DNA of 64,000 nt from NCBI GenBank assembly GCA_037130655.1, contig JBAXSP010000002.1, positions 77,125 through 141,124 on the forward strand. The letters run 5' to 3'. Under the pieces are notes generated by a model. The model was given only the letters and a program-made list of their open reading frames with translations. It did not search any database and was not told the DNA's origin. Source of the stretch: a bacterium. GTDB taxonomy: Bacteria > Patescibacteriota > Minisyncoccia > Phycocordibacterales > UBA9973. How positions within the stretch are numbered: the first letter of the stretch is position 1; each line of letters begins with the position of its first letter. This document shows, piece after piece, positions 1-64,000 of this stretch. The translations under genes were made by a program, and so were the position numbers.

Positions 1-342
1 ACTTCCCCACCGAGTCTTTTGGTTTCGTATCACCACATGAGCAAAATCAAATTGATACCATTTGTTGAAGTGTGTAATTCGTTCATTCACCAATCTAAGC
101 GCTTGCTCTTTGTGTTCTTTGAAATCTTTTGCCGAATAGTGTGCGAGCAATTTCTGTGGTCGCGGTGGACGACTTTTCATTTCAGTGATTTTCTCAGCAA
201 TCCAATCTTTCTTGCTTTCGACAAATCGCTCGGCAAAATATTTCGGCAAACGATACGGCATCGTTACCACCACTTCCCCATTTCCCTTCACAGAAATACG
301 AATACTTTTTGATCTTTTATTTTTCTTGATGATATATTCCAT
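1..342 (-). CDS. YgjP-like metal-dependent hydrolase (DUF45/M48-like), N-terminal part; gene runs off the left window edge
   Basis: Translated by hand from the minus strand: MEYIIKKNKRSKSIRISVKGNGEVVVTMPYRLPKYFAERFVESKKDWIAEKI... This matches the YgjP/DUF45 N-terminal pattern (basic R/K-S-I-R-I-x-V region, then FV..K..WI.EK). The ATG is at 340-342. It is absent from the ORF track because it is truncated by the edge. Confidence 0.55.
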   Translation of the reverse strand, partial: MEYIIKKNKRSKSIRISVKGNGEVVVTMPYRLPKYFAERFVESKKDWIAEKITEMKSRPPRPQKLLAHYSAKDFKEHKEQALRLVNERITHFNKWYQFDFAHVVIRNQKTRWGS

Positions 343-368
343 AGCTTACACTCCAGACACAATATAAC

Positions 369-392
369 TATTCGCCTATTCGCGCGAATTAG
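369..392. repeat. 24-nt exact repeat (tattcgcctattcgcgcgaattag), second copy inside miaA at 38818-38841
   Basis: Identical 24-mer read directly at both loci. It contains the palindrome attcgcgcgaat. Confidence 0.8.
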
Positions 393-417
393 GTATATTG
401 ATTTTTTAGTACTTCAA

Positions 418-813
418 TTATTTGCCGGGAATAAATTTCATTGAAATAGAATTCACACAGTGGCGGATGTTTTTGTCAGTCAGCCCTTCGCCAGTGAAGA
501 GGTGCCCCAAATGCCCACCACACTTCGCGCAAGTGATCTCTGTACGAAATCCGTCAGTATCAATACTCTTTTTTATCGCCCCAGGAATCTCATCATCAAA
601 ACTCGGCCAACCACAAGTCGTTTCAAATTTATAACTTGAATCATAGAGTGGTGCATTGCATTGTCGGCAGACATAGACACCAGTTTCTTTGGTGTTTACA
701 TATTCGCCAGTAAAAGGTAACTCTGTACCCTTATCAAGTATTATTCTTTCTTCTTCTTTTGTTAATTTGTTTTTTATTATATTACTCATATTTTTCTGGA
801 TACTTTTTGGCAT
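418..813 (-). CDS. msrB: peptide-methionine (R)-S-oxide reductase MsrB
   Basis: SelR motifs CGWPSF and [17 protein letters not shown], with four Zn-binding Cys. Confidence 0.9.
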
Positions 814-816
814 TCT

Positions 817-915
817 GTTCCTTACAGGAACTGTACACCTTTTGGATATATTTCTTCGTAAAACTCGAAATCTATCTCAAAAGGTCTTGCGCTTGTGTTG
901 CGACACAAGCTCACC
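817..915 (+). repeat. family-1 structured repeat, copy A (SL1 with TTACA loop, conserved imperfect hairpin core, variable 3' hairpin)
   Basis: SL1 gttccTTACAggaac, core tgtacaccttttggatatatttcttcg...ctcgaaatctatctcaaaagg, 3' hairpin gcttgtgttgcgacacaagc. Homologous to the copies at 24546, 35914, 37535, 41971, 45067 and 49212. Confidence 0.8.
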
Positions 916-985
916 TTTGTCGATAATGACATGCTTTTCTACTTCAGTTAGTTCGTTTAGTTGCATAATGTTGCTCTCGTACAAA

Positions 986-1378
986 TTATTTAGAAAATCC
1001 AATCAAAAGCACATTACTCAAAGCCATCAGCAACATCAAAATTGCGGGCACACTTCGGACAATCGGATCTTTGACTTTGCTATGCATGGCAATAGCTCCG
1101 ATCATCAACAACACCAACAAAGCTGAAGCTGGATAGACGAGTATCGGTATCCAAAAACCAACGATCATTGCTGTAGCGATTAGTATTTTTGCAGCACCAA
1201 CCATGTACATGAACCACACTGGCAAACCGTAGGCCAAAAATTCAGCTTGCATACTCCCTGCACTTGCACCTCGGTACTTGGTAGGTTTGTTGAAACGTAC
1301 GAGCCAGACATTGACGAGACCGAGCGCGATTACTACTTGAAAAATAGAGACGATGTATAGTTGTATAGTTTGTGACAT
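986..1378 (-). CDS. DoxX family membrane protein
   Basis: 130 aa with 4 TM segments and a DoxX-like hydrophobic pattern. Confidence 0.6.
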   Translation of the reverse strand: MSQTIQLYIVSIFQVVIALGLVNVWLVRFNKPTKYRGASAGSMQAEFLAYGLPVWFMYMVGAAKILIATAMIVGFWIPILVYPASALLVLLMIGAIAMHSKVKDPIVRSVPAILMLLMALSNVLLIGFSK

Positions 1379-1459
1379 ATAAAATAAGTCTTAAAAAAAT
1401 AATATGTATATTGTATCACACAGCACAAAGCCCGAGTGTACCCTCGGGCTTCAGCACTC

Positions 1460-1711
1460 TTATTTCTTCTTCCACCGTGGAGCGAAACGAATCATCCATG
1501 TGTAGAATTTTGCGAGCAGATACGGCGTACCGTGTTTGCGTATTGATTCATAACACACCTTTTGAAATTCTTTCAAATCAGTACCTTCATAACACAATTT
1601 GCCGTCCTTATAACAAAGACTGCAATAGATATCACTTTCTCGCACCCCAGTATCTTTACTAAACGGCATCAGACAACTCTGACACGCATTACATTTTTTG
1701 TTTTGTTCCAT
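1460..1711 (-). CDS. small zinc-ribbon domain protein
   Basis: CxxC...CxxC pairs (CNACQSC, CSLCYKDGKLC), 83 aa. Confidence 0.45.
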   Translation of the reverse strand: MEQNKKCNACQSCLMPFSKDTGVRESDIYCSLCYKDGKLCYEGTDLKEFQKVCYESIRKHGTPYLLAKFYTWMIRFAPRWKKK

Positions 1712-1776
1712 ATACGTTTATTTTACTACTTTTTGAAATACGGACAAATCCTCGTACGTCTTGATAATTTAGAAAT

Positions 1777-2700
1777 TTAAACTTTATTTTTTATAATATT
1801 TGAGGTAGATTCTGCTGTTTTTTCAACAATTCTTATTGCTTCTTTTACAGGTAAATCGGCACCTTGATCTGCAACATTTCTAGTAAATAAAGTATCAGCT
1901 ACTATCTGAGTAATAATTCCACGTTCGTGCTCGTTAGTTTCTGCATTATTTAAAACACCAAGATATGATTTTGCTACAACCTCTCTATTTTTATATTCCA
2001 TGTAGAGTTTTTTATAGTATGAATATTGAGCAACTATAAAATATAAAACAGTAAATCCAACCAGGTCTAAAGCTAGCATAGAGAGCATTTCTTGATATGT
2101 TAAATGAAATATAATCTTTGATAGCACAACAAAAATATCGTAAACAATTATTATTAAAAAAGCATATTTAGTTAGTTTAAGCCAGAAATCACGATCTTGT
2201 TTTAATCCATTTTTTCTCGCATCATCTTCTTTTGTTTTCAGTTCACCGTCTGCCATATTTGTATATGCTTCTGCTAATTTTTCCAGTGCTGATTCATTAA
2301 ATTTAAATATTCTAGTATCATAATCAGTCATCTTTTTTTCATAATCTACTAAGCGATTATTTATTGTATCAATAGAGGATTGCTTAGTTGGTAATTCAGT
2401 ATTTAAAATTTGAGAAATTTCATTTTGTTTTGAAATTAAATCATTCTGTATATTATTTATTATACCTTGATGCGTATTTAGCTTGTTTTCATGGTCATTA
2501 ATTTGATTTGAATTACTTTGCAATCTTTGTTCATGACCATTAAATTGAGTTTGTGTTTGATTTTGATTTGTGTTTATTTGAGATTCTAGCTGATCTATAT
2601 TTTGATAGACTTCTGCGTCCACATCTGCAATCCAAGAATTTACCCCTCCTTGATTTCTTGTATTCCCATTATGTTGATTAAATTGATTTCTTATTGACAT
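1777..2700 (-). CDS. hypothetical coiled-coil membrane protein (Q/N-rich N-terminus, 2 central TM)
   Basis: Long ORF with an N-terminal Q/N-rich heptad region and two hydrophobic helices (FLIIIVYDIFVVL, FTVLYFIVAQY). No recognisable catalytic motif. Divergent from the LexA-MTase gene. Confidence 0.5.
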   Translation of the reverse strand: MSIRNQFNQHNGNTRNQGGVNSWIADVDAEVYQNIDQLESQINTNQNQTQTQFNGHEQRLQSNSNQINDHENKLNTHQGIINNIQNDLISKQNEISQILNTELPTKQSSIDTINNRLVDYEKKMTDYDTRIFKFNESALEKLAEAYTNMADGELKTKEDDARKNGLKQDRDFWLKLTKYAFLIIIVYDIFVVLSKIIFHLTYQEMLSMLALDLVGFTVLYFIVAQYSYYKKLYMEYKNREVVAKSYLGVLNNAETNEHERGIITQIVADTLFTRNVADQGADLPVKEAIRIVEKTAESTSNIIKNKV

Positions 2701-2802
2701 GCATTTTCTATAATTAAATTTGTAATTGTGGATAACTGCTTAGACTTTCGGTTTTTGTTCGGTTATAATTAAATTGTAGCAAAATATATTTTATATAGCA
2801 AT

Positions 2803-4380
2803 ATGCAAACACTAACAAAAAAACAAAAAGATGTGCTAGATTTTATAAATAGTTATATTTCTGAAAACGGCATCTCTCCTACTATCGAGGAGACTCGTAA
2901 AAAATTAAAACTCAAAGCAGTTTCCACTGTGCACGAACACATAAATACATTAAAAGAAAAAGGCTATCTTTCAAAATCTCAAAACTTGGCACGGGGTCTA
3001 TCTCCTAAGAAAGAACTTGGATCAGTTATTGAAATTCCGATACTGGGAAGCATAAAAGCTGGATACCCGCTCGAAGCAATCGAAGAAAAAATAGGCTCAA
3101 TCTCTGTCGTAAACCCACAAATCAAATCATCTTCTGATTATTATGCACTCCGTGTTGTAGGTGACTCTATGATAGATGACGGAATTTTTGACGGAGATAT
3201 TGTAATTATCAAAAAACAATCTTCTGCAGAAAACGGACAAACTGTTGTTGCTATTATTGATGACAATGAAGCTACTTTAAAAAAAATATATAGAAAAGGG
3301 AAAGGTTACAATTTGGAAGCAAGAAATCCAAATATGCCGACACTATTTAGAACCGATGTAGAAGTTAGAGGTGTAGTAGTTCAAGTTATTAGTAATATCA
3401 ATAATGAGCCTGTAAAAAGCATTGAAAAGAAAAATAAACATGGATTTAATACCATTGATCTTTTTGCTGGTGTTGGAGGTATTCGTATAGGCTTTGAAAA
3501 TGCCGGATTTAAAACTGTCTTTGCAAACGATTTTGAGCCAAAATGTAAAGATACTTATGATTTAAATTTTAGAACCTCAAAGTTAATTGTTGAAGATATT
3601 CGAAAAATCGAAATTGACGATTTGCCTAAGTTTGATTTTTTATTAGGAGGATTTCCCTGTCAGGCTTTTTCTATTGCTGGATACAGAAAAGGTTTTGATG
3701 ACCCTAAAAATAGAGGCAATCTTTTTTTTGACATTGCAAAAATACTCGAAAAAAGAAAACCGGAAGGGTTTATGCTTGAAAATGTTAAAAATCTTAAAAG
3801 CCATGACGGAGGCAACACTTTTAGAATTATCGAAGAAACTTTGAAGGATTTAGATTACTATGTAAAATCTAAAGTTTTAAACACTATGGATTACGGAAAT
3901 GTTCCTCAAAATAGAGAACGTATTTATATTGTTGGGTTTAGAAATAAGGATTATTATGAACAATTTACATTTCCTGAACCAGTAAAACTTACAACAAAAA
4001 TTACTGATCTGCTTGAAAAAAATGTTGATCAAAAATATTACTATAATGATAAACCTCTTTTTGAAAAACTTAAAAAAGATGTAAAAGAAGAAGGCAAGGT
4101 ATATCAATGGCGTAGACAATATGTCAGAGAAAACAAAAGTGGAGTATGTCCAACACTTACAGCCAATATGGGTACTGGTGGACATAATGTACCTATCATT
4201 AAAGACAAGAAAGGTGTTCGCAAATTAACACCTCTTGAATGTTTTAGAATTCAAGGATTTCCTAAAGACTACATATTGCCGAAGATTTCTGATTCCGCTT
4301 TGTATAAACAAGCTGGAAACTCAGTAAGTGTACCTGTGATAGAAGCAGTATCGAAACAAATGATAAAAGTAATGAAATAG
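2803..4380 (+). CDS. LexA repressor (wHTH + S24 autopeptidase) fused to a C5-cytosine DNA methyltransferase
   Basis: The N-terminal ~200 aa align to LexA: the DNA-binding helix region is ISPTIEETRKKLKLKAVSTVHEHINTLKEKGYL, the Ala-Gly cleavage site is IKAGYPL, the catalytic Ser is in VVGDSMIDDG and the Lys in TLKKIYRKG. The C-terminal ~325 aa carry m5C MTase motifs I (DLFAGVGG), IV (GGFPCQAFS), VI (ENV), VIII (QNRERIYIVGF), IX (RKLTPLECFRIQGFP) and X (KQAGNSVSVPV). Confidence 0.85.
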   Translation: MQTLTKKQKDVLDFINSYISENGISPTIEETRKKLKLKAVSTVHEHINTLKEKGYLSKSQNLARGLSPKKELGSVIEIPILGSIKAGYPLEAIEEKIGSISVVNPQIKSSSDYYALRVVGDSMIDDGIFDGDIVIIKKQSSAENGQTVVAIIDDNEATLKKIYRKGKGYNLEARNPNMPTLFRTDVEVRGVVVQVISNINNEPVKSIEKKNKHGFNTIDLFAGVGGIRIGFENAGFKTVFANDFEPKCKDTYDLNFRTSKLIVEDIRKIEIDDLPKFDFLLGGFPCQAFSIAGYRKGFDDPKNRGNLFFDIAKILEKRKPEGFMLENVKNLKSHDGGNTFRIIEETLKDLDYYVKSKVLNTMDYGNVPQNRERIYIVGFRNKDYYEQFTFPEPVKLTTKITDLLEKNVDQKYYYNDKPLFEKLKKDVKEEGKVYQWRRQYVRENKSGVCPTLTANMGTGGHNVPIIKDKKGVRKLTPLECFRIQGFPKDYILPKISDSALYKQAGNSVSVPVIEAVSKQMIKVMK

Positions 4381-4381
4381 A

Positions 4382-4945
4382 TTACCAAACTTTTACATTT
4401 TTAGCTATTGGTTTTATTTTATTTTTTATAATTATATCTTTTTTAATACTAAATCGAGGTCTTTTGCTTTGTCCTTGTTGATCTTTCATTGTTTGGCCTT
4501 TATTAACCTTATTAGCGTATATAAATTTATTTGGAATTAAATAAACATTGAAAGTACCGTCTAACTTGCCTTCGTTATAAAAATCTAGAAAGTACAAATC
4601 ATCCCACTCAGTACGAGGTCCAAAAGAAGTTAAGTCTTCATTTATACTACTGGCTTTTATTTGTTCTCTTCTTTTTTTAGTAAGATTTACAGTATCAAAA
4701 GAAACTGTTCCTATTCCTTTTATTTTTCTTTGATAGCGTACTGATTTAGAAAAAACACAAAACATGCCTTCTGAGATAACTTCTGGAATATTAACCTTTC
4801 TCCCATATTTTTCTAAACCTGCATTGAGTACTTTCCAAATATCAAAAAGCTCTTTAAATATTTTACCGTCTTCCTTATCTAAAAAAGCAACCTCAATTTC
4901 AATATCATTACCGGCTAATTTAATTTTCTGATTCTGTAATTTCAT
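4382..4945 (-). CDS. hypothetical protein; candidate cognate type II restriction endonuclease (convergent with the MTase)
   Basis: 187-aa ORF tail-to-tail with the m5C MTase and 1 nt from its stop. No nuclease motif could be verified by eye. Confidence 0.35.
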   Translation of the reverse strand: MKLQNQKIKLAGNDIEIEVAFLDKEDGKIFKELFDIWKVLNAGLEKYGRKVNIPEVISEGMFCVFSKSVRYQRKIKGIGTVSFDTVNLTKKRREQIKASSINEDLTSFGPRTEWDDLYFLDFYNEGKLDGTFNVYLIPNKFIYANKVNKGQTMKDQQGQSKRPRFSIKKDIIIKNKIKPIAKNVKVW

Positions 4946-5035
4946 TAAGCTTATTTTATACTGTTAAATAATCTAGTCAAATAGTAAAATTCCAAAATAC
5001 AAGCTATTGTTTGGCAATAGTGGTACAGTAGAAGT

Positions 5036-5314
5036 ATGACCGACTTATTACAGATGCACGTATTCTTTTTTATCTCCTCTATTGGCTTCATTGTGGTGAC
5101 TATTTTGGTCAGTATTCTGATTGTCCGGATTATTCGTATCACGCACGCATTTGAGATCTTGCTCACCAAAGCAAGTGCCCAAATAGCGACAATCGGTGAC
5201 ACCACACAAGAGATGATAGACGATATTCACGACAGTACCTTTTTCAACTTCTTATTCAAAGGTCGTAGTAAACACACAAAAACAAAAGTCTCGCACCGTG
5301 CGAAAAAAGAATAA
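5036..5314 (+). CDS. small hypothetical membrane protein
   Basis: One strong TM helix (FFFISSIGFIVVTILVSILIV). An alternative minus-strand ORF overlaps it. Confidence 0.3.
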   Translation: MTDLLQMHVFFFISSIGFIVVTILVSILIVRIIRITHAFEILLTKASAQIATIGDTTQEMIDDIHDSTFFNFLFKGRSKHTKTKVSHRAKKE

Positions 5315-5334
5315 TAACTAATCAAGAATCATTT

Positions 5335-5715
5335 ATGGCAAAAACAAAGAAGACAACAGGAGCAAATCCACTCAAGATCATTGGCGTCGGAGTCGGTATC
5401 GCAGCACTATCACTCACCAGCTATCTATTGCTCGGAGAACACAGCAAGAAGAATCGCAAAGCAGTCAAAGCATGGGCATTCAAAATGAAAGCCGAAGTTG
5501 CTGAAAAATTGGAACACATGCAAGAAGTTACTCAACCAGTGTATGAAAAAGTCGTCCATGAAGTAGCGGACAAATACAAGAAGCTCAAAAACATTGATGC
5601 AGAAGAAGTTGAAACAGAATTGAACCATTTGAAAAAGGAATGGCACAAGCTGACAAAAAGTTCAAAATCCCCTGTTTCGAAAAAGAAGGTAGTGAAGAAA
5701 GTTTCAAAGAAATAA
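5335..5715 (+). CDS. hypothetical membrane-anchored lysine-rich protein
   Basis: N-terminal TM (IIGVGVGIAALSLTSYLLL), followed by a charged helical region and a K-rich tail. A terminator follows. Confidence 0.5.
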   Translation: MAKTKKTTGANPLKIIGVGVGIAALSLTSYLLLGEHSKKNRKAVKAWAFKMKAEVAEKLEHMQEVTQPVYEKVVHEVADKYKKLKNIDAEEVETELNHLKKEWHKLTKSSKSPVSKKKVVKKVSKK

Positions 5716-5723
5716 AATGCAAA

Positions 5724-5750
5724 ATAAAAACCGACAGTGTCGGTTTTTAT
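5724..5750 (+). terminator. rho-independent terminator
   Basis: Hairpin ccgacagtgtcgg followed by ttttt. Confidence 0.6.
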
Positions 5751-5921
5751 GTTGTTATTTCAAACACTTTTTGATCAGAGACAAGCTAGATTGAAGAAAT
5801 TGGTTTATCTAAATGGTCAGCGAGGCTGTGAATAATGATGGAAATGGTTTTTTCCACATGAGATTGACTATAAATAAAGGTATGTGGTATACTAAAACCA
5901 ATCAGAAGAAACCCTGACAAG

Positions 5922-6434
5922 TCAAGTGCTTGTCGGGGGTTTTTCATTTAAGACATCGTCACCAAAATCTGTAATAAAACTTAATTTTGTAAACTCTCTT
6001 CTTTTTATAACTCTTGAGCAAGATTTTGGATCAGTTGCAACAACCTTTACTTCAAGATTTTTTGAGTTTGCAAAGTCTAAAATATGAGCAAAGTCTCCGT
6101 CACCACTACATAAAATTATTTTACTCACAAAGTTGAAATCAACGTCGTATGTAATTCTGCGAGAAATCTCTACGTCGCAATTTGCCTTTTGCTTATTGTT
6201 TTCATTATATATCTCCTTAAAAACCAGTTCTACTCCAGAACCTTGTAATTCCAAAAAATAATTCTCCATACTTTTGAATCTACCGGTAAAATACACTACT
6301 TTTTCTGATCTATATTTATCTTTTAACTTATTAATTAGTCTAAATATATTAAAATCTAAATTTATATTTTTTGCAAATAAAATAATATTTGCAGCATCTA
6401 TATATATTATTATTTTATCTTTGCTGTTTTCCAT
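5922..6434 (-). CDS. NYN domain (LabA-like) putative RNase
   Basis: IYIDAANI ... CDVEI ... ILCSGDGDF acidic-residue pattern of NYN/PIN-like nucleases. Confidence 0.65.
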   Translation of the reverse strand: MENSKDKIIIYIDAANIILFAKNINLDFNIFRLINKLKDKYRSEKVVYFTGRFKSMENYFLELQGSGVELVFKEIYNENNKQKANCDVEISRRITYDVDFNFVSKIILCSGDGDFAHILDFANSKNLEVKVVATDPKSCSRVIKRREFTKLSFITDFGDDVLNEKPPTST

Positions 6435-6454
6435 ATGATATATTTTATCATGAA

Positions 6455-6712
6455 TTAATCTGAAATTTCAAAAATTTTTTGTTTCGAAATTTGACCAGAG
6501 ACGAGTGTGACACAAGACGGAGACGTTTCGAAATACTTCGCCAAGGCTTTGATGACGGCATTATTTGCCTTGCCATCTACTGGCGGTTCTTTGACTGAGA
6601 CTTTGTAGATCTCCATGTCTTTTTGCAATCCGAACAGAGCGAGTGTCGCCTGCGACACTCGCTCCACCTTTTCCTCTTTTGCATTTGCTTTAACCTTAAC
6701 GATGATTTTCAT
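6455..6712 (-). CDS. YggU/DUF167 family protein
   Basis: DGKANNAVIKALAKYF ... LVSGQISKQK matches the UPF0235 signature. Confidence 0.65.
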   Translation of the reverse strand: MKIIVKVKANAKEEKVERVSQATLALFGLQKDMEIYKVSVKEPPVDGKANNAVIKALAKYFETSPSCVTLVSGQISKQKIFEISD

Positions 6713-6715
6713 ACG

Positions 6716-7861
6716 TTATTTATCAGTAAAAATTTTTAGATATTCTTTATGAACATACAAAGAAGGGCGCGTACCTTCTGCTTTACGATGTAAAGAAAGA
6801 ATACCTGTATCAATAAGCTTATCAATAAATTTTAATGCCCCGGGTTTTGTCTGTCCAATCCAATCAGCAATAACAGTAGATGAGACAATAGGATCTTTAT
6901 ATAGCTTTTGAATTACTTTTACAGCAATATCAGAAGTTTTTTTACTGAATTGAGCAACAATAGCCAAATCACGATCACGTAATTTAGTTACTTTTTTTGA
7001 TATTTCTATTGCTTCCTCTGCTGTATCAATTACAGCATCAACAAAGAATTCAAGCCACGGGACAATATCACCATTATGATATTGATTGAGTTTTTGATAA
7101 TAAACTTTTTGATGTTTCTTAAAGTAGGAAGAGAGAAATAATGCTGGCAAGTCCAAATACTTATGATGAATTAAATAAAAAGTAATCATTAATCGTCCTG
7201 CGCGACCATTTCCATCCAAAAAAGGGTGGATTGTTTCAAATTGAGCATGCAAAAGACCCGCATCAATAATAGGATGCACAAAAGGAGTATGCATAAATTT
7301 TTCTAAATCATTCAATGGGGCATCTATTTCTTCTGGTGCAGGAGGAACAAAACTCGCATTATCTGGTCGAGTTCCACCAATCCAGTTTTGAGTTTTCCTA
7401 AATTCTCCAGGATCTGCAAAATGAGTAGAGCGTGCTTCTTGCATTAATTCTCGATGAAGTTCTCGGATAAAACGAAGTACGAAGGGAAATTCATCTTTTG
7501 CTAATCTATCTAATCCATAATTTAATGCTTGAACATAGTGAGAGATATCGTCGGCATCTGTCCCATCACGACTAGTTGGATCTGCCACATATTCAAATGC
7601 ATCAATCAAAGTTGCTTTTGTTCCCTCAATTTGTGAAGATGAGGTCGCGTCTTTCATCACATATGAACTTATAAAATAATCAACATCAGGAAGAAGAACC
7701 GTAATGCCAGAAAGTTTTCCTAAGAGAAATTGTGCATGATTCGATTTTTGAATTAATGCAACAGGAATAACATTCTTAATGTCATCTGAAGGAAAAGATA
7801 GCAGGGATATATATGTATACCCGTTTTTATGATTTTTTGTTGTTCCTATAATATTCTTCAT
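6716..7861 (-). CDS. Fic family protein (AMPylase/Doc-like)
   Basis: Canonical Fic motif HPFLDGNGRAGR. Confidence 0.85.
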   Translation of the reverse strand: MKNIIGTTKNHKNGYTYISLLSFPSDDIKNVIPVALIQKSNHAQFLLGKLSGITVLLPDVDYFISSYVMKDATSSSQIEGTKATLIDAFEYVADPTSRDGTDADDISHYVQALNYGLDRLAKDEFPFVLRFIRELHRELMQEARSTHFADPGEFRKTQNWIGGTRPDNASFVPPAPEEIDAPLNDLEKFMHTPFVHPIIDAGLLHAQFETIHPFLDGNGRAGRLMITFYLIHHKYLDLPALFLSSYFKKHQKVYYQKLNQYHNGDIVPWLEFFVDAVIDTAEEAIEISKKVTKLRDRDLAIVAQFSKKTSDIAVKVIQKLYKDPIVSSTVIADWIGQTKPGALKFIDKLIDTGILSLHRKAEGTRPSLYVHKEYLKIFTDK

Positions 7862-7872
7862 ATATCAGTTTG

Positions 7873-7942
7873 GTTTATACTAATTTGTTAGTGTAAACTA
7901 ATATAGCATTTTAGTTTACACTAGTCAACTAGCGTAAACTTA
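7873..7942. promoter_or_regulatory. operator-like array of GTAAAC/GTTTAC half-sites upstream of fic (palindrome 7889-7923)
   Basis: Inverted repeat tagtgtaaacta-N11-tagtttacacta, flanked by two more half-sites (gtttatactaa, gcgtaaactta). Confidence 0.45.
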
Positions 7943-8620
7943 CTTCACAAAATGAATGCTTTGGATTATTTGATCTACGATTTTTTCGTATGCTTCCGTA
8001 TTTTTGATATCTTCGTCATTGAGGGCCAAACTTGGATCATCCTGTTTGAGAGGTACCGCGTAAGAATCAATTTGATAAATATCTGTTCCATACGGAATGT
8101 AGATTGAGATCAAATCATAGTATCCGCCAGTGATTTGAGTGTTTGACTGGAAACGAACTTTGTACGCATTTATTCCATCGATAGTGATACTTTCTTTTGC
8201 AAGTGAGTCGTAAAAACTTTGTTTTTCAAATTCGGGAGAATTAATATCGAACCATTTTTCTATTGAGAGTTTTTTAGGATTTTCGTTTTTATCAAAGAAA
8301 AATCTTACTGGAGTATATTCTGTACTAGTTTTTTGTCCAGTAAATCGATCATTTCCGACTGATTTTATTTTTAAGTTTAAATTAATAGTATCTTTTTCAT
8401 CTACAAGAAATTCAAAATTATTTGAATAATTAAAAACCAAATTTCCTATTTGTTTTTCTTTATCTAAAACAATTTCTTCAGACTCTTTTTTAGTTTCTTG
8501 ATTTTGTACTTGTGGGACAAATACTGGTTGGACAGCGCGAGACATTTGTACATATTGCACATAAAACAACACTCCTGCGAGTACCAAAATAATACCTAAA
8601 ACGATAAGTAGTTTTTTCAT
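7940..8620 (-). CDS. hypothetical secreted/membrane-anchored protein
   Basis: N-terminal signal anchor (LLIVLGIILVLAGVLFY). Immediately downstream of the large surface protein gene. Confidence 0.45.
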   Translation of the reverse strand: MKKLLIVLGIILVLAGVLFYVQYVQMSRAVQPVFVPQVQNQETKKESEEIVLDKEKQIGNLVFNYSNNFEFLVDEKDTINLNLKIKSVGNDRFTGQKTSTEYTPVRFFFDKNENPKKLSIEKWFDINSPEFEKQSFYDSLAKESITIDGINAYKVRFQSNTQITGGYYDLISIYIPYGTDIYQIDSYAVPLKQDDPSLALNDEDIKNTEAYEKIVDQIIQSIHFVK

Positions 8621-8624
8621 ATAA

Positions 8625-11600
8625 TTATTTTATCATAGTTACTACAATTGAATGAATAACAGTGTCATCCAATCCGACTTGAATCTTCCAATCACCTGCC
8701 GTCAATGTATTTTTGGGCAAGTTCAAGATATACCGATTATGATGCTTGGTAAAACATTCATCATCACTATCACAATCTCCGTCTTCATCAAGCTTGTTTG
8801 GATTGATTGATGCCTTGTATCCATCTGATACACGAGTCACCTTGATCCATGGTTTTTGTAATGGAATCTTTCCCTTACTTGCAGAAGTTACCCTAATACG
8901 AATTGGCAAGACTTTGCTCACTTTGTATTGACCGCCATCGACAATCTTTTTGAAATAAAAATCATACGGAGTCGCAGTGACCAACTCTTTTCCTGATTGA
9001 ATTGTTTTCTCTGGTGTTCCATCGCCATTAGTATCAATAGCTATGGTCACTGCGTCAGGATCATTGTCGGAGAGTTTTGATTGATTGATCGTGTATGTAT
9101 CAATTTCTCCGTTTGCTATAGGCATTACTGTTGCAGAAAATGCGGTATTTGAAGATCCTGAACCAGTAACAACATCAAATCCATATGAACTACCGGTACC
9201 ATCACCAACAACTTTGTAGGTATATGTATCATTCGGGAACAAGAAGAGCGCACTTTCTGTTTCAGGATTATAAAATGAATTTTCAATATCATTTTGAACA
9301 GTACCATTCACTAGGCCAGTAGTATTTCCGTTTGAATCAGTTATTTGCAATTCTACTGGACTATGTACAAAAACTTCTTGTTTATATTTGTTTGCAATGG
9401 CAAGTTTTTCAATCAAATTATCAGTATTGGCATATGAAATACCTTTGAAATATTTTGAAAGATTTTTGAGTTTGTTTGATACGTCTGACATATAGGTACC
9501 ATTCAATTGTCCTGTGCTATCTTTGCCAAAACCATTGTACCCCCAGACGGTTTTGATTTTCTTAATATCATCACAAGAGAATGTATAGCCGTCTTTGGTG
9601 ATCGTTCCATTCGAACAAGAATGATTTTGCGCGTATGAATATTTTTGTGAAAGTACAGCTAAACCATCTTTGATGTTTGCATATATTGACTGTGCTGTAT
9701 TTGAATATTGTTTATACAAAGGATTTGCGGTGCTGTGGTCATAGTTGTCATAAGTTTGCCCATATAACTTTCCCTTACTGTTATACAAAGCTTTGTAGCA
9801 TTTTTTGTATTCGTCTAAACCATCAATAATTTGATTTTGAGAATTTCTTAAGACATTTCTACAGTTTGCAAGCGTTATCAAACTCATAGCACCTCTCGGG
9901 TCATCTGCGTTTTTCTTAGAATTACTTTTCGCCTGCATTGTCACCTGACTGACACCGTGACCATAATCAAAACTAACATTTTCATTATCAAAATCACTTC
10001 CAGATTCTTGTGCAAAAATTGCCAAAATTAACTCTTTTGGAATGCTGTTGTTTTTGAGCTTGGAAATATTGAGTGAACTAACGTTATCATCCGAACTAAA
10101 CAATGACTTTGTTGTACTAGCATTGTTGTAATAATCATCAACTGCATCCAAAATCACTGCTTTTCTGTCTTTGGCATCAGTGATTTTTGTTTCTGAAATA
10201 TCCTTCAGGTTTGTTTGAATATTTTTGTCATACGGCAAGTACAGTACTTTAGTGGTCACATTTTTGTACGGTGTGTAATGTGTCGTATTATCTGTCGGAT
10301 CAATTACTTTGGCCCATTCAAAACTATCAGCAACAAGCTTGTTTCCGCTTGTATTTTTTCGAGTAACCACCTTGAGAGCAAAATCATTCGGTAATGTTTT
10401 GATCAATGTACCACCTGTTGTCGGGCTATCATAAAGTAGCGCCACACCATTTGGAGCATTGGCAATACGACTGTAGTACGTATCTGGTCCAGCGTTTTTC
10501 GGATCTTCGGTAAGCCATGGTGTATATGAAATATAATCAGAAACCACATCGCCAGCACCACCAGTATTCGACGAATGAGTTGGACCAGTATCACTTCCCC
10601 ACCAATTGTTTGAAAAATCGAGATTTGTCGTATCTTCAGTTTTGGCACCCGTTGTATTGCCATGAATACTGTTGTTTGTAATCGATCCAACAGTCACGTT
10701 GTTGATAAAATGCAAACCGAAATTATTGTTTTTGATTTCACTATTTGTAAGAGAAATAGTCGTATTATTCCAACCGCTATTACTAAAAGCAAATATTCCT
10801 GCATCAGTCGAACTTGCAACCGTTATGTTGTCACCAGAAAAAGTCGCTTGATTGAAAGTACTAATTCCATCATAAGAACTACCGATTGAAAGATTTGATG
10901 CAGTAAGATTTGAACCATTAAATACAAGCACCCCACTGTCTGATGAAGATAAGTCTCCGACTGTCGCACCATTTACCGTTACAGTACTCTGATTGAAAAT
11001 AAGCAGCGCGTCGGCACCAGCATTTTTGATACTGATGTTATTCAAGTCGGCCGTTGAATTTTGATAAAACTGCAATGGGTAACTATCTGTCGTATCGATA
11101 GTGATATTTGAAAGAGTGCTGGTACTTTTGTAAAAAGCCAATCCACTGCTAACTTTGGTGAGTGTTGTATTTGAAATCGTCGCAGTTCCTTCATTTGCAA
11201 AGAGTGTATCGCCTGCGTATCTGATATCAACATAATTCAAATTCAATGTTGCATTTTGACCGACATAAAAACCGTCAAAATCTCCTGATGAAGGAGCAGT
11301 GCTCGTTCCGTCATTATTACTATCGCCTCCGAGACTATCATCTGCATATGAGGTGAAGGTAATATGCTTTGTGCTGGTACCTTGGGCATTGAGTGTACCA
11401 ATGACACCGATTGAACCATTTGAGTCCGCAAACTTCACTACAACACCAGGATCAATAGTAAGGGTGACACTTGGTGCAATATAAACATCAGTTGAAATAA
11501 TATACGGACTACCTGTCTTAGTCCAAGTAGTATCGCTGGTAATATCGTTACTAATAATTGTTTTTGCCGATGTATGAAATTGTGGGAGGAGGAAAACTAC

Positions 11601-11660
11601 AAAAGAAAATCCGATGAACAGGATTCGGCGAACTTTGACAAAAGTCGCTTTGTTATTCAT
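8625..11660 (-). CDS. large secreted beta-helix repeat protein with an embedded lytic-transglycosylase-like segment
   Basis: Signal peptide (ILFIGFSFVVFLLPQFHTSA). Many short N-x-S/T-rich repeats typical of right-handed beta-helix (PbH1/NosD-like) proteins. The segment ELILAIFAQESGSDFDN...GHGVSQV resembles the SLT catalytic E-S...G-hydrophobic-Q motif. The likely start is the internal Met at 11660. Confidence 0.55.
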   Translation of the reverse strand: MNNKATFVKVRRILFIGFSFVVFLLPQFHTSAKTIISNDITSDTTWTKTGSPYIISTDVYIAPSVTLTIDPGVVVKFADSNGSIGVIGTLNAQGTSTKHITFTSYADDSLGGDSNNDGTSTAPSSGDFDGFYVGQNATLNLNYVDIRYAGDTLFANEGTATISNTTLTKVSSGLAFYKSTSTLSNITIDTTDSYPLQFYQNSTADLNNISIKNAGADALLIFNQSTVTVNGATVGDLSSSDSGVLVFNGSNLTASNLSIGSSYDGISTFNQATFSGDNITVASSTDAGIFAFSNSGWNNTTISLTNSEIKNNNFGLHFINNVTVGSITNNSIHGNTTGAKTEDTTNLDFSNNWWGSDTGPTHSSNTGGAGDVVSDYISYTPWLTEDPKNAGPDTYYSRIANAPNGVALLYDSPTTGGTLIKTLPNDFALKVVTRKNTSGNKLVADSFEWAKVIDPTDNTTHYTPYKNVTTKVLYLPYDKNIQTNLKDISETKITDAKDRKAVILDAVDDYYNNASTTKSLFSSDDNVSSLNISKLKNNSIPKELILAIFAQESGSDFDNENVSFDYGHGVSQVTMQAKSNSKKNADDPRGAMSLITLANCRNVLRNSQNQIIDGLDEYKKCYKALYNSKGKLYGQTYDNYDHSTANPLYKQYSNTAQSIYANIKDGLAVLSQKYSYAQNHSCSNGTITKDGYTFSCDDIKKIKTVWGYNGFGKDSTGQLNGTYMSDVSNKLKNLSKYFKGISYANTDNLIEKLAIANKYKQEVFVHSPVELQITDSNGNTTGLVNGTVQNDIENSFYNPETESALFLFPNDTYTYKVVGDGTGSSYGFDVVTGSGSSNTAFSATVMPIANGEIDTYTINQSKLSDNDPDAVTIAIDTNGDGTPEKTIQSGKELVTATPYDFYFKKIVDGGQYKVSKVLPIRIRVTSASKGKIPLQKPWIKVTRVSDGYKASINPNKLDEDGDCDSDDECFTKHHNRYILNLPKNTLTAGDWKIQVGLDDTVIHSIVVTMIK

Positions 11661-11715
11661 ATATTTGTAGTGTATAAATTTGCACAAATATTGAAAGTGT
11701 TTTTCTGTGGAAAAA

Positions 11716-11772
11716 TAAAAAGTGCGCAAAATAATTTCTATATAGAAATTATTTTGCGCACTTTTTATTTTT
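11716..11772. terminator. bidirectional terminator hairpin
   Basis: Perfect 18-bp stem gtgcgcaaaataatttct/agaaattattttgcgcac flanked by A and T runs. Confidence 0.7.
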
Positions 11773-11775
11773 TAG

Positions 11776-12030
11776 TTACGCTGCTTTTGTGTACGGATTA
11801 TTCCGATCACTATCGTCTTGCCAAAGTTCTTTGTATGCCGCAAGTTTCAGATTGCCGACATACCACTCTCCGTCTCTTTGGTTTATCACCTCTTCAATTG
11901 CACCAGTTTCTTTTGAAATACGCGCACGAGCTTCTTCGAAAGATTCACTCACACTATTCGTTTCGATTTTTGGTATTTCTGTTTGTGGTACTTCTAGTCC
12001 CATTTTGAGTTGTTCCATTTGTCCTGACAT
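11776..12030 (-). CDS. small acidic hypothetical protein
   Basis: 84-aa ORF with an RBS-like upstream sequence. No motif recognised. Confidence 0.4.
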   Translation of the reverse strand: MSGQMEQLKMGLEVPQTEIPKIETNSVSESFEEARARISKETGAIEEVINQRDGEWYVGNLKLAAYKELWQDDSDRNNPYTKAA

Positions 12031-12161
12031 AAAATTGTTCGTATAAATGACAATATATCCATTATACTCCTTTTATTATTTGAGGTAAAAATTAATTTGA
12101 GTACGTTTTTGTCTTGACAGCATTCGGACGATATAAAAATATGACTACTTTTATTCGCTCC

Positions 12162-12665
12162 TCATTTGTCAAGATAAGAGTCGAAATATATTGCGTGACA
12201 AGTATAACCACCAGGGTTCTTTTGTAAATAATCTTGGTGGCAGTCTTCGGCTTTGTACCATTTGGTAAATGGCTCAAGTGTCGTCACCACCGGATGATCC
12301 CAGCGAGCAGAATCATTCACAATTTTAATGAAATCTTCGGCTTGTTTTTTCTCTTCGTTGTTTTGATAAAAGATCGCTGAGCGATACGAAGTGCCAACAT
12401 CATTACCTTGTTGGTTGAGTGTCGTTGGATTGTGAATTTGAAAAAAGAAATCGAGTAATTTCCAAAATGAAGTAACATTTGCATCATAAACAATTTCTAA
12501 TGCTTCGGCGTGGCCACGGTGATTTTCATACGTAGGAGTATCGATTGTTCCACCAGTGTAACCCGCAGTGATATCAATAATTCCTGGTTGTGTACGAAAC
12601 AGTTCTTCGAGCCCCCAGAAACATCCGCCTGCCAAATATGCTTTTTTGATTTGTTGTTCGTTCAT
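12162..12665 (-). CDS. msrA: peptide-methionine (S)-S-oxide reductase MsrA
   Basis: Active-site motif GGCFWG at the N-terminus. Confidence 0.9.
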   Translation of the reverse strand: MNEQQIKKAYLAGGCFWGLEELFRTQPGIIDITAGYTGGTIDTPTYENHRGHAEALEIVYDANVTSFWKLLDFFFQIHNPTTLNQQGNDVGTSYRSAIFYQNNEEKKQAEDFIKIVNDSARWDHPVVTTLEPFTKWYKAEDCHQDYLQKNPGGYTCHAIYFDSYLDK

Positions 12666-13291
12666 ATATTTTTGTTAGGTTTTTGGTACTGTGTCATTTT
12701 ACCTGCTTCGCGTTCTATTTCATCTGCAAGACGTAACTTGTTCATGGTCTTTTTGGGACCGATATCATAATGCTTGATATATTCCAATTCATCATCAATC
12801 CCCCACAATCCGTATGCTTCTTCGGTCACCCAGTCATCGGCAAAGATTGAGAGATCAAGCGGTGCTGAATATTGTCGCAATGTTTTGGTGCCGTCGTCAG
12901 TGAAATATTCATTGAAATAAGACAGTGCCAATTCACGAATGTTTTTGTATACCGGATCACGAAAACGTAGTGAGTAATGATTGCTCTTGGATAATGCACC
13001 CCAATAGCCATCGACTTTGTATACTGCAACCACATGCTCATAATCTTCGTTGGTTGTTTTCAAATCCATCAGCAGTGGCTTGTGTCCGTGAAGCGAAAGA
13101 ATGTATGCACCCAAAATTGCCGCTTCGATACAGTGAGCGTTCCACTCTCGCATCACCAAGAGTGGAGACTTAAGTGAATTAACTTTGTCTAATTCAAAAT
13201 TGATTGGAATCTTATTCAAAAAGTCTTGGACTTTTGCAGGAGTGTTTAATTTTTTGAATAATGCTTTTTGCTCTTTGGTGAAATCTGCCAT
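12662..13291 (-). CDS. hypothetical protein (possible papain-like Cys/His fold)
   Basis: Conserved-looking Cys in NAHCIEAAILGAY and His in DYEHVVAVYK. Start overlaps the msrA stop (operon). Confidence 0.4.
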   Translation of the reverse strand: MADFTKEQKALFKKLNTPAKVQDFLNKIPINFELDKVNSLKSPLLVMREWNAHCIEAAILGAYILSLHGHKPLLMDLKTTNEDYEHVVAVYKVDGYWGALSKSNHYSLRFRDPVYKNIRELALSYFNEYFTDDGTKTLRQYSAPLDLSIFADDWVTEEAYGLWGIDDELEYIKHYDIGPKKTMNKLRLADEIEREAGKMTQYQKPNKNI

Positions 13292-13309
13292 AGATTTATT
13301 ATATCAAAC

Positions 13310-13347
13310 AAAAGCGGCGGAACCCGAAGGGTTCCGCCGCTTTTGTT
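13310..13347 (-). terminator. rho-independent terminator (CCGAAGG-loop type)
   Basis: aaaagcggcggaacccgaagggttccgccgctttt. Confidence 0.7.
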
Positions 13348-13349
13348 TA

Positions 13350-14636
13350 TTACTTTTCTTCGTCTGTTTTTTCTTTTGCAGCTTTAGCGGATGCAACTCC
13401 TGCAACATAACCCGTCGTCCAACAAAGTTGTAACGAGAATCCTCCAGATGGACGATTGATATGAAGGAGGTCTCCAGTCACATATAGATTTTTTACAATC
13501 TTTGATTGCATTGTTTTGGTGTCGATTTCAGTCATTGGTACACCACCATCAGCAACCACTGCACGATCAAATCCCATGAGTCCGGTGATAGTGACTGGTA
13601 ATGCTTTCAACAAATTGGCAATTTGTTTGCGTTCTTCTTTGGTGATACTGTGCACTTTTTTGTCGATATCAATACCATGACACAATGAAAGAATTGCTTC
13701 ACTCGTACCTTCGGGAGTCACTTGGTCAAACATGTTTTTGAGCATTTTATTTTTGTTTGTATCAAATGCTTTGATGAGTTTGTCTTCGAGTGCACCAAGA
13801 TCAGTATCAGGATATGCATCGATTGTTGCTGTCACCGCACCTTCATGAAGCAAGTTTTCTACTTTTTTTGCACTATTTAAAATGAGTGGACCAGAGAGCC
13901 CAAAGTGTGTGAACAAAATTTTGCCCAACTTTTTGAATGACTTCACTCCGTTTACATAAAACGTAATTCGCATAAAAGAGAGACTCACCCCAGAGAGTGA
14001 TTTGATCCATTCATCTGACACAGCGAGCGGCACGATGCTTGGTGTGGGTGGTGTGACACTATGACCGAGCCGAGCAAGCCATTTGAATCCGTCACCAGTT
14101 GAACCAGTTTCTGGATGTGATTGCCCGCCAGTTGCGAGAATATATTTTTCTGCAGTATATGTTCCCTTCTTGGTCAAAATAGAATGCACTTGGCCGTCTT
14201 TGGTTGGCTCAATTGCAGTCACTTGGCAATCAGTGTAAATACTCACGTCATACTTGATGAGTAGTTTTTCAAGTGTGCGAAATACATCGAGCGCGCGTTC
14301 AGACGCAGGAAATGCACGTTTACGTTCTTGTACAACAAGCGGTAGTCCATTTGATTCAAAAAACTCAAAGGTATCTTTCACTCCAAATTGTGAAAACGCA
14401 GAATGCAAAAATGGCGCACCATCGCCATAGTTCGCTAGCAGTTTTCTTGTGTCATATTCGGCATTGGTAATATTGCATCGTCCACCGCCGGTAATCTTCA
14501 GTTTCTCACCGAGGTTTTTGTTCTTTTCAAGAATCAATACTTTGGCACCGTTTTGCGCAGCAAAAATACCAGCAAGCATTCCTGATGCTCCTCCGCCAAT
14601 AATAATTACATCAAAGTGTTGACTCTTTTTACTCAT
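13350..14636 (-). CDS. BaiN/HI0933-like FAD-dependent flavoprotein
   Basis: DVIIIGGGASGMLAG Rossmann motif plus GGGRCNITN, diagnostic of the HI0933/YhiN family. Confidence 0.85.
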   Translation of the reverse strand: MSKKSQHFDVIIIGGGASGMLAGIFAAQNGAKVLILEKNKNLGEKLKITGGGRCNITNAEYDTRKLLANYGDGAPFLHSAFSQFGVKDTFEFFESNGLPLVVQERKRAFPASERALDVFRTLEKLLIKYDVSIYTDCQVTAIEPTKDGQVHSILTKKGTYTAEKYILATGGQSHPETGSTGDGFKWLARLGHSVTPPTPSIVPLAVSDEWIKSLSGVSLSFMRITFYVNGVKSFKKLGKILFTHFGLSGPLILNSAKKVENLLHEGAVTATIDAYPDTDLGALEDKLIKAFDTNKNKMLKNMFDQVTPEGTSEAILSLCHGIDIDKKVHSITKEERKQIANLLKALPVTITGLMGFDRAVVADGGVPMTEIDTKTMQSKIVKNLYVTGDLLHINRPSGGFSLQLCWTTGYVAGVASAKAAKEKTDEEK

Positions 14637-14771
14637 AAAACGTTATTTAAACATGAAACCAAAGAATCGATTTACTTCGCTTTTTCTTTCTTCGGTTTCT
14701 TTGTTTCTTTTCTGCGACTGTTGTTGCCTTTTGCCATATGGAGTGATTATAACACAAATAATCGCAATTAT

Positions 14772-15635
14772 TTATCCAATTTTTAAAAGAATAATACCGA
14801 CAACACTTAAAAAGGCGAGTATCATTTTCTTTTTTGTCAGTTTTTCTTTGAAAAAAATAAAGCCAAAAATACCGGCAACAAAAGTATAAGCAGGATGTAT
14901 CGCGTAAACACCTGAAAGAGGTCCAAATGAAAGTGCTTTAAAAATTGCATAGCCTCCCAAAACAGAGAAAAATCCGATAAGCACTGATCCTTTCCAATAT
15001 TTACTCAATTGAGTTACTTCTTTAAATTTTCCTTTTTCAAAAATATATGCAATACACAATCCCAAAAGTGCTGCACCTAAATATTGCCAAATCATAAAAT
15101 GAGTAACAGAATCATGATCAGCTCCCATTTTTTGAATATACTTTGAGGCCGTTGAAGATGCAATGATTCCAAGAGAAAGAAGTATCGTTCTTTGGTCTAA
15201 AGGAAATGAACCGCTTTTTCTTGTATAAAGAAAGACTGAAATCAAAATAATTGAAATGCCTAAGGTTTGAACAATGGAAATATGTTCAGATAATACTGTA
15301 ATACCTATTAAAACAGTCACAATACTTCCGATTGACGAAGTTACTGGGTATAAAGAATTTGTTTCAATGTTCTGAAGTAAAATTTTTTGCAAGACCATAT
15401 TAATCGCAAAAAATCCTCCCCAAATTATTGCATACCAAGAAACAGTTGAAATCCCATTCAATAGATCGTTTTTATTAAATAAAAAGAGCGCAGATAATAC
15501 AAAAAGCGCAGAAAAAAGATTGGTCCAGAAAGTAGAAAGAAAACTACTATACCCCTTGAAAGAAGGCATTTTATATAAAGACATCGATATGCCGAGCAAT
15601 ATTGTGGAAGCAATCGAATACGGAAGCCAATACAT
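14772..15635 (-). CDS. EamA/DMT-superfamily permease
   Basis: ~10 TM segments arranged as two EamA-like halves. Confidence 0.5.
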   Translation of the reverse strand: MYWLPYSIASTILLGISMSLYKMPSFKGYSSFLSTFWTNLFSALFVLSALFLFNKNDLLNGISTVSWYAIIWGGFFAINMVLQKILLQNIETNSLYPVTSSIGSIVTVLIGITVLSEHISIVQTLGISIILISVFLYTRKSGSFPLDQRTILLSLGIIASSTASKYIQKMGADHDSVTHFMIWQYLGAALLGLCIAYIFEKGKFKEVTQLSKYWKGSVLIGFFSVLGGYAIFKALSFGPLSGVYAIHPAYTFVAGIFGFIFFKEKLTKKKMILAFLSVVGIILLKIG

Positions 15636-15667
15636 ATTATTGTGATTGTAACATCAATTGATGTGAC

Positions 15668-17140
15668 TTACTTGTCTAAATCTAAAACTTCATCAATCCG
15701 AATTTGAGCTACAAATTCCGGTACGTGAGAAACTAGAATCATCGCACCTTCATAATCACTGAGCGCTTTGGCAATGATCGGCAAGTGACGGAAATTGATG
15801 TGGTTGGTCGGCTCGTCTAAGATAAGCATTCCTGGTCGTTCGATAACCAGTCGCGCAAATGCAACGAGACCTTTTTGTCCTTCTGAAAGTGTGCCAATCT
15901 TACTTTTGATAACATCACCAGTAATCAGGAAACTTGCCGCAATTGAGCGAAGTTCATGTTCATCAATACGCCCCAATGTTTCCATCATCGCTTTTGATAA
16001 TGATTCATAAACAGTGTGTTCGAAATTGAGTGTTGAAAAATCTTGACGGTAATAGCCGACTTTGATGTCTGGAGTTATGCGCACCCCAGGAGCTTTGCCT
16101 CCGACGATACTTTCAAGCAATGTTGATTTACCGATACCATTTGGACCAGCCAGCAAGAGGTGCTGTTTTTTCTTCAAAGAAATCTTTGCTTTGCGTTCGA
16201 CGACTTTGTGATTCTTCATAATCGTAAAAGATTCGATTTCTGCAATCGCACCAATGATGTCTTCTTGGCATGGAATTTTGAATGGACGAATCGTGCGGTC
16301 TTCTTTGCGAACATCAACAATCTCTTCTTCCAAATCTTCAGCGAGTTCACGCATGCGTTTTGCAACGAGACGAAGTCGTCCTCCTTTGTGGGCAAATTCA
16401 TTGGCCTTTTCTTTTTTGGCTTGGATTTGCTTTTGCAATTGAGCGTTTGCCATATTTTCTTTTTCAACACGAGCAGTGATGTCTTTCAATACGTTGTGGT
16501 AGTTACCGACATATTGTTCAACAACTTTTGTATAAACATCGAGATATAGGACTCCTTCAGTAAAGGCGTTCAAAAATTCTGCATCATGAGAAATAACCAA
16601 CACGGTTTTTTTGTAATCAATAAGAAAATCTGTCAGGTGCGCAATACCCGCTTTGTCGAGATTGTTTGTTGGTTCATCGAGCAAAAGCAAATCTGGATCT
16701 TGGATCAGTGCAGATGCGAGCAAAAGGCGTGCTTGTTGTCCACCAGAGAATGTATTCAAGATGCGGTCATGCACATCTTTGTGTCCAACCAAGTTCACCA
16801 CTTCGAGCACTTCATCGATACGAGGATCAATATCATACACTGGCTTTTTGAAACACTTCTGGAAAAATGCACGGACAGTCAATTTTAAATCTTCGCGAGG
16901 AATAACTTGGCGAGCAATTGCAATCGTCACACCATCGACAATATTGATAATTCCATCTTCTGGTTTATTGTCACCAGTAATGAGTCCGAAAATCGTACTT
17001 TTACCGGCACCATTTTGCCCCATGAGTGTCAGCTTGGCGCCACGGCGAATCGAAAAAGAAACCTCATTAAGAATAGGTTTTTGCGGGCCGTGTTCAAATG
17101 ATACTTTGTCGAATCGTACGATTGCTTCACCTTTTGACAT
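15668..17140 (-). CDS. ABC-F family ATPase (two NBDs, no TMD)
   Basis: Two Walker A motifs (GQNGAGKST, GPNGIGKST) and two ABC signatures (LSGGQQARL, LSEGQKGLV). Confidence 0.8.
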   Translation of the reverse strand: MSKGEAIVRFDKVSFEHGPQKPILNEVSFSIRRGAKLTLMGQNGAGKSTIFGLITGDNKPEDGIINIVDGVTIAIARQVIPREDLKLTVRAFFQKCFKKPVYDIDPRIDEVLEVVNLVGHKDVHDRILNTFSGGQQARLLLASALIQDPDLLLLDEPTNNLDKAGIAHLTDFLIDYKKTVLVISHDAEFLNAFTEGVLYLDVYTKVVEQYVGNYHNVLKDITARVEKENMANAQLQKQIQAKKEKANEFAHKGGRLRLVAKRMRELAEDLEEEIVDVRKEDRTIRPFKIPCQEDIIGAIAEIESFTIMKNHKVVERKAKISLKKKQHLLLAGPNGIGKSTLLESIVGGKAPGVRITPDIKVGYYRQDFSTLNFEHTVYESLSKAMMETLGRIDEHELRSIAASFLITGDVIKSKIGTLSEGQKGLVAFARLVIERPGMLILDEPTNHINFRHLPIIAKALSDYEGAMILVSHVPEFVAQIRIDEVLDLDK

Positions 17141-17235
17141 AGAACAAATAGTGTATCATATTTTTGATCGAAACTCCAAATAATTTTCTGACAATATTAA
17201 CAAGCCATTATTTTTGATGCGTATATACTATATAT

Positions 17236-17406
17236 ATGTCTACTATTCAAGCAACATTACACACCATTTGGGTGTCATTACTTACACTCGGTATTATTAG
17301 AGTTATTATTGCAGTTCTTATTATTGGTCTTCTTGCTCGTTTCCAAAAATTACTTGGACTACTTGCAGCGATTTTATTTATTGCTTTTTTGGCGCATTGG
17401 ATTTAA
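17236..17406 (+). CDS. small (56 aa) hydrophobic membrane protein, not in the ORF track
   Basis: ATG embedded in a tatactatatatATG motif. Translated by hand to MSTIQATLHTIWVSLLTLGIIRVIIAVLIIGLLARFQKLLGLLAAILFIAFLAHWI. Confidence 0.35.
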   Translation: MSTIQATLHTIWVSLLTLGIIRVIIAVLIIGLLARFQKLLGLLAAILFIAFLAHWI

Positions 17407-17417
17407 TACGCACAAAT

Positions 17418-17456
17418 AAAAAGTGGCGGGACACGAAGTGTCCCGCCACTTTTTAT
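17418..17456 (-). terminator. rho-independent terminator
   Basis: gtggcgggacacgaagtgtcccgccac followed by ttttt. Confidence 0.7.
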
Positions 17457-17908
17457 TTATTCAAATTTTTAACATCTTCCAAAATTTCAACAGCGTGAGA
17501 ACCTGGGTCAACTTTTGGATATGACTTGATTACCATTCCTTTTTTGTCGAGAATATATGAAATACGACTCGTACCACCAGTACTATGAGCTGCACCGTAA
17601 GCAGTAATCATTGTTTTATCGGGATCAGAAAGTAAAGTGAACGGTAGATTATACTTTGCACGAAACTTAATATGCTTATCCGGCTTGTCTACAGACACAC
17701 CAAATACCTTAATCCCCGCTTTTTCAAAAGCTTTGTAAGAATCAGTAATAGCACAAGCTTCTCGTGTACAGCCAGGAGTATCATCTTTTGGATAAAAGTA
17801 GATTAACGTATAGGTACCAAGGGTATCTTTGAGGGTCCAGATTTTGCCATCTTGATCGGGCAATGAGAAATCTGGAGCTTTAGTCTTCATGTTTAACATG
17901 CTTTTCAT
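17453..17908 (-). CDS. bcp: peroxiredoxin Bcp (thiol peroxidase)
   Basis: FYPKDDTPGCTREAC peroxidatic-Cys motif. Confidence 0.85.
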   Translation of the reverse strand: MKSMLNMKTKAPDFSLPDQDGKIWTLKDTLGTYTLIYFYPKDDTPGCTREACAITDSYKAFEKAGIKVFGVSVDKPDKHIKFRAKYNLPFTLLSDPDKTMITAYGAAHSTGGTSRISYILDKKGMVIKSYPKVDPGSHAVEILEDVKNLNK

Positions 17909-18198
17909 TATAGCATATTGACAAGTTTAAAACTAATTTGTATTTCGTCACCAGTAAAAATTCCTTCTTGTTTGCGAACACTACTTTTGATCGCAATCAA
18001 GTATGCTTGCGAAAGTTTGTGTGGCAAAAGCGATGTCTCCCACGAAGTTTTGCCAGTAGTAAATGTTCCTCGCAACAATCCTTTACCGTGTGTTTCTTTG
18101 ATTTGAGCAGAAAGCTTTTTGTCGAGTGTGACAAAATGCCACCCTCCATCCCCTGGCCATTTCCACACACGAGCTTTGATTTTATATAACCGCTTCAT
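17908..18198 (-). CDS. DUF1905-like small protein
   Basis: KWPGDGGWHFVTL pattern typical of DUF1905. Confidence 0.45.
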   Translation of the reverse strand: MKRLYKIKARVWKWPGDGGWHFVTLDKKLSAQIKETHGKGLLRGTFTTGKTSWETSLLPHKLSQAYLIAIKSSVRKQEGIFTGDEIQISFKLVNML

Positions 18199-18237
18199 CT
18201 AAGTATTCTACCAAATTATCGTGATACACTTATATAT

Positions 18238-18810
18238 ATGAAAGAAACATTCGCAATTATTGCAACCATTATGGCGGTTGTCGGAAATATTCCTTATCTT
18301 CGCGATGTCATCAAAGAAAAAGTACAACCACATGCATACACGTGGCTCGTATGGAGTATCGTCTCATGTGTGACATTTTTCGGGCAACTTGCCAAAGGTG
18401 CAGGACTTGGCGCAATCCCTACCGGAGCATCAGAAATATTCACCATCATTATCTTTTTCTTTTCACTCAAAAACGGTTTCAAACACGTAACCAAAACAGA
18501 TACCGTCTTTCTGATTGTCGCATTGCTCGGGCTGATTCCTTGGGCGTTGACCAATGACCCAACTATTTCTGTCATCATCGTTGTTGCAATTGATTTGATT
18601 GCATTCATTCCAACACTTCGCAAAACATACAACTATCCGCACAGTGAAAATGTCTGGCTCTATAGTATGAATGTCACCCGTCACGCACTCGCACTATTTG
18701 CACTCCAAGCATACAACGTAGCAACGGTTCTACATTCAATCGTAATGATTATCACCAACTCACTAATGACAATTTTCATCAAAACCAGTAAAAATCGGAA
18801 GTGTTGGTGA
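18238..18810 (+). CDS. hypothetical 6-TM membrane protein
   Basis: Hydrophobicity only. Start is preceded by a tatatatATG motif. Confidence 0.45.
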   Translation: MKETFAIIATIMAVVGNIPYLRDVIKEKVQPHAYTWLVWSIVSCVTFFGQLAKGAGLGAIPTGASEIFTIIIFFFSLKNGFKHVTKTDTVFLIVALLGLIPWALTNDPTISVIIVVAIDLIAFIPTLRKTYNYPHSENVWLYSMNVTRHALALFALQAYNVATVLHSIVMIITNSLMTIFIKTSKNRKCW

Positions 18811-18863
18811 TATAGATAATATTCTTTACCTTATTAAAAAACCACCCATCGGATGGTTTCTTT

Positions 18864-19262
18864 TTATTTCCAATTAATCACGGTGATTGTCAGTTGCAAC
18901 ACCGTCGCAAATGACACCCAAAGCACGTACGGAATATTCCAATACGTCACACTTCTTGCATAGGGGAAAATTGCAATCAATGCCCAGATCAGGGTCACAA
19001 GTACCAGTAAGATATCAATACCTGCCAGTAGATTATTTTTCAATCCAAACTGAATCGGCGTAAAAATGAAATTGAAAAACAAATTCAAGATAAATGGCAA
19101 TGCGACGACAAACGGAATTTGTTTTTGAACTGCCATCAAAAATACTTTTCCGAATGTGACAAAGATAATTGCGTACAAGATTGTCCATACTGGGCCAAAC
19201 AACCAAGACGGTGGTGCCCAAGTCGGCTTCAATAATTCTGCATAGTTTTTGAAATTGTTCAT
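18864..19262 (-). CDS. TspO/MBR-like tryptophan-rich membrane protein
   Basis: WAPPSWLFGPVWTILY matches the TspO N-terminal signature. Confidence 0.6.
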   Translation of the reverse strand: MNNFKNYAELLKPTWAPPSWLFGPVWTILYAIIFVTFGKVFLMAVQKQIPFVVALPFILNLFFNFIFTPIQFGLKNNLLAGIDILLVLVTLIWALIAIFPYARSVTYWNIPYVLWVSFATVLQLTITVINWK

Positions 19263-19263
19263 A

Positions 19264-20172
19264 TTATTTTTTGTTTACAACATCGAGTAAGGCTTCTTTG
19301 ACTGATGGATATTTGAATACATATCCAAGCTGTTGTATCTTATCTGAAGAAATCTTGGCGCTATTGTTGAATGTTTCGGCAAGGTCACCGTATTTGAGAC
19401 GAAGCATAAAAATCGGAATTGAGAACAACACTTTGCGATGCATTACTTCCCCGAAAATCTGCATAAATTGTTTCTGACGAATTGCTTCTGGTGCGCTTGT
19501 ATTGATCGGGCCACTGACGCTCGTATGCTCGAGCGCAAACACATATATCCCTACAATGTCATCAACATGAATCCACGGAAACCATGCTCGCCCACTACCG
19601 ATCCATGCACCAAGTCCGAATTTAAATGGTACAAACAACGGCGCAAGTAATCCCTTGTTGCCGAGCACAAGTGCAGTGCGAATCTGCACACTTCGCACAC
19701 CGAACGTTTCGGCTTTTTGAGCTTCGATTTCCCAATCCTCACACACACTTGCAAGAAAATCTGTTCCAGCTGGAGCACTTTCATTCAGTACTTCCTCACC
19801 CTTATCTCCATAAAATCCAAATGCTGATGCACAGATAAACACTTCGGGTTTGTTCTGCCATGCACTGATAGAGTTCACGATGTTCTCCGTACTATCAATA
19901 CGACTATCGTACACACCTTTTTTGAACGACTCCGTCCAACGACCAAAAATAGTTTTGCCTGCCAGATGAATAATCCCCGTCACTATGCCATCATAATTTG
20001 TCGGCAACAAATCTTTTGATACATCTATTTTAAGAAAAGTTAGACGCTCATGTGAAAACTTCGGCGCGACCATATCACACACAATAATACTATATCCTTT
20101 GTCGAGCAATGTTTGCGTCAATCGTGAACCGATAAATCCCGCACCACCAGTAATGAGAATTGTTTTTTGCAT
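19264..20172 (-). CDS. NAD-dependent epimerase/dehydratase, YfcH/TIGR01777 (DUF1731) type
   Basis: ILITGGAGFIGSRL Rossmann motif with a DUF1731-like C-terminus. Confidence 0.75.
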   Translation of the reverse strand: MQKTILITGGAGFIGSRLTQTLLDKGYSIIVCDMVAPKFSHERLTFLKIDVSKDLLPTNYDGIVTGIIHLAGKTIFGRWTESFKKGVYDSRIDSTENIVNSISAWQNKPEVFICASAFGFYGDKGEEVLNESAPAGTDFLASVCEDWEIEAQKAETFGVRSVQIRTALVLGNKGLLAPLFVPFKFGLGAWIGSGRAWFPWIHVDDIVGIYVFALEHTSVSGPINTSAPEAIRQKQFMQIFGEVMHRKVLFSIPIFMLRLKYGDLAETFNNSAKISSDKIQQLGYVFKYPSVKEALLDVVNKK

Positions 20173-20217
20173 ATGCTATAATTATATCATTAATGAATCA
20201 ATAGATATTTTTATATT

Positions 20218-20601
20218 ATGAATTTCGAACAACCACCCGTACCAAATAACAACGAAAACAAGGAAGTCTCACTGGAAAGTATTTCAAAAGAACTTGGTTT
20301 TATTGAAAATACTGAACTACTTGCAATAAAAAACCAATTCGTCCTTGAATCTGGAACAAGAGTAAACGAAGAGTTAATTACCAAATGGAGATCTACGGCT
20401 GAACAACTGATCGATGACTCTGTTACTGATGGACCAGAAAGAAACAAAGCGATATTAGGATACACTCTTGCATTGGTTGAAATTTACAAAGAATTCAACG
20501 ATGATGAAGAAGCATATTACAACACACTCGACGACGCACTTGATTTGGCAACAAATTTGAAACTTGATGATATCAAGCAAATAATAACTGGATTATATTA
20601 A
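20218..20601 (+). CDS. hypothetical acidic protein
   Basis: ORF only. Confidence 0.4.
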   Translation: MNFEQPPVPNNNENKEVSLESISKELGFIENTELLAIKNQFVLESGTRVNEELITKWRSTAEQLIDDSVTDGPERNKAILGYTLALVEIYKEFNDDEEAYYNTLDDALDLATNLKLDDIKQIITGLY

Positions 20602-20635
20602 TTGAAATAAAAAAATATTTGATTATTTTATAATA

Positions 20636-20668
20636 AAAGAGCGAAACCCGAAGGGTTTCGCTCTTTTG
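20636..20668. terminator. bidirectional terminator (CCGAAGG-loop type)
   Basis: aaaagagcgaaacccgaagggtttcgctctttt. Confidence 0.7.
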
Positions 20669-20676
20669 AATATTAT

Positions 20677-21237
20677 TTACTCCCGTAATCGTTCACCTTT
20701 CGGATTACCAAAACGATAATCGATAGTTCCAACAGTTGCTTTATCAACATTTACTATACCTAACAAATGATCATATTCATGCTGAAGTAGTCGTGCCCAA
20801 AAATCATTATATTCTTCAGTAATAGACTTACCTTCTTCATTAACATACGAAAGTGTAATTACTTTTGGTCTACGAACATCACACCAAACATGACCAGAGC
20901 TTAGACAATTTTCTTTATATAAGTTTGTTTCTTCAGATGTAGAAATTATTTTAGGATTAATATATATTTTAGAAACGTCATCTTTGTACGTAACAAAAAC
21001 AGCCGATCCAATACCTATCTGAGGAGCAGCAAGTCCGACACCAAGACCAGTAACATCTTTATACGCAAGCAGTGTCTGTAGAAGCTGTTTACCTATCTTT
21101 ATACCTTCTTCAAAAGAAACTTCTTCCGCTTTTGTTCGTAATACAGGATTACCAATATAAGTAAGTTCTGGAATTTTTTCAATAATAGTATTTGATCCGT
21201 CATTCAAATCAGTAAGTAGTTGGTTATATTTGTTCAT
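20677..21237 (-). CDS. def: peptide deformylase
   Basis: GLAAPQIG, EGCLS-equivalent (ENCLS) and HEYDHLLG metal-binding motifs. Confidence 0.9.
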   Translation of the reverse strand: MNKYNQLLTDLNDGSNTIIEKIPELTYIGNPVLRTKAEEVSFEEGIKIGKQLLQTLLAYKDVTGLGVGLAAPQIGIGSAVFVTYKDDVSKIYINPKIISTSEETNLYKENCLSSGHVWCDVRRPKVITLSYVNEEGKSITEEYNDFWARLLQHEYDHLLGIVNVDKATVGTIDYRFGNPKGERLRE

Positions 21238-21255
21238 ATAGTCCTTAGATTTAAC

Positions 21256-21837
21256 TTAGATCGCCTTTCCGTCACCCAAACCCATTTGAGCTTTGTAGTG
21301 TTCAATAACTTCTGGATGTTTACCCTCTTTGCATTCTGCTACAAATTTTTCACTACTTGCACCATCAGGAAAAGACATGTACGAAAGTGCTGATTCGCAC
21401 ACTACATTGATATTGAGTTTACCGTTTACTGCAGGGGTAACAGAAATAACGTCGATAACTTTCGTAACCGTAAAAATTCCTTTCATATTGTATTTCGCCC
21501 ATTGATCAGTACTGAGTGCTTCTTTGATAACAACGAAACCTTCTGCTGTGATATGTGCACCACTTTGGAATTGATTCATTGCATCAGCTGATTCACCGAA
21601 GTTTACAGCGTAGTAATCACCATCATCAGTCTTCATTCCAAAAGCACATTCCATTGTTTGTGGACCAGTGGTGTCCATATGTGGCAAACAAGTAAATGAA
21701 CCTGAGAGTGTTACATTTTGCGGTGTTGCATCAAGTGGCGCCGGTGCGTTTTGATGAAAACGAAGTGCGAAATACACTCCCACACAAGTAGCGATAACGA
21801 TCAAAACTGCAACAATATTTTTATATGTAGTATTCAT
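21256..21837 (-). CDS. hypothetical secreted protein
   Basis: N-terminal signal anchor. Confidence 0.45.
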   Translation of the reverse strand: MNTTYKNIVAVLIVIATCVGVYFALRFHQNAPAPLDATPQNVTLSGSFTCLPHMDTTGPQTMECAFGMKTDDGDYYAVNFGESADAMNQFQSGAHITAEGFVVIKEALSTDQWAKYNMKGIFTVTKVIDVISVTPAVNGKLNINVVCESALSYMSFPDGASSEKFVAECKEGKHPEVIEHYKAQMGLGDGKAI

Positions 21838-21905
21838 ACAATAGAGTATATCATCAATTGATGCTCAATAAAAAATACCCTTTCGGGTATTTTTTATTGT
21901 ATCTA

Positions 21906-22298
21906 TTATTCCGGTTGCTTATATTGTGAAAGTCCAAGAATATTCCCTTCAGAATCTTTGAACCATGCAAGGAAACCGTATTCCCCATTTTCTCCGAGTG
22001 CTGTTTTGCCACGAACGATTGTTCCGCCATTTACTTCAATTTTTTGAAGCGTCGCATCGATATCTTCTGTTTGCATATAAAACATCGGATGAGGCATTTC
22101 AGGATCTCTTTTACTCGAACCACCATTGATAAATCCTGGTTCAGTCGGTTGCATTTTTTCATTCACTGGGCCAGTCTGCCAACTTGTATATTTCATTGCC
22201 TCCCATTCAAATGGTTTCCAATCAAATACTTCTTGATAAAATTTGTTCGCCCGTTCCTTGTCATCCCAAGGAAATTCAAAATGGATTACTTTGTTCAT
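21906..22298 (-). CDS. VOC (glyoxalase/bleomycin-resistance) family protein
   Basis: ~130-aa size and pattern (HFEFP ... GGT ... GNILGL). Confidence 0.6.
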   Translation of the reverse strand: MNKVIHFEFPWDDKERANKFYQEVFDWKPFEWEAMKYTSWQTGPVNEKMQPTEPGFINGGSSKRDPEMPHPMFYMQTEDIDATLQKIEVNGGTIVRGKTALGENGEYGFLAWFKDSEGNILGLSQYKQPE

Positions 22299-22387
22299 AT
22301 AGAGTGATTATAACATCAAATGAATTTGAGAAGGAATATTTTAATTTAAATGACAATTAAGGAATTCTTTTAGATTAAATGCTTAAT

Positions 22388-24481
22388 TTACCACTTTAGA
22401 GCAATTTCTTTAAAAGCATTTAAAACCAATATTTTCCCTTCTTTGTTAAAATATTTATGTTTTATTGGACCAGTAGGTTTTCCGGTTGATCTTGTACGAG
22501 CGTGAGATAATTCACTTTCAAGTCTTTTATCATGAATACTTTTTGCCATTGCAAAAATACAAGGATACTTCCTCGCAAAGGGACTTCTATTACTACTTAT
22601 TGAACCTCCAATATTTCCAAGAATATGATTACCTATTGTAGGATCATGAAGAAACAGCGAGTTAAGCACTAAATCATTAAATACATCCATATAATTTACC
22701 CACGCGGTGATATTTATTGCTGCCTCCTTTCTACAATTAAAGGCTAGTGTGCAGGCTTGTTTGTAATTAGATCCAAAGATTGTTTTCCAGTCTATGGTTG
22801 TAATACTTTGCCCTAACCATTTATTGAAATGTATTTCAATAGCACACCAACTCGCTCCAGCTGGCATTCTACTTATTAAGCCTGTTTCTTTTAGAATTGC
22901 AGCTGCTCTTAAGTTTATTTTTTTCTTTTGCCCAGTTAGAGCAATATTACGTTTTACCATTATGACTGCGGCGGAACAAGCAGTATCATTTGAATCATCT
23001 CTAATTTTTTCATTTAGTAATTGTGATAAAAAATTTGGAGCAATATTACCATTATCAAGAGACTGGACTAGAGAGGATCTTGCGTACCACTCTTTTGCCC
23101 CAAGGGCGAACCGCATCTGTTTTTCTGTATTTATCAAATTATTCCTTACAACCGGACGACCTATAGCAACATGTAAAACAATGTCATCACCAAGAACATT
23201 TGGGCGCCACTCTTTCTTTAATAACTCTTGAACTCGTGCGACTTGTCCCGATCTAACCCTTCCATCTAAGGTTTCAAAAAGAGCTGCTGTAATAGCAGAG
23301 TAAACAGGCTTAGTTATAATTTCATTAATTATTAAATTAACAACACTATCTGGTAAAAAATCATATCTCTGAAAATATTTAAGTGTCGTTTCAAAATTAG
23401 ATGGATTTTCCTTAAATAAACGCCATACACGACTGTTTATTTTAGAAGACGGTATTGCATGAGCTAAAAGATACTTAAAACGTGTTTGATTACTTATTTT
23501 ATAACCTTTAGTTAAAGCAATAATTCTTTTTTGTAATTTATCCTGATTAACAAACTTCCACTTAATGGCTGATTCAGTTGGATTACTTACTGATTTTAAT
23601 TCCTCTTCAATATTTTTTACCTCATGAATTTCTATCTTACTACTCTGAGGAAATAGACCGATATTTTTACTAAGCCTATCAAATTGTATAAGCATTAGTC
23701 GTAATTCTTTCTCCGAAGATGCAAATAGTCTTATATCATCAACATAGCGCATGTAACGCATTTGAGGAGGATTACCATATTTAACATCGAAATACTTTAA
23801 AACAACTTCTGACAGTAAGCCTGAAGCAAGTGGCCCCTGAGGTATTCCGTGATTATGATAAATTTGTGATGACTGATTTCCTGTCCACTTACTTAGACAA
23901 GAAATTAATATATCGATAAATTCATCATCGCATTTTATTTCCTTTAAAAAATGACGAAGAACCTTATGATCAATACTGTCATAACATGCGGTTAGATCAA
24001 AACTTGCGCTATATGTTAGACCATTATTAAATGCATCTCTAGCGGCATCATTAAATTTCTTATATCCATCTGACCATTTTCTATAAAACCAAACACTGCT
24101 TTTACCAGCATAGAGGTTACCGAAATTCTTTAAATAATAATTTGATTTTATTCCAGGAATAACAACAAGGTGTTCTGCGATTATATTTACCATAGCCTGA
24201 TAAACGATTTGATCCTCAACTGTTAGTAGTGTATAACCACGAAGAATACCTGAAGATTTTGGAATAAAAATTTTACATCCATGACTAGGTTCATAAGTCT
24301 TAGATTTAATTTGGTTTGATAAATCATCTAATATATAATCTTCTATTATTGAATATTCAGAATAAAGTTCTCGAAAATAATCTTTATACCTTCTATCCGG
24401 ATTACTTTTTATCCATCTCCACGCTCTTTTAAGGTTGTCTTTATCGAAAACTTCGTTCATTGTTGGTATTTTTCTTGGCAT
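22388..24481 (-). CDS. reverse transcriptase, UG/Abi-like single-gene type with a large alpha-helical C-terminal domain
   Basis: RT motifs 1 (IPKSSGILRGYTL), 3 (SFDLTACYDSIDH), 4 (GIPQGPLASGLLSEV), 5 (YMRYVDDIRLFA) and 6/7 (GLFPQSSKIEI), followed by ~380 aa of non-RT sequence. The ORF-track start at 24592 reads through repeat B. The Met at 24481 (MPRKIPTMNEVF) is the more likely start. Confidence 0.8.
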   Translation of the reverse strand: MPRKIPTMNEVFDKDNLKRAWRWIKSNPDRRYKDYFRELYSEYSIIEDYILDDLSNQIKSKTYEPSHGCKIFIPKSSGILRGYTLLTVEDQIVYQAMVNIIAEHLVVIPGIKSNYYLKNFGNLYAGKSSVWFYRKWSDGYKKFNDAARDAFNNGLTYSASFDLTACYDSIDHKVLRHFLKEIKCDDEFIDILISCLSKWTGNQSSQIYHNHGIPQGPLASGLLSEVVLKYFDVKYGNPPQMRYMRYVDDIRLFASSEKELRLMLIQFDRLSKNIGLFPQSSKIEIHEVKNIEEELKSVSNPTESAIKWKFVNQDKLQKRIIALTKGYKISNQTRFKYLLAHAIPSSKINSRVWRLFKENPSNFETTLKYFQRYDFLPDSVVNLIINEIITKPVYSAITAALFETLDGRVRSGQVARVQELLKKEWRPNVLGDDIVLHVAIGRPVVRNNLINTEKQMRFALGAKEWYARSSLVQSLDNGNIAPNFLSQLLNEKIRDDSNDTACSAAVIMVKRNIALTGQKKKINLRAAAILKETGLISRMPAGASWCAIEIHFNKWLGQSITTIDWKTIFGSNYKQACTLAFNCRKEAAINITAWVNYMDVFNDLVLNSLFLHDPTIGNHILGNIGGSISSNRSPFARKYPCIFAMAKSIHDKRLESELSHARTRSTGKPTGPIKHKYFNKEGKILVLNAFKEIALKW

Positions 24482-24545
24482 AGATTTTTTATATCTTAAG
24501 TAAAACATATAATATACTTTAGATATCAATCTGACAAATAAGAAA

Positions 24546-24672
24546 TCTCTCCTTACAAAGGGAGGTATACCTTTTGGATATATTTTTCGCAAAGCTCAAA
24601 TCTACCTCAAAAGCTTTTCGAATCCGTCCTCCTGTTTTGTTGCAACAAAACAGTTGCGGAAGTTCCCCAGCA
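24546..24672 (+). repeat. family-1 structured repeat, copy B (antisense to the RT and tRNA-Gln, ends in a tRNA-Gln 3'-end mimic)
   Basis: SL1 ctccTTACAaagggag, core tataccttttggatatatttttcgc...ctcaaatctacctcaaaag, then ttcgaatccgtcctc, hairpin ctgttttgttgcaacaaaacag, and agttccccagca (identical to the tRNA-Gln acceptor 3' strand). Confidence 0.75.
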
Positions 24673-24720
24673 AATGAAAAAATACCCAAATTGGGTATTT
24701 TTTCATTTGCTGGGGAACTA
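24661..24720. repeat. 60-nt perfect inverted repeat enclosing the 3' end of tRNA-Gln
   Basis: agttccccagcaaatgaaaaaataccc / gggtattttttcatttgctggggaact. No U-tract follows on either strand. Confidence 0.85.
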
Positions 24721-24780
24721 GGATTCGAACCTAGATAGTCGGAACCAAAATCCGAAGTCCTACCATTAGACGATTCCCCA
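24710..24780 (-). tRNA. tRNA-Gln (UUG)
   Basis: Hand-folded cloverleaf: acceptor TGGGGAA/TTCCCCA, anticodon stem TCGGA/TCCGA with loop TTTTGGT, T-arm CTAGG-TTCGAAT-CCTAG, discriminator G. CCA is not encoded. Confidence 0.75.
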
Positions 24781-24829
24781 ATATTATTGATTTGTATAGA
24801 CAATATACCAAATTTTCAAGAAAAATCAA

Positions 24830-25105
24830 TTGATTGTTATAATAAAGCCAATGCCCTATCATACCTATATTCTTGAGTGTGCCGACAAGACACTGTATGT
24901 CGGTTCAACCAACAAATTGGAAAAGCGCCTGCATGAACACAACAATCTCAAAAGTGGTGCACATTACACCAAAATCCGCCGACCGGTGGTACTCAAATAT
25001 TCCGAAGAATGTGAATCTTATGCCGAGGCCCGTAAGAAAGAAGGTTTCTGGAAGAAAATGTCTCGACAAGAAAAACTCGAATTAATTAACCAAAACAATA
25101 TATAA
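24830..25105 (+). CDS. GIY-YIG nuclease family protein
   Basis: YILECADKTLYVGSTNKLEKRLHEHN. Confidence 0.8.
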   Translation: MIVIIKPMPYHTYILECADKTLYVGSTNKLEKRLHEHNNLKSGAHYTKIRRPVVLKYSEECESYAEARKKEGFWKKMSRQEKLELINQNNI

Positions 25106-25113
25106 TAAAAGTT

Positions 25114-25758
25114 ATGAAAAAAATCTATTTTGTACGACACGGACAAAGTGAAGGAAATGCCGGAAATATTCGACAAATGACAGAAACACCTTTAACTGAA
25201 CTTGGTATCAAACAATCTGAATTTATTGCGGACCGAATCAGAACACTCTCTATTGAAAAAATTGTTTCAAGTACCATGTTTCGCGCCAAACAAACGACGG
25301 AAATTATTTCTAAAAAAGTAACTGCACCAATTGAATATTCAGATCTTTTTGTAGAGCGACGGCGACCAAGCGAACAATATGGAATCCCCAAAGATGACCC
25401 TGTTTCTTTAAATGCAGAAAGATTGATTCGTGAAAATTTTGCAGTCAATTTAGAATATCATTATTCTGACGAAGAAAACTTTTTGGATTTAAAAAATAGA
25501 GCAAATAGAGCATTGCAATTTTTAATAAATCTTCCAGAAGACAATATTCTTGTTGTCATACATGGTCATTTTTTGAAAATCATCATAGCTTATGCAATTT
25601 TTGGAGAAAATCTTACTGCAAACGAATGCGAGAGTTTTATGAGATCTTTCCGAATGAATAATACTGGTATTACACTAATTAGCTACAAAGAAGATAACTT
25701 GAGCGATCCATGGAATATCGAAACATGGAATGATGTATCTCATTTAGAAGAACTATAA
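25114..25758 (+). CDS. histidine phosphatase (phosphoglycerate-mutase-like) family protein
   Basis: IYFVRHGQSEGN catalytic RHG motif. Confidence 0.8.
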   Translation: MKKIYFVRHGQSEGNAGNIRQMTETPLTELGIKQSEFIADRIRTLSIEKIVSSTMFRAKQTTEIISKKVTAPIEYSDLFVERRRPSEQYGIPKDDPVSLNAERLIRENFAVNLEYHYSDEENFLDLKNRANRALQFLINLPEDNILVVIHGHFLKIIIAYAIFGENLTANECESFMRSFRMNNTGITLISYKEDNLSDPWNIETWNDVSHLEEL

Positions 25759-25763
25759 AAATT

Positions 25764-26369
25764 ATGAAAAAAATTGGTGGTGGTTGGCAATATAGCGTTT
25801 ATGATTTGGAAAATGGAAGGGTCATCAAAAAACCCAATACTTTTTGGCAGGCATATTGGACGATTTTCTTTTATCGTTTCCCCAAAAATGTTTTTCATAC
25901 TGACCGAAGAATTTGTCGGATAAACGCTGACGCGCAAAAATCACTAGTTTTTTTGAAAACACTATTGTCTATTATTGGTTCTGAATTTGGTAATCCAATA
26001 ATTCACGATGACTATTCATATGAACAGGACAAGGTTGTTCCCGTGAAAACATATTTCAAAATTCATTCATTTGAAGAAAATAAAAAGATTGTTGATCAAT
26101 ATATTGCTCAAGTTTTCTTATTCTGGAGTTATGGTTTTGGTGAACGACCATTTAAATTGACGAATAATTACGGCGTAACAAAAGAAGGAAAACTAGTATT
26201 TTTTGATTTAGGAGAATTATATTTCACCAAAGAAAAAGCGTATGAACGAGTAGCTTCGAGACATTGGGACAGAACCCCTATCTCTGACTCAAAACTACAA
26301 AAATATTACATAGGACAAATGGATAAAAATTACACGATTGAGAATATAGAAAAATACTGGAAAAAGTAA
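25764..26369 (+). CDS. hypothetical protein
   Basis: ORF only. Confidence 0.4.
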   Translation: MKKIGGGWQYSVYDLENGRVIKKPNTFWQAYWTIFFYRFPKNVFHTDRRICRINADAQKSLVFLKTLLSIIGSEFGNPIIHDDYSYEQDKVVPVKTYFKIHSFEENKKIVDQYIAQVFLFWSYGFGERPFKLTNNYGVTKEGKLVFFDLGELYFTKEKAYERVASRHWDRTPISDSKLQKYYIGQMDKNYTIENIEKYWKK

Positions 26370-26419
26370 TTAGCCTATGTTAGGATGTTTTTGAGTTTAT
26401 AAAATGCTCATATAAAATA

Positions 26420-26752
26420 ATGAATATAGTACACACATTACCGCCCTTTATGGGTGAAGGGTCCATTGGACCTCACGTAAGTCCCCTTCACGCTTTCCTT
26501 TGTGGAGCTAGGTACGGACACGATCTCCAATTTGATAAAGAATTCGGAGAAATGACCGCCGCCGCTCTAAAAATGTGGCAGGAAGACAATCGCTTAGAAA
26601 ATGATTCATGTTTTGGCCCAGAAAGCCGCAAATGGGCAAAATCTGAGTACGGTTTTGACTTTGAGGCTATCTGCAAAACAATTCAAGGAGAGACTACTTT
26701 CTGTGATCCTCTTCATCAGGAAGAATCAGTCATCTACAAAAACGCCGAGTAA
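26420..26752 (+). CDS. putative peptidoglycan-binding-domain protein
   Basis: GxxVxxLQ...DGxFGxxT-like spacing (GPHVSPLHAFL...DKEFGEMTAAALKMWQ...DSCFGPESRKW). Confidence 0.4.
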   Translation: MNIVHTLPPFMGEGSIGPHVSPLHAFLCGARYGHDLQFDKEFGEMTAAALKMWQEDNRLENDSCFGPESRKWAKSEYGFDFEAICKTIQGETTFCDPLHQEESVIYKNAE

Positions 26753-26770
26753 AAGCACCTGCTTTTACTA

Positions 26771-26805
26771 AAAAGCGGAAGATAGAATCTTCCGCTTTTT
26801 TTTAT
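26771..26805 (+). terminator. rho-independent terminator
   Basis: aaaagcggaagatagaatcttccgcttttttttt. Confidence 0.7.
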
Positions 26806-26824
26806 TTTTACTAGCACCTAGAGC

Positions 26825-27865
26825 CTAGTTGCCTAGAGCCTCTGTGCTTTTCGCCACAAACAATTCAAGTGGTAGAAATGGTAATGGAGAGTTTTTTATT
26901 ATCAAACCATAGTGAAGGAATGATTCGATTGTTTTTGATTGAGCAATTGGAGATTTCTTTGCAACCATTGTTTTGATGATTTCAACTTCCCGTTCAGAGA
27001 AACTCGCAAGCATCTTTTCTCCCATCGTTGCTGATGCACGAAGTGTGAGCATTGCATGTAATCGTTTCAAAATTGATTGGAACAAGATGTAGGCACTTGC
27101 ACCATTTGCTTCAAGTGTACGAATAACTCCTATCGCCTTCTCTGTATCGTTTTCAAATAGTGCGGTCAAGAAATCTGCAATATGCGCAGAAGTTGGTGCA
27201 CCAACCAAATTTGCAACGACAACATCAGAAACTTTCTTACCTTCGGTCGCACTCAAGACCTTTTGTAATGTCGAGAGTGTATCACGAAAAGCTCCGTCAC
27301 CTGAGAGTGCCACCAATTCTGCATCCTCTTTCGAGATTTCATATCCTTCAGCTTTGGCAACTTTTGCGACGTATTCTGCAAGCATTGCTTCGTTTGGCTT
27401 TTTCAATTTGTAGGTCTCACAACGAGAAACAATTGTCTCTGGTACTTTTTCAAGTTCAGTTGTTGCAAGAATAAACAGTGCATATGCAGGTGGTTCTTCG
27501 AGTGTTTTCAAAAGTGCGTTGAAAGCTTCTTTTGTTAGCATGTGCACTTCGTCGATGATATAGACTTTGTATTTTGAATTAAACGGCATCGTGTAGATGT
27601 TTTCTTTCAAATCTCGAATGTCATCAATACTTCTGTTTGAAGCACCATCCATTTCGTACAAGTCTGACGGACTAGTACCGAGCTCATGAGCAATGATACG
27701 AGCAAGGGTTGTCTTCCCTGTTCCACGAGAACCAGTAAAGAGATATGCGTGGGCTGGTGTACCCTTGGCCAAAGAACTCGCCAAAGCTGACACGACGTGA
27801 TCTTGTCCGATAACTTGTTCGAATGTTTGTGGTCGATATTTGCGATAAAGTGCGATTGAATCCAT
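26825..27865 (-). CDS. dnaX: DNA polymerase III subunit gamma/tau (short form)
   Basis: YRPQTFEQVIGQDHV, Walker A GSRGTGKTT, and clamp-loader box motifs. Confidence 0.8.
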   Translation of the reverse strand: MDSIALYRKYRPQTFEQVIGQDHVVSALASSLAKGTPAHAYLFTGSRGTGKTTLARIIAHELGTSPSDLYEMDGASNRSIDDIRDLKENIYTMPFNSKYKVYIIDEVHMLTKEAFNALLKTLEEPPAYALFILATTELEKVPETIVSRCETYKLKKPNEAMLAEYVAKVAKAEGYEISKEDAELVALSGDGAFRDTLSTLQKVLSATEGKKVSDVVVANLVGAPTSAHIADFLTALFENDTEKAIGVIRTLEANGASAYILFQSILKRLHAMLTLRASATMGEKMLASFSEREVEIIKTMVAKKSPIAQSKTIESFLHYGLIIKNSPLPFLPLELFVAKSTEALGN

Positions 27866-28078
27866 CCGGTAGTGAGAAATGGCATTATGTGTTCTGCCAT
27901 TTTACGTTAAGTTAGTTAAAAATTCTTCTAAATTTGCTAATCAATATATTATTTAATTCCAGATTGTACACATATGGCAATGCCATTATCTACTACCGGA
28001 TCCATGAGGCAATTATAGCAAGAATTTGAAGAAAATAAAAAACCACTTATGATGAGTGGTTTTTGAAATCATTAGCAA

Positions 28079-28648
28079 TTATTTCAGCAATGCGTCACAG
28101 ATACTTATTTTGGAACCTTCGTGAAAATTATAATAATTGTCGAACACATCGAGAATATCCATAATTTCAACTTTATCAAGTTTCCTGAACTCTTTCTTCG
28201 GCTCGATCGGCATAACTCTACCGTTCGGATTTGCCGTAACCATCAAAGAATAACTAGGAGTATCGTTCAGTGGACTGACGTAGTGCCAGCCATTTTTTTC
28301 TGTCATAGTATAAACAGATGTTGGTGCAAGCATTATTTCAGAATCAATACACACAGGAGCTTCTTCATTTTCTGAATGACCGATTCCCATTTCATAAGCA
28401 CCTTTAACAATTCTTATCACAGAATCCCACGGATGCGGATGAAATAGTGCTTCTTTTTTTGAATCACACGACTCGATCTTGTGCAAATAAATTCGATATT
28501 TACCCGATTGAAACCAGATCCGTTTTACAAAAGGTTGGTGATAGTCGATATACATAGAGTGTAATTCTTCTTTATGATCTAGAAGCAAATGACTTAATCT
28601 CATTTCGATATCATGTAAGACATCTTTCATTATAAAGTTTTTATCCAT
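28079..28648 (-). CDS. hypothetical protein
   Basis: ORF only. Confidence 0.4.
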   Translation of the reverse strand: MDKNFIMKDVLHDIEMRLSHLLLDHKEELHSMYIDYHQPFVKRIWFQSGKYRIYLHKIESCDSKKEALFHPHPWDSVIRIVKGAYEMGIGHSENEEAPVCIDSEIMLAPTSVYTMTEKNGWHYVSPLNDTPSYSLMVTANPNGRVMPIEPKKEFRKLDKVEIMDILDVFDNYYNFHEGSKISICDALLK

Positions 28649-28686
28649 TTTGATATGTTTTTATCCAAACAGACTATATATGAAAG

Positions 28687-29787
28687 CTATTTTTTAGTCA
28701 AAAATTCGGTAATGATTTGACGGACCAATGTGGCACTGTTGCCTTCATCCATCAAACGGACGCGTAATTCTTTGGATCCCGGGAATCCATGCACATATGC
28801 TTTGAAATGTTTTTTCATAATGGCGAAGTTTTTCACGTCACCCAATTTCTTTTCAAAAAGTTCTGAATGTTCAATGAGGACACGGAGTTTTTCTTCGGTT
28901 GGAATGTCTTTGGTGTTTTTGAGCCAGTAGCGATTTTTCTTGCCGATAAGAGAAAAGATGAAGGTGCGGACAGGTGCGAAAAAATTTCCTATGAAATTTT
29001 TTCGCACCTGTTTTCCTGTTGTGCCCGCAAACAACCACGGATTTCCAAAAGCAGCACGCCCTACCATGATTCCATCACAACCAGTTTCTTTTGCGAGTTT
29101 TCGTCCTTGTTCAAGATTTTCTACATCACCATTTCCGATAATCAATGTCGGTATATTCATTTTGTCGCGTATCGCAACCACTTCTTTGACATATTCCCAC
29201 TTGGCTGGAACTTTCGACAAATCTTTGCGAGTACGTGCATGTATCGTCAAACACGCAATATCTTGTGACAACAGAAATGGAATCCATGTCCCAATCTCTA
29301 CATTGTTGTAACCAACACGAGTCTTCACTGATACGGGAATATTTTTTCCAGCATCTAGAATTCCATCTTTCGTTGCTTGAATGATAAGCGCTGCAATTTC
29401 TGGAGTTTTGATCATTGCAGAACCACAACCTTGTTTCTCGATACTTTTGTCTGGACACCCCATATTGATATCGATACCGTCGAAACCAAGTTCGGCGACA
29501 AACTTCGCCGCTTGTCGCATTTTCTCTACATTCGAAGAAAAGAGTTGCGCCACGATTGGTCGTTCACCTTCGGTATATTCGAGGTCTCGTTTCAGTACTT
29601 CCCGCCCTGCACTTGCTAGTCCGTCAGAAGAAACGAATTCAGTCCACAATACTTCTGGTTTACCATACTTCACAAACAAACTTCGAAATGCCACATCAGT
29701 CACATCAGCCATCGGCGCCAAGGCAAAAAAAGGATTTCCATCCCCTCGGTGCTCTTTTTTCAATTGTTCCCAAAAACCCATTTGCAT
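28687..29787 (-). CDS. dus: tRNA-dihydrouridine synthase
   Basis: LAPMADVTDVAFR Dus N-terminal signature and TIM-barrel FMN motifs. Confidence 0.85.
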   Translation of the reverse strand: MQMGFWEQLKKEHRGDGNPFFALAPMADVTDVAFRSLFVKYGKPEVLWTEFVSSDGLASAGREVLKRDLEYTEGERPIVAQLFSSNVEKMRQAAKFVAELGFDGIDINMGCPDKSIEKQGCGSAMIKTPEIAALIIQATKDGILDAGKNIPVSVKTRVGYNNVEIGTWIPFLLSQDIACLTIHARTRKDLSKVPAKWEYVKEVVAIRDKMNIPTLIIGNGDVENLEQGRKLAKETGCDGIMVGRAAFGNPWLFAGTTGKQVRKNFIGNFFAPVRTFIFSLIGKKNRYWLKNTKDIPTEEKLRVLIEHSELFEKKLGDVKNFAIMKKHFKAYVHGFPGSKELRVRLMDEGNSATLVRQIITEFLTKK

Positions 29788-29789
29788 AA

Positions 29790-30653
29790 TTACTTTGCTT
29801 TATAGAAAACTTTGTTTCCAAAACGTAAATCAATATATAGCATATTGAAAACGTTATTTCTATCTTTGAATACATCTGATGCAAGTACTGAGCTCAAATG
29901 CTCGCCAATCAAACTACTATCGTCAGTGAGTGATACCTTTATTTCAGTCACTTGATTTTGATTATTTTTTATATAAAAAGAAAAATCTGCATCTTCGGGT
30001 TGTTGTACAACATTGGTTACAGTAAGTCCCAATATTTTGATCTGTGCCAATAAATGACTGACAGATTCAAATTGTTCTTTGGTAAATCCATAGGTTCCAG
30101 GATTTTTGCGTGTTGTGCCGTAGAGGACAGTGTACACATCTCCTGAAATATATGGTGCGTAGCCAAACAAAAATCCATCTTTATCCATAAACAAACATTG
30201 CGAATTACTATCCATTCCAAGAGGAGCAACATCACTACCGCACCAAATATATTGCGAGTTATATTCTTTGATCGCAACATGCAATCCTTTGAAACCAACA
30301 CGACTAACTGAAATAGCTGAGATACGAGGAATGACTGATTGAATCTTATGTTCCATTCGGCCAGTGCTTATCAGTAGTGTATTTGATTTTGGAACAAGCC
30401 ACAGATACTTCCCACCGATTCGTTTATTGATCGTATCGACAATCATTTGCGGTTCAACAACAACGGCACCTTCGACAGTGATATTGTTGATCAAGAATTT
30501 TTGCCAGCGCAAAAAAAACACCACCCCAACAACAAACAATACAAAAAGAACTGAAAACGCGATACTCCATTTTGAGCGTTTACTTTTGCGTTCCTGCACA
30601 ATCTTTTGATTCGATTGTTTCAAGATATCTTTTGTATGACGAATGTTATCCAT
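29790..30653 (-). CDS. FtsQ-like (POTRA domain) cell-division protein
   Basis: Single N-terminal TM followed by a POTRA-like periplasmic domain. Confidence 0.5.
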   Translation of the reverse strand: MDNIRHTKDILKQSNQKIVQERKSKRSKWSIAFSVLFVLFVVGVVFFLRWQKFLINNITVEGAVVVEPQMIVDTINKRIGGKYLWLVPKSNTLLISTGRMEHKIQSVIPRISAISVSRVGFKGLHVAIKEYNSQYIWCGSDVAPLGMDSNSQCLFMDKDGFLFGYAPYISGDVYTVLYGTTRKNPGTYGFTKEQFESVSHLLAQIKILGLTVTNVVQQPEDADFSFYIKNNQNQVTEIKVSLTDDSSLIGEHLSSVLASDVFKDRNNVFNMLYIDLRFGNKVFYKAK

Positions 30654-30749
30654 TTATATTATTATAGCAAACTTATTTTATCTCGTATTGATTATTTGAC
30701 AAATATATTTTGATAAAGTATATTATTTTCGGAACAAAATATATACTTT

Positions 30750-31091
30750 ATGACAAGAGCAGAATACATGGCGACAAAAAGCCAGATTGAATCTTTTTTT
30801 ACACCAATGCTATTAGCAACAAAACTAACTACTCAGACATTTGCAATCGTATCAACAGTATTAATATCAATAGCATCATGGAACGGAATTTGTTTTTACA
30901 TAATTCCTCTTATATTAGGAGCTGTTACAGCAATTGGTTCTTATTACAACTACTACATACTGAAAGAATTACTATCAAAACAAGAAAGTTTTATTGAGTT
31001 ACTTAACAAGTCATTCGCAAAAGGAGAAACTCTTGAAACATTTTTATCTTCAAGAAAAATGGACTATTTCTTTCCTGACAGTGATCAATAG
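30750..31091 (+). CDS. small hypothetical membrane protein
   Basis: 2-3 TM segments. Confidence 0.4.
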   Translation: MTRAEYMATKSQIESFFTPMLLATKLTTQTFAIVSTVLISIASWNGICFYIIPLILGAVTAIGSYYNYYILKELLSKQESFIELLNKSFAKGETLETFLSSRKMDYFFPDSDQ

Positions 31092-31135
31092 TATCGAAAA
31101 CAAAAATCGCCCATCAGGCGATTTTCTTTTTTTTA

Positions 31136-32398
31136 TTACTTCCCAATCACCTCTTTCCCGAAATATTTCACCAATACTTCTGGAAGTTTAATCGTCCCAT
31201 CTGCTTGTTGGAAATTTTCTACCAATGAGACCAAGATTCGAGGAGTTGGAATTGCAGTACAGTTCAATGAGTGTGTGTATTGCATTTTGCCGTTCTCATC
31301 TTTGTATCTGATACCAAGTCGTCGAGTTTGAAAATCGTGGAAATATGATGCTGATGCAATTTCTCGATATTTTTCTTCTTTTGGTACCCAGAGATTGGTG
31401 TCATACATACGGACTTTTGCAAATCCCATATCACCCGTACAAGCATCAACAACTTCGTACGGAATACCGAGTGATTGAATAAATTCTTCAGTGTTTCTTT
31501 GTACTTCTTCGTGATACTTCACTGATTCAGTGTGACTTGCTTCACAAAGTATAACTTGTTCAAATTTATAAAATTCATGTACACGAATCAGTCCTTTGAC
31601 ATCTTTTGCGTGACTTCCTGCCTCGAGACGATAACATGGAGAAAATCCGAGCATCTTGATTGGCAATTGAGCCTTGTCCAATACTTCGTCCATATACATT
31701 CCCATCAGTGGCACTTCAGATGTTCCGACAAAATAATTGCCGTCTTGTGCTTTGTAAATATCAACTTCACCTTGTGGGATAAATCCGCAACCGAGCAATG
31801 ATTCACGCTTCACATTAATTGGAGGGATAATCGGATTGAATCCTTTCTTTGACCAAAATTCGAGTGCGTAATTCCAAATTGCAAAACACAGCCGTACACC
31901 ATCACCAGTCAAAAAGTATCCACGGAAGCCGTGCACTTTTGTACCACGTTCAACATCGAGCATGCCAAGTGCGGTCATGATTTCCATATGATCTTTTGGT
32001 TCGAAATCAAATTTTGGTTTGTCGCCCCAAGTAGTAACGACAACGTTATCATCTTCTGACTCACCTTGTGGAGCAGTGATGTCCGGCACGTTTGGTACCA
32101 ACAACATCATTCCTTGCCAATCATTCAAAACAGTCTTGTATGAATCTTCGAGTGCTTGGAGTTGTTCTTTGACTCCTTTCATTTCTTCAAGCAGTGTTGC
32201 TCTTTCAACATCAGTGGCTGATGGAATTTTTTCAGACACGGCATTTTGGCGTGCGCGCAATTCTTCGACTTGTCGCAACAAACCTAGTCGTTCTTCTTCT
32301 TTTGCAAGTAATGCATCAACGTCGAAATTGATGTGTTTTTTCTTGGCACCATCAGCTATTAAATCTTTGTTTTCTTTTATGAAGCGAATATCTAACAT
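31136..32398 (-). CDS. serS: seryl-tRNA synthetase
   Basis: Class II aaRS motifs with an N-terminal coiled-coil arm. The likely start is the MLDIRFIKEN Met at 32398, not the ORF-track start at 32515. Confidence 0.9.
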   Translation of the reverse strand: MLDIRFIKENKDLIADGAKKKHINFDVDALLAKEEERLGLLRQVEELRARQNAVSEKIPSATDVERATLLEEMKGVKEQLQALEDSYKTVLNDWQGMMLLVPNVPDITAPQGESEDDNVVVTTWGDKPKFDFEPKDHMEIMTALGMLDVERGTKVHGFRGYFLTGDGVRLCFAIWNYALEFWSKKGFNPIIPPINVKRESLLGCGFIPQGEVDIYKAQDGNYFVGTSEVPLMGMYMDEVLDKAQLPIKMLGFSPCYRLEAGSHAKDVKGLIRVHEFYKFEQVILCEASHTESVKYHEEVQRNTEEFIQSLGIPYEVVDACTGDMGFAKVRMYDTNLWVPKEEKYREIASASYFHDFQTRRLGIRYKDENGKMQYTHSLNCTAIPTPRILVSLVENFQQADGTIKLPEVLVKYFGKEVIGK

Positions 32399-32454
32399 AT
32401 TGGTGATTGTAGCAAATAATAGAAAAAAAGAAAAAGGCCTATGACAGGCCTTTT

Positions 32455-32664
32455 TTAAATCGTAATCCAAGTATTTTCCATTTCTTCCCAATTGACTTTT
32501 TTCCGAGCTAGGCAATCTCTCTGTTGCTGACGTAATCGAGCAAGTGTCTTGCGTTCATTTTTTACCTTTAGTTTTGAATAATCAACCGCTTTAAGTTTTT
32601 GACTTAGTAATTCAAGAAAATTCTCTTCTTTTCCTGTTAGTGGAAGTGATTTTTTGTGTCCCAT
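32455..32664 (-). CDS. small hypothetical protein
   Basis: 69-aa ORF, weak. Confidence 0.3.
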   Translation of the reverse strand: MGHKKSLPLTGKEENFLELLSQKLKAVDYSKLKVKNERKTLARLRQQQRDCLARKKVNWEEMENTWITI

Positions 32665-32705
32665 ATTCTTTTATATTTATTACCGCTCTAGACTATACTA
32701 TATAT

Positions 32706-33569
32706 ATGTATAGAATTCAAAAACTATCTCCAAATGACTTCCTTCCGCAATTACGTGAAATTCCTCAGCCACCAAAAGAACTCTATCTTGTCGGCGAACT
32801 TCCCGACCCCGATGAGTATGTGTATCTAGCAATTGTTGGTTCACGCAAACATACTTCGTACGGCAAAGATGTTGTCAAAAAATTGGTCGCATCACTCGCT
32901 GGAGAAAAAGTGGTGATTGTTTCAGGTCTCGCTATCGGTATCGATGGCATCGCACATCAATCAGCCATCGAGAATGGATTGAAAACCATCGCGATTCCAG
33001 GATCAGGACTTGATGACAATGTTATCTACCCACGAATTCATTTGAATCTTGCAAAACAAATTGTACAAAAAGGAGGCGCACTACTTTCCGAACTTGCACC
33101 AACAACTCGAGCAAATACGTGGACTTTCCCAATGCGAAATAGAATCATGGCAGGACTTTGTCGTGCAGTACTGATCATTGAAGCTGAAGAAAAATCTGGA
33201 ACACTCATCACCGCACGCATGGCCGTCGATTATAATCGTGATGTCTTAGTCGTGCCAGGCAATATCAATTCTCCTGCATCAAAAGGCACCAATCAATTTC
33301 TGCGACTCGGAGCAACACCGATTACTTGTCCGGAAGATTTATGGGAAGCACTCGGCATCAAAAAAGAAGTGACAAAAATAGTCAGTGAACAAATGCACAA
33401 TCTTTCTGATGACGAAAAAATAGTATTCGAACTCCTCATAGAACCAATGACCAAAGATGAAATTTTTGAACAAACCGATTTTGATATCGTGCAAATAAAT
33501 ACGATTTTGATGTTGCTTGAACTCAAAAATCTGACCAAAGAGGAATTTGGAAAAATACGAAGAATTTAA
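32706..33569 (+). CDS. dprA: DNA-processing protein DprA (Smf)
   Basis: AIVGSRKHTSYG ... GIDGIAHQSAIE ... VVPGNINSPASKGTNQF. Start chosen at the ATG inside tatactatatatATG. Confidence 0.85.
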   Translation: MYRIQKLSPNDFLPQLREIPQPPKELYLVGELPDPDEYVYLAIVGSRKHTSYGKDVVKKLVASLAGEKVVIVSGLAIGIDGIAHQSAIENGLKTIAIPGSGLDDNVIYPRIHLNLAKQIVQKGGALLSELAPTTRANTWTFPMRNRIMAGLCRAVLIIEAEEKSGTLITARMAVDYNRDVLVVPGNINSPASKGTNQFLRLGATPITCPEDLWEALGIKKEVTKIVSEQMHNLSDDEKIVFELLIEPMTKDEIFEQTDFDIVQINTILMLLELKNLTKEEFGKIRRI

Positions 33570-33625
33570 TTTTGTGGAAAACATAAATTTGCACAAATAT
33601 AAAAATGGTAGTATTAATAGGTCTT

Positions 33626-35926
33626 ATGTCAAAGAAACTACTAATCGTTGAGTCACCTTCAAAAGCCAAAACTATCGAGAAATATCTCGATGGCGCATAT
33701 ACCGTGCGTGCTTCTGTCGGACACATTCGCGATCTTCCAAAATCAAACAAAAAAGCTATCGATATTCCCGGTGGCTTTATTCCGTCATACGAAATCTCAA
33801 AAGGCAAAGAAAAAGTCGTTGACGAACTGCAATCACTCGGAGAAAAAGCAACAGAAATCTTACTCGCAACTGACCCGGACCGCGAAGGAGAAGCTATTTC
33901 TTGGCACCTCCAAGAATTACTCAAGGCTGACAAAAAAATCAAAGCACCAATCAAACGTGTGACTTTCCACGAAATCACCAAAGAAGCTGTTATCGAAGCA
34001 CTGAAACATCCGCGTGATATTGATGACAACTTGGTCAAAGCTCAAGAAGCTCGTCGCGTGCTCGACCGTTTGGTTGGTTATGATTTGTCAGGTTTGATCT
34101 GGAAAAAAGTTCGTTATGGACTTTCTGCTGGACGTGTACAATCCCCTGCGCTTCGTATTCTTTGTGAACGCGAACGCGAAATCAAAGCATTCATTCCAGA
34201 AACCTATTGGGTATTGTCAGGACTATTTGAAACAGCCAAGAAAGTGCAAATTAAACTAGCTTGTGAAGAAGAGCCTCGTGACCAAACAGCAGTACAAAAA
34301 ATACTCGAGCTTGGAAATGCGAATCAATGGTTTGTCACTGAACTAAAGACGAGTGAACAAAAGCGTTCACCTCGCGCACCGTTTACTACTTCGACATTAC
34401 AACAAACAGCTTCAACTCGTTTGGCTTTTTCTCCATCTCGCACAATGCAAATTGCACAGAAATTGTACGAGGCTGGACATATCACCTATATGCGTACTGA
34501 CTCGACAACGCTTTCAGAAACATCTATCGCGAGTATCAAAAGTGTTATCGAAAAACAATACGGAAAAGAAATGGTAGAACTCCGTACGTACAAAACAAAA
34601 TCAAAAAATGCTCAAGAAGCTCACGAAGCGATTCGTCCAACTCATCCCGAAAAAGCATCTGCAGGAACGACTGATGAACAAAAAGCATTGTACAAATTGA
34701 TTTGGGAACGAACCGTCTCATCACAAATGATTGATGCACAACTTTTGAAAACCAAAATTTCTGCAAACATCAAACAAGGTGGTATTCCAAATTTCTCTGC
34801 CAATGGTTCACGTTTGATCAAAGCTGGATGGCTAGCTTGTGAAAGTGCTGCTCGTGGTGAAGATGTAGAACTCCCTGAAGTAAAAGAGGGTGAAGAATTG
34901 GGCGTCATCGAACTTGGTTCACTAGAAAAACAAACAGAACCACCAAACAGATATTCTGAAGCTGGTCTCGTCAAAGAACTCGAAGCTCGTGGCATTGGAC
35001 GTCCTTCAACCTATGCGTCTATTATTCGTACCATCGAAGAACGTGGGTACGTGGAGAAAATCAATCGTTCCTTGAAGCCAACAGATACTGGTGAAGTAGT
35101 TTCTTCGTTCCTTGAAGAAAACTTCATGGAATATATCGGAGATGATTTCACTGCAGAAATGGAAAACGAGCTCGATGAAATTGCCGATGGAACACGTGGC
35201 TATACAAAAACATTGAAAGACTTTTATGGTCCGTTCACCAAACACATCAAAGAAAAAGATAAAATGGATAAGCTGACGACACTCGGTGTTGCTGATCCAA
35301 AATACAAATGTCCAAAATGTGGCAAAGACATGGTCATCAAATTGGGACGTGGAGGCAAATTCCTCTCTTGTGCAACATATCCAGATTGTGACGGGGCTTT
35401 GACAATCGACGGCGTTGAAATCAAAAAAGATGAACCAATTGCAATCGACCCAGAATCAGGACTTCCAATTTTTGTACTCACTGGACGATTTGGTCCATAT
35501 GTCCAAATTGGTGAAGTGGTCAAAAAGAAAACAGCGAAGAAAAAAGTAGCTAAAAAAACAACGAAAAAGAAAAAAAGTGAAACTGTATCTGACGAAGTGA
35601 TTGAAGAAAAAGCTGAAGAAGTTGTAAGTCCTAGAAATGGACGACGTGCAAGTATTCCAAAAGAAATTGATCCGAGTACTGTCACCGAAGAGATGGCGCT
35701 CAAATATTTGTCACTTCCTCGTGTGCTCGGGCAACACGAAGATGGAGTAGATGTGATTGCCAACGTCGGACGGTTTGGTCCATATGTCGGACACGAACGA
35801 AATTTCCGTTCAATCAAAAAACCACTCGATGTATACACGATCACACTCGACGAAGCACTCCATCTACTGGCACAAGAAAAAAAGCCCCGCGGTTTTCAGA
35901 AAAAGAAGCCGAATGGTGAGAAGTGA
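33626..35926 (+). CDS. topA: DNA topoisomerase I
   Basis: TOPRIM LLIVESPSKAKTIEKYL, active-site region, and C-terminal Zn ribbons (CPKCGKDM...CATYPDC). Confidence 0.9.
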   Translation: MSKKLLIVESPSKAKTIEKYLDGAYTVRASVGHIRDLPKSNKKAIDIPGGFIPSYEISKGKEKVVDELQSLGEKATEILLATDPDREGEAISWHLQELLKADKKIKAPIKRVTFHEITKEAVIEALKHPRDIDDNLVKAQEARRVLDRLVGYDLSGLIWKKVRYGLSAGRVQSPALRILCEREREIKAFIPETYWVLSGLFETAKKVQIKLACEEEPRDQTAVQKILELGNANQWFVTELKTSEQKRSPRAPFTTSTLQQTASTRLAFSPSRTMQIAQKLYEAGHITYMRTDSTTLSETSIASIKSVIEKQYGKEMVELRTYKTKSKNAQEAHEAIRPTHPEKASAGTTDEQKALYKLIWERTVSSQMIDAQLLKTKISANIKQGGIPNFSANGSRLIKAGWLACESAARGEDVELPEVKEGEELGVIELGSLEKQTEPPNRYSEAGLVKELEARGIGRPSTYASIIRTIEERGYVEKINRSLKPTDTGEVVSSFLEENFMEYIGDDFTAEMENELDEIADGTRGYTKTLKDFYGPFTKHIKEKDKMDKLTTLGVADPKYKCPKCGKDMVIKLGRGGKFLSCATYPDCDGALTIDGVEIKKDEPIAIDPESGLPIFVLTGRFGPYVQIGEVVKKKTAKKKVAKKTTKKKKSETVSDEVIEEKAEEVVSPRNGRRASIPKEIDPSTVTEEMALKYLSLPRVLGQHEDGVDVIANVGRFGPYVGHERNFRSIKKPLDVYTITLDEALHLLAQEKKPRGFQKKKPNGEK

Positions 35927-36016
35927 TGGGATCACTTCGCAAGACCTTTTGAGATAGATTTCGAGCCATGCGAAGAAATATATCCAAAAGGTGTACTGAA
36001 ACTGTAAGTTTTTCAG
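35914..36016 (-). repeat. family-1 structured repeat, copy D
   Basis: Minus-strand reading: ctgaaaaacTTACAgtttcag, gtacaccttttggatatatttcttcg...ctcgaaatctatctcaaaaggtcttgcg, then hairpin gaagtgatcccatcacttc. Overlaps the topA stop. Confidence 0.8.
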
Positions 36017-36044
36017 AAGAAAAAGAAAGACTAGTTAAAATATA

Positions 36045-36080
36045 AAAGGCCGAATTTTGTTTCTCAAAATTCGGCCTTTT
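36045..36080. terminator. bidirectional terminator between topA and parB
   Basis: aaaaggccgaattttgtttctcaaaattcggcctttt. Confidence 0.7.
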
Positions 36081-36086
36081 ATTATA

Positions 36087-37286
36087 CTAGAGTGAAAAAT
36101 TCTTCAAATTATACAAGTCATCAACAATCGTATCTGCAACCTGCTTTTCTTCTTTGGTACTATCATCTAGACTATCCAATCCTTCTTCTGTTTCAATCTT
36201 AAACTCTTCAGCTTCATCTTTAAACATTTGAACTTGCTGTTCAAACTCATTTATTTCTTTGTTCCCACTCAATTCAAGGTGTTGTATTTCAGGAATTTGA
36301 TTTACGATTTCTGCATGTTCACCCAATTCTAAATTCTGAACTTCAGGAATTTTTGAATTTCCTGACTGCTCATTCACCACTTCCAATTGATCACTATGTT
36401 CTTTTTTAACTTCAAACGCTTTCATAAAACGATTGATTGCATCATTTGGATCGTGTTTGATCTCACTTGATTTGAGTACACCTACCAATGAATCCAAGTC
36501 TTCATTCGAAAAGAAATCAATCAGAATCTGCCCGCCAACTGCTTTGCGTTCGATATGTACACGAGTCCCTAAAGATTCTTGTAGTGTCTTTTCGATACTA
36601 ACCAATTCTGGATCTTCTTTGTATTCATTCCTGCGAACTTTGTCAGTCGCGATTTTGCGAGACAAACGTTCTGCTTCACGCACAGTAATTTTTTTGTACA
36701 AAATCTCTTTGAACAATACGAGCTGTTCTTCCGGATGATCTTTCAACATGAGCAACGGACGTGTGTGACCTTCACTGATTTTTCCTTCAGACAATGCTTG
36801 CAAAATTTCTTCTGGTAACGCAAGAATACGAATCGTATTGGCAACATACTCACGACTCTTCCCCATTTTTTGTCCAATCTGTGTACTAGTAAAACCAAAT
36901 TTTTCTGAAAGTTGTTTGAATGCTTTTGCTCGTTCTACCGCATTCAAATCTTCACGTTGCAAGTTCTCAATGATAGCCAATTCAAACTTCATCAAGTTAT
37001 CATCTCCAATACGAATGACGACAGGTACTTGCGAAACCCCTGCAAGCTTTGATGCGCGCAACCGTCGCTCTCCTGCAATCAATTCATATTCTGTAGTCAT
37101 TCCCCCATCTTCAGTATCACGTTCAACACGAGATACAACAAGTGGTTGCAATATTCCATAGATACGAATAGAGTCCGCCAAATCACGCAACTTGTCTTCC
37201 TCGAATTCACGACGAGGCTGATATGGATTTGGCTTGATTTTGTCGACATCAATCCAGAATATTGAGTTTGAATACAGTTGCGCCAT
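36087..37286 (-). CDS. parB: ParB/Spo0J-like partition protein with an extended acidic C-terminus
   Basis: ParB box LIAGERRLRASKLAG and HTH region. The C-terminal ~150 aa is a glutamate-rich repeat. Confidence 0.8.
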   Translation of the reverse strand: MAQLYSNSIFWIDVDKIKPNPYQPRREFEEDKLRDLADSIRIYGILQPLVVSRVERDTEDGGMTTEYELIAGERRLRASKLAGVSQVPVVIRIGDDNLMKFELAIIENLQREDLNAVERAKAFKQLSEKFGFTSTQIGQKMGKSREYVANTIRILALPEEILQALSEGKISEGHTRPLLMLKDHPEEQLVLFKEILYKKITVREAERLSRKIATDKVRRNEYKEDPELVSIEKTLQESLGTRVHIERKAVGGQILIDFFSNEDLDSLVGVLKSSEIKHDPNDAINRFMKAFEVKKEHSDQLEVVNEQSGNSKIPEVQNLELGEHAEIVNQIPEIQHLELSGNKEINEFEQQVQMFKDEAEEFKIETEEGLDSLDDSTKEEKQVADTIVDDLYNLKNFSL

Positions 37287-37421
37287 AGGAAAAATGAATT
37301 AACGTGTTACTAATTTATAGAAATATTTTAACACAAAAGACCAAAACTCGTTATGTGTTTGAAATAAAAAGATGATTGATTTTAAGCAGATTTTGTTATA
37401 TTATAAAAAAGTCATTCAATT

Positions 37422-37502
37422 GCCGGAGTGGCGGAATGGTAGACGCGCTCGACTCAAAATCGAGTTTCGAAAGAGGTGGAGGTTCGAGTCCTCTCTCCGG
37501 CA
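37422..37502 (+). tRNA. tRNA-Leu (CAA)
   Basis: Acceptor GCCGGAG/CTCCGGC, anticodon stem CTCGA/TCGAG with loop CTCAAAA, long variable arm, T-loop TTCGAGT. Confidence 0.8.
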
Positions 37503-37534
37503 CAAAAAAAAATCACCGTAAGGTGATTTTTTGA

Positions 37535-37669
37535 TGCCGGAGAGAGCGCAAGTATTTTGTTAGACAAAATACGAGCACGGACTCGAAAAGCTTTTGTGAT
37601 AGATTTCAAGTTATACGAAGAAATATATCCAAAAGGTGTACTGCGCCTGTAAGGCGAGAGTCCTCTCCG
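37535..37669 (-). repeat. family-1 structured repeat, copy E (antisense to tRNA-Leu-CAA, ends in a tRNA-Leu 3'-end mimic)
   Basis: Minus-strand reading: gcgccTTACAggcgc, gtacaccttttggatatatttcttcg...cttgaaatctatcacaaaag, then ttcgagtccgtgctc, hairpin gtattttgtctaacaaaatac, and ctctctccggca (identical to the tRNA-Leu acceptor 3' end). Confidence 0.75.
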
Positions 37670-37731
37670 TTTCTTTAAAAAACCCAACACATAGTGTTGG
37701 GTCTAAAGCAAAAAAAACAGACTGCTTACAT

Positions 37732-38124
37732 TCATTTACCTATTTTTGTTTCGTATAAAACCTGAACGGATTCAATAATATTCACCGGTATAGTAAATTT
37801 GTGTTCAGTTTTTAGATAACGAGAATCATCATGTATCTCTGAATTACCTGACCAGTATTCGTACTTCTGAACTTCGATCTGCTGTTCCTTCTTGTCTACA
37901 GACAGAACTATGGCAGTAAGATGAAGTTTTTTATTCTGACCTACTAATAATGACCAGCCATTCTGAGAATAATCATATTCTTTCGAATAATGTTGAGCAA
38001 AATATTCACCAGCATTTTCTTTGAAGTGAAAATGCATAGGTATTTTATCAGATTGTAAAAAAGACAGGATAATGAATTTTTCATCGTCAGAACTTTGAGC
38101 AAAAAATTTATTTTTAGTGTGCAT
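37732..38124 (-). CDS. hypothetical protein
   Basis: ORF with a downstream terminator hairpin (cccaacacatagtgttggg). Confidence 0.4.
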   Translation of the reverse strand: MHTKNKFFAQSSDDEKFIILSFLQSDKIPMHFHFKENAGEYFAQHYSKEYDYSQNGWSLLVGQNKKLHLTAIVLSVDKKEQQIEVQKYEYWSGNSEIHDDSRYLKTEHKFTIPVNIIESVQVLYETKIGK

Positions 38125-38173
38125 GTTATTTATTTAAAAACTCCATTTGTAAAATAACACAAAAGATGCTATT

Positions 38174-39121
38174 GTGTCAATAATGCAAAATGAATCTATA
38201 GATAAACCCAAACTCATCATCATAACCGGCCCGACTGCCACTGGTAAGTCGGATTTTGCCGTGCGTGTCGCCCTTCAACTTCGTTCAGGGCAAGCTCAAA
38301 TAAATGCTGAAATAATCTCAGCCGACTCACGCCAAGTCTACAAAGGACTTGATATTGGTAGTGGTAAAATCACCGAAACAGAGATGCAAGGTGTTCCCCA
38401 TCATCTACTCGATATCACTGGTCCACAAAATGTCGTTTCTGTTGATCAATACAAACGTTTAACACACAAGAAAATCAAAGAAATCACTGAACGAGGAAAT
38501 GTACCTATCATATGCGGAGGCACCGGATTTTATATTGATGCAGTGACCAAAGGAATGTCATTTCCAGAAGTTCCACCGAATGAAGAACTCCGTACAGAAC
38601 TCGAACAAAAAACAACCGAAGAATTGTTCGCACAAGTTGCATCACTCGACAGCGCTCGCACAAAAACAATTGATGCCAAAAATCGCGTCAGACTGATCCG
38701 TGCTATCGAAATTGCAACAGCACTTGGCCACGTTCCTGAAATCAAATCAGCACATCCTTATGACACCTTATTTATCGGACTTGATTTACCAGATGAAGTA
38801 TTGAAAGAGAAAATCAGTATTCGCCTATTCGCGCGAATTAGTCCAATGTTAGAGGAAATTAAAAACTTAAACGAAAACGGGTTGTCTTGGAAACGGATGA
38901 TTGCACTTGGTCTCGAATACCGCTATGGTGCAATGTGTGTCAAAGAAAAAATTTCTCAAGAAGAAATGATTTCAAAACTCCAAACTGAAATCTGGAAATA
39001 CGCCAAGCGTCAACGAACATGGTTCAAACGAAATAAAAAGATTGTATGGATTGACCCGAGAGAAACTAATACTGAAGTAATAGAAAAAATTAAAAGTTTC
39101 TTAGAAAAATCTAACTTTTAA
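38174..39121 (+). CDS. miaA: tRNA dimethylallyltransferase
   Basis: P-loop ITGPTATGKS ... ISADSRQVYKGLDIG. Confidence 0.9.
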   Translation: MSIMQNESIDKPKLIIITGPTATGKSDFAVRVALQLRSGQAQINAEIISADSRQVYKGLDIGSGKITETEMQGVPHHLLDITGPQNVVSVDQYKRLTHKKIKEITERGNVPIICGGTGFYIDAVTKGMSFPEVPPNEELRTELEQKTTEELFAQVASLDSARTKTIDAKNRVRLIRAIEIATALGHVPEIKSAHPYDTLFIGLDLPDEVLKEKISIRLFARISPMLEEIKNLNENGLSWKRMIALGLEYRYGAMCVKEKISQEEMISKLQTEIWKYAKRQRTWFKRNKKIVWIDPRETNTEVIEKIKSFLEKSNF

Positions 39122-39350
39122 AAATACTTACCATCATCATTAACATCAAAATAAAGATAAATAGGAACGCAGCAAATTTTACAGCTTCTATTTTTGAAAA
39201 ATTATTGTATTTTTTCATCATGAAAACAAATAATATCAAGAATATTATCCAAGAGACAACGACTACAGCAACATGAGAAAACAAGAAGACATTACTTGTT
39301 ATTATCGTCGATATACTTGCTATCAAAAAAAACAACCGCCAAAATTCCAA
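39111..39350 (-). CDS. small hydrophobic ORF (uncertain)
   Basis: Hydrophobic 79-aa ORF that overlaps the next ORF. Confidence 0.2.
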   Translation of the reverse strand: MEFWRLFFLIASISTIITSNVFLFSHVAVVVVSWIIFLILFVFMMKKYNNFSKIEAVKFAAFLFIFILMLMMMVSIFKS

Positions 39351-39483
39351 GTGTTTTCCAAAAATCTATTAGTTTAGGTTTAAGTAAACGAAAAGCTACC
39401 CAAATAATACCTAATGGAATTAGAATAAAAAGAATTACCGACGGCAACAATCCTACAAACTTAAACCAAATATTTTCTAACAT
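39292..39483 (-). CDS. small hydrophobic ORF (uncertain)
   Basis: 63 aa with 2 TM segments. Confidence 0.25.
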   Translation of the reverse strand: MLENIWFKFVGLLPSVILFILIPLGIIWVAFRLLKPKLIDFWKTLGILAVVFFDSKYIDDNNK

Positions 39484-39570
39484 AAGTATATTATAACATT
39501 ATTAAATAATCTCTTCCAAATAATAGCCCCACAATTTCTTCATATCATTTCTCGTAAGCAAATCGATTTA

Positions 39571-40113
39571 CTACTTATTATTCTCAATAATCTCCTTCAT
39601 GTGAGAAGCGATAGGGCCTCTTATAACATCTTTAAGATTTAAAAGAATTTCTAATTTTCTTAATCCTTCAACGGTCTTTGATTTGAATTCAACGGTGTAA
39701 AAATCTTTAATATCATCTACTCTTTCTAGATCTATTTCGTCTTCATTTAAACTGTATTGCCATCCGGTACGAGTAAACTGATATTCATATTTATATTTAT
39801 CTAGAAGGTTTTCCTGTATAAATTTTTCTGCTTCTTCTAGAGAATCAAACCCTTGTTTAAGAGGAACCTCCGCATCTACACCTATTTCCTTTTGGTCATG
39901 AATTTTTACAGCAACAATAATATCTTTTTGTGGCCATATATTTTTATGATATACCCGAAGCCTTAAAAACTCATCGTCTAGACCTTTGACTGGATTGTAA
40001 GAAGAATATATTTTATCCGTTAAAATATATTCACCCTTAAAAACAGCACCATTATCTTCGAGTGTTTTTCTTGTTGTCTCTATTTCTCGAACAAAAGATC
40101 TAGCTTCAATCAT
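39571..40113 (-). CDS. CYTH-like domain protein (putative)
   Basis: Alternating acidic/basic beta-strand pattern. Weak. Confidence 0.35.
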   Translation of the reverse strand: MIEARSFVREIETTRKTLEDNGAVFKGEYILTDKIYSSYNPVKGLDDEFLRLRVYHKNIWPQKDIIVAVKIHDQKEIGVDAEVPLKQGFDSLEEAEKFIQENLLDKYKYEYQFTRTGWQYSLNEDEIDLERVDDIKDFYTVEFKSKTVEGLRKLEILLNLKDVIRGPIASHMKEIIENNK

Positions 40114-40149
40114 ATTTTATATAGTCTATCGTAATAATCTAAATAGTAC

Positions 40150-40668
40150 TTATTTTTTATATATATTGCAATAATATCTCCACAATTTTTTCATATCATT
40201 TCTTGTCAGTAATTCAAGAATTTCATCTTTCGGAATCCATACAAATTCAGCAATTGATTTTTCTTCATCAGAAATTTCATCTTTTTCAAGATCAGCGAGT
40301 TGCGCAAACACCAAATGATAATGCGCCAAACGATTCACATTTTTTACTGGATGGAAAAATAAACCATGAGAAACACAGTCCATTTCAGTCACCACAGAAA
40401 TATTTTTGTACCCTGTTTCTTCGTGAATTTCTTTTTTGACTGTATCAGCAACACTGTCTCCTTCTTCGATACCGCCAGTCAAAAATCCTTTCCAGTTAGA
40501 TTTCTTCCAATCAGCAATCAGATATAGTTCTTCATTTGGATGTTTGATAACTACCGCGACTGGATCACGCTCAATTATCTCCAATCCTTCTTGATAGGCG
40601 TCAGTTCCGCCACTTTGATTGATATCTACGTCAGGATAAAGCGCCTTAATTTCTTCTAGAGATTTCAT
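40150..40668 (-). CDS. NUDIX hydrolase
   Basis: Nudix box GGIEEGDSVADTVKKEIHEETGY. Confidence 0.8.
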   Translation of the reverse strand: MKSLEEIKALYPDVDINQSGGTDAYQEGLEIIERDPVAVVIKHPNEELYLIADWKKSNWKGFLTGGIEEGDSVADTVKKEIHEETGYKNISVVTEMDCVSHGLFFHPVKNVNRLAHYHLVFAQLADLEKDEISDEEKSIAEFVWIPKDEILELLTRNDMKKLWRYYCNIYKK

Positions 40669-40673
40669 AGTTT

Positions 40674-41348
40674 TTAATTCAACAAAAATCGCAATGTTGA
40701 AACGAGACGAATCTTTTTGTATTCAGGAGATCCTGGGTCTTTGTCAGTGATATCAAATACCCCTTGGTTTCCACGATTGACTCCCCCGACAGTTGTTCCA
40801 GCGTTTTGTGCAAATGAAGTGGCTGTTTCTTTGGCATTCTTGATTGCTTCGGCCAACATTTCTGGCTTCACACTATTTAGATCAGAGAATTCAAAAGAAA
40901 TATAATTTTGATTGAGCACTACTCCTTTCTTCACCAAAAGCAATGTTTCGTTTGAAGCACTTTTTGCCAAATCAACTTTCTTTGTATACACCGCGACTTG
41001 GTTGGTTGAGTTGTATCGGAACGCTGCGTCCTTGTAAGTATCTTGATAGATGTTTACCGGAGCCACATTGATTTCACTTGCTTCAAATCCTTTTTCAGTC
41101 AAGAAACTCTTGATTGCAGTAATATTCTTTTCTGTATCGGCATAGAGTTGATCAATACTATTTGATTTTACCTCAAATGTCAGCGTCCAAATAGCCGTAT
41201 CAGCTTTGACGATTTTTTCTGATAAACCTTTTACTTCAACATACGAACCTTGTTTTGAGAAATCTTTCGAAGCGAAAAATACCGCTCCAGCGAATAATAA
41301 AATTCCTGCACTAATAATCCAAATTGCGTTATTTTTTAGTTTTTCCAT
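40674..41348 (-). CDS. SIMPL/DUF541 periplasmic protein
   Basis: Signal anchor plus a SIMPL-like pattern (WTLTFEVK ... RYNSTNQVAV). Confidence 0.6.
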   Translation of the reverse strand: MEKLKNNAIWIISAGILLFAGAVFFASKDFSKQGSYVEVKGLSEKIVKADTAIWTLTFEVKSNSIDQLYADTEKNITAIKSFLTEKGFEASEINVAPVNIYQDTYKDAAFRYNSTNQVAVYTKKVDLAKSASNETLLLVKKGVVLNQNYISFEFSDLNSVKPEMLAEAIKNAKETATSFAQNAGTTVGGVNRGNQGVFDITDKDPGSPEYKKIRLVSTLRFLLN

Positions 41349-41378
41349 ATGGACTTATTATAGCATTTAAATGCAATG

Positions 41379-41397
41379 TGCGGGCGATGGAGGAATC
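41379..41397. repeat. 19-nt direct repeat of the tRNA-Trp 3' end (second copy at 41575-41593, within the gene)
   Basis: tgcgggcgatggaggaatc is exact at both positions. It covers the T-loop through acceptor plus CA of tRNA-Trp. Confidence 0.85.
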
Positions 41398-41574
41398 TCG
41401 ACTAACAGACTCAGAATCGGTCACGAATATTTTTCACCAGAAAAATTTCTCGACCCCACCTCGCCTATTTTTCTGGTGAAAAATTATGGCTCCGGCTTTC
41501 GATTCCTCTCGCAAGTAAAATTGTTTACTTGCTCATCACCCACAAAAAAAACAGCTTTCGCTGTCTTTTTTTTT
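41398..41574 (+). repeat. family-2 structured repeat, copy 1 (between the tRNA-Trp 3'-end direct repeats)
   Basis: cagaatcggtcacgaatatttttcaccagaaaaat...ctatttttctggtgaaaaattatgg...ctttcgattcctc, hairpin gcaagtaaaattgtttacttgc, then tcatcacccaca (a tRNA-Trp acceptor mimic). ~85% identical to the copy at 48908-49078. Confidence 0.75.
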
Positions 41575-41576
41575 TG

Positions 41577-41647
41577 CGGGCGATGGAGGAATCGAACCCC
41601 CACCAATGGTTTTGGAGACCATTGTTCTACCACTAAACTAATCGCCC
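41577..41647 (-). tRNA. tRNA-Trp (CCA)
   Basis: Acceptor GGGCGAT/ATCGCCC, anticodon stem ATGGT/ACCAT with loop CTCCAAA, T-loop TTCGATT. Confidence 0.8.
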
Positions 41648-41703
41648 GTGTTTGTTGATTCTAACAAAAAAAGCCCGTTTGGGCCAGTTTTTGTTAGAAA
41701 AAA

Positions 41704-41862
41704 TTATTTCTTAGCTTCTTTGAAAACAACGTGCTTACGTAGTTTTTTAGAGTATTTCTTCATTTCCAACTTTTCAGGATTTTGCTTCTTGTTCTTGAAA
41801 GTATAAATAATCTCCTTACTTGTTTTGTTGGTCAATTTTATTAAATGGTCTTGCTTTGACAT
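41704..41862 (-). CDS. rpmG: 50S ribosomal protein L33 (52 aa; missed by the ORF track)
   Basis: Hand translation: MSKQDHLIKLTNKTSKEIIYTFKNKKQNPEKLEMKKYSKKLRKHVVFKEAKK. The L33 pattern (K..NP.RLE..KY...R.H.....K) is present. RBS gaggac upstream. Classic tRNA-Trp/rpmG linkage. Confidence 0.7.
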   Translation of the reverse strand: MSKQDHLIKLTNKTSKEIIYTFKNKKQNPEKLEMKKYSKKLRKHVVFKEAKK

Positions 41863-41916
41863 AGTCCTCATACTATACAGAAAATGGGTCTTTTTTGCAA
41901 GTTTTTTGAGTTATAG

Positions 41917-41941
41917 GAAAATCCCGCAAAAGCGGGATTTT
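41917..41941. terminator. bidirectional terminator hairpin
   Basis: aaaatcccgcaaaagcgggatttt. Confidence 0.6.
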
Positions 41942-41950
41942 CTTATGTTT

Positions 41951-41970
41951 TGTGCGCCGGGTTGGATTCG
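41951..41970. repeat. 20-nt direct repeat of the tRNA-Tyr 3' end (second copy at 42131-42150, within the gene)
   Basis: tgtgcgccgggttggattcg is exact at both positions. Confidence 0.85.
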
Positions 41971-42055
41971 GTTCTTACAGAACCCTGTACCCTAATTGGC
42001 TATTTTATTCGTTGAACTCATAAAATAGCTCAATCAGGCTTCGAATCCTGCTCGC
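41971..42055 (+). repeat. family-1 structured repeat, divergent copy F (between the tRNA-Tyr 3'-end direct repeats)
   Basis: SL1 ggttcTTACAgaacc, ctgtaccc, imperfect hairpin ttggctattttat...ataaaatagctcaa with compensatory changes relative to the consensus, then caggcttcgaatcctgctcgc. Confidence 0.65.
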
Positions 42056-42132
42056 ATTTTTATCAAATAAAAATACTCCGCAACCCGTCTCTCAAAAATA
42101 AAAAGCCTGTTTTCACAAGCTTTTTATTTATG

Positions 42133-42215
42133 TGCGCCGGGTTGGATTCGAACCAACGAAGCCCAAGGGCGACAGATTTACAGTCTGTTGTAATTGACCA
42201 CTCTACCACCGACGC
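42133..42215 (-). tRNA. tRNA-Tyr (GUA)
   Basis: Acceptor GCGTCGG/CCGGCGC, anticodon loop CTGTAAA, long variable arm, T-loop TTCGAAT. Confidence 0.8.
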
Positions 42216-42256
42216 AACAGTAGTACTATACAGTATTTATCTTTTTTTTTCAATAT

Positions 42257-42277
42257 AAAATCCCCTTTCGGGGATTT
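42257..42277. terminator. bidirectional terminator
   Basis: aaaatcccctttcggggatttt. Confidence 0.7.
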
Positions 42278-42279
42278 TA

Positions 42280-44970
42280 TTATGCCTTTGCTTTTTTGTT
42301 TACTTTCACCGGACTTTTCTTTTTACCTTTCTTAGTCTCAACAAAGAGTTCATTGTTCTTGACCGACACTTTGACTTCTTCCCCTGCGGTGACCCCATCC
42401 GCAATGATGTGAGTCGCCACTGGATTCAAAATCTTGGTCTGAATCAATCTATTCAATGGACGTGCACCGTAGTGCGGATCGTAGCCATCTTTTGCGAGTA
42501 GCTCATATGCATCATCAGACACAAGCAATTCGATTCCTTTGTCTTTCAATCGCTTTGCAACTTCACCAATTCGCAACTTCACAATTTCTTTGATTGCATC
42601 TTTTGACAAGATATCAAACACAACGATTTCATCAAGACGATTCAAGAATTCTGGACGAAAATGATCTTTGAGTGCGTCGAGTACTTTGTCTTTGGTTTGT
42701 TCATATTCTTTCTTTTCACTCGTTGCACCGAAACCAAGACTTTCCATTTTTTGAATAAATTGTGAACCAATGTTTGAAGTGAGAATGATCACCGCATTTT
42801 TGAAATTCACGACACGTCCTTTTGAATCAGTTAGACGGCCTTCATCGAGCACTTGGAGCAAGGTGTTGAATACTTCAGGATGAGCTTTTTCAACTTCATC
42901 AAACAGCACGACAGAATACGGACGGTGACGAATCGCTTCGGTCAATTGCCCACTTTCATCGTGACCAACATAACCAGGAGGTGAACCGATCAATTTTGAC
43001 GCACTGTGACGTTCCATGTATTCACTCATATCAACACGAATCAATGCTTTTTCATCATTGAACATAAATGACGCGAGCGCTTTGGTAAGCTCAGTCTTCC
43101 CGACTCCAGTTGGACCGAGGAAAATAAATGAACCGATTGGACGATTTGGATCCGCAATTCCTGCACGAGAACGACGAATCACTTGGGCAACCTTTTCAAT
43201 TGCTTCATCTTGACCTTGAACACGAGCTTTGAGTTCTGTTTCCATCCGAGCCAATTTGATTCGTTCTTCTTCAAGCATGCGAGTTACTGGAATTCCGGTC
43301 CATCGTGCCACCACATCAGCGATATCTTCAGCGGTAATTTCTTCACGCAAGATACGACGAGATTTTTGCAATTTTTTCAAACGCTCCATTTTTTCATGCA
43401 GTGATTTTTCAGCAGTTGGAATTTTGCCATAACGAATCTCAGCAGCAAGTGCGAGATCAGCTTTCATTTCAGCATTTTCAGCTTCGAGACGAAGCACTTC
43501 CAATTCTTTCTTGAGTGCACGAATATCCACCAAGACACTTTTTTCATTTTGCCATTTGAGTTCGAGCTCTTTCGTCTTTTCTTTTGCATTAGCAATTTCA
43601 CGATCGATTTCTTTGATACGTGATTTTATTTCTTTAAATGCTTTTGTAGAAGCCATTTCATTTTCTTGATCTTTCGACAATGCTTCTTTTTCGATTTCCA
43701 GACGCATTATTTTACGATGTGCTTCTTCGAGTTGTACTGGCTTATTTTCAAGTGCCATTCGAAGTGATGAAGAGGCTTCGTCAATCAAGTCGATTGCTTT
43801 GTCTGGAAGATTTCGATTGGTGATGTAGCGAGTCGAAAGCTCAACAGCAGAAATAATCGCATCATCAGTAATACGTACCCCGTGGAACAATTCATATTTT
43901 TCTTTGAGTCCACGAAGGATCGCCACCGCATCTTCGGTACTTGGTTCTTCGACATAAACTGGTTGGAATCGTCGAGCAAGGGCTGGATCTTTTTCAATAT
44001 GTTTTTGATATTCTTTGATGGTTGTCGCACCAATTGCACGCAGTTCTCCACGAGCAAGTGCTGGCTTCAACATGTTTGAAGCATCGAGTGATCCTTCAGA
44101 AGAACCCGCACCGACGATTGTGTGAATTTCATCAATAAACAAAATCATTCGTCCATCAGCCTTTTCGATTTCTTTGATGATACCCTTCAAACGTTCTTCA
44201 AATTCTCCACGATATTTTGTACCAGCAATAAGCAGTCCAATATCAAGTGAGATAACTTCTTTGTTTTTGAGCGATTCAGGCACATCGCCACGAGCAATAC
44301 GAATCGCCAATCCTTCAGCCACAGCAGTCTTCCCTGTTCCTGGTTCACCAATCAATATTGGATTGTTTTTGGTACGACGAGAAAGAATCTGCATAATACG
44401 AGCAATTTCTGTATCACGACCAATAACTGGATCAAGTTTGTCAGCCTTTGCAAGCTCTGTCAGATTGCGAGTGTATTTGGTAATCAAACGTTTCTTTGGG
44501 CCACTTGCTTCAAAGTTCGCATCATTGCGACTCTCAGCAATCATCGTACGAAACTGTGCGATATCGATTTTGAATTTCTCAAGCAAACTTTTTGCCGGAC
44601 CTTCTACTTCAAGCATTGCCAAAAAAAGATGTTCTGCACCAACAAATTCATCTTCGGTTGATTGCGCCATCTTCGGAGACACTTCAATCACCTGCGCCAT
44701 GTCAGGCGTCAAATACATTTGATATGACGGAGAGACCGTACTTTTGATTTCTGGTTCATCAAGTTCTTCAATAACAGAATCAGAAAGCAACAATGTATCT
44801 ACATTCATTGTTTCGAGAATCGCAACAGGCAAACTTTCTTCTTGAAATAAAATAGCGGTCAACAAATACAAACTACTGACGTGATTTTGCCCACGCTCAA
44901 TAGCAAGCTCGTGAGCTTTTTTGATGGCTTCTTTTGCTTTGGTTGTAAACTGATTGAATGATGGCATCAT
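42280..44970 (-). CDS. clpB: ATP-dependent chaperone ClpB
   Basis: Clp N-domain, two AAA+ modules ([15 protein letters not shown]; [15 protein letters not shown]) and a ~120-aa coiled-coil middle domain. Confidence 0.9.
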
Positions 44971-45066
44971 AATTATTATAAATTACGTAAATGATGCATT
45001 TCTTCGTTGAAATAACTAAAACCCTCGTCACTGTACAACTCGTACACTTCCTCGTATTTTAATCAT

Positions 45067-45166
45067 TCTCTTACAGAGACGGTACACCTTTTGGATATAT
45101 TTCTTCATTATACTCGAAATATATCTCAAAAGGTCTTGCGATTGTGTTTCAACACAATCTCACACC
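45067..45166 (+). repeat. family-1 structured repeat, copy C
   Basis: tctcTTACAgaga, ggtacaccttttggatatatttcttca...ctcgaaatatatctcaaaaggtcttgcg, hairpin gattgtgtttcaacacaatc, then tcacacc. Confidence 0.8.
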
Positions 45167-45207
45167 TCGAACTGCATTCATTTACCTAATTTCTATTTGT
45201 TATATTT

Positions 45208-46395
45208 TTAAATCTTTTTACCGAACTTGTCAACAATTTGAGTCAGTGCTTTGATAAACGCATCAATGTCTCTTTTTTTAGTTTCTCGTCCAAATGAAAT
45301 ACGAATTCCTCCTTCACTTGTTGTGTTTCCAATCGCTACCAATACATGTGACGGATTTTCATCTTTTGACTTACAAGCACTTTTAGCAGAAACAGCAAAT
45401 CCTTTGGCGTTTAGATACAAAATAGCAATTTCACTGTCGAGCAATGGCACAGAAATATTTATGATATGAGGCGATGCGGTTGTTAGACTTCCATTGAACG
45501 AAACATATGGCAATACTTTTTTTATTTCTGTTACAAAATATGCCTTGAGTTCTGTTAGTCGCTTTTTTTCTTTGTGTTTAATTTCATCACTGATAAGTAC
45601 TGCTTGTGCAAGTCCGATATATGAAGTGACATTTTCTGTTCCGGCTCGCAATCCATGTTCTTGGTCTCCCCCTTTCAACAAGGATTCAATTGGTGTACCG
45701 TTTTTGACAAACAATACTCCGGTACCAGTTGGACCGTATATTTTTGTGCCATTGAATGAAAGCAAATCAACGCCGAGTTTTGGAATATGCATATCCATCA
45801 ATCCGATAGCTTGTGCTGCGTCGGTATGAAGCAATGGATACACGCCGGCTTTGTGCGAATCTCGTCCGTTATGTTTTTTGAAATGACGAATTGTTTTTGC
45901 AACTTCTTCAATTGGTAAGATTGTTCCAATTTCATTGTTGACATACATCACTGAAACAAGAATTGTTTCTTTCTTTAAGGCTTTTTTCAAATCTAGGGTG
46001 CTGATGATTCCCGCAGTGTCGACAGGCAGATATGTCACTGTAATTCTTTTTTTATTTTCTAAATACTTAATTGTTTCAAGTACCGCTGGATGTTCAATGG
46101 CTGTTGTAATGACATGTGGAATTCCTATTCCAATATACGCATCGACAACTCCAATAATTGCAAGATTATCACTTTCAGTCCCTCCACTGGTAAAAATGAT
46201 TTCTTTTGAGAGCACTCCGAATGTTGTTGCGATTTTTTTGCGAGCATTTTCCAACACTTCTCTGATTGCAACACCTTCAGTGTGCAATGCATTTGGATTG
46301 GCGACGTATTTTTTATTCAACGAGTAGACGAGTTTATTAACTTCCCGATCAACAGGAGCAAGTGATGCGTAATCAAGATAAATTCGAGATTTCAT
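45208..46395 (-). CDS. cysteine desulfurase (class V aminotransferase, IscS/NifS-like)
   Basis: IYLDYASLAPV ... SFNGTKIYGPTGTGVLFV (PLP-Lys region). Confidence 0.8.
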   Translation of the reverse strand: MKSRIYLDYASLAPVDREVNKLVYSLNKKYVANPNALHTEGVAIREVLENARKKIATTFGVLSKEIIFTSGGTESDNLAIIGVVDAYIGIGIPHVITTAIEHPAVLETIKYLENKKRITVTYLPVDTAGIISTLDLKKALKKETILVSVMYVNNEIGTILPIEEVAKTIRHFKKHNGRDSHKAGVYPLLHTDAAQAIGLMDMHIPKLGVDLLSFNGTKIYGPTGTGVLFVKNGTPIESLLKGGDQEHGLRAGTENVTSYIGLAQAVLISDEIKHKEKKRLTELKAYFVTEIKKVLPYVSFNGSLTTASPHIINISVPLLDSEIAILYLNAKGFAVSAKSACKSKDENPSHVLVAIGNTTSEGGIRISFGRETKKRDIDAFIKALTQIVDKFGKKI

Positions 46396-46481
46396 TGTAT
46401 ATAGTATACACCAAAAAACATTTTCTTTGATTTAAATTCACACACATTCATAATATTTTCACCCTTGAAAAATAGACAAAA

Positions 46482-46952
46482 ATGAGGTATTATAGGGAAA
46501 TGTTTCCATCTCCTACAATCATTGGTTTTATTGCAATCGGCATATTTGCCATTTGTATGCTTGTATGGAATATCAAACTAGAGCGACGTATCAAGAAAGT
46601 ATTCAAAACAGAAAAACACGAATCAATCGACGATGTCATCGAGCACCTCATCAACCACGGACAATTCTTGGCAGAAAAAAATACTGCACTCGAACAATAC
46701 GCATCGATGATTGATGAACGACTCAAAAAACGTGTATTGAGTTCTGAGGTAGTTAGATTCAATGCTTGGGGCGATGCCTCAGGCGGACAAAGTTTTGCCA
46801 TGGCACTCATCGACGAAGAAGGAAATGGAATTATTCTTTCATCACTGTATGCAAGAGACAGAATGAGTGTTTTTGCAAAACCAGTGAAAGCATGGAAATC
46901 TGAATACGAATTAACTGAGGAAGAAAAATCAGTTCTCTTTGCCAAAAAATAA
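46482..46952 (+). CDS. hypothetical membrane-anchored protein (DUF4446-like)
   Basis: N-terminal TM. Immediately upstream of infB. Confidence 0.4.
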   Translation: MRYYREMFPSPTIIGFIAIGIFAICMLVWNIKLERRIKKVFKTEKHESIDDVIEHLINHGQFLAEKNTALEQYASMIDERLKKRVLSSEVVRFNAWGDASGGQSFAMALIDEEGNGIILSSLYARDRMSVFAKPVKAWKSEYELTEEEKSVLFAKK

Positions 46953-46964
46953 CAATCAAAAAAT

Positions 46965-54854: not shown

Positions 54855-56165
54855 TTAATTTGATGCACCGAGTAATCCTTGTGCACGGATCACTGCTTCA
54901 CTGATTTTCATCCGACCAGTAATTACTCCATTTATCATATCACGAAAGACCGCATCACTTTGTGCAGGACTTGGATCAAACCAAGTCTTTGATATCAATG
55001 CTTGTTCGTAAAAGAGTGTTGTATACCCTTTGACGTCTGACGTATCCGCAATAACACTGCGGTGCACCGGAGAGAGTGTATAGATACTGTCGAGCAATTT
55101 TGTTGTATCAGGGTCAGCAAAAAGTGTCATCACTTTTGTTGCACCTGTTGGATTGATGGCATTTTTGACCTGTGACATAACATACAAACGCGCAAAGGTT
55201 GTTTTGGTTCCAGTGTTTTTGATTTGTGGCATCATTGTTGGTGCAAAATTGAGATTTGGATTTCGTTCTCGTAAATTGAGTAGCTCACTTGCAAAACCAA
55301 CATAGTACGCCAAATCTCCTGCAAGAAATGCTTCTCGAGAGTTCGCCAATGAACGATTCCATGTATATAGATCGTCATACGGATTTGCGAAGCGTGTATA
55401 AAAAGAAATAATCGATTCGGCAATTGATGCACCATTTGCGTCAGTTGCATACGCCAAATTTGGTTTGTATGTGTATCCATCATTTGAAACAACTCGTTCG
55501 ACAATCGGATTTCCTGCTTGCAATAGTAGTGTCGAAATCAATGCTTTTGCGTTTGAAACATTGTCATACAATCCGATACCGAAAGCCGCACGAGTGATTG
55601 TCGTACCAATTGTTTTGATTCTTATTTTTTCAACATATGAAGCTGCATCATCCCAATATTGTATTGGTTGCGCAAAACCAGCATCAGACAAAATATCTCG
55701 ATTGTAGTACAAAACAAGCGGATCACTTCCGACAGGAATACCGAGCAGTCCACCATTTGTAAGTAATCCTTCAGCAAGCTCTATATAGGTTTGCTTGAAA
55801 GCACTTTCTGGAAATGTCGCATATGGAACGGGGGTAATTCTCGATTCTAGTGTAGTCAAAATATCACTTGGAAACAAAATAACATCTGGCTGATTGTTGT
55901 CAGCCAAAGCCTCTGTCAACATATCTTTGAATTGGTCTGGTGCAATTTGTATATAACGCAATGTTAGTGTTTTGTCTTTTTTAGATAGAGCATCAGCGAT
56001 TTGACCAAAGTCACCTTGTGGCAATGTTCCCCAAACAACAACTGCACCTGTCTCGGGTGCTTTACTTGAACTACTTGGGCTCGGAATAAAACCAGAAAAC
56101 ATCATGACTGCTACAATCAATGCAACTCCGCAAACAATAGAAAGAATTATTTGAAAACGATTCAT
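54855..56165 (-). CDS. extracellular solute-binding protein (ABC-transporter SBP family 1-like)
   Basis: Signal anchor plus two-lobed SBP-like length and composition. No ABC permease or ATPase genes adjacent. Confidence 0.55.
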   Translation of the reverse strand: MNRFQIILSIVCGVALIVAVMMFSGFIPSPSSSSKAPETGAVVVWGTLPQGDFGQIADALSKKDKTLTLRYIQIAPDQFKDMLTEALADNNQPDVILFPSDILTTLESRITPVPYATFPESAFKQTYIELAEGLLTNGGLLGIPVGSDPLVLYYNRDILSDAGFAQPIQYWDDAASYVEKIRIKTIGTTITRAAFGIGLYDNVSNAKALISTLLLQAGNPIVERVVSNDGYTYKPNLAYATDANGASIAESIISFYTRFANPYDDLYTWNRSLANSREAFLAGDLAYYVGFASELLNLRERNPNLNFAPTMMPQIKNTGTKTTFARLYVMSQVKNAINPTGATKVMTLFADPDTTKLLDSIYTLSPVHRSVIADTSDVKGYTTLFYEQALISKTWFDPSPAQSDAVFRDMINGVITGRMKISEAVIRAQGLLGASN

Positions 56166-56166
56166 A

Positions 56167-56691
56167 TTATATAGAAAAAATTATACCATAGTGATGCGAA
56201 CCGGCATTAATAGAACTCTGTCGATGAAACTGATGTTTTACAAAAAGTGTTTCTGTTTGTGATAGTGTCATAACATCTTCTGGTTTTGGACCAAGTCCAC
56301 CAAATGAACTTGTCCAATCTACTACAACTACTCTTCCTCCTGGTTTCAAGATACGAGCAATTTCCTTGAGTGCTGTTTCTTTGTCTCTCAACTGGAACAA
56401 AATGTTCGCCAAAATCACCACGTCAACAGAATGTTTTGCCATCTTTGTACCGTTTAGTCGTTCAACATCACCCCACAGCACTTCAACATTATTCAAATGT
56501 AATTTTTGTGCATCGTTTGCAAGACGTACAAGTAAATCTTTCTGCACATCGAGTGCATACACCCTACCATTTGTTCCGATTCTTTTTGCACACGCAAAAC
56601 TATATGCACCAACTCCTGCACCAACATCAAGCACCACAGCACCAGGAGTAATTCCAGCTTGAGAAATAATTGTATCGGGATTAGAAAACAT
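56167..56691 (-). CDS. class I SAM-dependent methyltransferase
   Basis: Motif I VLDVGAGVGAYS. Confidence 0.75.
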   Translation of the reverse strand: MFSNPDTIISQAGITPGAVVLDVGAGVGAYSFACAKRIGTNGRVYALDVQKDLLVRLANDAQKLHLNNVEVLWGDVERLNGTKMAKHSVDVVILANILFQLRDKETALKEIARILKPGGRVVVVDWTSSFGGLGPKPEDVMTLSQTETLFVKHQFHRQSSINAGSHHYGIIFSI

Positions 56692-56734
56692 ATATAAAGT
56701 ATAGTCTATAAAGTCGAAAGTCGAAAGTTATAAA

Positions 56735-56768
56735 GTAAAAGAGCGAAAGGCTTCGCCTTTCGCTCTTT
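56735..56768. terminator. bidirectional terminator
   Basis: aaaagagcgaaaggcttcgcctttcgctcttttt. Confidence 0.7.
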
Positions 56769-57033
56769 TTATTTTTTATTTAGAATCATCTTTATTTATC
56801 TTACTAACGTAATTACACCAAGAACAAACAGTATATCCTAAAACGAAACTAATTATATAACCTATCAAAATTTTATTTTCCATATATTTTTATTAGAACT
56901 TATTTTAAAATTAGATTTCATTAAAAACTTCAGATACGAGGCGTCGAGGCGGAAAAATGTGAGACGTAGATGTGCTACGTTGAATGTTTTTCCGCCGAAG
57001 ACAACGAAGTAGCTGGAGGAATTTAATAAAATC

Positions 57034-59499
57034 TTACAAACAAGTTAGAGAGGCGATAGAATCCCCTTCGCGCAACTTCATAATATGAACACCTTGCGTA
57101 TCTCGTCCACTTGTTGGCAATGATGCAAGTTCTACACGAATGATTTGTCCTTTTTGAGAAACCGCAATCAATTCACTTTGATCAGTGATTACTTTTGCAA
57201 CAATCAACGAGCCAGTCTTTGCTGTTAGCTTTGCCGTCTTAATACCAGAACCACCACGATTTTGAATCTTGTATTCTTTGAGTGATGTTTTCTTTCCGAG
57301 ACCATTTGCAGTCATGACAAGCAAAGTACCTTCTTTTTCATCTTTCTTGACCGCATCAACACCAATGACAGAGTCTCCTTTGCCAAGCTTGATTGCGCGC
57401 ACACCACCTGCTGCTCGTCCCATTTCACGAACATCATCTTCTGCAAAACGGATTGACTGACCAAGTTGCGTTGCAATCATAATAGTGTCCCCTTTTTCTA
57501 CAGAGAGTACGTCTACCAACTCATCATCTTTTGCAAGTTTAATAGAAATAATTCCACTACGACGTACATCTTTGAAACTTTCTGCAGAGACTTTCTTGAT
57601 ATCACCTTGCTTGGTAATGAGTGCAAGCTGAGACATACTTCCTTTCTTATCTTTTGAAATTGGCAAGATTGAAGTCACTCGTTCATCTCCAGTGAGTGAC
57701 AAGAAATTCATAATAGATTTACCTTTGGTTGCACGCTTTCCTTCTGGAATATCGTACATTTTGATTTGATACGCCTTGCCGAGATTGGTGAAGAAGAGCA
57801 AATCACTGTGCGTGTTTGCATTGATAAGCATTGTCACAAAATCTTCTTCTTTTGGTTCGATATCAATGACACCGACACCGCCACGTTTTTGTGTACGGTA
57901 TTCAGACGGATCAGTACGCTTCACGTAGCCACCTTTGGTGTACACCAATACTGATTCTTTTTCTGGAATCAAATCTTCTTCATTCATTGATTTGAGTCCA
58001 CCCTTCACAATCTTTGTTCGACGGTCATCACCGTATTTTTCTTTTGCTTCGAGCATTTCATCTGAAATAACTTTCAACATTTTCTTTTTGTTTGCAAGCA
58101 ATGCTTCGCATTCAGCGATGAATGCTTGTTTTTCTTTGAGTTCAAGTTCAACAGCCTTTCGTTCAAGACCAGCCAATTTTTGCAAACGCATTTCCAAAAT
58201 CGCAATGGTTTGCAATTCTGAGAATTTGAATTCTTTCATCAAATTTACTTTTGCAATTGCAGCATCTTTTGATTCACGAATGATAGTAATCACACGATCG
58301 ATATGATCAAGTGCTTTTTTCAAACCAAGCAAAATATGTTCACGCTCTTTTGCTTTTTGTAAATCAAATTCTGTGCGACGACGAACAACAATTTGTCGAT
58401 GAGAAATAAACTCAGACAACACTGATTTGAGTGACAATGTCTGTGGAACTCCATCAACGATTGCAACCACGTTGTAGTGGAAGGTAGATTCGAGTTGTGT
58501 GTGTTTATATAAATAGTTGAGGACTTTTTGCGGATGAGCACCGTTCTTCAAATCAATCACCACACGAATATCATTGGTTGATTCATCGCGAATATCTTTG
58601 ATACCTTCGATTTTCTTTTCTTGAATCAATTCAACAATTGAAATAATCAAATTTGATTTGTTTACACGAAATGGAATTGAAGAAATAATAATTTGGAAAG
58701 AGCCACTTTTTGTTTCGACAATTTCAGCTACTCCACGAGTAACAACTCCTCCACGCCCTGTTGCATATGCATGTAAAATATCTGTTTTGTTGTATGCAAT
58801 TCCACCAGTTGGAAAATCTGGACCTTGGACAAATTCTGCCAAATCTTCAGTTGTCGCATCTGGGTTTTCAATAAGGTGAATCGTCGCATCAACAACTTCT
58901 CCCAAATTGTGTGGAGGAATGTTTGTTGCCATACCAACAGCAATACCCAATGTTCCATTGAGCAACAAGTTCGGCAATCCTGCAGGCAAAACAGTTGGTT
59001 CTTTTTTACTGCCATCATAGTTCGGGCGGAAGTCTACCGTATTCTTTTCTAGATCACGGAGCATTTCACTCGAGATTTTTGACATGCGAGCTTCGGTATA
59101 ACGCATCGCCGCAGCATTATCTCCATCGATAGAACCGAAGTTTCCTTGTCCAATAATGAGTGGATAACGAGTTGAGAAATCTTGCGCCAAGTTAACCATT
59201 GAGTCATACACTGCAACGTCGCCGTGTGGGTGATATTTTCCGAGCACATCTCCGACTACCGCAGCACTTTTTCGAGATTTTGCAGACGCAGTCAATCCCA
59301 TCTCATGCATAGCGTACAAAATACGTCGGTGCACCGGCTTCAATCCGTCACGTACATCAGGAAGTGCACGCTCGGTAATCACACTCATCGCGTAGTCGAT
59401 GTATGATGTTTTCATTTCATCAACAACGTTCACTGATACCACGTTGATGTGTGGCTTGATTGGTTCTGTTTGTTCAGTTGTATTTTTCTTTGCAGGCAT
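57034..59499 (-). CDS. gyrA: DNA gyrase subunit A
   Basis: [28 protein letters not shown] (active-site Tyr region) and C-terminal beta-pinwheel repeats. Confidence 0.95.
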
Positions 59500-59503
59500 A
59501 TTT

Positions 59504-59740
59504 TTATTTCTTTAAATTAGCTATTCCAGTACTGACCGAATCAACCACATCACCGACACTTGCAGAAAGAGCTGAGAATGGTGTTTTGAAATCTGGATAA
59601 TTTACCACCTTTCGAGAGAATCCGAATGAAATCATAATCCATACTATCAACATCACCACACCGAAACCAATGGCTATATTTCGAGCGATTGCTCGTTTTT
59701 TTTCGTATGTTTGATTTTTGAGATGGTTTAAAAAAATCAT
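59504..59740 (-). CDS. small membrane protein
   Basis: Single TM. Immediately downstream of gyrA. Confidence 0.35.
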
Positions 59741-59752
59741 ACTATTTATATA

Positions 59753-60385
59753 TTACTCACTAATAACAATCACCGCACCCTGTCGTTCGAGTACATCTTT
59801 GCGCTTCAAGGTTAGTTTATCAACTTTTTCAGCTTTTTCTTGCCCTGTTTCTTTTAGGAAATTTGTTAGTGCGTCTTTTTCTTGATCGTTCCCATAATCC
59901 ATTGGAATAGCAATACGTGACTCAAGTGCTACAGAAATTTTTGCAGCATCCTTGAAACCAATAATATCTTTGCCTCCAATTGGAACAAAAAGAAGATCTG
60001 GACTATTTAATAGTTCTGTTGCTTCACTTGAAAGCTTGGTTGCAGTAAGCGCTCCCAAGAAAACGATTCGAATACCGTCGAGCTCAAAAGTATACATCGT
60101 ATTGAAATGTGTCTTCCCGTCTAATATCGCTGGCATACTAACCCCTTCAAATAGGAGACCTTTGACCTCATATGAACCTGGTCCGTCGATAATAAATGGT
60201 TCTTTTTCGCCATAAAAAAATGATTCTCCTCCGTTGAAATCTTTTGTGTGTGTACTTGAAAGGACAATATCTGCCCCAAATTTAGAGATTGCAAATTTCG
60301 AATCTTTTGCTGGTGGATTGAGCACAATAGTCAAATCACCTTGTGTTATTTTGAAACATTGTTTGCCGAGATATGAAATTACCAT
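59753..60385 (-). CDS. MBL-fold metallo-hydrolase
   Basis: ~210-aa beta-lactamase-fold pattern (TH..D..GG. ... D.L..P.GG). Confidence 0.6.
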   Translation of the reverse strand: MVISYLGKQCFKITQGDLTIVLNPPAKDSKFAISKFGADIVLSSTHTKDFNGGESFFYGEKEPFIIDGPGSYEVKGLLFEGVSMPAILDGKTHFNTMYTFELDGIRIVFLGALTATKLSSEATELLNSPDLLFVPIGGKDIIGFKDAAKISVALESRIAIPMDYGNDQEKDALTNFLKETGQEKAEKVDKLTLKRKDVLERQGAVIVISE

Positions 60386-60496
60386 AGCTTCATTATATCA
60401 TAATTTGAGCAATACCAATATTGACCCGTATCAAAATGTTGGGATAAATATGCATAAAAAAAATGGCCCTAAGGACCATTTATCGAGATGATTTTT

Positions 60497-60985
60497 TTAA
60501 TTAATAGAAACAAGACAAAATCTATGTTTGTAAAAATCTTTGGCAATATTTCCGTTTTCGAAAAAAAAGTCCATTTCAGCACCACTATATTGAATAGCAT
60601 TGCTCTCATAACCGAAATAAGGAGATGTAAACTGAACATCATACAGTCGAACCGATGCCCAAAAATACAAACTATATTTAACCTCTTCTTTAAGTTTGGT
60701 TACAAACATATCTATACAAGGCTTCATTTCAGTTCCTTTTTGATACAAAGGGGCGTGAATCAAAAATTGACCCAAAAATTGATTGACTGCGCTGTCTCCA
60801 TAAGACATAAGAAATCGATAATATCGCTCTAGTGCCTCGGACAGTTCTGGTTTCTCATAATCAACAAGAAATCTAATGTTGCCTAATACTTTATCCAAAG
60901 TCATGTCGGGAAGATCTTTTAATTTCATAGTAATACTATTTAGTTTATCCAAAAACACTATACAACAAAAACAGAATAAAAGCAA
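60497..60985 (-). CDS. hypothetical protein
   Basis: ORF only. Confidence 0.4.
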   Translation of the reverse strand: MLLFCFCCIVFLDKLNSITMKLKDLPDMTLDKVLGNIRFLVDYEKPELSEALERYYRFLMSYGDSAVNQFLGQFLIHAPLYQKGTEMKPCIDMFVTKLKEEVKYSLYFWASVRLYDVQFTSPYFGYESNAIQYSGAEMDFFFENGNIAKDFYKHRFCLVSIN

Positions 60986-61163
60986 TACATTCTGTTGCCT
61001 TTTTCTGTGGACATGCTATAGTAGTCCCATTACAAGGTCACCGGTGTCATAACCCTCATTTCCCCTTTCTGATTCATAACAAATGAGAAGTCATCGGAAC
61101 CGCTTTGGCGGTATTTTTTATTTCCTGATAAGGAAATAAAAAAAGACAAAAAATTTTTATAAT

Positions 61164-62213
61164 ATGAAAACATACGTAGACAAAATTACAGATAAGCCAG
61201 TCATCGAATCTATCATCGAAGGATCAGTGCTTTCTATCAAGAAAGCCAATGTCTTCATCGATTTGGGAACATTTGGTACTGGTATCATCTATGGAAAAGA
61301 ATTCCAAAATGCTCGCGACATTATCAAAAAGATAAATGTTGGAGATTCAATCAAAGCAAAAGTTGTTGATATTGAAAACGAAGATGGATACATCGAACTT
61401 TCTCTCAAAGAAGCAAAACAAGCATTGATCTGGAGTGAAGCAGAAAAGATGATCAAAACAAAAACACCGATTGAAGTAACTATCAAAGAAGCAAACAAGG
61501 GTGGATTGATCATTGACTGGCAAGGAATCTCAGGTTTCCTCCCAGCATCACAATTGAAACCAGAACACTACCCTCGTGTTGAAGATTCAGACAAAGATAA
61601 AATCTTGAAAGAATTGAAGAAAATCGTTGGTAAGAAAATCAATGTTATTATCATCTCTGCGCTTTCAAAAGAAGGTAAATTGATCTTCTCAGAAAAAGAC
61701 GGAAACAGTGAAGAACGTCAAGAAATTGTTGGAAAATACACCATTGGTGACGAAGTAAACTGTGAAGTTGCAGGATTGGTAGACTTCGGTGTCTTCTTGA
61801 AAATCGAAGAAGGACTTGAAGGATTGGTACACATTTCTGAAATTGATTGGGGTCTAGTAGACGATACACGATCACGATTCAAACTCGGTGACAAAGTGAA
61901 AGCAAAAATCATCGAAATCAAAGATGGAAAAATCTCTCTTTCAATCAAAGCACTTAAGGAAAATCCATGGAATGCATTCGACGGTAAATTGAAAAAAGGT
62001 GATGCTATCGAAGGAGTTGTAATCAAATACAACAAACACGGAGCACTTGTTTCAATCGCTGAAGGTGTAGCAGGACTCGTTCACAACTCTTCATACGGAG
62101 GAGAAGACAAACTAAGAACTGCACTTTCTCTTGGAAAGACATACAAATTCACTGTTACTCTTTTTGAACCAAAAGAACAAAAGATGACATTGGTACCAGC
62201 TGAACAAGCATAA
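61164..62213 (+). CDS. rpsA: 30S ribosomal protein S1 (short, 4 S1 domains)
   Basis: Repeated S1-domain GxxVxGxV...G.FV pattern. Confidence 0.8.
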   Translation: MKTYVDKITDKPVIESIIEGSVLSIKKANVFIDLGTFGTGIIYGKEFQNARDIIKKINVGDSIKAKVVDIENEDGYIELSLKEAKQALIWSEAEKMIKTKTPIEVTIKEANKGGLIIDWQGISGFLPASQLKPEHYPRVEDSDKDKILKELKKIVGKKINVIIISALSKEGKLIFSEKDGNSEERQEIVGKYTIGDEVNCEVAGLVDFGVFLKIEEGLEGLVHISEIDWGLVDDTRSRFKLGDKVKAKIIEIKDGKISLSIKALKENPWNAFDGKLKKGDAIEGVVIKYNKHGALVSIAEGVAGLVHNSSYGGEDKLRTALSLGKTYKFTVTLFEPKEQKMTLVPAEQA

Positions 62214-62225
62214 AGAAAAATAAAA

Positions 62226-62249
62226 AAATGACGACATTAAGTCGTCATT
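62226..62249 (+). terminator. rho-independent terminator
   Basis: aatgacgacattaagtcgtcatttttt. Confidence 0.7.
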
Positions 62250-62315
62250 TTTTGTGTTTATAATATTAAATAAAAAAAACGCACCATTACTTGATGCGTT
62301 TTTAAGAATACAAAA

Positions 62316-63044
62316 CTATTTACTTTCTATCAGTTTAATTTCTTGTTCCAAACTTTCTTTAAGAACATCTAAGTCCTCATAAAAATCTTTCTCACTAAAA
62401 CTGTTATAGGCACTTATATATTGCCTCCCCCCAAAACTCATTGCTGGTTTACCTTGTTTAAAATTATCACCAACAGAACGAACTGAATCTGGATTATCAT
62501 AATTACTTACACCAAGAAATCTAAAACCACCTGTTCCACTTATCTCCCATACATACAACTTATGATTCTGACAGATGAACTTATGATCAGTGATATATTC
62601 TTCGTTTTTATTCTCCGGTTTATGCCCGATTACATTTGTAAGTTTTTCTATGTTTTCATACATCACCATTCCTCCAGAGGTATTATTGGATTTATAATAA
62701 AAATTATCAGCAGAATCTACTTCCCAATGACTTTTCGGTGCAGTTTTACCGACTTCTCCCAGATTGTGCTCTTTTACTTTTGCAATAAGCACGTTCGACA
62801 AACTATCAAGTTGGTGGACTTTCTCTTTTAAAGAATCAACTTGTTCGTTTGTAATAGAAATATTGTGAGTAGAACAAACGAGTTTTTCTTTTTGCTGAGC
62901 TTCTGCTACTCCAAATGTGAGCAAAAACAGCGTACTAGCAAGCTTAAATTTTTTAAGTGACTTTCGAAAAAATTCCATTGACAGAAATTGGTCTTTCTCT
63001 GATTCTTGATTGTTTTCTGTTATTGTTTGATTAAAATTTTCCAT
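62316..63044 (-). CDS. hypothetical secreted protein
   Basis: Signal peptide (LASTLFLLTFGVAEA). Confidence 0.45.
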   Translation of the reverse strand: MENFNQTITENNQESEKDQFLSMEFFRKSLKKFKLASTLFLLTFGVAEAQQKEKLVCSTHNISITNEQVDSLKEKVHQLDSLSNVLIAKVKEHNLGEVGKTAPKSHWEVDSADNFYYKSNNTSGGMVMYENIEKLTNVIGHKPENKNEEYITDHKFICQNHKLYVWEISGTGGFRFLGVSNYDNPDSVRSVGDNFKQGKPAMSFGGRQYISAYNSFSEKDFYEDLDVLKESLEQEIKLIESK

Positions 63045-63147
63045 ACTGTTATAGAGTTAGATTAATTTGTTAAGAAATATCCCCATCAAGTATAAAATAA
63101 ACAGACACTTTGTACAAACTTACAGGAATGATTGAAATCCCATAAAA

Positions 63148-63714
63148 CTAATTGAACTTCCCCATTGTCTTTTCTTTCCCATTCACAATCAATGATTCAA
63201 TCACCTTCCCAACAGTTGGAGCAATATCTTTTTTGATTTTCTCCATTTCATCTTTTGAAAAACTTCCCAGAACATCCGGTTTTCGCAAAATAGTATTTTC
63301 ATCAAGTAGTGACACACCGATTCGTATTCGCAAAAAGGCTTTTGATTCGAGTACTCCAACAATCGATTTGATACCATTATGCCCCCCATCTCCTCTGTCA
63401 TATGAAATCCGAATCGTACCGAGCGGTAAATCAATATCATCATGCACAACAACCAATGATTCAGCGGACAGTTGATGTTCTTTGATTAAAAAAGGAAGCA
63501 CATCACCAGAATTATTCATAAACGTTGTCGGTTTGATAAACAATACATCGCTTCCACCCGATACATCATTTGCAAGAAAAGCTTTTGCGTATTTATTTTC
63601 TGTCCAATCATTACCTGCAAGCATATCAAAAATAATCCATGCAACATTGTGCCGAGTGTTTTTGTATTCGTCTCCAATGTTTCCGAGTCCCAATAAAAAC
63701 AATCTAAAATTCAT
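63148..63714 (-). CDS. pth: peptidyl-tRNA hydrolase
   Basis: LLGLGNIGDEYKNTRHNVAW ... HDD ... GGHNGIKS. Confidence 0.9.
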   Translation of the reverse strand: MNFRLFLLGLGNIGDEYKNTRHNVAWIIFDMLAGNDWTENKYAKAFLANDVSGGSDVLFIKPTTFMNNSGDVLPFLIKEHQLSAESLVVVHDDIDLPLGTIRISYDRGDGGHNGIKSIVGVLESKAFLRIRIGVSLLDENTILRKPDVLGSFSKDEMEKIKKDIAPTVGKVIESLIVNGKEKTMGKFN

Positions 63715-63788
63715 AAGTCCATTTTAACACAAACAGCACAGAAGAGATATTTGTGTCAATGTAGACTATTGTTGTACAATAGCGTCAC

Positions 63789-64000
63789 ATGGAACAAAAC
63801 ATTGAAAAAACAACAGAAACTGAGGTCGTTACCCAAAAAGAATCTTGGTTAGATATCCTCAAATTTGTTATTACAGTACTAGCAATTGTCATTCCTATTC
63901 GCGTTTTTGTTGCTCAACCTTTTCTCGTTGATGGACTTTCAATGCACCCAACACTTACCAATCATGACTATTTGATTGTCGATGAAATCTCCTACTATCT
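63789..64000 (+). CDS. lepB: signal peptidase I (N-terminal part; runs off the right edge)
   Basis: TM followed by the Ser box VDGLSMHPTL. Confidence 0.7.
   Translation, partial: MEQNIEKTTETEVVTQKESWLDILKFVITVLAIVIPIRVFVAQPFLVDGLSMHPTLTNHDYLIVDEISYY

Follow-up and report, generated by a model that had tools for sequence, protein, structure and literature searches.

Many type II DNA methyltransferases carry a small N-terminal helix-turn-helix (HTH) domain with which they repress their own synthesis. To our knowledge, type II restriction-modification (R-M) systems are the main known defense of CPR bacteria, in which CRISPR is mostly absent. DNA-damage-induced restriction alleviation has been established only for type I systems, and we know of nothing comparable for type II. 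N-terminal autoregulatory DNA-binding regions of methyltransferases are documented (references 169-172 in PMC3874152), and R-M systems are established to act as toxin-antitoxin-like modules and to induce the SOS response when they become unbalanced (PMC3874152).

The locus described here lies in a 64-kb stretch of DNA from a bacterium of the candidate phyla (Patescibacteria), and we refer to this stretch as the window. A single open reading frame of 525 residues joins a LexA repressor to a C5-cytosine DNA methyltransferase (m5C MTase), and its gene meets that of a type II restriction endonuclease (REase) tail to tail (Table 1).

Table 1. Features of the lexA-MTase locus, with positions counted from the first letter of the window
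Feature	Position	Strand	Evidence or remark
DnaA-box-like 9-mer TGTGGATAA, just upstream of the -35 element	2727..2735	+	Sole copy in the 64-kb window
lexA-MTase promoter TAGACT-17-TATAAT	2741..2769	+	Best sigma-70-like match in 2600-5400, 10/12
Direct repeat TTCGGTTTTTGTTCGG (TTCGG-N6-TTCGG, 11-bp period), candidate LexA/SOS box	2747..2762	+	Occupies the -35/-10 spacer
lexA-MTase fusion gene	2803..4380	+	Single ORF, 525 aa
LexA winged-HTH DNA-binding domain, residues 1-65	2803..2997	+	Pfam PF01726 (LexA_DNA_bind), 2e-16, full-length match
Peptidase S24 autoproteolytic/dimerization domain, residues 79-193	3037..3381	+	Pfam PF00717, 2e-27
Ala86-Gly87 scissile bond (between A and G of IKAGYPL)	3058-3063	+	Codons checked; A84-G85 of E. 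coli LexA
Ser122 (GDSM)	3166-3168	+	Codon checked; Ser119 of E. coli LexA
Lys160 (ATLKK)	3280-3282	+	Codon checked; Lys156 of E. coli LexA
Linker, residues 198-214	3394..3444	+	K/N/E-rich, poorly conserved, ~15 aa flexible
C5-cytosine DNA methyltransferase domain, residues 215-522	3445..4368	+	Pfam PF00145 (DNA_methylase), 3e-93
Catalytic Cys286 of PCQ (motif IV)	3658-3660	+	Codon checked
Target recognition domain (TRD), roughly residues 386-480, between motifs VIII and IX	3958-4242	+	
Bsp6I-family type II restriction endonuclease, 187 aa, tail to tail with the fusion gene	4382..4945	-	Pfam RE_Bsp6I, 56 bits (cutoff 25), 5e-15
Promoter-like site of the REase gene, TTGACT-16-TAAAAT	4953..4980	-	10/12 match; no LexA repeat

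A preliminary description had read the N-terminal part of this protein as a complete LexA and the remainder as a complete m5C MTase with a TRD between motifs VIII and IX. Both assignments held. Pfam returned the three expected domains, and the 525-residue protein scored 171.8 bits against the NCBIfam lexA equivalog TIGR00498 (cutoff, 110.95) and 344.5 bits against the dcm model TIGR00675. The PF01726 region aligns to residues 1 to 72 of 1LEA and 1JHH, with helices at residues 6 to 22, 28 to 34, and 40 to 52 in the AF2 model. The cleavage residues were assigned by alignment to the solved E. coli and Thermotoga LexA proteins (structures 1JHH, 3JSO, and 3K2Z); the Ala-Gly bond, the serine, and the lysine are all present, and they were invariant in 30 of 30 sequences and then in 115 of 116, every fusion class included. 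The N-terminal half is a full LexA and apparently competent for cleavage. On the methyltransferase side, the PF00145 match covers positions 1 to 324 of the 324-position model, and motifs I (DLFAGVGG), IV (GFPCQAFS), VI (ENVKNL), VIII (QNRERIY), and X (GNSVSVP) all fall in invariant alignment columns. The segment between LexA and the methyltransferase is far more variable, with 38 to 41% identity among fusions against 70 to 86% in the domains, and AF2 pLDDT values drop below 50 at residues 200 to 212. Although the AF2 model as a whole is of moderate quality (pLDDT 71) and was used for domain boundaries and the linker only, it predicts that the linker is flexible and that the domains fold independently.

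If the two halves were two genes joined by an assembly, frameshift, or annotation artifact, the continuous frame should not recur, and yet it does. We recovered the 525-residue fusion from over 120 protein clusters at 77 to 84% identity (NCBI, JGI, ENA, and Logan assemblies) and from about 28 Patescibacteria species genomes in GTDB, one of them a closed chromosome of 742 kb (L005). Of 120 metagenome contigs selected by promoter, 61 carry it in frame. We regard an artifact as vanishingly improbable; the single uninterrupted frame of the preliminary description stands, and its two-gene alternative is ruled out. The conservation across these alignments indicates a genuine fusion maintained by purifying selection. 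The frameshift or in-frame stop seen in a few metagenome contigs (L221 and L281) is no more than sequencing errors or pseudogenes would lead one to expect. No phage or plasmid record covered both halves of the fusion, and other m5C MTases with N-terminal extensions of 170 to 250 residues contained neither LexA nor S24; these extended proteins did include two Bsp6I-REase fusions and one RadC fusion. Chromosomal synteny was considered as a cause of the conservation and rejected. The genes that flank the module in the window almost never adjoin it elsewhere, so that the conserved unit consists of promoter-lexA-M plus R only.

The ORF that converges on the fusion gene had been put forward as the cognate type II REase on account of its position, albeit as a protein of no recognizable family. 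Its position was confirmed: the two stop codons lie 1 nt apart, which leaves no room for an intergenic terminator. The second statement needs correction, because the ORF matches RE_Bsp6I and shares 35% identity (E = 1e-21) with a REase of the Bacillus plasmid pTM1 that is annotated as Bsp6I family. Homologs of this Bsp6I-like protein hold the same position in 24 fusion loci. By placement and family, then, the convergent ORF is the predicted restriction endonuclease of the LexA-MTase. The fusion's methyltransferase is itself 55% identical to the MTase of the pTM1 system, with a nearly identical TRD core, and given both this similarity and the Bsp6I-family partner, the module is probably of the Bsp6I type with GCNGC as its predicted target. 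GCNGC occurs in the window at 0.61 of expectation, a modest depletion that two unrelated words share equally. The absence of any GCNGC site between 1191 and 5401 led us to reject methylation-sensitive control of the promoters.

Upstream of the REase gene, beyond 4945, the window contains no ORF for a C protein. In 33 related loci, a C-like HTH_3 gene (75 aa) immediately precedes R, and on these grounds we rejected the idea that LexA replaces the C protein. Since many relatives carry both, LexA is better seen as an M-side regulator than as a substitute for the usual R-M control.

The fusion gene's promoter architecture is kept in all related loci, and it contains the direct repeat TTCGG-N6-TTCGG, of which the window holds no other perfect copy. 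The repeat is kept upstream of all 27 aligned lexA or lexA-fusion genes, and it also precedes unfused lexA in related Patescibacteria. The same repeat lies 40 to 106 nt upstream of dinB, a classic SOS gene, in seven of seven related genomes, whose dinB loci carry unfused LexA (sister lineages). This recurrence before dinB suggests that TTCGG-N6-TTCGG is probably the SOS box of the lineage. Position weight matrix scans of clade DNA, 517 kb at first and 1.19 Mb later, produced no further high-scoring copies, apart from those at dinB in L216 and at a second lexA-fusion gene and a few weaker sites; recA was found neither in the window nor in any related locus. When contigs were searched by pattern, a 14-base operator pattern gave only chance matches in viral contigs, and a 24-base promoter pattern was used instead. 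The DnaA-box-like 9-mer next to the promoter is perfect at the same position in 22 of 31 protein-selected related loci, compared with 11 other copies in 510 kb.

With the operator set between the -35 and -10 elements and recurring before dinB in all seven relatives, it is reasonable to expect that the M gene responds to SOS. The preliminary description had gone further and proposed an SOS-responsive R-M system, with derepression of the R-M operon as one possibility. A candidate operator in the fusion's own promoter that fits an SOS box agrees with the general idea. Derepression of the operon does not survive, because the repeat sits on the M side only and the regions upstream of the REase genes lack it. 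Some genomes additionally encode a distant LexA-like paralog, and the main control of SOS there could lie with that second protein.

In relatives, this LexA and its promoter recur with at least five types of methyltransferase joined in frame: m5C, Dam-like D12, beta N6_N4, gamma Eco57I/TaqI-like, and permuted N6_N4. Two proteins that had first been taken for stand-alone LexA orthologs (L038 and L043) proved to be LexA fused to Eco57I-type and N6_N4-type MTases. In every class the junction follows the natural LexA C terminus, (V/I)I(S/R)N, and on the LexA tree the classes of partner are interspersed. A tail-to-tail ORF follows the fusion in 89 of 92 cases and comes from families that include Bsp6I, NgoFVII, MvaI/BcnI, ScaI, and PvuII. 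An initial impression that half of the relatives carry an orphan methylase was wrong; where the Bsp6I-like gene is missing, another family of convergent ORF has taken its place. The recurrence across at least five methyltransferase types argues that the coupling was selected rather than accidental.

One could nevertheless regard the fusions as a neutral by-product. The 3' flank of lexA would be a hot spot at which defense cassettes recombine into genomes that are very compact, in-frame joins of no adaptive value would arise again and again where stop and start codons overlap, and LexA and MTase would function as mere neighbors. The slot 3' of lexA does vary widely, REase families are exchanged even between fusions that are 92 to 99% identical, and synteny outside the module is poor. 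In one locus (L298), an unfused MTase ORF overlaps the lexA stop by 8 nt, and other defense-like genes lie 3' of truncated LexA variants. A neutral process would not readily account for the excess of fused genes among the promoter-selected contigs (81, against 4 that are clearly unfused) or for the joining of unrelated MTase types at one and the same LexA C terminus with frames intact. Nor does it explain why the fused partner is always M and never R or C, or why one genome contains two LexA-MTase modules in tandem. A single stop codon would revert the fusion, yet the frame is kept at 50 to 99% identity. We consider it quite unlikely that the fusions are neutral.

The truncated variants bear on another reading, in which the LexA part serves only as an autoregulatory handle for DNA binding and dimerization, comparable to the HTH of M.SsoII, M.EcoRII, or M.ScrFIA, and self-cleavage has no role in R-M control. 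Such N-terminal regions have precedent, as outlined above, and the operator overlaps the MTase's own promoter, just as a handle would require. Dispensable cleavage residues are harder to reconcile with the intact Ala-Gly bond, serine, and lysine in all but one of 116 sequences, across five fusion classes whose LexA identity ranges from 37 to 99%. In the truncated 125-residue variants, AG has become AY or AF and the serine has become histidine, and these lineages have lost cleavage together with the remainder of S24 and the MTase fusion partner. The shared box upstream of dinB likewise speaks against this reading. That cleavage plays no part in R-M control thus strikes us as improbable, and distinctly so.

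We therefore lean, with somewhat better than even confidence, toward the view that this Bsp6I-type module, whose MTase is a C-terminal extension of LexA, encodes a methylase that represses its own gene, can be cleaved under RecA*, and so couples R-M modification to DNA damage. The fusion would bind the repeat as a LexA dimer and repress its own synthesis, so that methylase levels stay low and self-limited. RecA-single-stranded DNA filaments, formed upon DNA damage or phage replication, would stimulate self-cleavage at the scissile bond and detach the DNA-binding domain. The promoter would then be derepressed, and newly made protein would give rise to a free S24-methyltransferase fragment. Stronger lexA-M transcription might also, quite speculatively, run antisense into the REase gene. 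The net effect would be an SOS-coupled hypermethylation that amounts to restriction alleviation and protects the unmethylated DNA arising from repair and recombination. The same promoter would deliver an M-first burst whenever repressor is absent. Since R is already under C-protein control in many relatives, the need for a further layer is not obvious.

The sign of the response may also be the reverse. Under an abortive-infection logic, SOS would trigger suicide: once damage is heavy or a phage replicates, the fusion, with its antitoxin-like methylase, would be cleaved and its fragments degraded, methylation would lapse on newly replicated DNA, and the stable REase would cut host and phage DNA together. 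The LexA-MTase architecture is equally compatible with this outcome. The cleavage fragments of E. coli LexA are known substrates of ClpXP and Lon, and SOS could for this reason lower methylase activity rather than raise it. The R gene has an independent promoter without a LexA box, so R is not coregulated, and the toxin-antitoxin-like behavior of R-M systems mentioned at the outset fits as well. Cleavage would, however, also derepress the promoter and thereby increase production of the M-bearing polypeptide, and the MTase would still be joined to S24, a folded domain and not an exposed degron. Making ordinary DNA damage lethal would also seem a high price for a gene that more than 100 lineages have conserved. 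Suicide is, in our judgment, unlikely.

Returning to the autorepressed, cleavable methylase, the recurrence of LexA-methylase fusions suggests that restriction-modification and the DNA-damage response are linked in a way not described before. Our search of the full-text literature found no LexA-methyltransferase fusion; an earlier mention may exist in work on the Patescibacteria SOS network. That network was reportedly the subject of a 2017 study by Sanchez-Osuna, Barbe, and Erill in volume 19 of Environ Microbiol, at page 3465. A broader proposal, which we offer tentatively and think somewhat less likely to be right than wrong, is that a large part of the Patescibacteria (CPR) has turned its SOS repressor into the modification subunit of type II R-M systems. 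Autoproteolysis would act as a switch that senses damage or infection and resets the balance of methylase to endonuclease, leading to type II restriction alleviation or to damage-triggered suicide, and the 3' end of lexA would be a docking site at which methylases of any class and endonucleases are exchanged. If this were true, each repressor bound to an SOS box would carry a DNA methyltransferase, and SOS promoters might be epigenetically marked.

These observations bear on how toxic R-M modules stay safe during DNA repair. A methylase that is physically part of LexA would offer a mechanism, open to direct testing, by which modification is coupled to the SOS signal, and the repeat supplies a candidate SOS box for uncultivated lineages. 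The family may also present a case in which endonucleases that are unrelated and keep changing are sheltered by a single methylase specificity, and a natural, modular design of self-cleaving regulator and enzyme that could possibly be reused in synthetic biology.

Compared with known systems, the protein agrees in several respects with a LexA of the TIGR00498 type: it shares the N-terminal winged HTH and the S24 domain with its Ser/Lys dyad and Ala-Gly bond, its own promoter contains a candidate operator, and in relatives the same box lies upstream of dinB. Unlike an ordinary LexA, it continues for 325 further residues into a DNA methyltransferase, its gene stands tail to tail with that of a restriction endonuclease, and its operator is a direct repeat rather than a palindrome. 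The LexA box of alphaproteobacteria, GTTC-N7-GTTC, is likewise a direct repeat, and the 11-bp period seen here resembles it, a likeness that we treat as a lead only. The Bsp6I system (GCNGC; pTM1 homolog) shares the REase family, a related m5C MTase, and adjacent R and M genes, whereas on pTM1 these genes are codirectional and separate and here they converge, with M fused to LexA.

Like M.SsoII, M.Ecl18kI, M.EcoRII, M.MspI, and M.ScrFIA, the fusion carries an N-terminal DNA-binding module, here predicted to repress the MTase's own promoter. The self-regulating enzymes have a short HTH of ~70 residues that lacks a protease domain and has no connection with RecA, whereas the present module is a 200-residue LexA of the autoproteolytic type. 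In the SsoII type, the short HTH binds between divergent R and M genes and regulates both, and in SsoII itself it also activates the R promoter, whereas here R is convergent and its promoter lacks the repeat. Judged by its architecture, the LexA-MTase resembles SsoII-type enzymes on the M side without belonging to their family. C-protein R-M systems find an echo in the many relatives with a 75-residue HTH_3 gene directly upstream of R, the classical C-R arrangement; the window itself has no C gene, and LexA is covalently part of M instead of a separate small activator or repressor whose gene lies upstream of R and is cotranscribed with it. The proposed outcome, less self-restriction when damage and repair create unmodified sites, is that of type I restriction alleviation. 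There it is achieved through ClpXP proteolysis of HsdR, whereas here it would be achieved through SOS derepression together with cleavage of the LexA-methylase.

The preliminary description had read the 525-aa ORF as a complete LexA repressor running in a single frame into a C5-cytosine (m5C) DNA methyltransferase (MTase), and every detail that we checked bore this out. Pfam placed LexA_DNA_bind at residues 1 to 65 (2e-16), Peptidase_S24 at residues 79 to 193 (2e-27), and the whole DNA_methylase model at residues 215 to 522 (3e-93). Likewise, the N-terminal 199 residues scored 171.8 bits against the NCBIfam lexA equivalog (curated cutoff, 110.95), and the C-terminal part scored 344.5 bits as dcm. 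Alignment to solved LexA structures matched the Escherichia coli A84-G85 bond, Ser119, and Lys156 to the Ala-Gly of IKAGYPL, the Ser of GDSM, and the Lys of ATLKK, so that both the cleavage site and the Ser/Lys dyad are present. In an AF2 model (mean pLDDT, 71) the protein forms three folded blocks, and a pLDDT below 50 at residues 200 to 212 indicates a flexible tether between folded blocks. The convergent ORF, whose stop codon lies 1 nt from that of the fusion, had been thought to lack a recognizable family. This was not the case, as it matches RE_Bsp6I (56 bits; cutoff, 25) and is 35% identical (E=1e-21) to a Bsp6I-family endonuclease annotated on Bacillus altitudinis plasmid pTM1. The neighboring MTase on pTM1 is 55% identical to the MTase half of the fusion, with an almost identical target-recognition core. 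Genes around the module are ordinary chromosomal ones, with no integrase, transposase, or phage genes flanking it.

Features of the lexA-MTase module and neighboring genes (window coordinates)
Feature	Position	Strand	Remark
MsrB	418-813	-	
DnaA-box-like 9-mer TGTGGATAA	2727-2735		exact reverse complement of DnaA-box consensus
-35 element TAGACT	2741-2746		
Direct repeat TTCGGTTTTTGTTCGG	2747-2762		fills -35/-10 spacer
TATAAT	2764-2769		
lexA-MTase ORF	2803-4380	+	525 aa
Ala-Gly scissile-bond codons	3058-3063		
S24 Ser codon (GDSM)	3166-3168		
S24 Lys codon (ATLKK)	3280-3282		
Motif IV (PCQ) catalytic Cys codon	3658-3660		
Convergent ORF (REase)	4382-4945	-	187 aa
REase promoter-like site TTGACT-16-TAAAAT	4980-4953		the REase gene's own site
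NYN-domain protein	5922-6434	-	
Fic/DOC protein with Fic_N	6716-7861	-	
MsrA	12162-12665	-	

The same fusion recurs widely. A database search recovered more than 120 protein clusters of 525 to 551 aa with all three Pfam domains (77 to 84% identity across 100% of the query) from NCBI, JGI, ENA, and Logan assemblies of Parcubacteria/Patescibacteria. With each GTDB species represented by one genome, a scan detected the complete fusion in approximately 28 species (63 to 83% identity), labeled Paceibacteria, Nomura-, Vogel-, Staskawicz-, Magasanik-, and Uhrbacteria and including a closed 742-kb chromosome. These occurrences rule out an assembly or frameshift artifact and confirm the uninterrupted frame. 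Clustering at 50% left a single representative of the m5C fusion, and phage and plasmid records contained no example. Public annotations label some of these proteins "transcriptional repressor LexA" and others "DNA (cytosine-5)-methyltransferase 1."

Two related loci, L038 and L043, matched the LexA half only, yet their LexA is joined to other methyltransferases behind the same promoter, one of Eco57I type (NPPY; 615 aa) and one N6_N4 (DPPF...GSGTTG; 549 aa). A sample unbiased toward partner, obtained by using a 24-base promoter pattern to search metagenome contigs, yielded at least 120 loci. In 112 of the 120 listed, a usable ORF lay downstream and always began as LexA; in L216 it lay ∼850 nt beyond the promoter. 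Among the loci listed, LexA was fused to an m5C DNA_methylase in 61 (33 of exactly 525 aa), to a beta-class N6_N4_Mtase in 6, to a gamma-class Eco57I/N6_Mtase in 6 (one of 888 aa with a TaqI_C domain), to a Dam-like MethyltransfD12 in 6, and to a permuted N6_N4 type in 2. Partners were lacking for four unfused LexA proteins of ∼200 aa and six truncated ones of 125 aa that had lost the cleavage site and Ser; at other promoter-selected loci the LexA ORF ends at the contig edge. Truncated proteins (125 to 128 aa; L213, L222, L245, L268, and L296, from metagenomes) lie directly behind this promoter, keep the wHTH, have Ala-Tyr/Phe for Ala-Gly and His or Asn for Ser, and miss the rest of S24. They are followed by defense-like genes (an HNH nuclease, a DUF2075-like ATPase, or a separate m5C MTase plus nuclease), and a Vsr-like gene lies just upstream in L213.

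In every fusion the junction follows the natural LexA C terminus, (V/I)I(S/R)N, with an unconserved linker of 15 to 45 aa. When the LexA halves were clustered, partner classes were intermixed: a gamma-class fusion nested within m5C fusions at ∼70% LexA identity; D12, permuted, and gamma fusions shared 67 to 71%; and m5C fusions fell into at least three subclades. This intermixing points to repeated exchange of methyltransferase partners on LexA. On one contig, a complete LexA-D12/R module is followed in tandem by a complete LexA-gamma/R module (R, endonuclease). These occupy 2618-8043 of L211 in reverse orientation, with R proteins of 264 and 308 aa, respectively, and L287 is arranged identically. 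The second module has a variant promoter repeat, ATCGG-N6-ATCGG, perhaps preventing cross talk between the two repressors. Could the fusion be a neutral by-product of a defense hot spot? Such an origin would sit poorly with 81 fused versus 4 unfused genes among the promoter-selected loci listed, with five MTase classes joined at one junction, and with the tandem modules, and we consider it a weaker explanation. In L298 (oriented), an unfused 201-aa LexA (1346-1951) overlaps a gamma-class (GNPPY) MTase ORF (1944-2996) by 8 nt in a different frame, possibly an evolutionary step on the way to fusion, or else a fused gene split by a frameshift error.

For 92 fusion genes the sequence extends 450 nt or more downstream; 89 of these are followed by a convergent ORF, whose stop lies -18 to +43 nt from that of the fusion. 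These ORFs form 17 unrelated clusters, and the recognizable ones are type II endonuclease families suiting the fused MTase class: Bsp6I (24 loci, including the window), NgoFVII-like, and PD-(D/E)XK_5 beside m5C fusions; MvaI/BcnI (3e-43) beside the permuted N6_N4 type; and ScaI (5e-72), PvuII, and Endonuclease VII-like HNH beside beta-class fusions. Judged by this fit, the loci are complete restriction-modification (R-M) systems.

The consensus target-recognition domain (TRD) of the m5C class is identical for seven of eight downstream ORF clusters, TRD identity between m5C pairs is 0.86 within the same REase family versus 0.83 between families, and different families stand beside fusions of 92 to 99% identity, which suggests very recent endonuclease replacement under one specificity. 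Pairs of this kind with the same TRD are L006/L219, L275/L277, L228/L253, and L292/L308, in which Bsp6I-like ORFs alternate with a 360-aa family without a Pfam match. The NgoFVII target, which we take from the Pfam family description to be GCSGC, is nested with that of Bsp6I (GCNGC), and this fits a predicted GCNGC methylase that would shelter varied endonucleases. GCNGC occurs in the window at 0.61 of expectation (z = -3.8), with no site between 1191 and 5401; AANTT and CTNAG are equally depleted, which makes this weak support. Two database proteins, P0214 (567 aa) and P0234 (539 aa), are single chains with an N-terminal RE_Bsp6I and a C-terminal DNA_methylase 42 to 45% identical to that of the window; these independent fusions also tie the window MTase lineage to Bsp6I-type enzymes. 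A third, P0163, is a RadC-JAB-MTase fusion.

The window REase has its own promoter-like site, without a LexA repeat, and the gap between the two genes is too small for a terminator. In 33 related loci, including 14 of the 24 Bsp6I-type loci, a gene for a 75-aa HTH_3 protein stops just a few nucleotides short of the REase start codon; in L005 (12154-12381, minus strand) the distance is 2 nt. A small HTH gene directly before R is the classical C-R arrangement (C, controller). The window lacks this gene. Its presence in relatives led us to reject LexA as a substitute for ordinary R-M control; LexA would therefore be an M-side controller (M, methylase) coexisting with it. C-like genes accompany several different REase families, which suggests that C and R move together as exchangeable cassettes. 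Within the m5C class the endonuclease is swapped, often with its C gene, under one retained methylase specificity.

Strong conservation across related loci is limited to the 100 nt before the start codon, sequences farther upstream being unrelated. Here the TTCGG-N6-TTCGG repeat occupies the promoter spacer, the classical repressor position. A weight matrix built on 27 sites found no further copies in 517 kb of clade DNA and only a few in a 1.19-Mb scan, one before a second lexA-fusion gene and one before the Y-family polymerase gene of L216. In six additional Patescibacteria dinB loci, the repeat lies 40 to 65 nt upstream of dinB in all six, or seven of seven with L216. An unfused lexA (204 to 208 aa) sits just upstream in five of the six (three directly adjacent, two with one small convergent ORF between), and five of the six have a second copy on the lexA side. 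Judged from this comparison, in which the dinB loci belong to lineages whose LexA is unfused, the repeat most probably serves as the lineage's LexA (SOS) box, and the LexA module of the fusion is most probably an ordinary SOS-type repressor.

Other features of these loci may also bear on regulation. TGTGGATAA lies 10 to 14 nt before the first TTCGG, just upstream of the -35 element, at the same position in L001-L043; it is perfect in 22 of 31 protein-selected loci versus 11 other copies in 510 kb, suggesting co-regulation of lexA by DnaA or another factor in these bacteria. In unfused lexA-dinB genomes the operator-bearing promoter lies ∼850 nt upstream of lexA (L216, 7013-7907; L324, 912-1795; L322 and L325-L327), and the gap holds a predicted opposite-strand ORF of 262 to 264 aa without a Pfam match; this region could correspond to a long leader or antisense RNA under SOS control, or the ORF could be miscalled. 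A second LexA-like paralog (189 to 196 aa; 31 to 33% identity; S24 with Ala-Gly, Ser, and Lys) lies 6 to 8 kb from the fusion gene in L008 (3305-3892), L038 (17896-18462), and L043 (1464-2030), always on the minus strand, and could be an alternative SOS regulator; the 64-kb window has none.

Only M is joined to LexA, recurrently and whatever the MTase class. We propose that the fusion would occupy the repeat as a dimer, in the manner of LexA, and repress its own expression. RecA-ssDNA filaments would trigger cleavage at A86-G87, opening the promoter, and newly made protein would be processed to a free S24-MTase fragment while increased read-through ran antisense into R. In repressor-free cells the same circuit would give an M-first burst. 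We consider SOS-coupled hypermethylation, which would be the type II counterpart of restriction alleviation, together with this burst the most likely outcome. The main rival, with which the sequence data also agree, predicts the opposite outcome, in which breakdown of the fragments lets methylation lapse and kills the cell. A weaker rival holds that LexA is merely an HTH handle. Against it, all 30 of 30 genome-derived sequences have Ala-Gly, Ser, and Lys unchanged, as do 115 of 116 LexA sequences of all classes, and the cleavage-deficient variants are also without a fused MTase. MTase motif residues are likewise invariant in a 34-sequence alignment.

In the searchable literature we came upon no account of LexA fused to a methyltransferase, or of R-M systems linked to LexA in CPR bacteria, and a 2017 paper on the Patescibacteria SOS network may mention the fusions. 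The separate parts, LexA, m5C MTase, Bsp6I-family REase, and C protein, are already known. The LexA-methylase fusion is common and combines in modular fashion with several methylase classes; its mechanism can be tested, and it unexpectedly connects two well-studied systems. In function it most resembles the self-regulating MTases that carry a short HTH at the N terminus (M.SsoII, M.EcoRII, and M.ScrFIA; references in PMC3874152). These enzymes lack a protease domain, have no known connection to RecA, and regulate divergent promoters; the window protein therefore falls outside that group.

Follow-up and report, generated by a model that had tools for sequence, protein, structure and literature searches.

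The gene studied here encodes a reverse transcriptase (RT) and lies on the minus strand of a 64,000-nucleotide stretch of bacterial DNA (the window). In the ORF listing, an uninterrupted open reading frame (ORF) of 734 codons extends from a TTG codon at 24592 to a stop codon at 22388-22390 (22388-24592, minus strand), and the gene is real and intact. The TTG is merely the first in-frame start of this maximal ORF. The NCBI model starts at 24508 (706 aa), and the N-termini of homologues align with M38 or M45 of the ORF; judged from this alignment, the true start is probably the ATG at 24481 (697 aa) or the ATG at 24460 (690 aa). Upstream of the gene, a tRNA-Gln (ttg) gene occupies 24709-24780 on the minus strand (ARAGORN; Rfam tRNA, 61.9 bits), followed by a small stand-alone GIY-YIG protein of 91 aa, which is encoded on the plus strand at 24830-25105, divergent from the tRNA (Pfam GIY-YIG, E = 8e-17). 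Downstream of the RT gene lies a VOC/glyoxalase gene (21906-22298, minus strand; Pfam). These flanking genes are as the initial annotation had described them, while its 110-bp spacer between tRNA and RT needs correction. A start at 24481 or 24460 gives a spacer of ∼228-248 nt, and the structured repeat that had been placed in the 5′ region of the RT (repeat B) then lies upstream of the coding region and not within it.

The domain structure of the protein, numbered here on the 690-aa form, was analyzed with an AlphaFold2 model of the full-length RT (mean pLDDT 87.5), and residue conservation was scored in 63 relatives, down to ∼30% identity. The RT domain, comprising fingers and palm, spans aa 1-300 (23561-24460, minus strand), with the Pfam RVT_1 match covering 23621-24265 (E = 9e-17). 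The translation contains SFDLTACYDSIDH, GIPQGPLASGLL, the motif A segment SFDLTACYDS and the catalytic motif C, YVDD, at 23735-23746 on the minus strand, in agreement with the reading of this protein as an RT in the initial annotation. D155 and the Y239-V-D241-D242 stretch supply the catalytic residues, and the three aspartates are kept in 62-63 of the 63 relatives. A linker loop, ELKSVSNPT (aa 287-295; 23575-23601, minus strand), connects the RT and helical domains. Its Ser292 is found in all 63 relatives, and the residues just past it (295-299) have pLDDT below 50 in the model. The position of the loop is the same as that of the priming loop of AbiA, an analogy that suggests it as a candidate priming site. 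The loop has no tyrosine, only the invariant Ser292, and priming, if there is any, may differ from that of AbiA.

The second half of the protein is helical, as had been predicted. An alpha-helical repeat (alphaRep) domain covers ∼aa 301-535 (22856-23560, minus strand) in the AlphaFold2 model, with ∼12 consecutive helices at residues 306-525 and pLDDT mostly above 85. It is followed by a C-terminal domain with a HEPN fold (∼aa 536-690; 22391-22855, minus strand). Searches of the C-terminal half against Pfam, NCBIfam and PDB sequence profiles returned nothing meaningful, and the HEPN identity comes from fold comparison only. This domain carries the segment HDKRLESELSH (22502-22534, minus strand), which holds a HEPN-type R-x6-H motif, RLESELSH (22502-22525). 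Arg646 is conserved in 63 of 63 relatives and His653 and His643 each in 62 of 63. The earlier statement that the C-terminal half contains no nuclease motif therefore does not stand, and the modeled HEPN domain may be an RNase.

PADLOC assigns the protein to the UG19 group: the RT_UG19 profile matches it with E = 3.5e-167 and 555.9 bits over profile positions 3-561 of 562, while AbiK matches at only 1e-12. UG19 is a Class 1 UG/Abi RT group for which a role in defence was predicted from individual genomic loci (Mestre et al., 2022, Nucleic Acids Res, PMC9226505), and the alphaRep domain is a hallmark of Class 1 (PMC9226505). By profile, the protein is a full-length UG19 member and a Class 1 UG/Abi RT; its fused C-terminal domain makes it the “UG19-large” variant. 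The UG/Abi character proposed in the initial annotation is borne out, and the “orphan” label is replaced by a family that is already catalogued, in which this gene is ordinary. A homology search found 1282 homologues, with the full-length ones 680-700 aa long at 45-72% identity and the closest relatives from Patescibacteria at 57-72%. The distribution of UG19 is patchy and extends over many phyla.

The same searches bear on whether the gene could instead encode the RT of a group II intron, a retron or a diversity-generating retroelement (DGR). The RT core has some of its best structural matches in group II intron RTs, and there are weak matches to NCBIfam group_II_RT_mat (87.8 bits) and retron St85 (32 bits); both fall below their cut-offs of 300 and 235, and the former covers the RT core only. 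The UG19 profile, by comparison, matches at 556 bits over the full length, and the C-terminal half consists of alphaRep and HEPN domains, with no maturase (X) or endonuclease domain. Rfam gave no group II intron or retron RNA match within the window. No template repeat/variable repeat (TR/VR)-like pair was found near the gene: within 22200-24850, repeat pairs do not exceed 21 nt, and the longer window-wide repeat families exclude the RT. We regard this reading as effectively refuted, with a negligible residual probability, in line with the earlier remark that maturase, endonuclease and intron RNA domains are missing here.

We also considered whether the gene sits in a genomic island integrated at tRNA-Gln, as had been suggested. 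The 18-nt 3′ end of the tRNA occurs a single time in the window, even with 3 mismatches allowed, so that there is no att-type repeat, and no flanking direct repeats were found around the RT. The scanned neighbourhood contains no integrase or further defence gene (PADLOC on the RT and the GIY-YIG protein; Pfam on a few neighbours per side), and base composition at the RT locus lies only slightly below that of its surroundings. The GIY-YIG protein has no PADLOC match, does not recur as a neighbour in related RT loci, and nothing links it to the RT. Neither an integration scar at tRNA-Gln nor a defence island is thus supported. The annotated neighbours of the RT are housekeeping genes, and this setting, which is not that of a defence island, counts against the explanation favored below. 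A phage origin is not indicated, as a UG19 relative occurs in just 2 of 2.9 million viral contigs and the core of the repeat in none. The closest related contig aligns at 21904-22321 and below and not across the RT; its synteny begins at the VOC gene. Since synteny with this contig holds as far as the VOC gene and the RT is missing from the corresponding site, the RT gene appears to be accessory; most likely it acts against phages and reached its Patescibacteria (Minisyncoccia-like) host by horizontal transfer.

The more unusual item at this locus is the structured element between the tRNA and the RT, which is not in Rfam or in the literature searched. Copy B of this tRNA-flank element, which the initial annotation had correctly located, is matched by a covariance model (R1) at 24534-24622 on the minus strand (71.1 bits, E = 1e-14) and consists of the conserved hairpin P2 and the covarying hairpin P3. 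Its 5′ part (24623-24660, minus strand) holds GGATTCGAA, which is complementary to the T-loop region of tRNA-Gln, together with hairpin 1 at 24632-24653, the 22-nt palindrome noted previously. Adjoining this is a perfect, terminator-like palindrome with 29-nt arms (inverted repeat I1; 24661-24719, minus strand; 100% complementary), whose stem extends into the 3′ acceptor strand of tRNA-Gln. Copy B had been called antisense; in the orientation in which each copy comes after its upstream gene, it lies on the minus strand, the strand of both the tRNA and the RT. Rfam searches of the window at gathering thresholds, of the upstream region and copies C and D in E-value mode, and of 12 metagenome loci gave only tRNAs and chance hairpin matches, and literature searches by phrase and by sequence returned nothing relevant. 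Hammerhead and other small ribozymes, IS200/IS605-type ends, MITEs and miniature integrative elements were considered, and none seems to fit all features of the element.

The position of copy B raises the possibility that the RT is a Class-2-like DRT that depends on a non-coding RNA (ncRNA), with repeat B (24534-24660) serving as template or scaffold RNA as in DRT2, DRT9 and DRT10. The region directly upstream of the RT is on the same strand, is strongly structured (fold z-score -5.4) and covaries across copies, and ncRNAs may exist in additional UG groups (Mestre et al., 2022, PMC9226505). Six of the seven copies of the element in the window, however, lie away from any RT, and it occurs 68 times in metagenomes, after tRNA genes in 63 stretches that contain no UG19 gene or other match to the RT; as these stretches are only 1-14 kb each, they are weak evidence on whole genomes. 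Conversely, none of 84 other loci (850 kb) contains the element; they include ∼75 UG19 loci, among them the closest Patescibacteria relatives at 57-72% identity. The best promoter-like site for the RT (TTGTCA, 17 nt, TATTAT; 24509-24537, minus strand), a consensus match only at 10/12 positions in a consensus scan, is downstream of repeat B. Flanking sequences of UG19 genes argue in the same direction. When 60 upstream and 62 downstream flanks were compared all against all by BLAST, no conserved sequence emerged, and only a few closely related pairs matched. At ∼15 loci with intact genes the predicted gap to the co-oriented upstream gene is at most 7 nt and at ∼23 it is below 40 nt, although these lengths come from ORF predictions made for this analysis, and such predictions tend to make gaps too short. 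Judged on sequence conservation, this argues against a conserved flanking ncRNA for UG19; an ncRNA with conservation only in structure, or one located within coding sequence, may still exist. The Class 1 UG RTs studied to date are, moreover, template-independent (PMC13174585). A role for the adjacent repeat as the ncRNA of this RT is therefore very unlikely.

The second role put forward earlier is that of a trans-acting RT, which would duplicate and disperse the tRNA-associated repeats; the element would then be retro-mobile and SINE-like, possibly primed by tRNA on its tRNA-complementary blocks. The element does contain blocks of complementarity to the 3′ end of the adjacent tRNA, reminiscent of a retroviral primer-binding site, it is present in multiple copies, and here, at a single locus, a tRNA gene and the RT gene flank it. 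Its copies, on the other hand, lack a poly-A tail, do not form a 5′ truncation series and bear no resemblance to the ends of the RT mRNA, and copying of RNA is not an activity of the Class 1 enzymes studied to date. The separation of element and RT in the metagenome stretches and UG19 loci described above applies here as well, and UG19 is spread over many phyla while the genes around the element are tentatively Patescibacteria-like. We give this proposal hardly any credence. The same holds for a coupling of the UG19 RT to the element at this locus alone, with a tRNA or tRNA-like RNA as primer, template or sensor, which is most improbable because the element and the RT family co-occur nowhere else; if true, it would connect tRNA biology with a defence RT of Class 1 and with the HEPN domain that this RT carries. 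By sequence comparison, repeat B is best described as an independent element, associated with the tRNA-Gln gene and not with the RT.

The evidence for a defence role comes from the ∼75 related UG19 loci, which are drawn from many phyla. Neighbour clustering found no partner gene family common to all of them. At least 18 lie inside or adjoin restriction-modification (R-M) operons, 13 of them in or next to type I operons, where the UG19 gene is operon-like with the R-M subunits at gaps of 0-16 nt and, at one locus (L028), sits between hsdS and hsdM. Other UG19 genes adjoin MmeI-type (type IIG) enzymes, HsdS, a BsuBI/PstI endonuclease, a HEPN_Swt1-DUF499 protein or a Fic protein. Repeated embedding in R-M operons fits a defence role. 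It is possible that UG19 serves a cellular function instead, such as nucleic-acid turnover or stress control, and that R-M adjacency reflects shared mobility only. Most UG19 loci, including the one in the window, do not adjoin recognizable defence genes, the original defence call came from locus-by-locus inspection and not from statistical enrichment (Mestre et al., 2022, PMC9226505), and our literature search found no experiment on defence or enzymatic activity of UG19. We nevertheless consider this unlikely in view of the operon-like R-M loci, the neighbouring toxins of HEPN or Fic type, the patchy horizontal spread across phyla together with the missing gene at the syntenic site of the closest relative, and the Class 1 relatives AbiA, AbiK, Abi-P2, DRT4 and DRT6-8, which were defensive when tested (PMC9226505; PMC11077055). 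The DRT-like defence role put forward in the initial annotation is thus strengthened by family assignment, published prediction and the R-M context of relatives.

We therefore favor, as the probable explanation, a single-gene large UG19 enzyme with an RT-like polymerase, an alphaRep domain and a HEPN domain in the order of AbiA, acting as an accessory anti-phage gene through untemplated synthesis. By analogy with AbiA, AbiK and DRT4, the polymerase would synthesize DNA without a nucleic-acid template. Priming would probably occur on a hydroxyl side chain of the RT itself, so that the product remains covalently attached. The HEPN domain is predicted to pair two subunits and, given its invariant R-x6-H motif, is probably also an RNase effector or an RNA/DNA sensor. 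Conservation of this motif is not proof of catalysis, since the HEPN domain of AbiA, which has the same motif type, shows no RNase activity in vitro (PMC11077055). A phage cue may then alter DNA synthesis and thereby turn the resting protein into an active form that blocks phage multiplication.

UG19 is one of many catalogued RT defence candidates, and its picture becomes firmer here: an AbiA-like fusion of RT, alphaRep and HEPN domains with an invariant motif and no apparent partner gene or RNA. The invariant HEPN motif provides clear mutants, and the architecture raises the idea that DNA synthesis may gate an RNase. The locus also adds UG19 to the Patescibacteria, a group with few known defence systems. 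The tRNA-flank element, which is widespread and strongly covarying, may be a more valuable lead than the RT.

Compared with UG19 as defined by Mestre et al. (PMC9226505), the protein shares the full-length profile match, the order of RT, alphaRep and fused C-terminal domain, and the single-gene organization. It differs in its host, a Patescibacteria/CPR-type genome, and in the C-terminal domain, which here adopts the HEPN fold and carries the invariant R-x6-H motif, whereas the fused domain was described as of unknown kind, with “very distant homology with HEPN” (PMC9226505). UG21, the second-best PADLOC profile (8.7e-51, 171 bits, aligned aa 50-552), is the nearest other UG group and is likewise Class 1, with HEAT-like repeats, but its match ends before the HEPN domain; its defence prediction is inconclusive (PMC9226505). 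The conserved adjoining ncRNA that marks the Class 2 DRTs (DRT2, DRT3a, DRT9, DRT10) is not seen in UG19 at the sequence level.

Foldseek matches of the full-length model are RTs, including DRT9, AbiK, Abi-P2, UG15/DRT4, DRT6 and AbiA. DRT4 (UG15) is also a single-gene Class 1 defence RT with RT and alphaRep domains and matches structurally (9l9s and 9vdo, TM ∼0.38-0.39 normalized to the query), but it has no HEPN domain and its sequence similarity is limited to the RT core. According to PMC12783706, DRT4 produces random single-stranded DNA independently of any template, the activity proposed here for UG19. AbiA of Lactococcus lactis (PDB 8oz7) forms a dimer through its HEPN domain and carries out protein-primed untemplated synthesis, with Tyr298 and Tyr303 in a loop at residues 290-310 (Gapinska et al., 2024, PMC11077055). 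These activities are demonstrated for AbiA and attributed to UG19 by analogy. AbiA belongs to a separate sequence family, with no AbiA model among the 25 best PADLOC matches (UG19, 556 bits), and its linker carries the priming tyrosines, whereas that of UG19 has the invariant Ser292 and no conserved tyrosine. The two proteins nonetheless share a layout of RT-like, helical and HEPN domains, a flexible linker between the first two, and a HEPN motif of the R-x6-H type, RNSNPVSH in AbiA and RLESELSH in this RT.

The reverse transcriptase (RT) gene is an open reading frame on the minus strand (22388-24592), which runs uninterrupted for 734 codons from the first in-frame TTG. Its product carries the RT motifs quoted in the initial annotation, SFDLTACYDSIDH, GIPQGPLASGLL and YVDD (23735-23746, minus strand, by translation), and is matched by Pfam RVT_1 (E = 9e-17). 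In the search against UG/DRT/Abi RT profiles that the annotation had recommended, the protein matches the whole of the PADLOC profile RT_UG19 (E = 3.5e-167, 556 bits), with UG21 a distant second (8.7e-51), and it almost certainly belongs to the UG19 family. A group II intron or retron identity was rejected, as the protein scores far under the cut-offs of the NCBIfam RT models for group II introns, retrons, Drt2, Drt3a, Drt4 and Drt5, while the UG19 profile matches over its full length. Mestre et al. (2022; PMC9226505) defined UG19 as a group of Class 1 UG/Abi enzymes, in which alpha-helical repeats are joined to the RT, and predicted a defence role for it by examining loci one at a time. Our literature searches found no later experimental work on the family.

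A protein search with the RT returned 1282 matches, in which the full-length proteins have 680-700 aa and 45-72% identity. The nearest relatives (57-72% identity) come from assemblies of Minisyncoccia and Patescibacteria, which makes it most likely that the window belongs to this group too. Scanning a single genome for each species found 80 loci with relatives, in Acidobacteriota, Planctomycetota, Verrucomicrobiota, Burkholderiales and other Proteobacteria, Nitrospirota, Bacteroidota, Clostridia and Patescibacteria. Orthologues in cultured bacteria include those of Caballeronia choica LMG 22940, Ramlibacter aquaticus LMG 30558, a Polynucleobacter sp. and Clostridium arbusti SL206. Viral contigs seldom carry UG19, with 2 loci in 2.9 million. 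The gene is a further member of a known, computationally described family in an unusual host, a member of the Patescibacteria.

The N-termini of homologues align at M38 or M45 of the open reading frame (ATG at 24481 or 24460), and the NCBI model of the protein has 706 aa and starts at 24508. The best promoter-like match, TTGTCA and TATTAT separated by 17 nt (24537-24509, minus strand), would place the transcription start near 24500. With the start corrected, the structured repeat at this site precedes the coding region, and the spacer between tRNA-Gln and the RT gene is ∼230-250 nt, where a 110-bp spacer with the repeat in the 5′ region of the gene had been described.

We built an AlphaFold2 model of the RT on 42 homologues (mean pLDDT 87.5). 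In the model, an RT core (∼aa 1-300) leads through a short linker of low confidence (aa 295-299) into some 12 helices (aa 306-525) and ends in a helical bundle (aa 540-690), in line with the helical C-terminus expected from the sequence. Foldseek matches to the model in the PDB are all reverse transcriptases, among them the Class 1 enzymes AbiK, Abi-P2, UG15/DRT4, DRT6 and AbiA; the AbiA alignment spans more than 730 columns. Lower-ranked fold matches of the C-terminal domain are Roquin, TT1696, sacsin, Csm6, a HEPN/MNT toxin and LsoA/RnlA. The C-terminal region, 390 residues in all, had been thought to lack a nuclease motif; it contains HDKRLESELSH (22502-22534, minus strand, by translation), which holds an R-x6-H motif within the HEPN-fold domain. 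Among 63 full-length relatives, down to ∼30% identity, R646 is conserved in all, and H653 and H643 in 62 each (690-aa numbering). The polymerase and HEPN motifs are both intact, and the modelled architecture is RT, alphaRep, HEPN. Sequence profile searches alone did not detect the HEPN domain, which agrees with the “very distant” homology described by Mestre et al. (PMC9226505). New here is that the HEPN assignment for UG19 is supported by a predicted fold together with an invariant motif.

The surroundings of the gene are as first described: a tRNA-Gln(ttg) gene on the same strand (24709-24780), a GIY-YIG protein of 91 aa on the opposite, plus strand (24830-25105), a VOC/glyoxalase gene (21906-22298) and a 22-nt palindrome (24632-24653) were all confirmed. 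That the gene sits in an island at tRNA-Gln is unsupported, since the tRNA 3′ end has no second occurrence anywhere in the window, no direct repeats or TR/VR-like pair were found flanking the RT gene, its G+C content is just slightly below that of its surroundings, and the annotated genes around it have housekeeping roles, with a peptide deformylase, an epimerase, TspO and AhpC to one side and a histidine phosphatase to the other. When PADLOC was run on the RT and GIY-YIG proteins, no defence profile matched the latter, and the few neighbours scanned with Pfam on each side likewise gave no defence gene. The RT gene looks accessory. In L089, a contig from a close relative with a 95% identical VOC protein and ∼87% identical DNA, collinearity with the window holds from 22321 downwards and is wholly gone above this position, where the RT begins; upstream of the VOC gene, L089 has GrpB and DAO genes in place of the RT and tRNA-Gln.

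Relative to L089, the closest related contig (3092-3176), the window (20648-22321) holds an extra segment of ∼1.25 kb, with a peptide deformylase gene (20677-21237) and a gene for a 193-aa protein with no assigned function (21256-21837). A short repeated motif of family D4, TGTTATAATCACTCYATATG on the coding strand, occurs at 22289-22315, 14728-14754 and 41339-41365, each time directly ahead of the start codon of a minus-strand gene, one of the three being the VOC gene; its resemblance to an extended -10 box suggests that these genes have very short leaders or none.

The relatives' loci bear on function. When ORFs were called in ∼75 related, non-redundant loci and the genes beside the RT were clustered, no neighbour family proved common to most loci, and UG19 is organised as a single gene. 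The sole recurrent neighbours are Pfam-confirmed subunits of type I restriction-modification systems, found in 13 loci. Loci with the RT gene embedded in type I operons include L024, L028, L031, L037, L039, L041, L046, L053, L070 and L078. The usual order is hsdR-hsdM-hsdS-RT, with the RT 0-16 nt after hsdS, while L028 has hsdR-hsdS-RT-hsdM. Other defence-type genes directly beside the RT encode MmeI-type enzymes (L042, L074), another HsdS (L070), a HEPN_Swt1-DUF499 protein (L056), a Fic protein (L043) and a BsuBI/PstI endonuclease (L027). A position inside restriction-modification operons is characteristic of defence genes and supports the predicted role of UG19; the RT probably acts in defence. 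Of the two roles proposed in the initial annotation, that of a DRT-like defence gene stands, on the UG19 profile and this operon context. In L001, a Minisyncoccia relative with a 69% identical RT, a serine recombinase (Resolvase and Recombinase domains) and an AAA_25 protein (1-2481) lie ∼3.5 kb from the RT, which hints that the gene there is in or beside a mobile region.

An adjacent structured RNA had also been considered for the RT. Class 2 enzymes use cis-encoded ncRNAs, whereas DNA synthesis by the Class 1 enzymes examined to date involves no nucleic-acid template (PMC13174585, preprint). By our ORF calling, in which gaps tend to come out too small, a co-oriented upstream gene lies at most 7 nt away in ∼15 loci with an intact RT and less than 40 nt away in ∼23, and several loci are similarly tight on the downstream side. 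When 60 upstream and 62 downstream flanks were compared all-against-all by BLAST, just a few closely related pairs matched. Unlike the Class 2 systems DRT2, DRT9 and DRT10, which have a conserved ncRNA beside the gene, UG19 has flanks without conserved sequence, and such an RNA is unlikely given these flanks and the tight gaps. The candidate in the window, the structured repeat next to tRNA-Gln (family-1 copy B, 24534-24660), is absent from the other UG19 loci and is not supported as an RNA of the RT.

Family-1 is a widespread structured element of ∼110-150 nt with seven copies in the window. Repeat searches and alignments gave six of them, namely copy B (minus strand) and those at 803-925 (minus), 35915-36026 (plus), 37545-37671 (plus), 45052-45175 (minus) and 49208-49335 (plus), and a covariance model, R1, gave the seventh (41956-42045, minus). 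Every copy has the orientation of its upstream gene, which for four is a tRNA gene (Gln, Leu-CAA, Leu-TAA, Tyr); copy B, reported as antisense to the RT, lies on the same strand as both tRNA-Gln and the RT. The 21-nt core, AAATATATCCAAAAGGTRTAC, has 68 exact matches in 63 metagenome stretches (L093-L155; 32-51% G+C), 46 of them within ∼330 nt downstream of a co-oriented tRNA, with ten isotypes represented, and is absent from viral contigs. That the RT propagates these repeats, the second role proposed for it, is not supported from either side: no UG19 relative is encoded on the 63 stretches, which are 1-14 kb long, and a search with model R1 of 84 other loci (850 kb, including all UG19 loci) gave a single match, L092, which is a second assembly of the same sequence as the window. 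Because the element tracks tRNAs and is missing from the other UG19 loci, tRNA-Gln explains the position of copy B.

Parts of the element match the tRNA that it follows, as seen in 25 distinct copies adjacent to tRNAs. Ahead of the conserved hairpin, on its 5′ side, a block is the reverse complement of the tRNA T-loop and T-stem (mean longest exact match 9.4 nt to the cognate versus 5.2 nt to non-cognate tRNAs), and the block 3′ of the element repeats the tRNA 3′ end from the T-loop onwards, up to 22 nt (mean 14 versus 4.7 nt). Both blocks are often preceded by a further stretch that copies the acceptor 5′ strand. In the structure 97% of cells pair, and hairpin P3 shows covariation in all five pairs. 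Searches of Rfam 15 did not return the element, our literature searches found no paper describing it, and no integrase lies near the copies, whose neighbours are housekeeping genes that look Patescibacteria-like. Family-1 may be an RNA that mimics tRNA, or it may have arisen by hairpin-type integration; it merits its own study, while interest in the RT itself is modest.

A second, related family follows tRNA-Trp and tRNA-Cys (41380-41575, minus; 48909-49087, plus), its two copies 89% alike over 61 nt. It shares with family-1 a GGAnnCGAAAG block and a terminal CTG...CTGTTAG...GAGATTCCTC hairpin and differs in its central hairpin; of the window's eight tRNA genes, six are followed by one or the other element. 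Terminator-like perfect palindromes follow tRNA-Gln (24661-24719, 29-nt arms) and tRNA-Leu(TAA) (49161-49212, 26-nt arms), and their stems run into the tRNA 3′ acceptor strand, so that the acceptor 5′ strand copy comes after the terminator. A similar arrangement was seen after 37503.

A mechanism for UG19 can be drawn by analogy with AbiA, AbiK, Abi-P2 and DRT4, and we regard its details as tentative, somewhat short of an even chance. The enzyme would make DNA without a template, probably with a side chain of the protein itself as primer, and a phage-derived cue would switch its activity. The HEPN domain may mediate dimerisation and, given its invariant R-x6-H motif, is probably also an RNase effector or nucleic-acid sensor. 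Lactococcal AbiA has the same order of RT, alphaRep and HEPN domains, and its HEPN motif, RNSNPVSH, is also R-x6-H (PMC11077055). The AbiA domain shows no RNase activity in vitro despite this motif (PMC11077055), so catalysis by the UG19 domain is putative only. The two enzymes differ at a possible priming loop. AbiA has priming tyrosines, Tyr298 and Tyr303, in a loop that positionally matches the linker between the RT and helical domains of UG19 (PMC11077055). The UG19 linker, with the motif ELKS(I/V)SNP (23575-23601, minus strand; aa 287-295), has no conserved tyrosine but does contain S292, invariant in all 63 relatives and just ahead of the low-confidence segment; by analogy with the AbiA loop, the linker is at most a candidate priming site.

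Follow-up and report, generated by a model that had tools for sequence, protein, structure and literature searches.

Small folded elements behind the tRNA genes of Patescibacteria as a proposed superfamily of protein-less mobile DNA inserting at tRNA and tmRNA gene tails

The stretch of DNA analysed here (the window, 64,000 nt) carries eight tRNA genes called with ARAGORN, and six of them are followed by a folded element with an inserted length of about 180-200 bp. Nine copies were recognised in the window and assigned to two families: family 1 comprises the copies behind the genes for tRNA-Gln, tRNA-Leu-CAA, tRNA-Tyr and tRNA-Leu-TAA as well as three orphans, and family 2 the copies behind tRNA-Trp and tRNA-Cys. 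Six of the nine abut a tRNA, each on the tRNA 3' side, the same counts as in a first-pass annotation of this DNA; its statement that the elements encode nothing also holds, since no real ORF lies inside them (a 95-aa ORF at 41371-41658 overlaps the tRNA). Read on the tRNA strand, each locus begins with the tRNA, which ends in a segment we call X, and continues with a hairpin, the segments A5, H1 and T', a core, and finally X2, a distal direct copy of X. In the window, the hairpin is terminator-like, with a T-run, and separates each tRNA from its element. A5 and T' are the complement of X and are often split by the conserved hairpin H1, A5 being often missing; the core is a three-way junction of 67-116 nt that occurs in at least two or three unrelated families with common boundaries. 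The neighbours of the window elements include L33, SIMPL and ClpB.

The tRNA-Trp(CCA) gene lies at 41576-41647 on the minus strand (ARAGORN; Rfam tRNA, 71 bits), and X, the proximal copy of the repeat, is formed by its terminal 19 nt (mid T-loop to CA). The DNA inserted behind it, a family-2 element (41398-41575, minus; covariance model R1, 59.4 bits on the minus strand), is made of a hairpin/terminator (41545-41575), A5 (41533-41544), H1 (41511-41532), T' with GAAAG (41496-41510), the family-2 core (41419-41502) and a spacer (41398-41418) with the relic GATTCTGAG; its predicted fold has an energy of -66.7 kcal/mol (z -6.7). X2 follows at 41379-41397 (minus) and is succeeded by the native flank, the SIMPL promoter. 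The ribosomal protein L33 gene (41704-41871, minus; Pfam PF00471, E 4.7e-12), between the Trp and Tyr loci, is context and not part of an element. The tRNA-Tyr(GTA) gene occupies 42132-42215 (minus; ARAGORN, Rfam tRNA model), its last 20 nt being X, and its family-1 element (41971-42131, minus) contains a hairpin/terminator (42095-42130), a partly decayed A5 (42076-42094), H1 (42054-42076), T' with GAAGCC (42037-42053) and a core that ends in the hairpin GGTTC-TGTAA-GAACC (41970-41984); X2 (41951-41970, minus) is followed by the native trailer and its terminator.

The other four loci follow the same plan. Behind tRNA-Gln (24709-24780), the family-1 element (24530-24708, minus) has its A5 at 24661-24672, H1 at 24626-24660, T' at 24613-24625 and TGTAA hairpin at 24547-24565, and X2 is badly decayed. 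Behind tRNA-Leu-CAA (37422-37503), the family-1 element (37504-37669, plus) shows A5 at 37535-37546, H1 at 37547-37576, T' at 37577-37591, the TGTAA hairpin at 37644-37656 and X2 at 37658-37669. The family-2 element behind tRNA-Cys (48836-48908) extends over 48909-49077 on the plus strand (model R1, 65.7 bits), with A5 at 48937-48948, H1 at 48949-48970, T' at 48971-48985, a core reaching 49065 and X2 at 49066-49077. The Trp copy holds 7 nt, GATTCTG, that are the start of the X of Cys (GATTCTGCC), beside a core about 85% like the Cys core, as estimated by eye from both sequences. Behind tRNA-Leu-TAA (49088-49171), the family-1 element (49172-49365, plus) consists of A5 (49203-49212), H1 (49213-49241), T' (49242-49254), a hairpin (49308-49320) and a decayed X2 (49321-49330), after which lies the relic of an older family-2 3' end (TCGTGACC and CGAGCCCC, 49348-49365). 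The three orphan family-1 copies are found upstream of msrB with no adjoining tRNA (821-914, minus), upstream of clpB (45070-45163, minus) and at the 3' end of topA (35920-36010, plus, or 35941-36008 in a narrower delimitation).

The direct repeats noted in the first-pass annotation are both exact: 19 nt for Trp (41379-41397 and 41575-41593, 100%) and 20 nt for Tyr (41951-41970 and 42131-42150), the latter within a 23-nt repeat at 96%. The duplicated segment of 19-20 bp starts halfway through the T-loop (C56/G57) and stops some 2 bases beyond the discriminator, and because it spans the T-loop to the gene end the tRNA stays intact, the X2 copy retaining the native trailer. A long duplication is present in every fresh copy; its boundary is mostly fixed and its length varies, up to the 56 bp seen in one locus (L014), where 36 nt of trailer are included. 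The repeats carry the genomic CA or the trailer and not the mature CCA, which rules out priming by mature tRNA in the manner of a retroviral PBS. The window copies are insertions bounded by a T-loop-anchored target duplication.

Exact-sequence matching of the L33 and SIMPL proteins of the window gave no match. Near relatives, found by a homologue search with the SIMPL protein (94-97% identity), provided the corresponding empty sites, a check that the first-pass annotation had asked for. In the relative at 97% (L128), an identical tRNA-Trp is joined straight to the flank found beyond X2 in the window, which has 196 extra nt between the repeats. Alignment showed that the 180-nt Tyr insertion is missing from this relative and from the one at 94% (L130), and the native trailer AAACATAA with its hairpin, found after X2 of Tyr in the window, is the trailer behind tRNA-Tyr in both. 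In L130, the miaA start codon stands 2 nt after tRNA-Leu-CAA with no element between them. The elements thus display the presence/absence polymorphism with precise empty sites that marks mobile DNA, and the Trp, Tyr and Leu-CAA copies are therefore probably recent insertions, although loss in the relatives by recombination between the repeats would yield the same empty site.

Turnover is also visible beyond these three sites. A relative with a 98% ClpB (L002) lacks the orphan upstream of clpB, a GIY-YIG gene filling that spacer, and its tRNA-Cys is followed by a different core subfamily with the same A5/H1. Among relatives with about 75% ClpB identity, a given tRNA may be occupied by family 2, by family 1 or by nothing, and in one contig (L004) 4 of 6 tRNAs are occupied. 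Signs of repeated insertion include tandem arrays, decayed copies and relics pushed distally, and two loci (L116 and L022) present cargo-carrying versions, the cargo in L116 being an APH-family kinase and an unknown protein. A single element lineage with generic flanks was found at tRNA-Lys (CTT), tRNA-Arg (TCT), tRNA-Trp and tmRNA, each time with a local repeat, and it keeps discrete, conserved ends at these differing genes. The repeats coincide with flipped tRNA genes between close relatives.

That the flanks track the neighbouring tRNA, as the first-pass annotation had proposed, was borne out over 97 related elements, in which uninterrupted pairing between the stretch ahead of the core and the cognate tRNA averages 9.2 nt, versus 4.7 nt with non-cognate tRNAs. 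T' tracks the tRNA at 143 positions, versus 28 at which it tracks X2. In many loci, the inverted segment X' is contiguous up to a TCGA junction. Near-perfect palindromes that include the acceptor 3' strand and are centred on the hairpin were also found, as were small junction duplications such as TCGA-GATTCC. The idea that T' copies the 5' strand of the T-stem and the T-loop was ruled out, since TTCGATT loops give a T' of AATCGAA, their complement. In the predicted fold, an acceptor-like helix together with H1 closes the full Trp copy.

The elements had earlier been placed on the strand opposite to the tRNA, an orientation that family 2 rules out by three measures: 124 of 124 copies are more stable on the tRNA-sense strand (by -9.8 kcal/mol on average), G.U pairs number 287 on this strand versus 75 on the other, and the covariance model matches both window copies on the tRNA strand. 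Read in the sense direction, the supposed antisense mimic of T-loop and acceptor is complementary to the 3' part of the tRNA (T' and A5). For family 1, the strand bias is weak (14 of 17). In the helices of family 2, 88.9-90.2% of cells are paired, versus 30-46% when the partners are slid; pairs with changes on both sides number 20 and 29; none of 500 shuffles reaches the observed values; and one G.U pair is invariant in 29 of 29 copies of one set and 116 of 117 of a larger one. With its covarying helices, strand asymmetry and invariant unpaired bases, the family-2 core is a structured single strand, and the fold is constrained in the sense polarity. A fold of single-stranded DNA would explain the G.T bias equally well, and with a terminator-like hairpin between each tRNA of the window and its element the fold is only putatively transcribed. 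A hammerhead-type junction was rejected by eye, the junction strands (GAAA / GG / none) being a misfit, and on the Rfam negatives.

A pattern scan retrieved at least 119 family-2 cores, distributed over Patescibacteria and Elusimicrobia. Of the regex matches, 99 of 129 have a same-strand tRNA no more than 150-160 nt upstream, as do 91 of 121 covariance-model matches, with four more after tmRNA; about 80% of family-2 cores follow a tRNA or tmRNA of the same strand at a distance of up to 160 nt. At the element sites, Rfam 15 returned only tRNAs, both at the gathering threshold and at E<=5, and no curated RNA family (T-box, tmRNA, Y RNA, self-cleaving ribozymes, the omega RNAs in Rfam 15) scored at or near the gathering threshold. 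A phage origin was rejected on 0 matches among 2.9 million viral contigs. Literature searches found no description of such elements, the nearest being the group I introns in the anticodon loops of Patescibacteria tRNAs (PMC13011429). In the searches made, the elements match no described element or RNA family.

We propose, with a probability of roughly 0.55, that the elements form an undescribed superfamily of small protein-less mobile elements inserting at the tails of tRNA and tmRNA genes. We infer the insertion chemistry, having linked no transposase, integrase or RT to them. The folded strand would probably be RNA, transcribed by read-through from the promoter of the tRNA, with single-stranded DNA as a possible alternative, and a trans-acting enzyme would recognise this strand. 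The segment complementary to the tRNA may help to find the T-loop/acceptor target, as pairing does for a group II intron or an IS110 bridge RNA; staggered or target-primed insertion would then duplicate X, and later X2 would decay as T' stays matched to the conserved tRNA. Simple target duplication alone leaves the match of A5 and T' to each new tRNA unaccounted for. More tentatively, the folded strand could be the targeting device of a new nucleic-acid-guided insertion system, with a split guide (T' and A5) that is complementary to tRNA and tmRNA genes from the T-loop to the acceptor, a trans-acting and possibly housekeeping enzyme, and a 19-20-bp duplication that rebuilds the tRNA tail; such a system would be programmable, safe for the tRNA, and unrelated to integrases, group II introns, IS110 or CASTs.

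Another reading, which we find rather unlikely, is that the fold serves the host as a cis-acting or released small RNA, using an acceptor/T helix (A5:A3 and T':X2) that RNase P/Z would cut or that would govern tRNA termination, processing or quality control, and that it is gained and lost like an accessory gene. The structure is strongly conserved, its invariant unpaired bases extending over many Patescibacteria classes and Elusimicrobia, which would suit such a role, as would the high occupancy (6/8 tRNAs in the window, 4/6 in L004), a complementarity better kept toward the real tRNA than toward X2, and the acceptor-like closure of the Trp copy. However, near relatives do without an element at three tRNAs, core families are interchangeable at one tRNA, A5 is often absent, and the decayed copies, tandem piles, cargo and orphans away from tRNAs are typical of selfish DNA; the same turnover, decay, tandem arrays and cargo count against the tRNA 3'-flank processing module considered in the first-pass annotation.

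That annotation had also offered miniature integrative elements targeting tRNA 3' ends, an idea whose core is supported by the empty sites. Its classical form, in which a tyrosine or serine integrase crosses over in the T-loop, the repeats are attL and attR and the element (or its relic) brings its own tRNA 3' end, is doubtful and in our view unlikely. As at classical tRNA and tmRNA integration sites, for which Williams reportedly formulated a sublocation rule in 2002, the repeat begins in the T-loop and mostly stops where the gene stops; tmRNA is also used, and cargo-carrying cases exist. However, one lineage sits at Lys, Arg, Trp and tmRNA with local repeats, which under Campbell integration would give chimeric dead tRNAs; the repeat can extend 36 nt into a non-functional trailer; att sites do not feature a strand-specific fold of this kind, with its invariant G.U; and viral contigs gave no match. 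No integrase was found inside or beside any copy examined, repeats more than 400 nt apart enclosed only cargo (kinase, unknowns, tRNAs) and no recombinase of an autonomous parent, and no related autonomous IS with a transposase was seen in the 0.98 Mb of loci examined.

Template switching during replication, which requires no dedicated enzyme, appears quite improbable. Here, fold-back priming at the terminator hairpin and microhomology at the palindromic TTCGAA would produce an X - X' - X inverted triplication, the cores being copied between loci; the palindromes centred on the hairpin, the contiguous X', the variable repeat length and the junction duplications described above would all fit. 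The discrete element ends kept at different tRNAs and the mostly fixed repeat boundary speak against it, as does a fold under strong purifying selection, which is not expected of passive by-products. Finally, some 60 nt beyond the Gln element an RT gene (22388-24478) begins on the strand of that element; it belongs to UG19-large (E 2.9e-167), a defence-associated RT class (PMC9226505). It is near only 1 of the 9 copies, not in the constant adjacency of a retron or other RT-linked ncRNA, and neither a tRNA nor an element lies close to its four Patescibacteria homologues (L001, L125, L126, L127), one of which adjoins a type I restriction system. Retro-copying by this RT, primed or templated on tRNA 3' ends as once suggested, is highly improbable given its class, its element-free homologues, repeats ending in genomic CA instead of CCA, and no second copy of the Gln X found beyond the RT.

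Patescibacteria have some of the smallest bacterial genomes, yet most of their tRNA genes tolerate a folded insertion behind them. Should insertion be guided by the tRNA-complementary segment, this would represent a compact, gene-sparing targeting principle of possible use in genome engineering, and a new way for selfish DNA to exploit the T-loop, the most conserved sequence in biology. If instead the fold serves the host, it would amount to a widespread class of RNA, so far unannotated, that is linked with the expression of tRNAs in a large share of bacterial diversity. The repeats of the elements break assemblies, as in contig L002, which ends inside tRNA-Tyr, and are thus relevant to genome reconstruction from metagenomes.

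Several known systems share some of these features. Like phages, ICEs and CIME-type relics, the elements insert in the 3' part of a tRNA or tmRNA gene with a repeat from T-loop to end, identical to the tRNA 3' segment, leave the gene intact and form tandem relics. Unlike them, they measure only 180-200 bp without an integrase gene, one lineage occupies many tRNAs instead of having one att specificity, the repeat is local and sometimes includes the trailer, and they possess a conserved strand-specific fold with a built-in target complement. With MITEs, REP/BIME and the PATEs of IS200/IS605, they have in common that they are short, non-coding, hairpin-rich, multi-copy and strain-variable, with single-strand folds that an enzyme could read. 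However, MITEs have constant terminal inverted repeats and duplications of 2-10 bp, whereas here the inverted segments (X' and X2) copy the target and differ at each locus, and the duplication is 19-20 bp and up to 56 bp; IS200/IS605 elements, also with hairpins (subterminal ones), insert 3' of a 4-5-nt target and make no duplication; and neither MITEs nor PATEs show the strict tRNA-tail targeting seen here, where no parent IS was found. The RNA-guided elements (group II introns with EBS/IBS, IS110 with its bridge RNA, tRNA-homing CASTs with their crRNAs) likewise carry a structure with bases complementary to the insertion site, and class C group II introns also land behind terminators, as the present elements lie behind terminator-like hairpins. 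They differ from all of these by the long target duplication and by the lack of any ribozyme or recombinase match, Rfam being negative; group II introns are reported absent from Patescibacteria (PMC13011429). Group I introns, frequent in Patescibacteria (PMC13011429), are also structured RNAs lodged in tRNA-type genes, in tRNA anticodon loops or tmRNA T-loops, the latter a known group I site. Unlike them, the core is not a group I fold and lies behind a complete tRNA without interrupting it. Kojima and Jurka are said to have described in 2013 the Dada DNA transposons, which insert at a set position in genes for small RNAs, those for tRNAs among them, and keep the gene intact; these are eukaryotic and protein-coding with short target duplications, unlike the protein-less elements described here with their long, T-loop-anchored ones.

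The window belongs to a Patescibacteria (CPR) genome. It carries eight tRNA genes (ARAGORN and Rfam), and an insertion element stands behind six of them, Gln, Leu-CAA, Trp, Tyr, Cys and Leu-TAA, the same six for which the first-pass annotation had claimed an element on the 3' side; none lies behind Leu-TAG or Lys-CTT. Its two exact direct repeats were also recovered, 41379-41397 being identical to 41575-41593 over 19 nt and 41951-41970 to 42131-42150 over 20 nt. Two families of conserved core occur in the window: there are seven family-1 copies, of which three have no tRNA beside them, and two family-2 copies. The L33 gene is located between the Tyr element and tRNA-Trp, and terminator-like hairpins are present between tRNAs and elements. 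Read on the tRNA strand, the order is the tRNA, a hairpin containing runs of A and T, A5, H1, T', the core and X2. A5 is complementary to the 3' strand of the acceptor and makes a long palindrome with the hairpin, H1 is a conserved hairpin, and T', which terminates in TCGAAAG, is complementary to the 3' strand of the T-stem together with the 3' half of the T-loop. X2 abuts the core directly and is a direct copy of the tRNA 3' segment (X), from C56/G57 to about 2 bases past the discriminator. The complete Trp copy folds up and closes on itself, X2 pairing through its acceptor part with A5 and through its T part with T'.

Several features accompany this anatomy. CCA is un-encoded in all eight window tRNA genes and in most of those in loci fetched from other genomes (L handles); in the same genes the discriminator is nearly always followed by CA(C/A), bases with which the left hairpin of the element often pairs. 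Many copies (e.g., L002 ~85-100, L004 ~13745-13760, L007, L060 and L065) share the apical-loop motif GAGCGAAGCGA / GCGAAGC, which tips hairpins in both core families as well as left hairpins; in DNA, the GCGAAGC heptamer is known for forming a mini-hairpin of unusual stability. In L036 (~5640-5900), one tRNA-Leu is followed by family 2 and, in tandem with it, a third core type (TCGAAAGGATTTTCC...GTCGGCGATTCC) whose H1/T'/X boundaries are the same.

The mobility of these elements was addressed in near relatives located via the proteins flanking them, and empty sites were present at three tRNAs. In L128 (SIMPL 97% identical), a tRNA-Trp identical to that of the window is joined at once to the sequence which in the window follows X2; between its two copies of the repeat, the window has 196 bases more. 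At Tyr, a 180-base insertion is absent from both L130 (94%) and L128, where the native trailer and terminator are those found behind X2 in the window, and in L130 the miaA start codon lies two bases downstream of tRNA-Leu-CAA. Insertion thus leaves the tRNA intact and comes with a duplication anchored in the T-loop. The elements also turn over rapidly. The Cys element of L002 (ClpB 98%) shares A5 and H1 apart from one compensatory change, and has a core from another subfamily; in more distant relatives, tRNA-Cys is followed by a family-1 core (L003) or by nothing (L004). tRNA-Lys-CTT, empty in the window, carries family 2 in L004, where decayed copies are piled behind Tyr and Trp; at Leu-TAA in the window, a relic of a family-2 end lies behind the family-1 copy. 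Tandem arrays exist in L118, L012 and L036, a 56-nt duplication including 36 nt of trailer in L014, and 1-1.5 kb of cargo between tRNA and T'-core-X2 in L116 and L022. One lineage, whose left hairpin stays the same and whose T' is generic, occupies four targets (Lys, Arg, Trp and tmRNA) and has a local repeat at each. In the Trp copy, a core ~85% like the Cys core (estimated by eye) is directly followed by GATTCTG, with which the Cys X begins; this suggests a jump from a Cys-type donor. Upstream of clpB, L002 has a GIY-YIG gene in place of the orphan family-1 copy; this 84-aa gene (L002 3960-4245, counterpart of the clpB-aminotransferase spacer at window 44971-45207) is bracketed by the inverted repeat CCCCGTTAGAG / CTCTAACGGGG and looks like a separate small mobile cassette.

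A same-strand tRNA lies 150-160 nt or less upstream of 99 of the 129 pattern matches listed and of 91 of the 121 covariance-model matches, tmRNA precedes four further model matches, and the remaining ones are mostly tandem copies or at locus edges; 19 amino-acid specificities are represented. The claim that the flanks track the neighboring tRNA held, T' pairing contiguously over a mean of 9.2 nt with its own tRNA versus 4.7 nt with others. In most cases the repeat starts 19 nt before the annotated tRNA end, and about half of the repeats match perfectly as far as the end of the gene. Where X2 has drifted, T' pairs with the tRNA at 143 positions versus 28 with X2; X2 therefore decays as a by-product, and T' stays tied to the conserved tRNA.

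Which strand is selected was decided by the fold. A family-2 core pattern scan of one genome per species gave at least 119 stretches, and among the matches listed the tRNA-sense strand folded more stably in 124 of 124 distinct copies (mean gain -9.8 kcal/mol; 287 versus 75 G.U pairs). An alignment of 29 family-2 sequences supports a three-way junction made of P1 (the T':X2 helix, then a GAAA junction), Pa (a 3-bp stem, a GGA/GA internal loop and a GC-rich stem, then GG) and Pb (16 bp with a bulged A). In this alignment 88.9% of cells are paired versus 36-46% with slid partners, and 20 pairs change on both sides, values reached by no shuffle. The covariance model built from it, run on 0.79 Mb, found 121 copies with 90.2% pairing, double changes in 29 of 32 pairs and one G.U pair retained by 116 of the 117 sequences; in the window it matched the Cys and Trp copies only, both on the tRNA strand. 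The elements had been called antisense, which is wrong because fold stability and model matches favor the tRNA strand, as does the G.U bias. The bias points to selection acting on a single, sense-polarity strand, which RNA and single-stranded DNA would fit equally. In family 1, the stems covary (the TGTAA hairpin and the long arm) and the strand bias is weak. The tRNA-distant family-1 copies at 821-914 and 45070-45163 and the Gln copy (24540-24625) lie upstream of, and in sense with, msrB, clpB and the reverse transcriptase (RT) gene, respectively, and may act as outward promoters or leaders.

Of the three proposed origins, miniature integrative elements at tRNA 3' ends came closest, and the empty sites agree with it. 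Copying by the RT encoded directly behind tRNA-Gln and its element (22388-24478, minus strand, 696 aa) fails as an explanation. This protein, whose C-terminal domain is of no assigned kind, is a UG19-large RT (PADLOC E 2.9e-167), a class-1 defence-associated group (PMC9226505), and is predicted to act in anti-phage defence; it has homologues spread widely over many phyla and relatives carrying the labels Minisyncoccia or Paceibacterota, and none of four Patescibacteria homologues has a tRNA or an element close by. Copying from a CCA-ended tRNA is rejected, the repeats matching the gene sequence with no CCA end.

Other rearrangements and repeats were observed. tRNA genes with their own promoters are flipped singly between close relatives: tRNA-Tyr (window 42132-42215) is inverted in L128 (988-1071) and L004 (13855-13938) relative to the window and L130, and tRNA-Trp (window 41576-41647) in L130 (1675-1746). 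The clpB-type terminator has two inverted copies in the window (41913-41946 and 42247-42283). A contig end falls within tRNA-Tyr in L002 (7000-7048), and element repeats probably break short-read assemblies at such loci. A promoter-leader box, TG(T/C)TATAAT(C/A)A(C/G)TC(T/C)ATATG on the minus strand, is repeated at 14728-14754, 22289-22315 and 41339-41365; its extended -10 stands ~8 nt before ATG, which suggests very short leaders. A 32-nt repeat (91%) containing TATTCGCCTATTCGCGCGAATTAG has one intergenic copy and one within the miaA ORF (361-392 and 38810-38841), and long near-perfect palindromic terminators of type AAAAGAGCGAAACCCGAAGGGTTTCGCTCTTTT occur at 13302-13350, 20626-20674 and 56728-56776.

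The elements, with their conserved sense-strand fold and built-in complement of the target, form a real, widespread class of tRNA-tail insertions. A trans-acting enzyme would recognize the fold, targeting may be aided by T' and A5 pairing with the tRNA gene or its transcript, and a staggered or target-primed step would then generate the duplication. A5 and T' could come to match a new tRNA through lineage-specific homing and core recombination, fold-back copying at the hairpin, or correction inside the palindrome. The class is apparently undescribed so far: Rfam 15 gave no match to the elements even at E<=5, viral contigs gave none, and no paper on such tRNA-tail elements was found in the literature. 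The nearest published case concerns group I introns lodged in the anticodon loops of Patescibacteria tRNAs, in a paper that reports group II introns to be absent from the phylum (PMC13011429).
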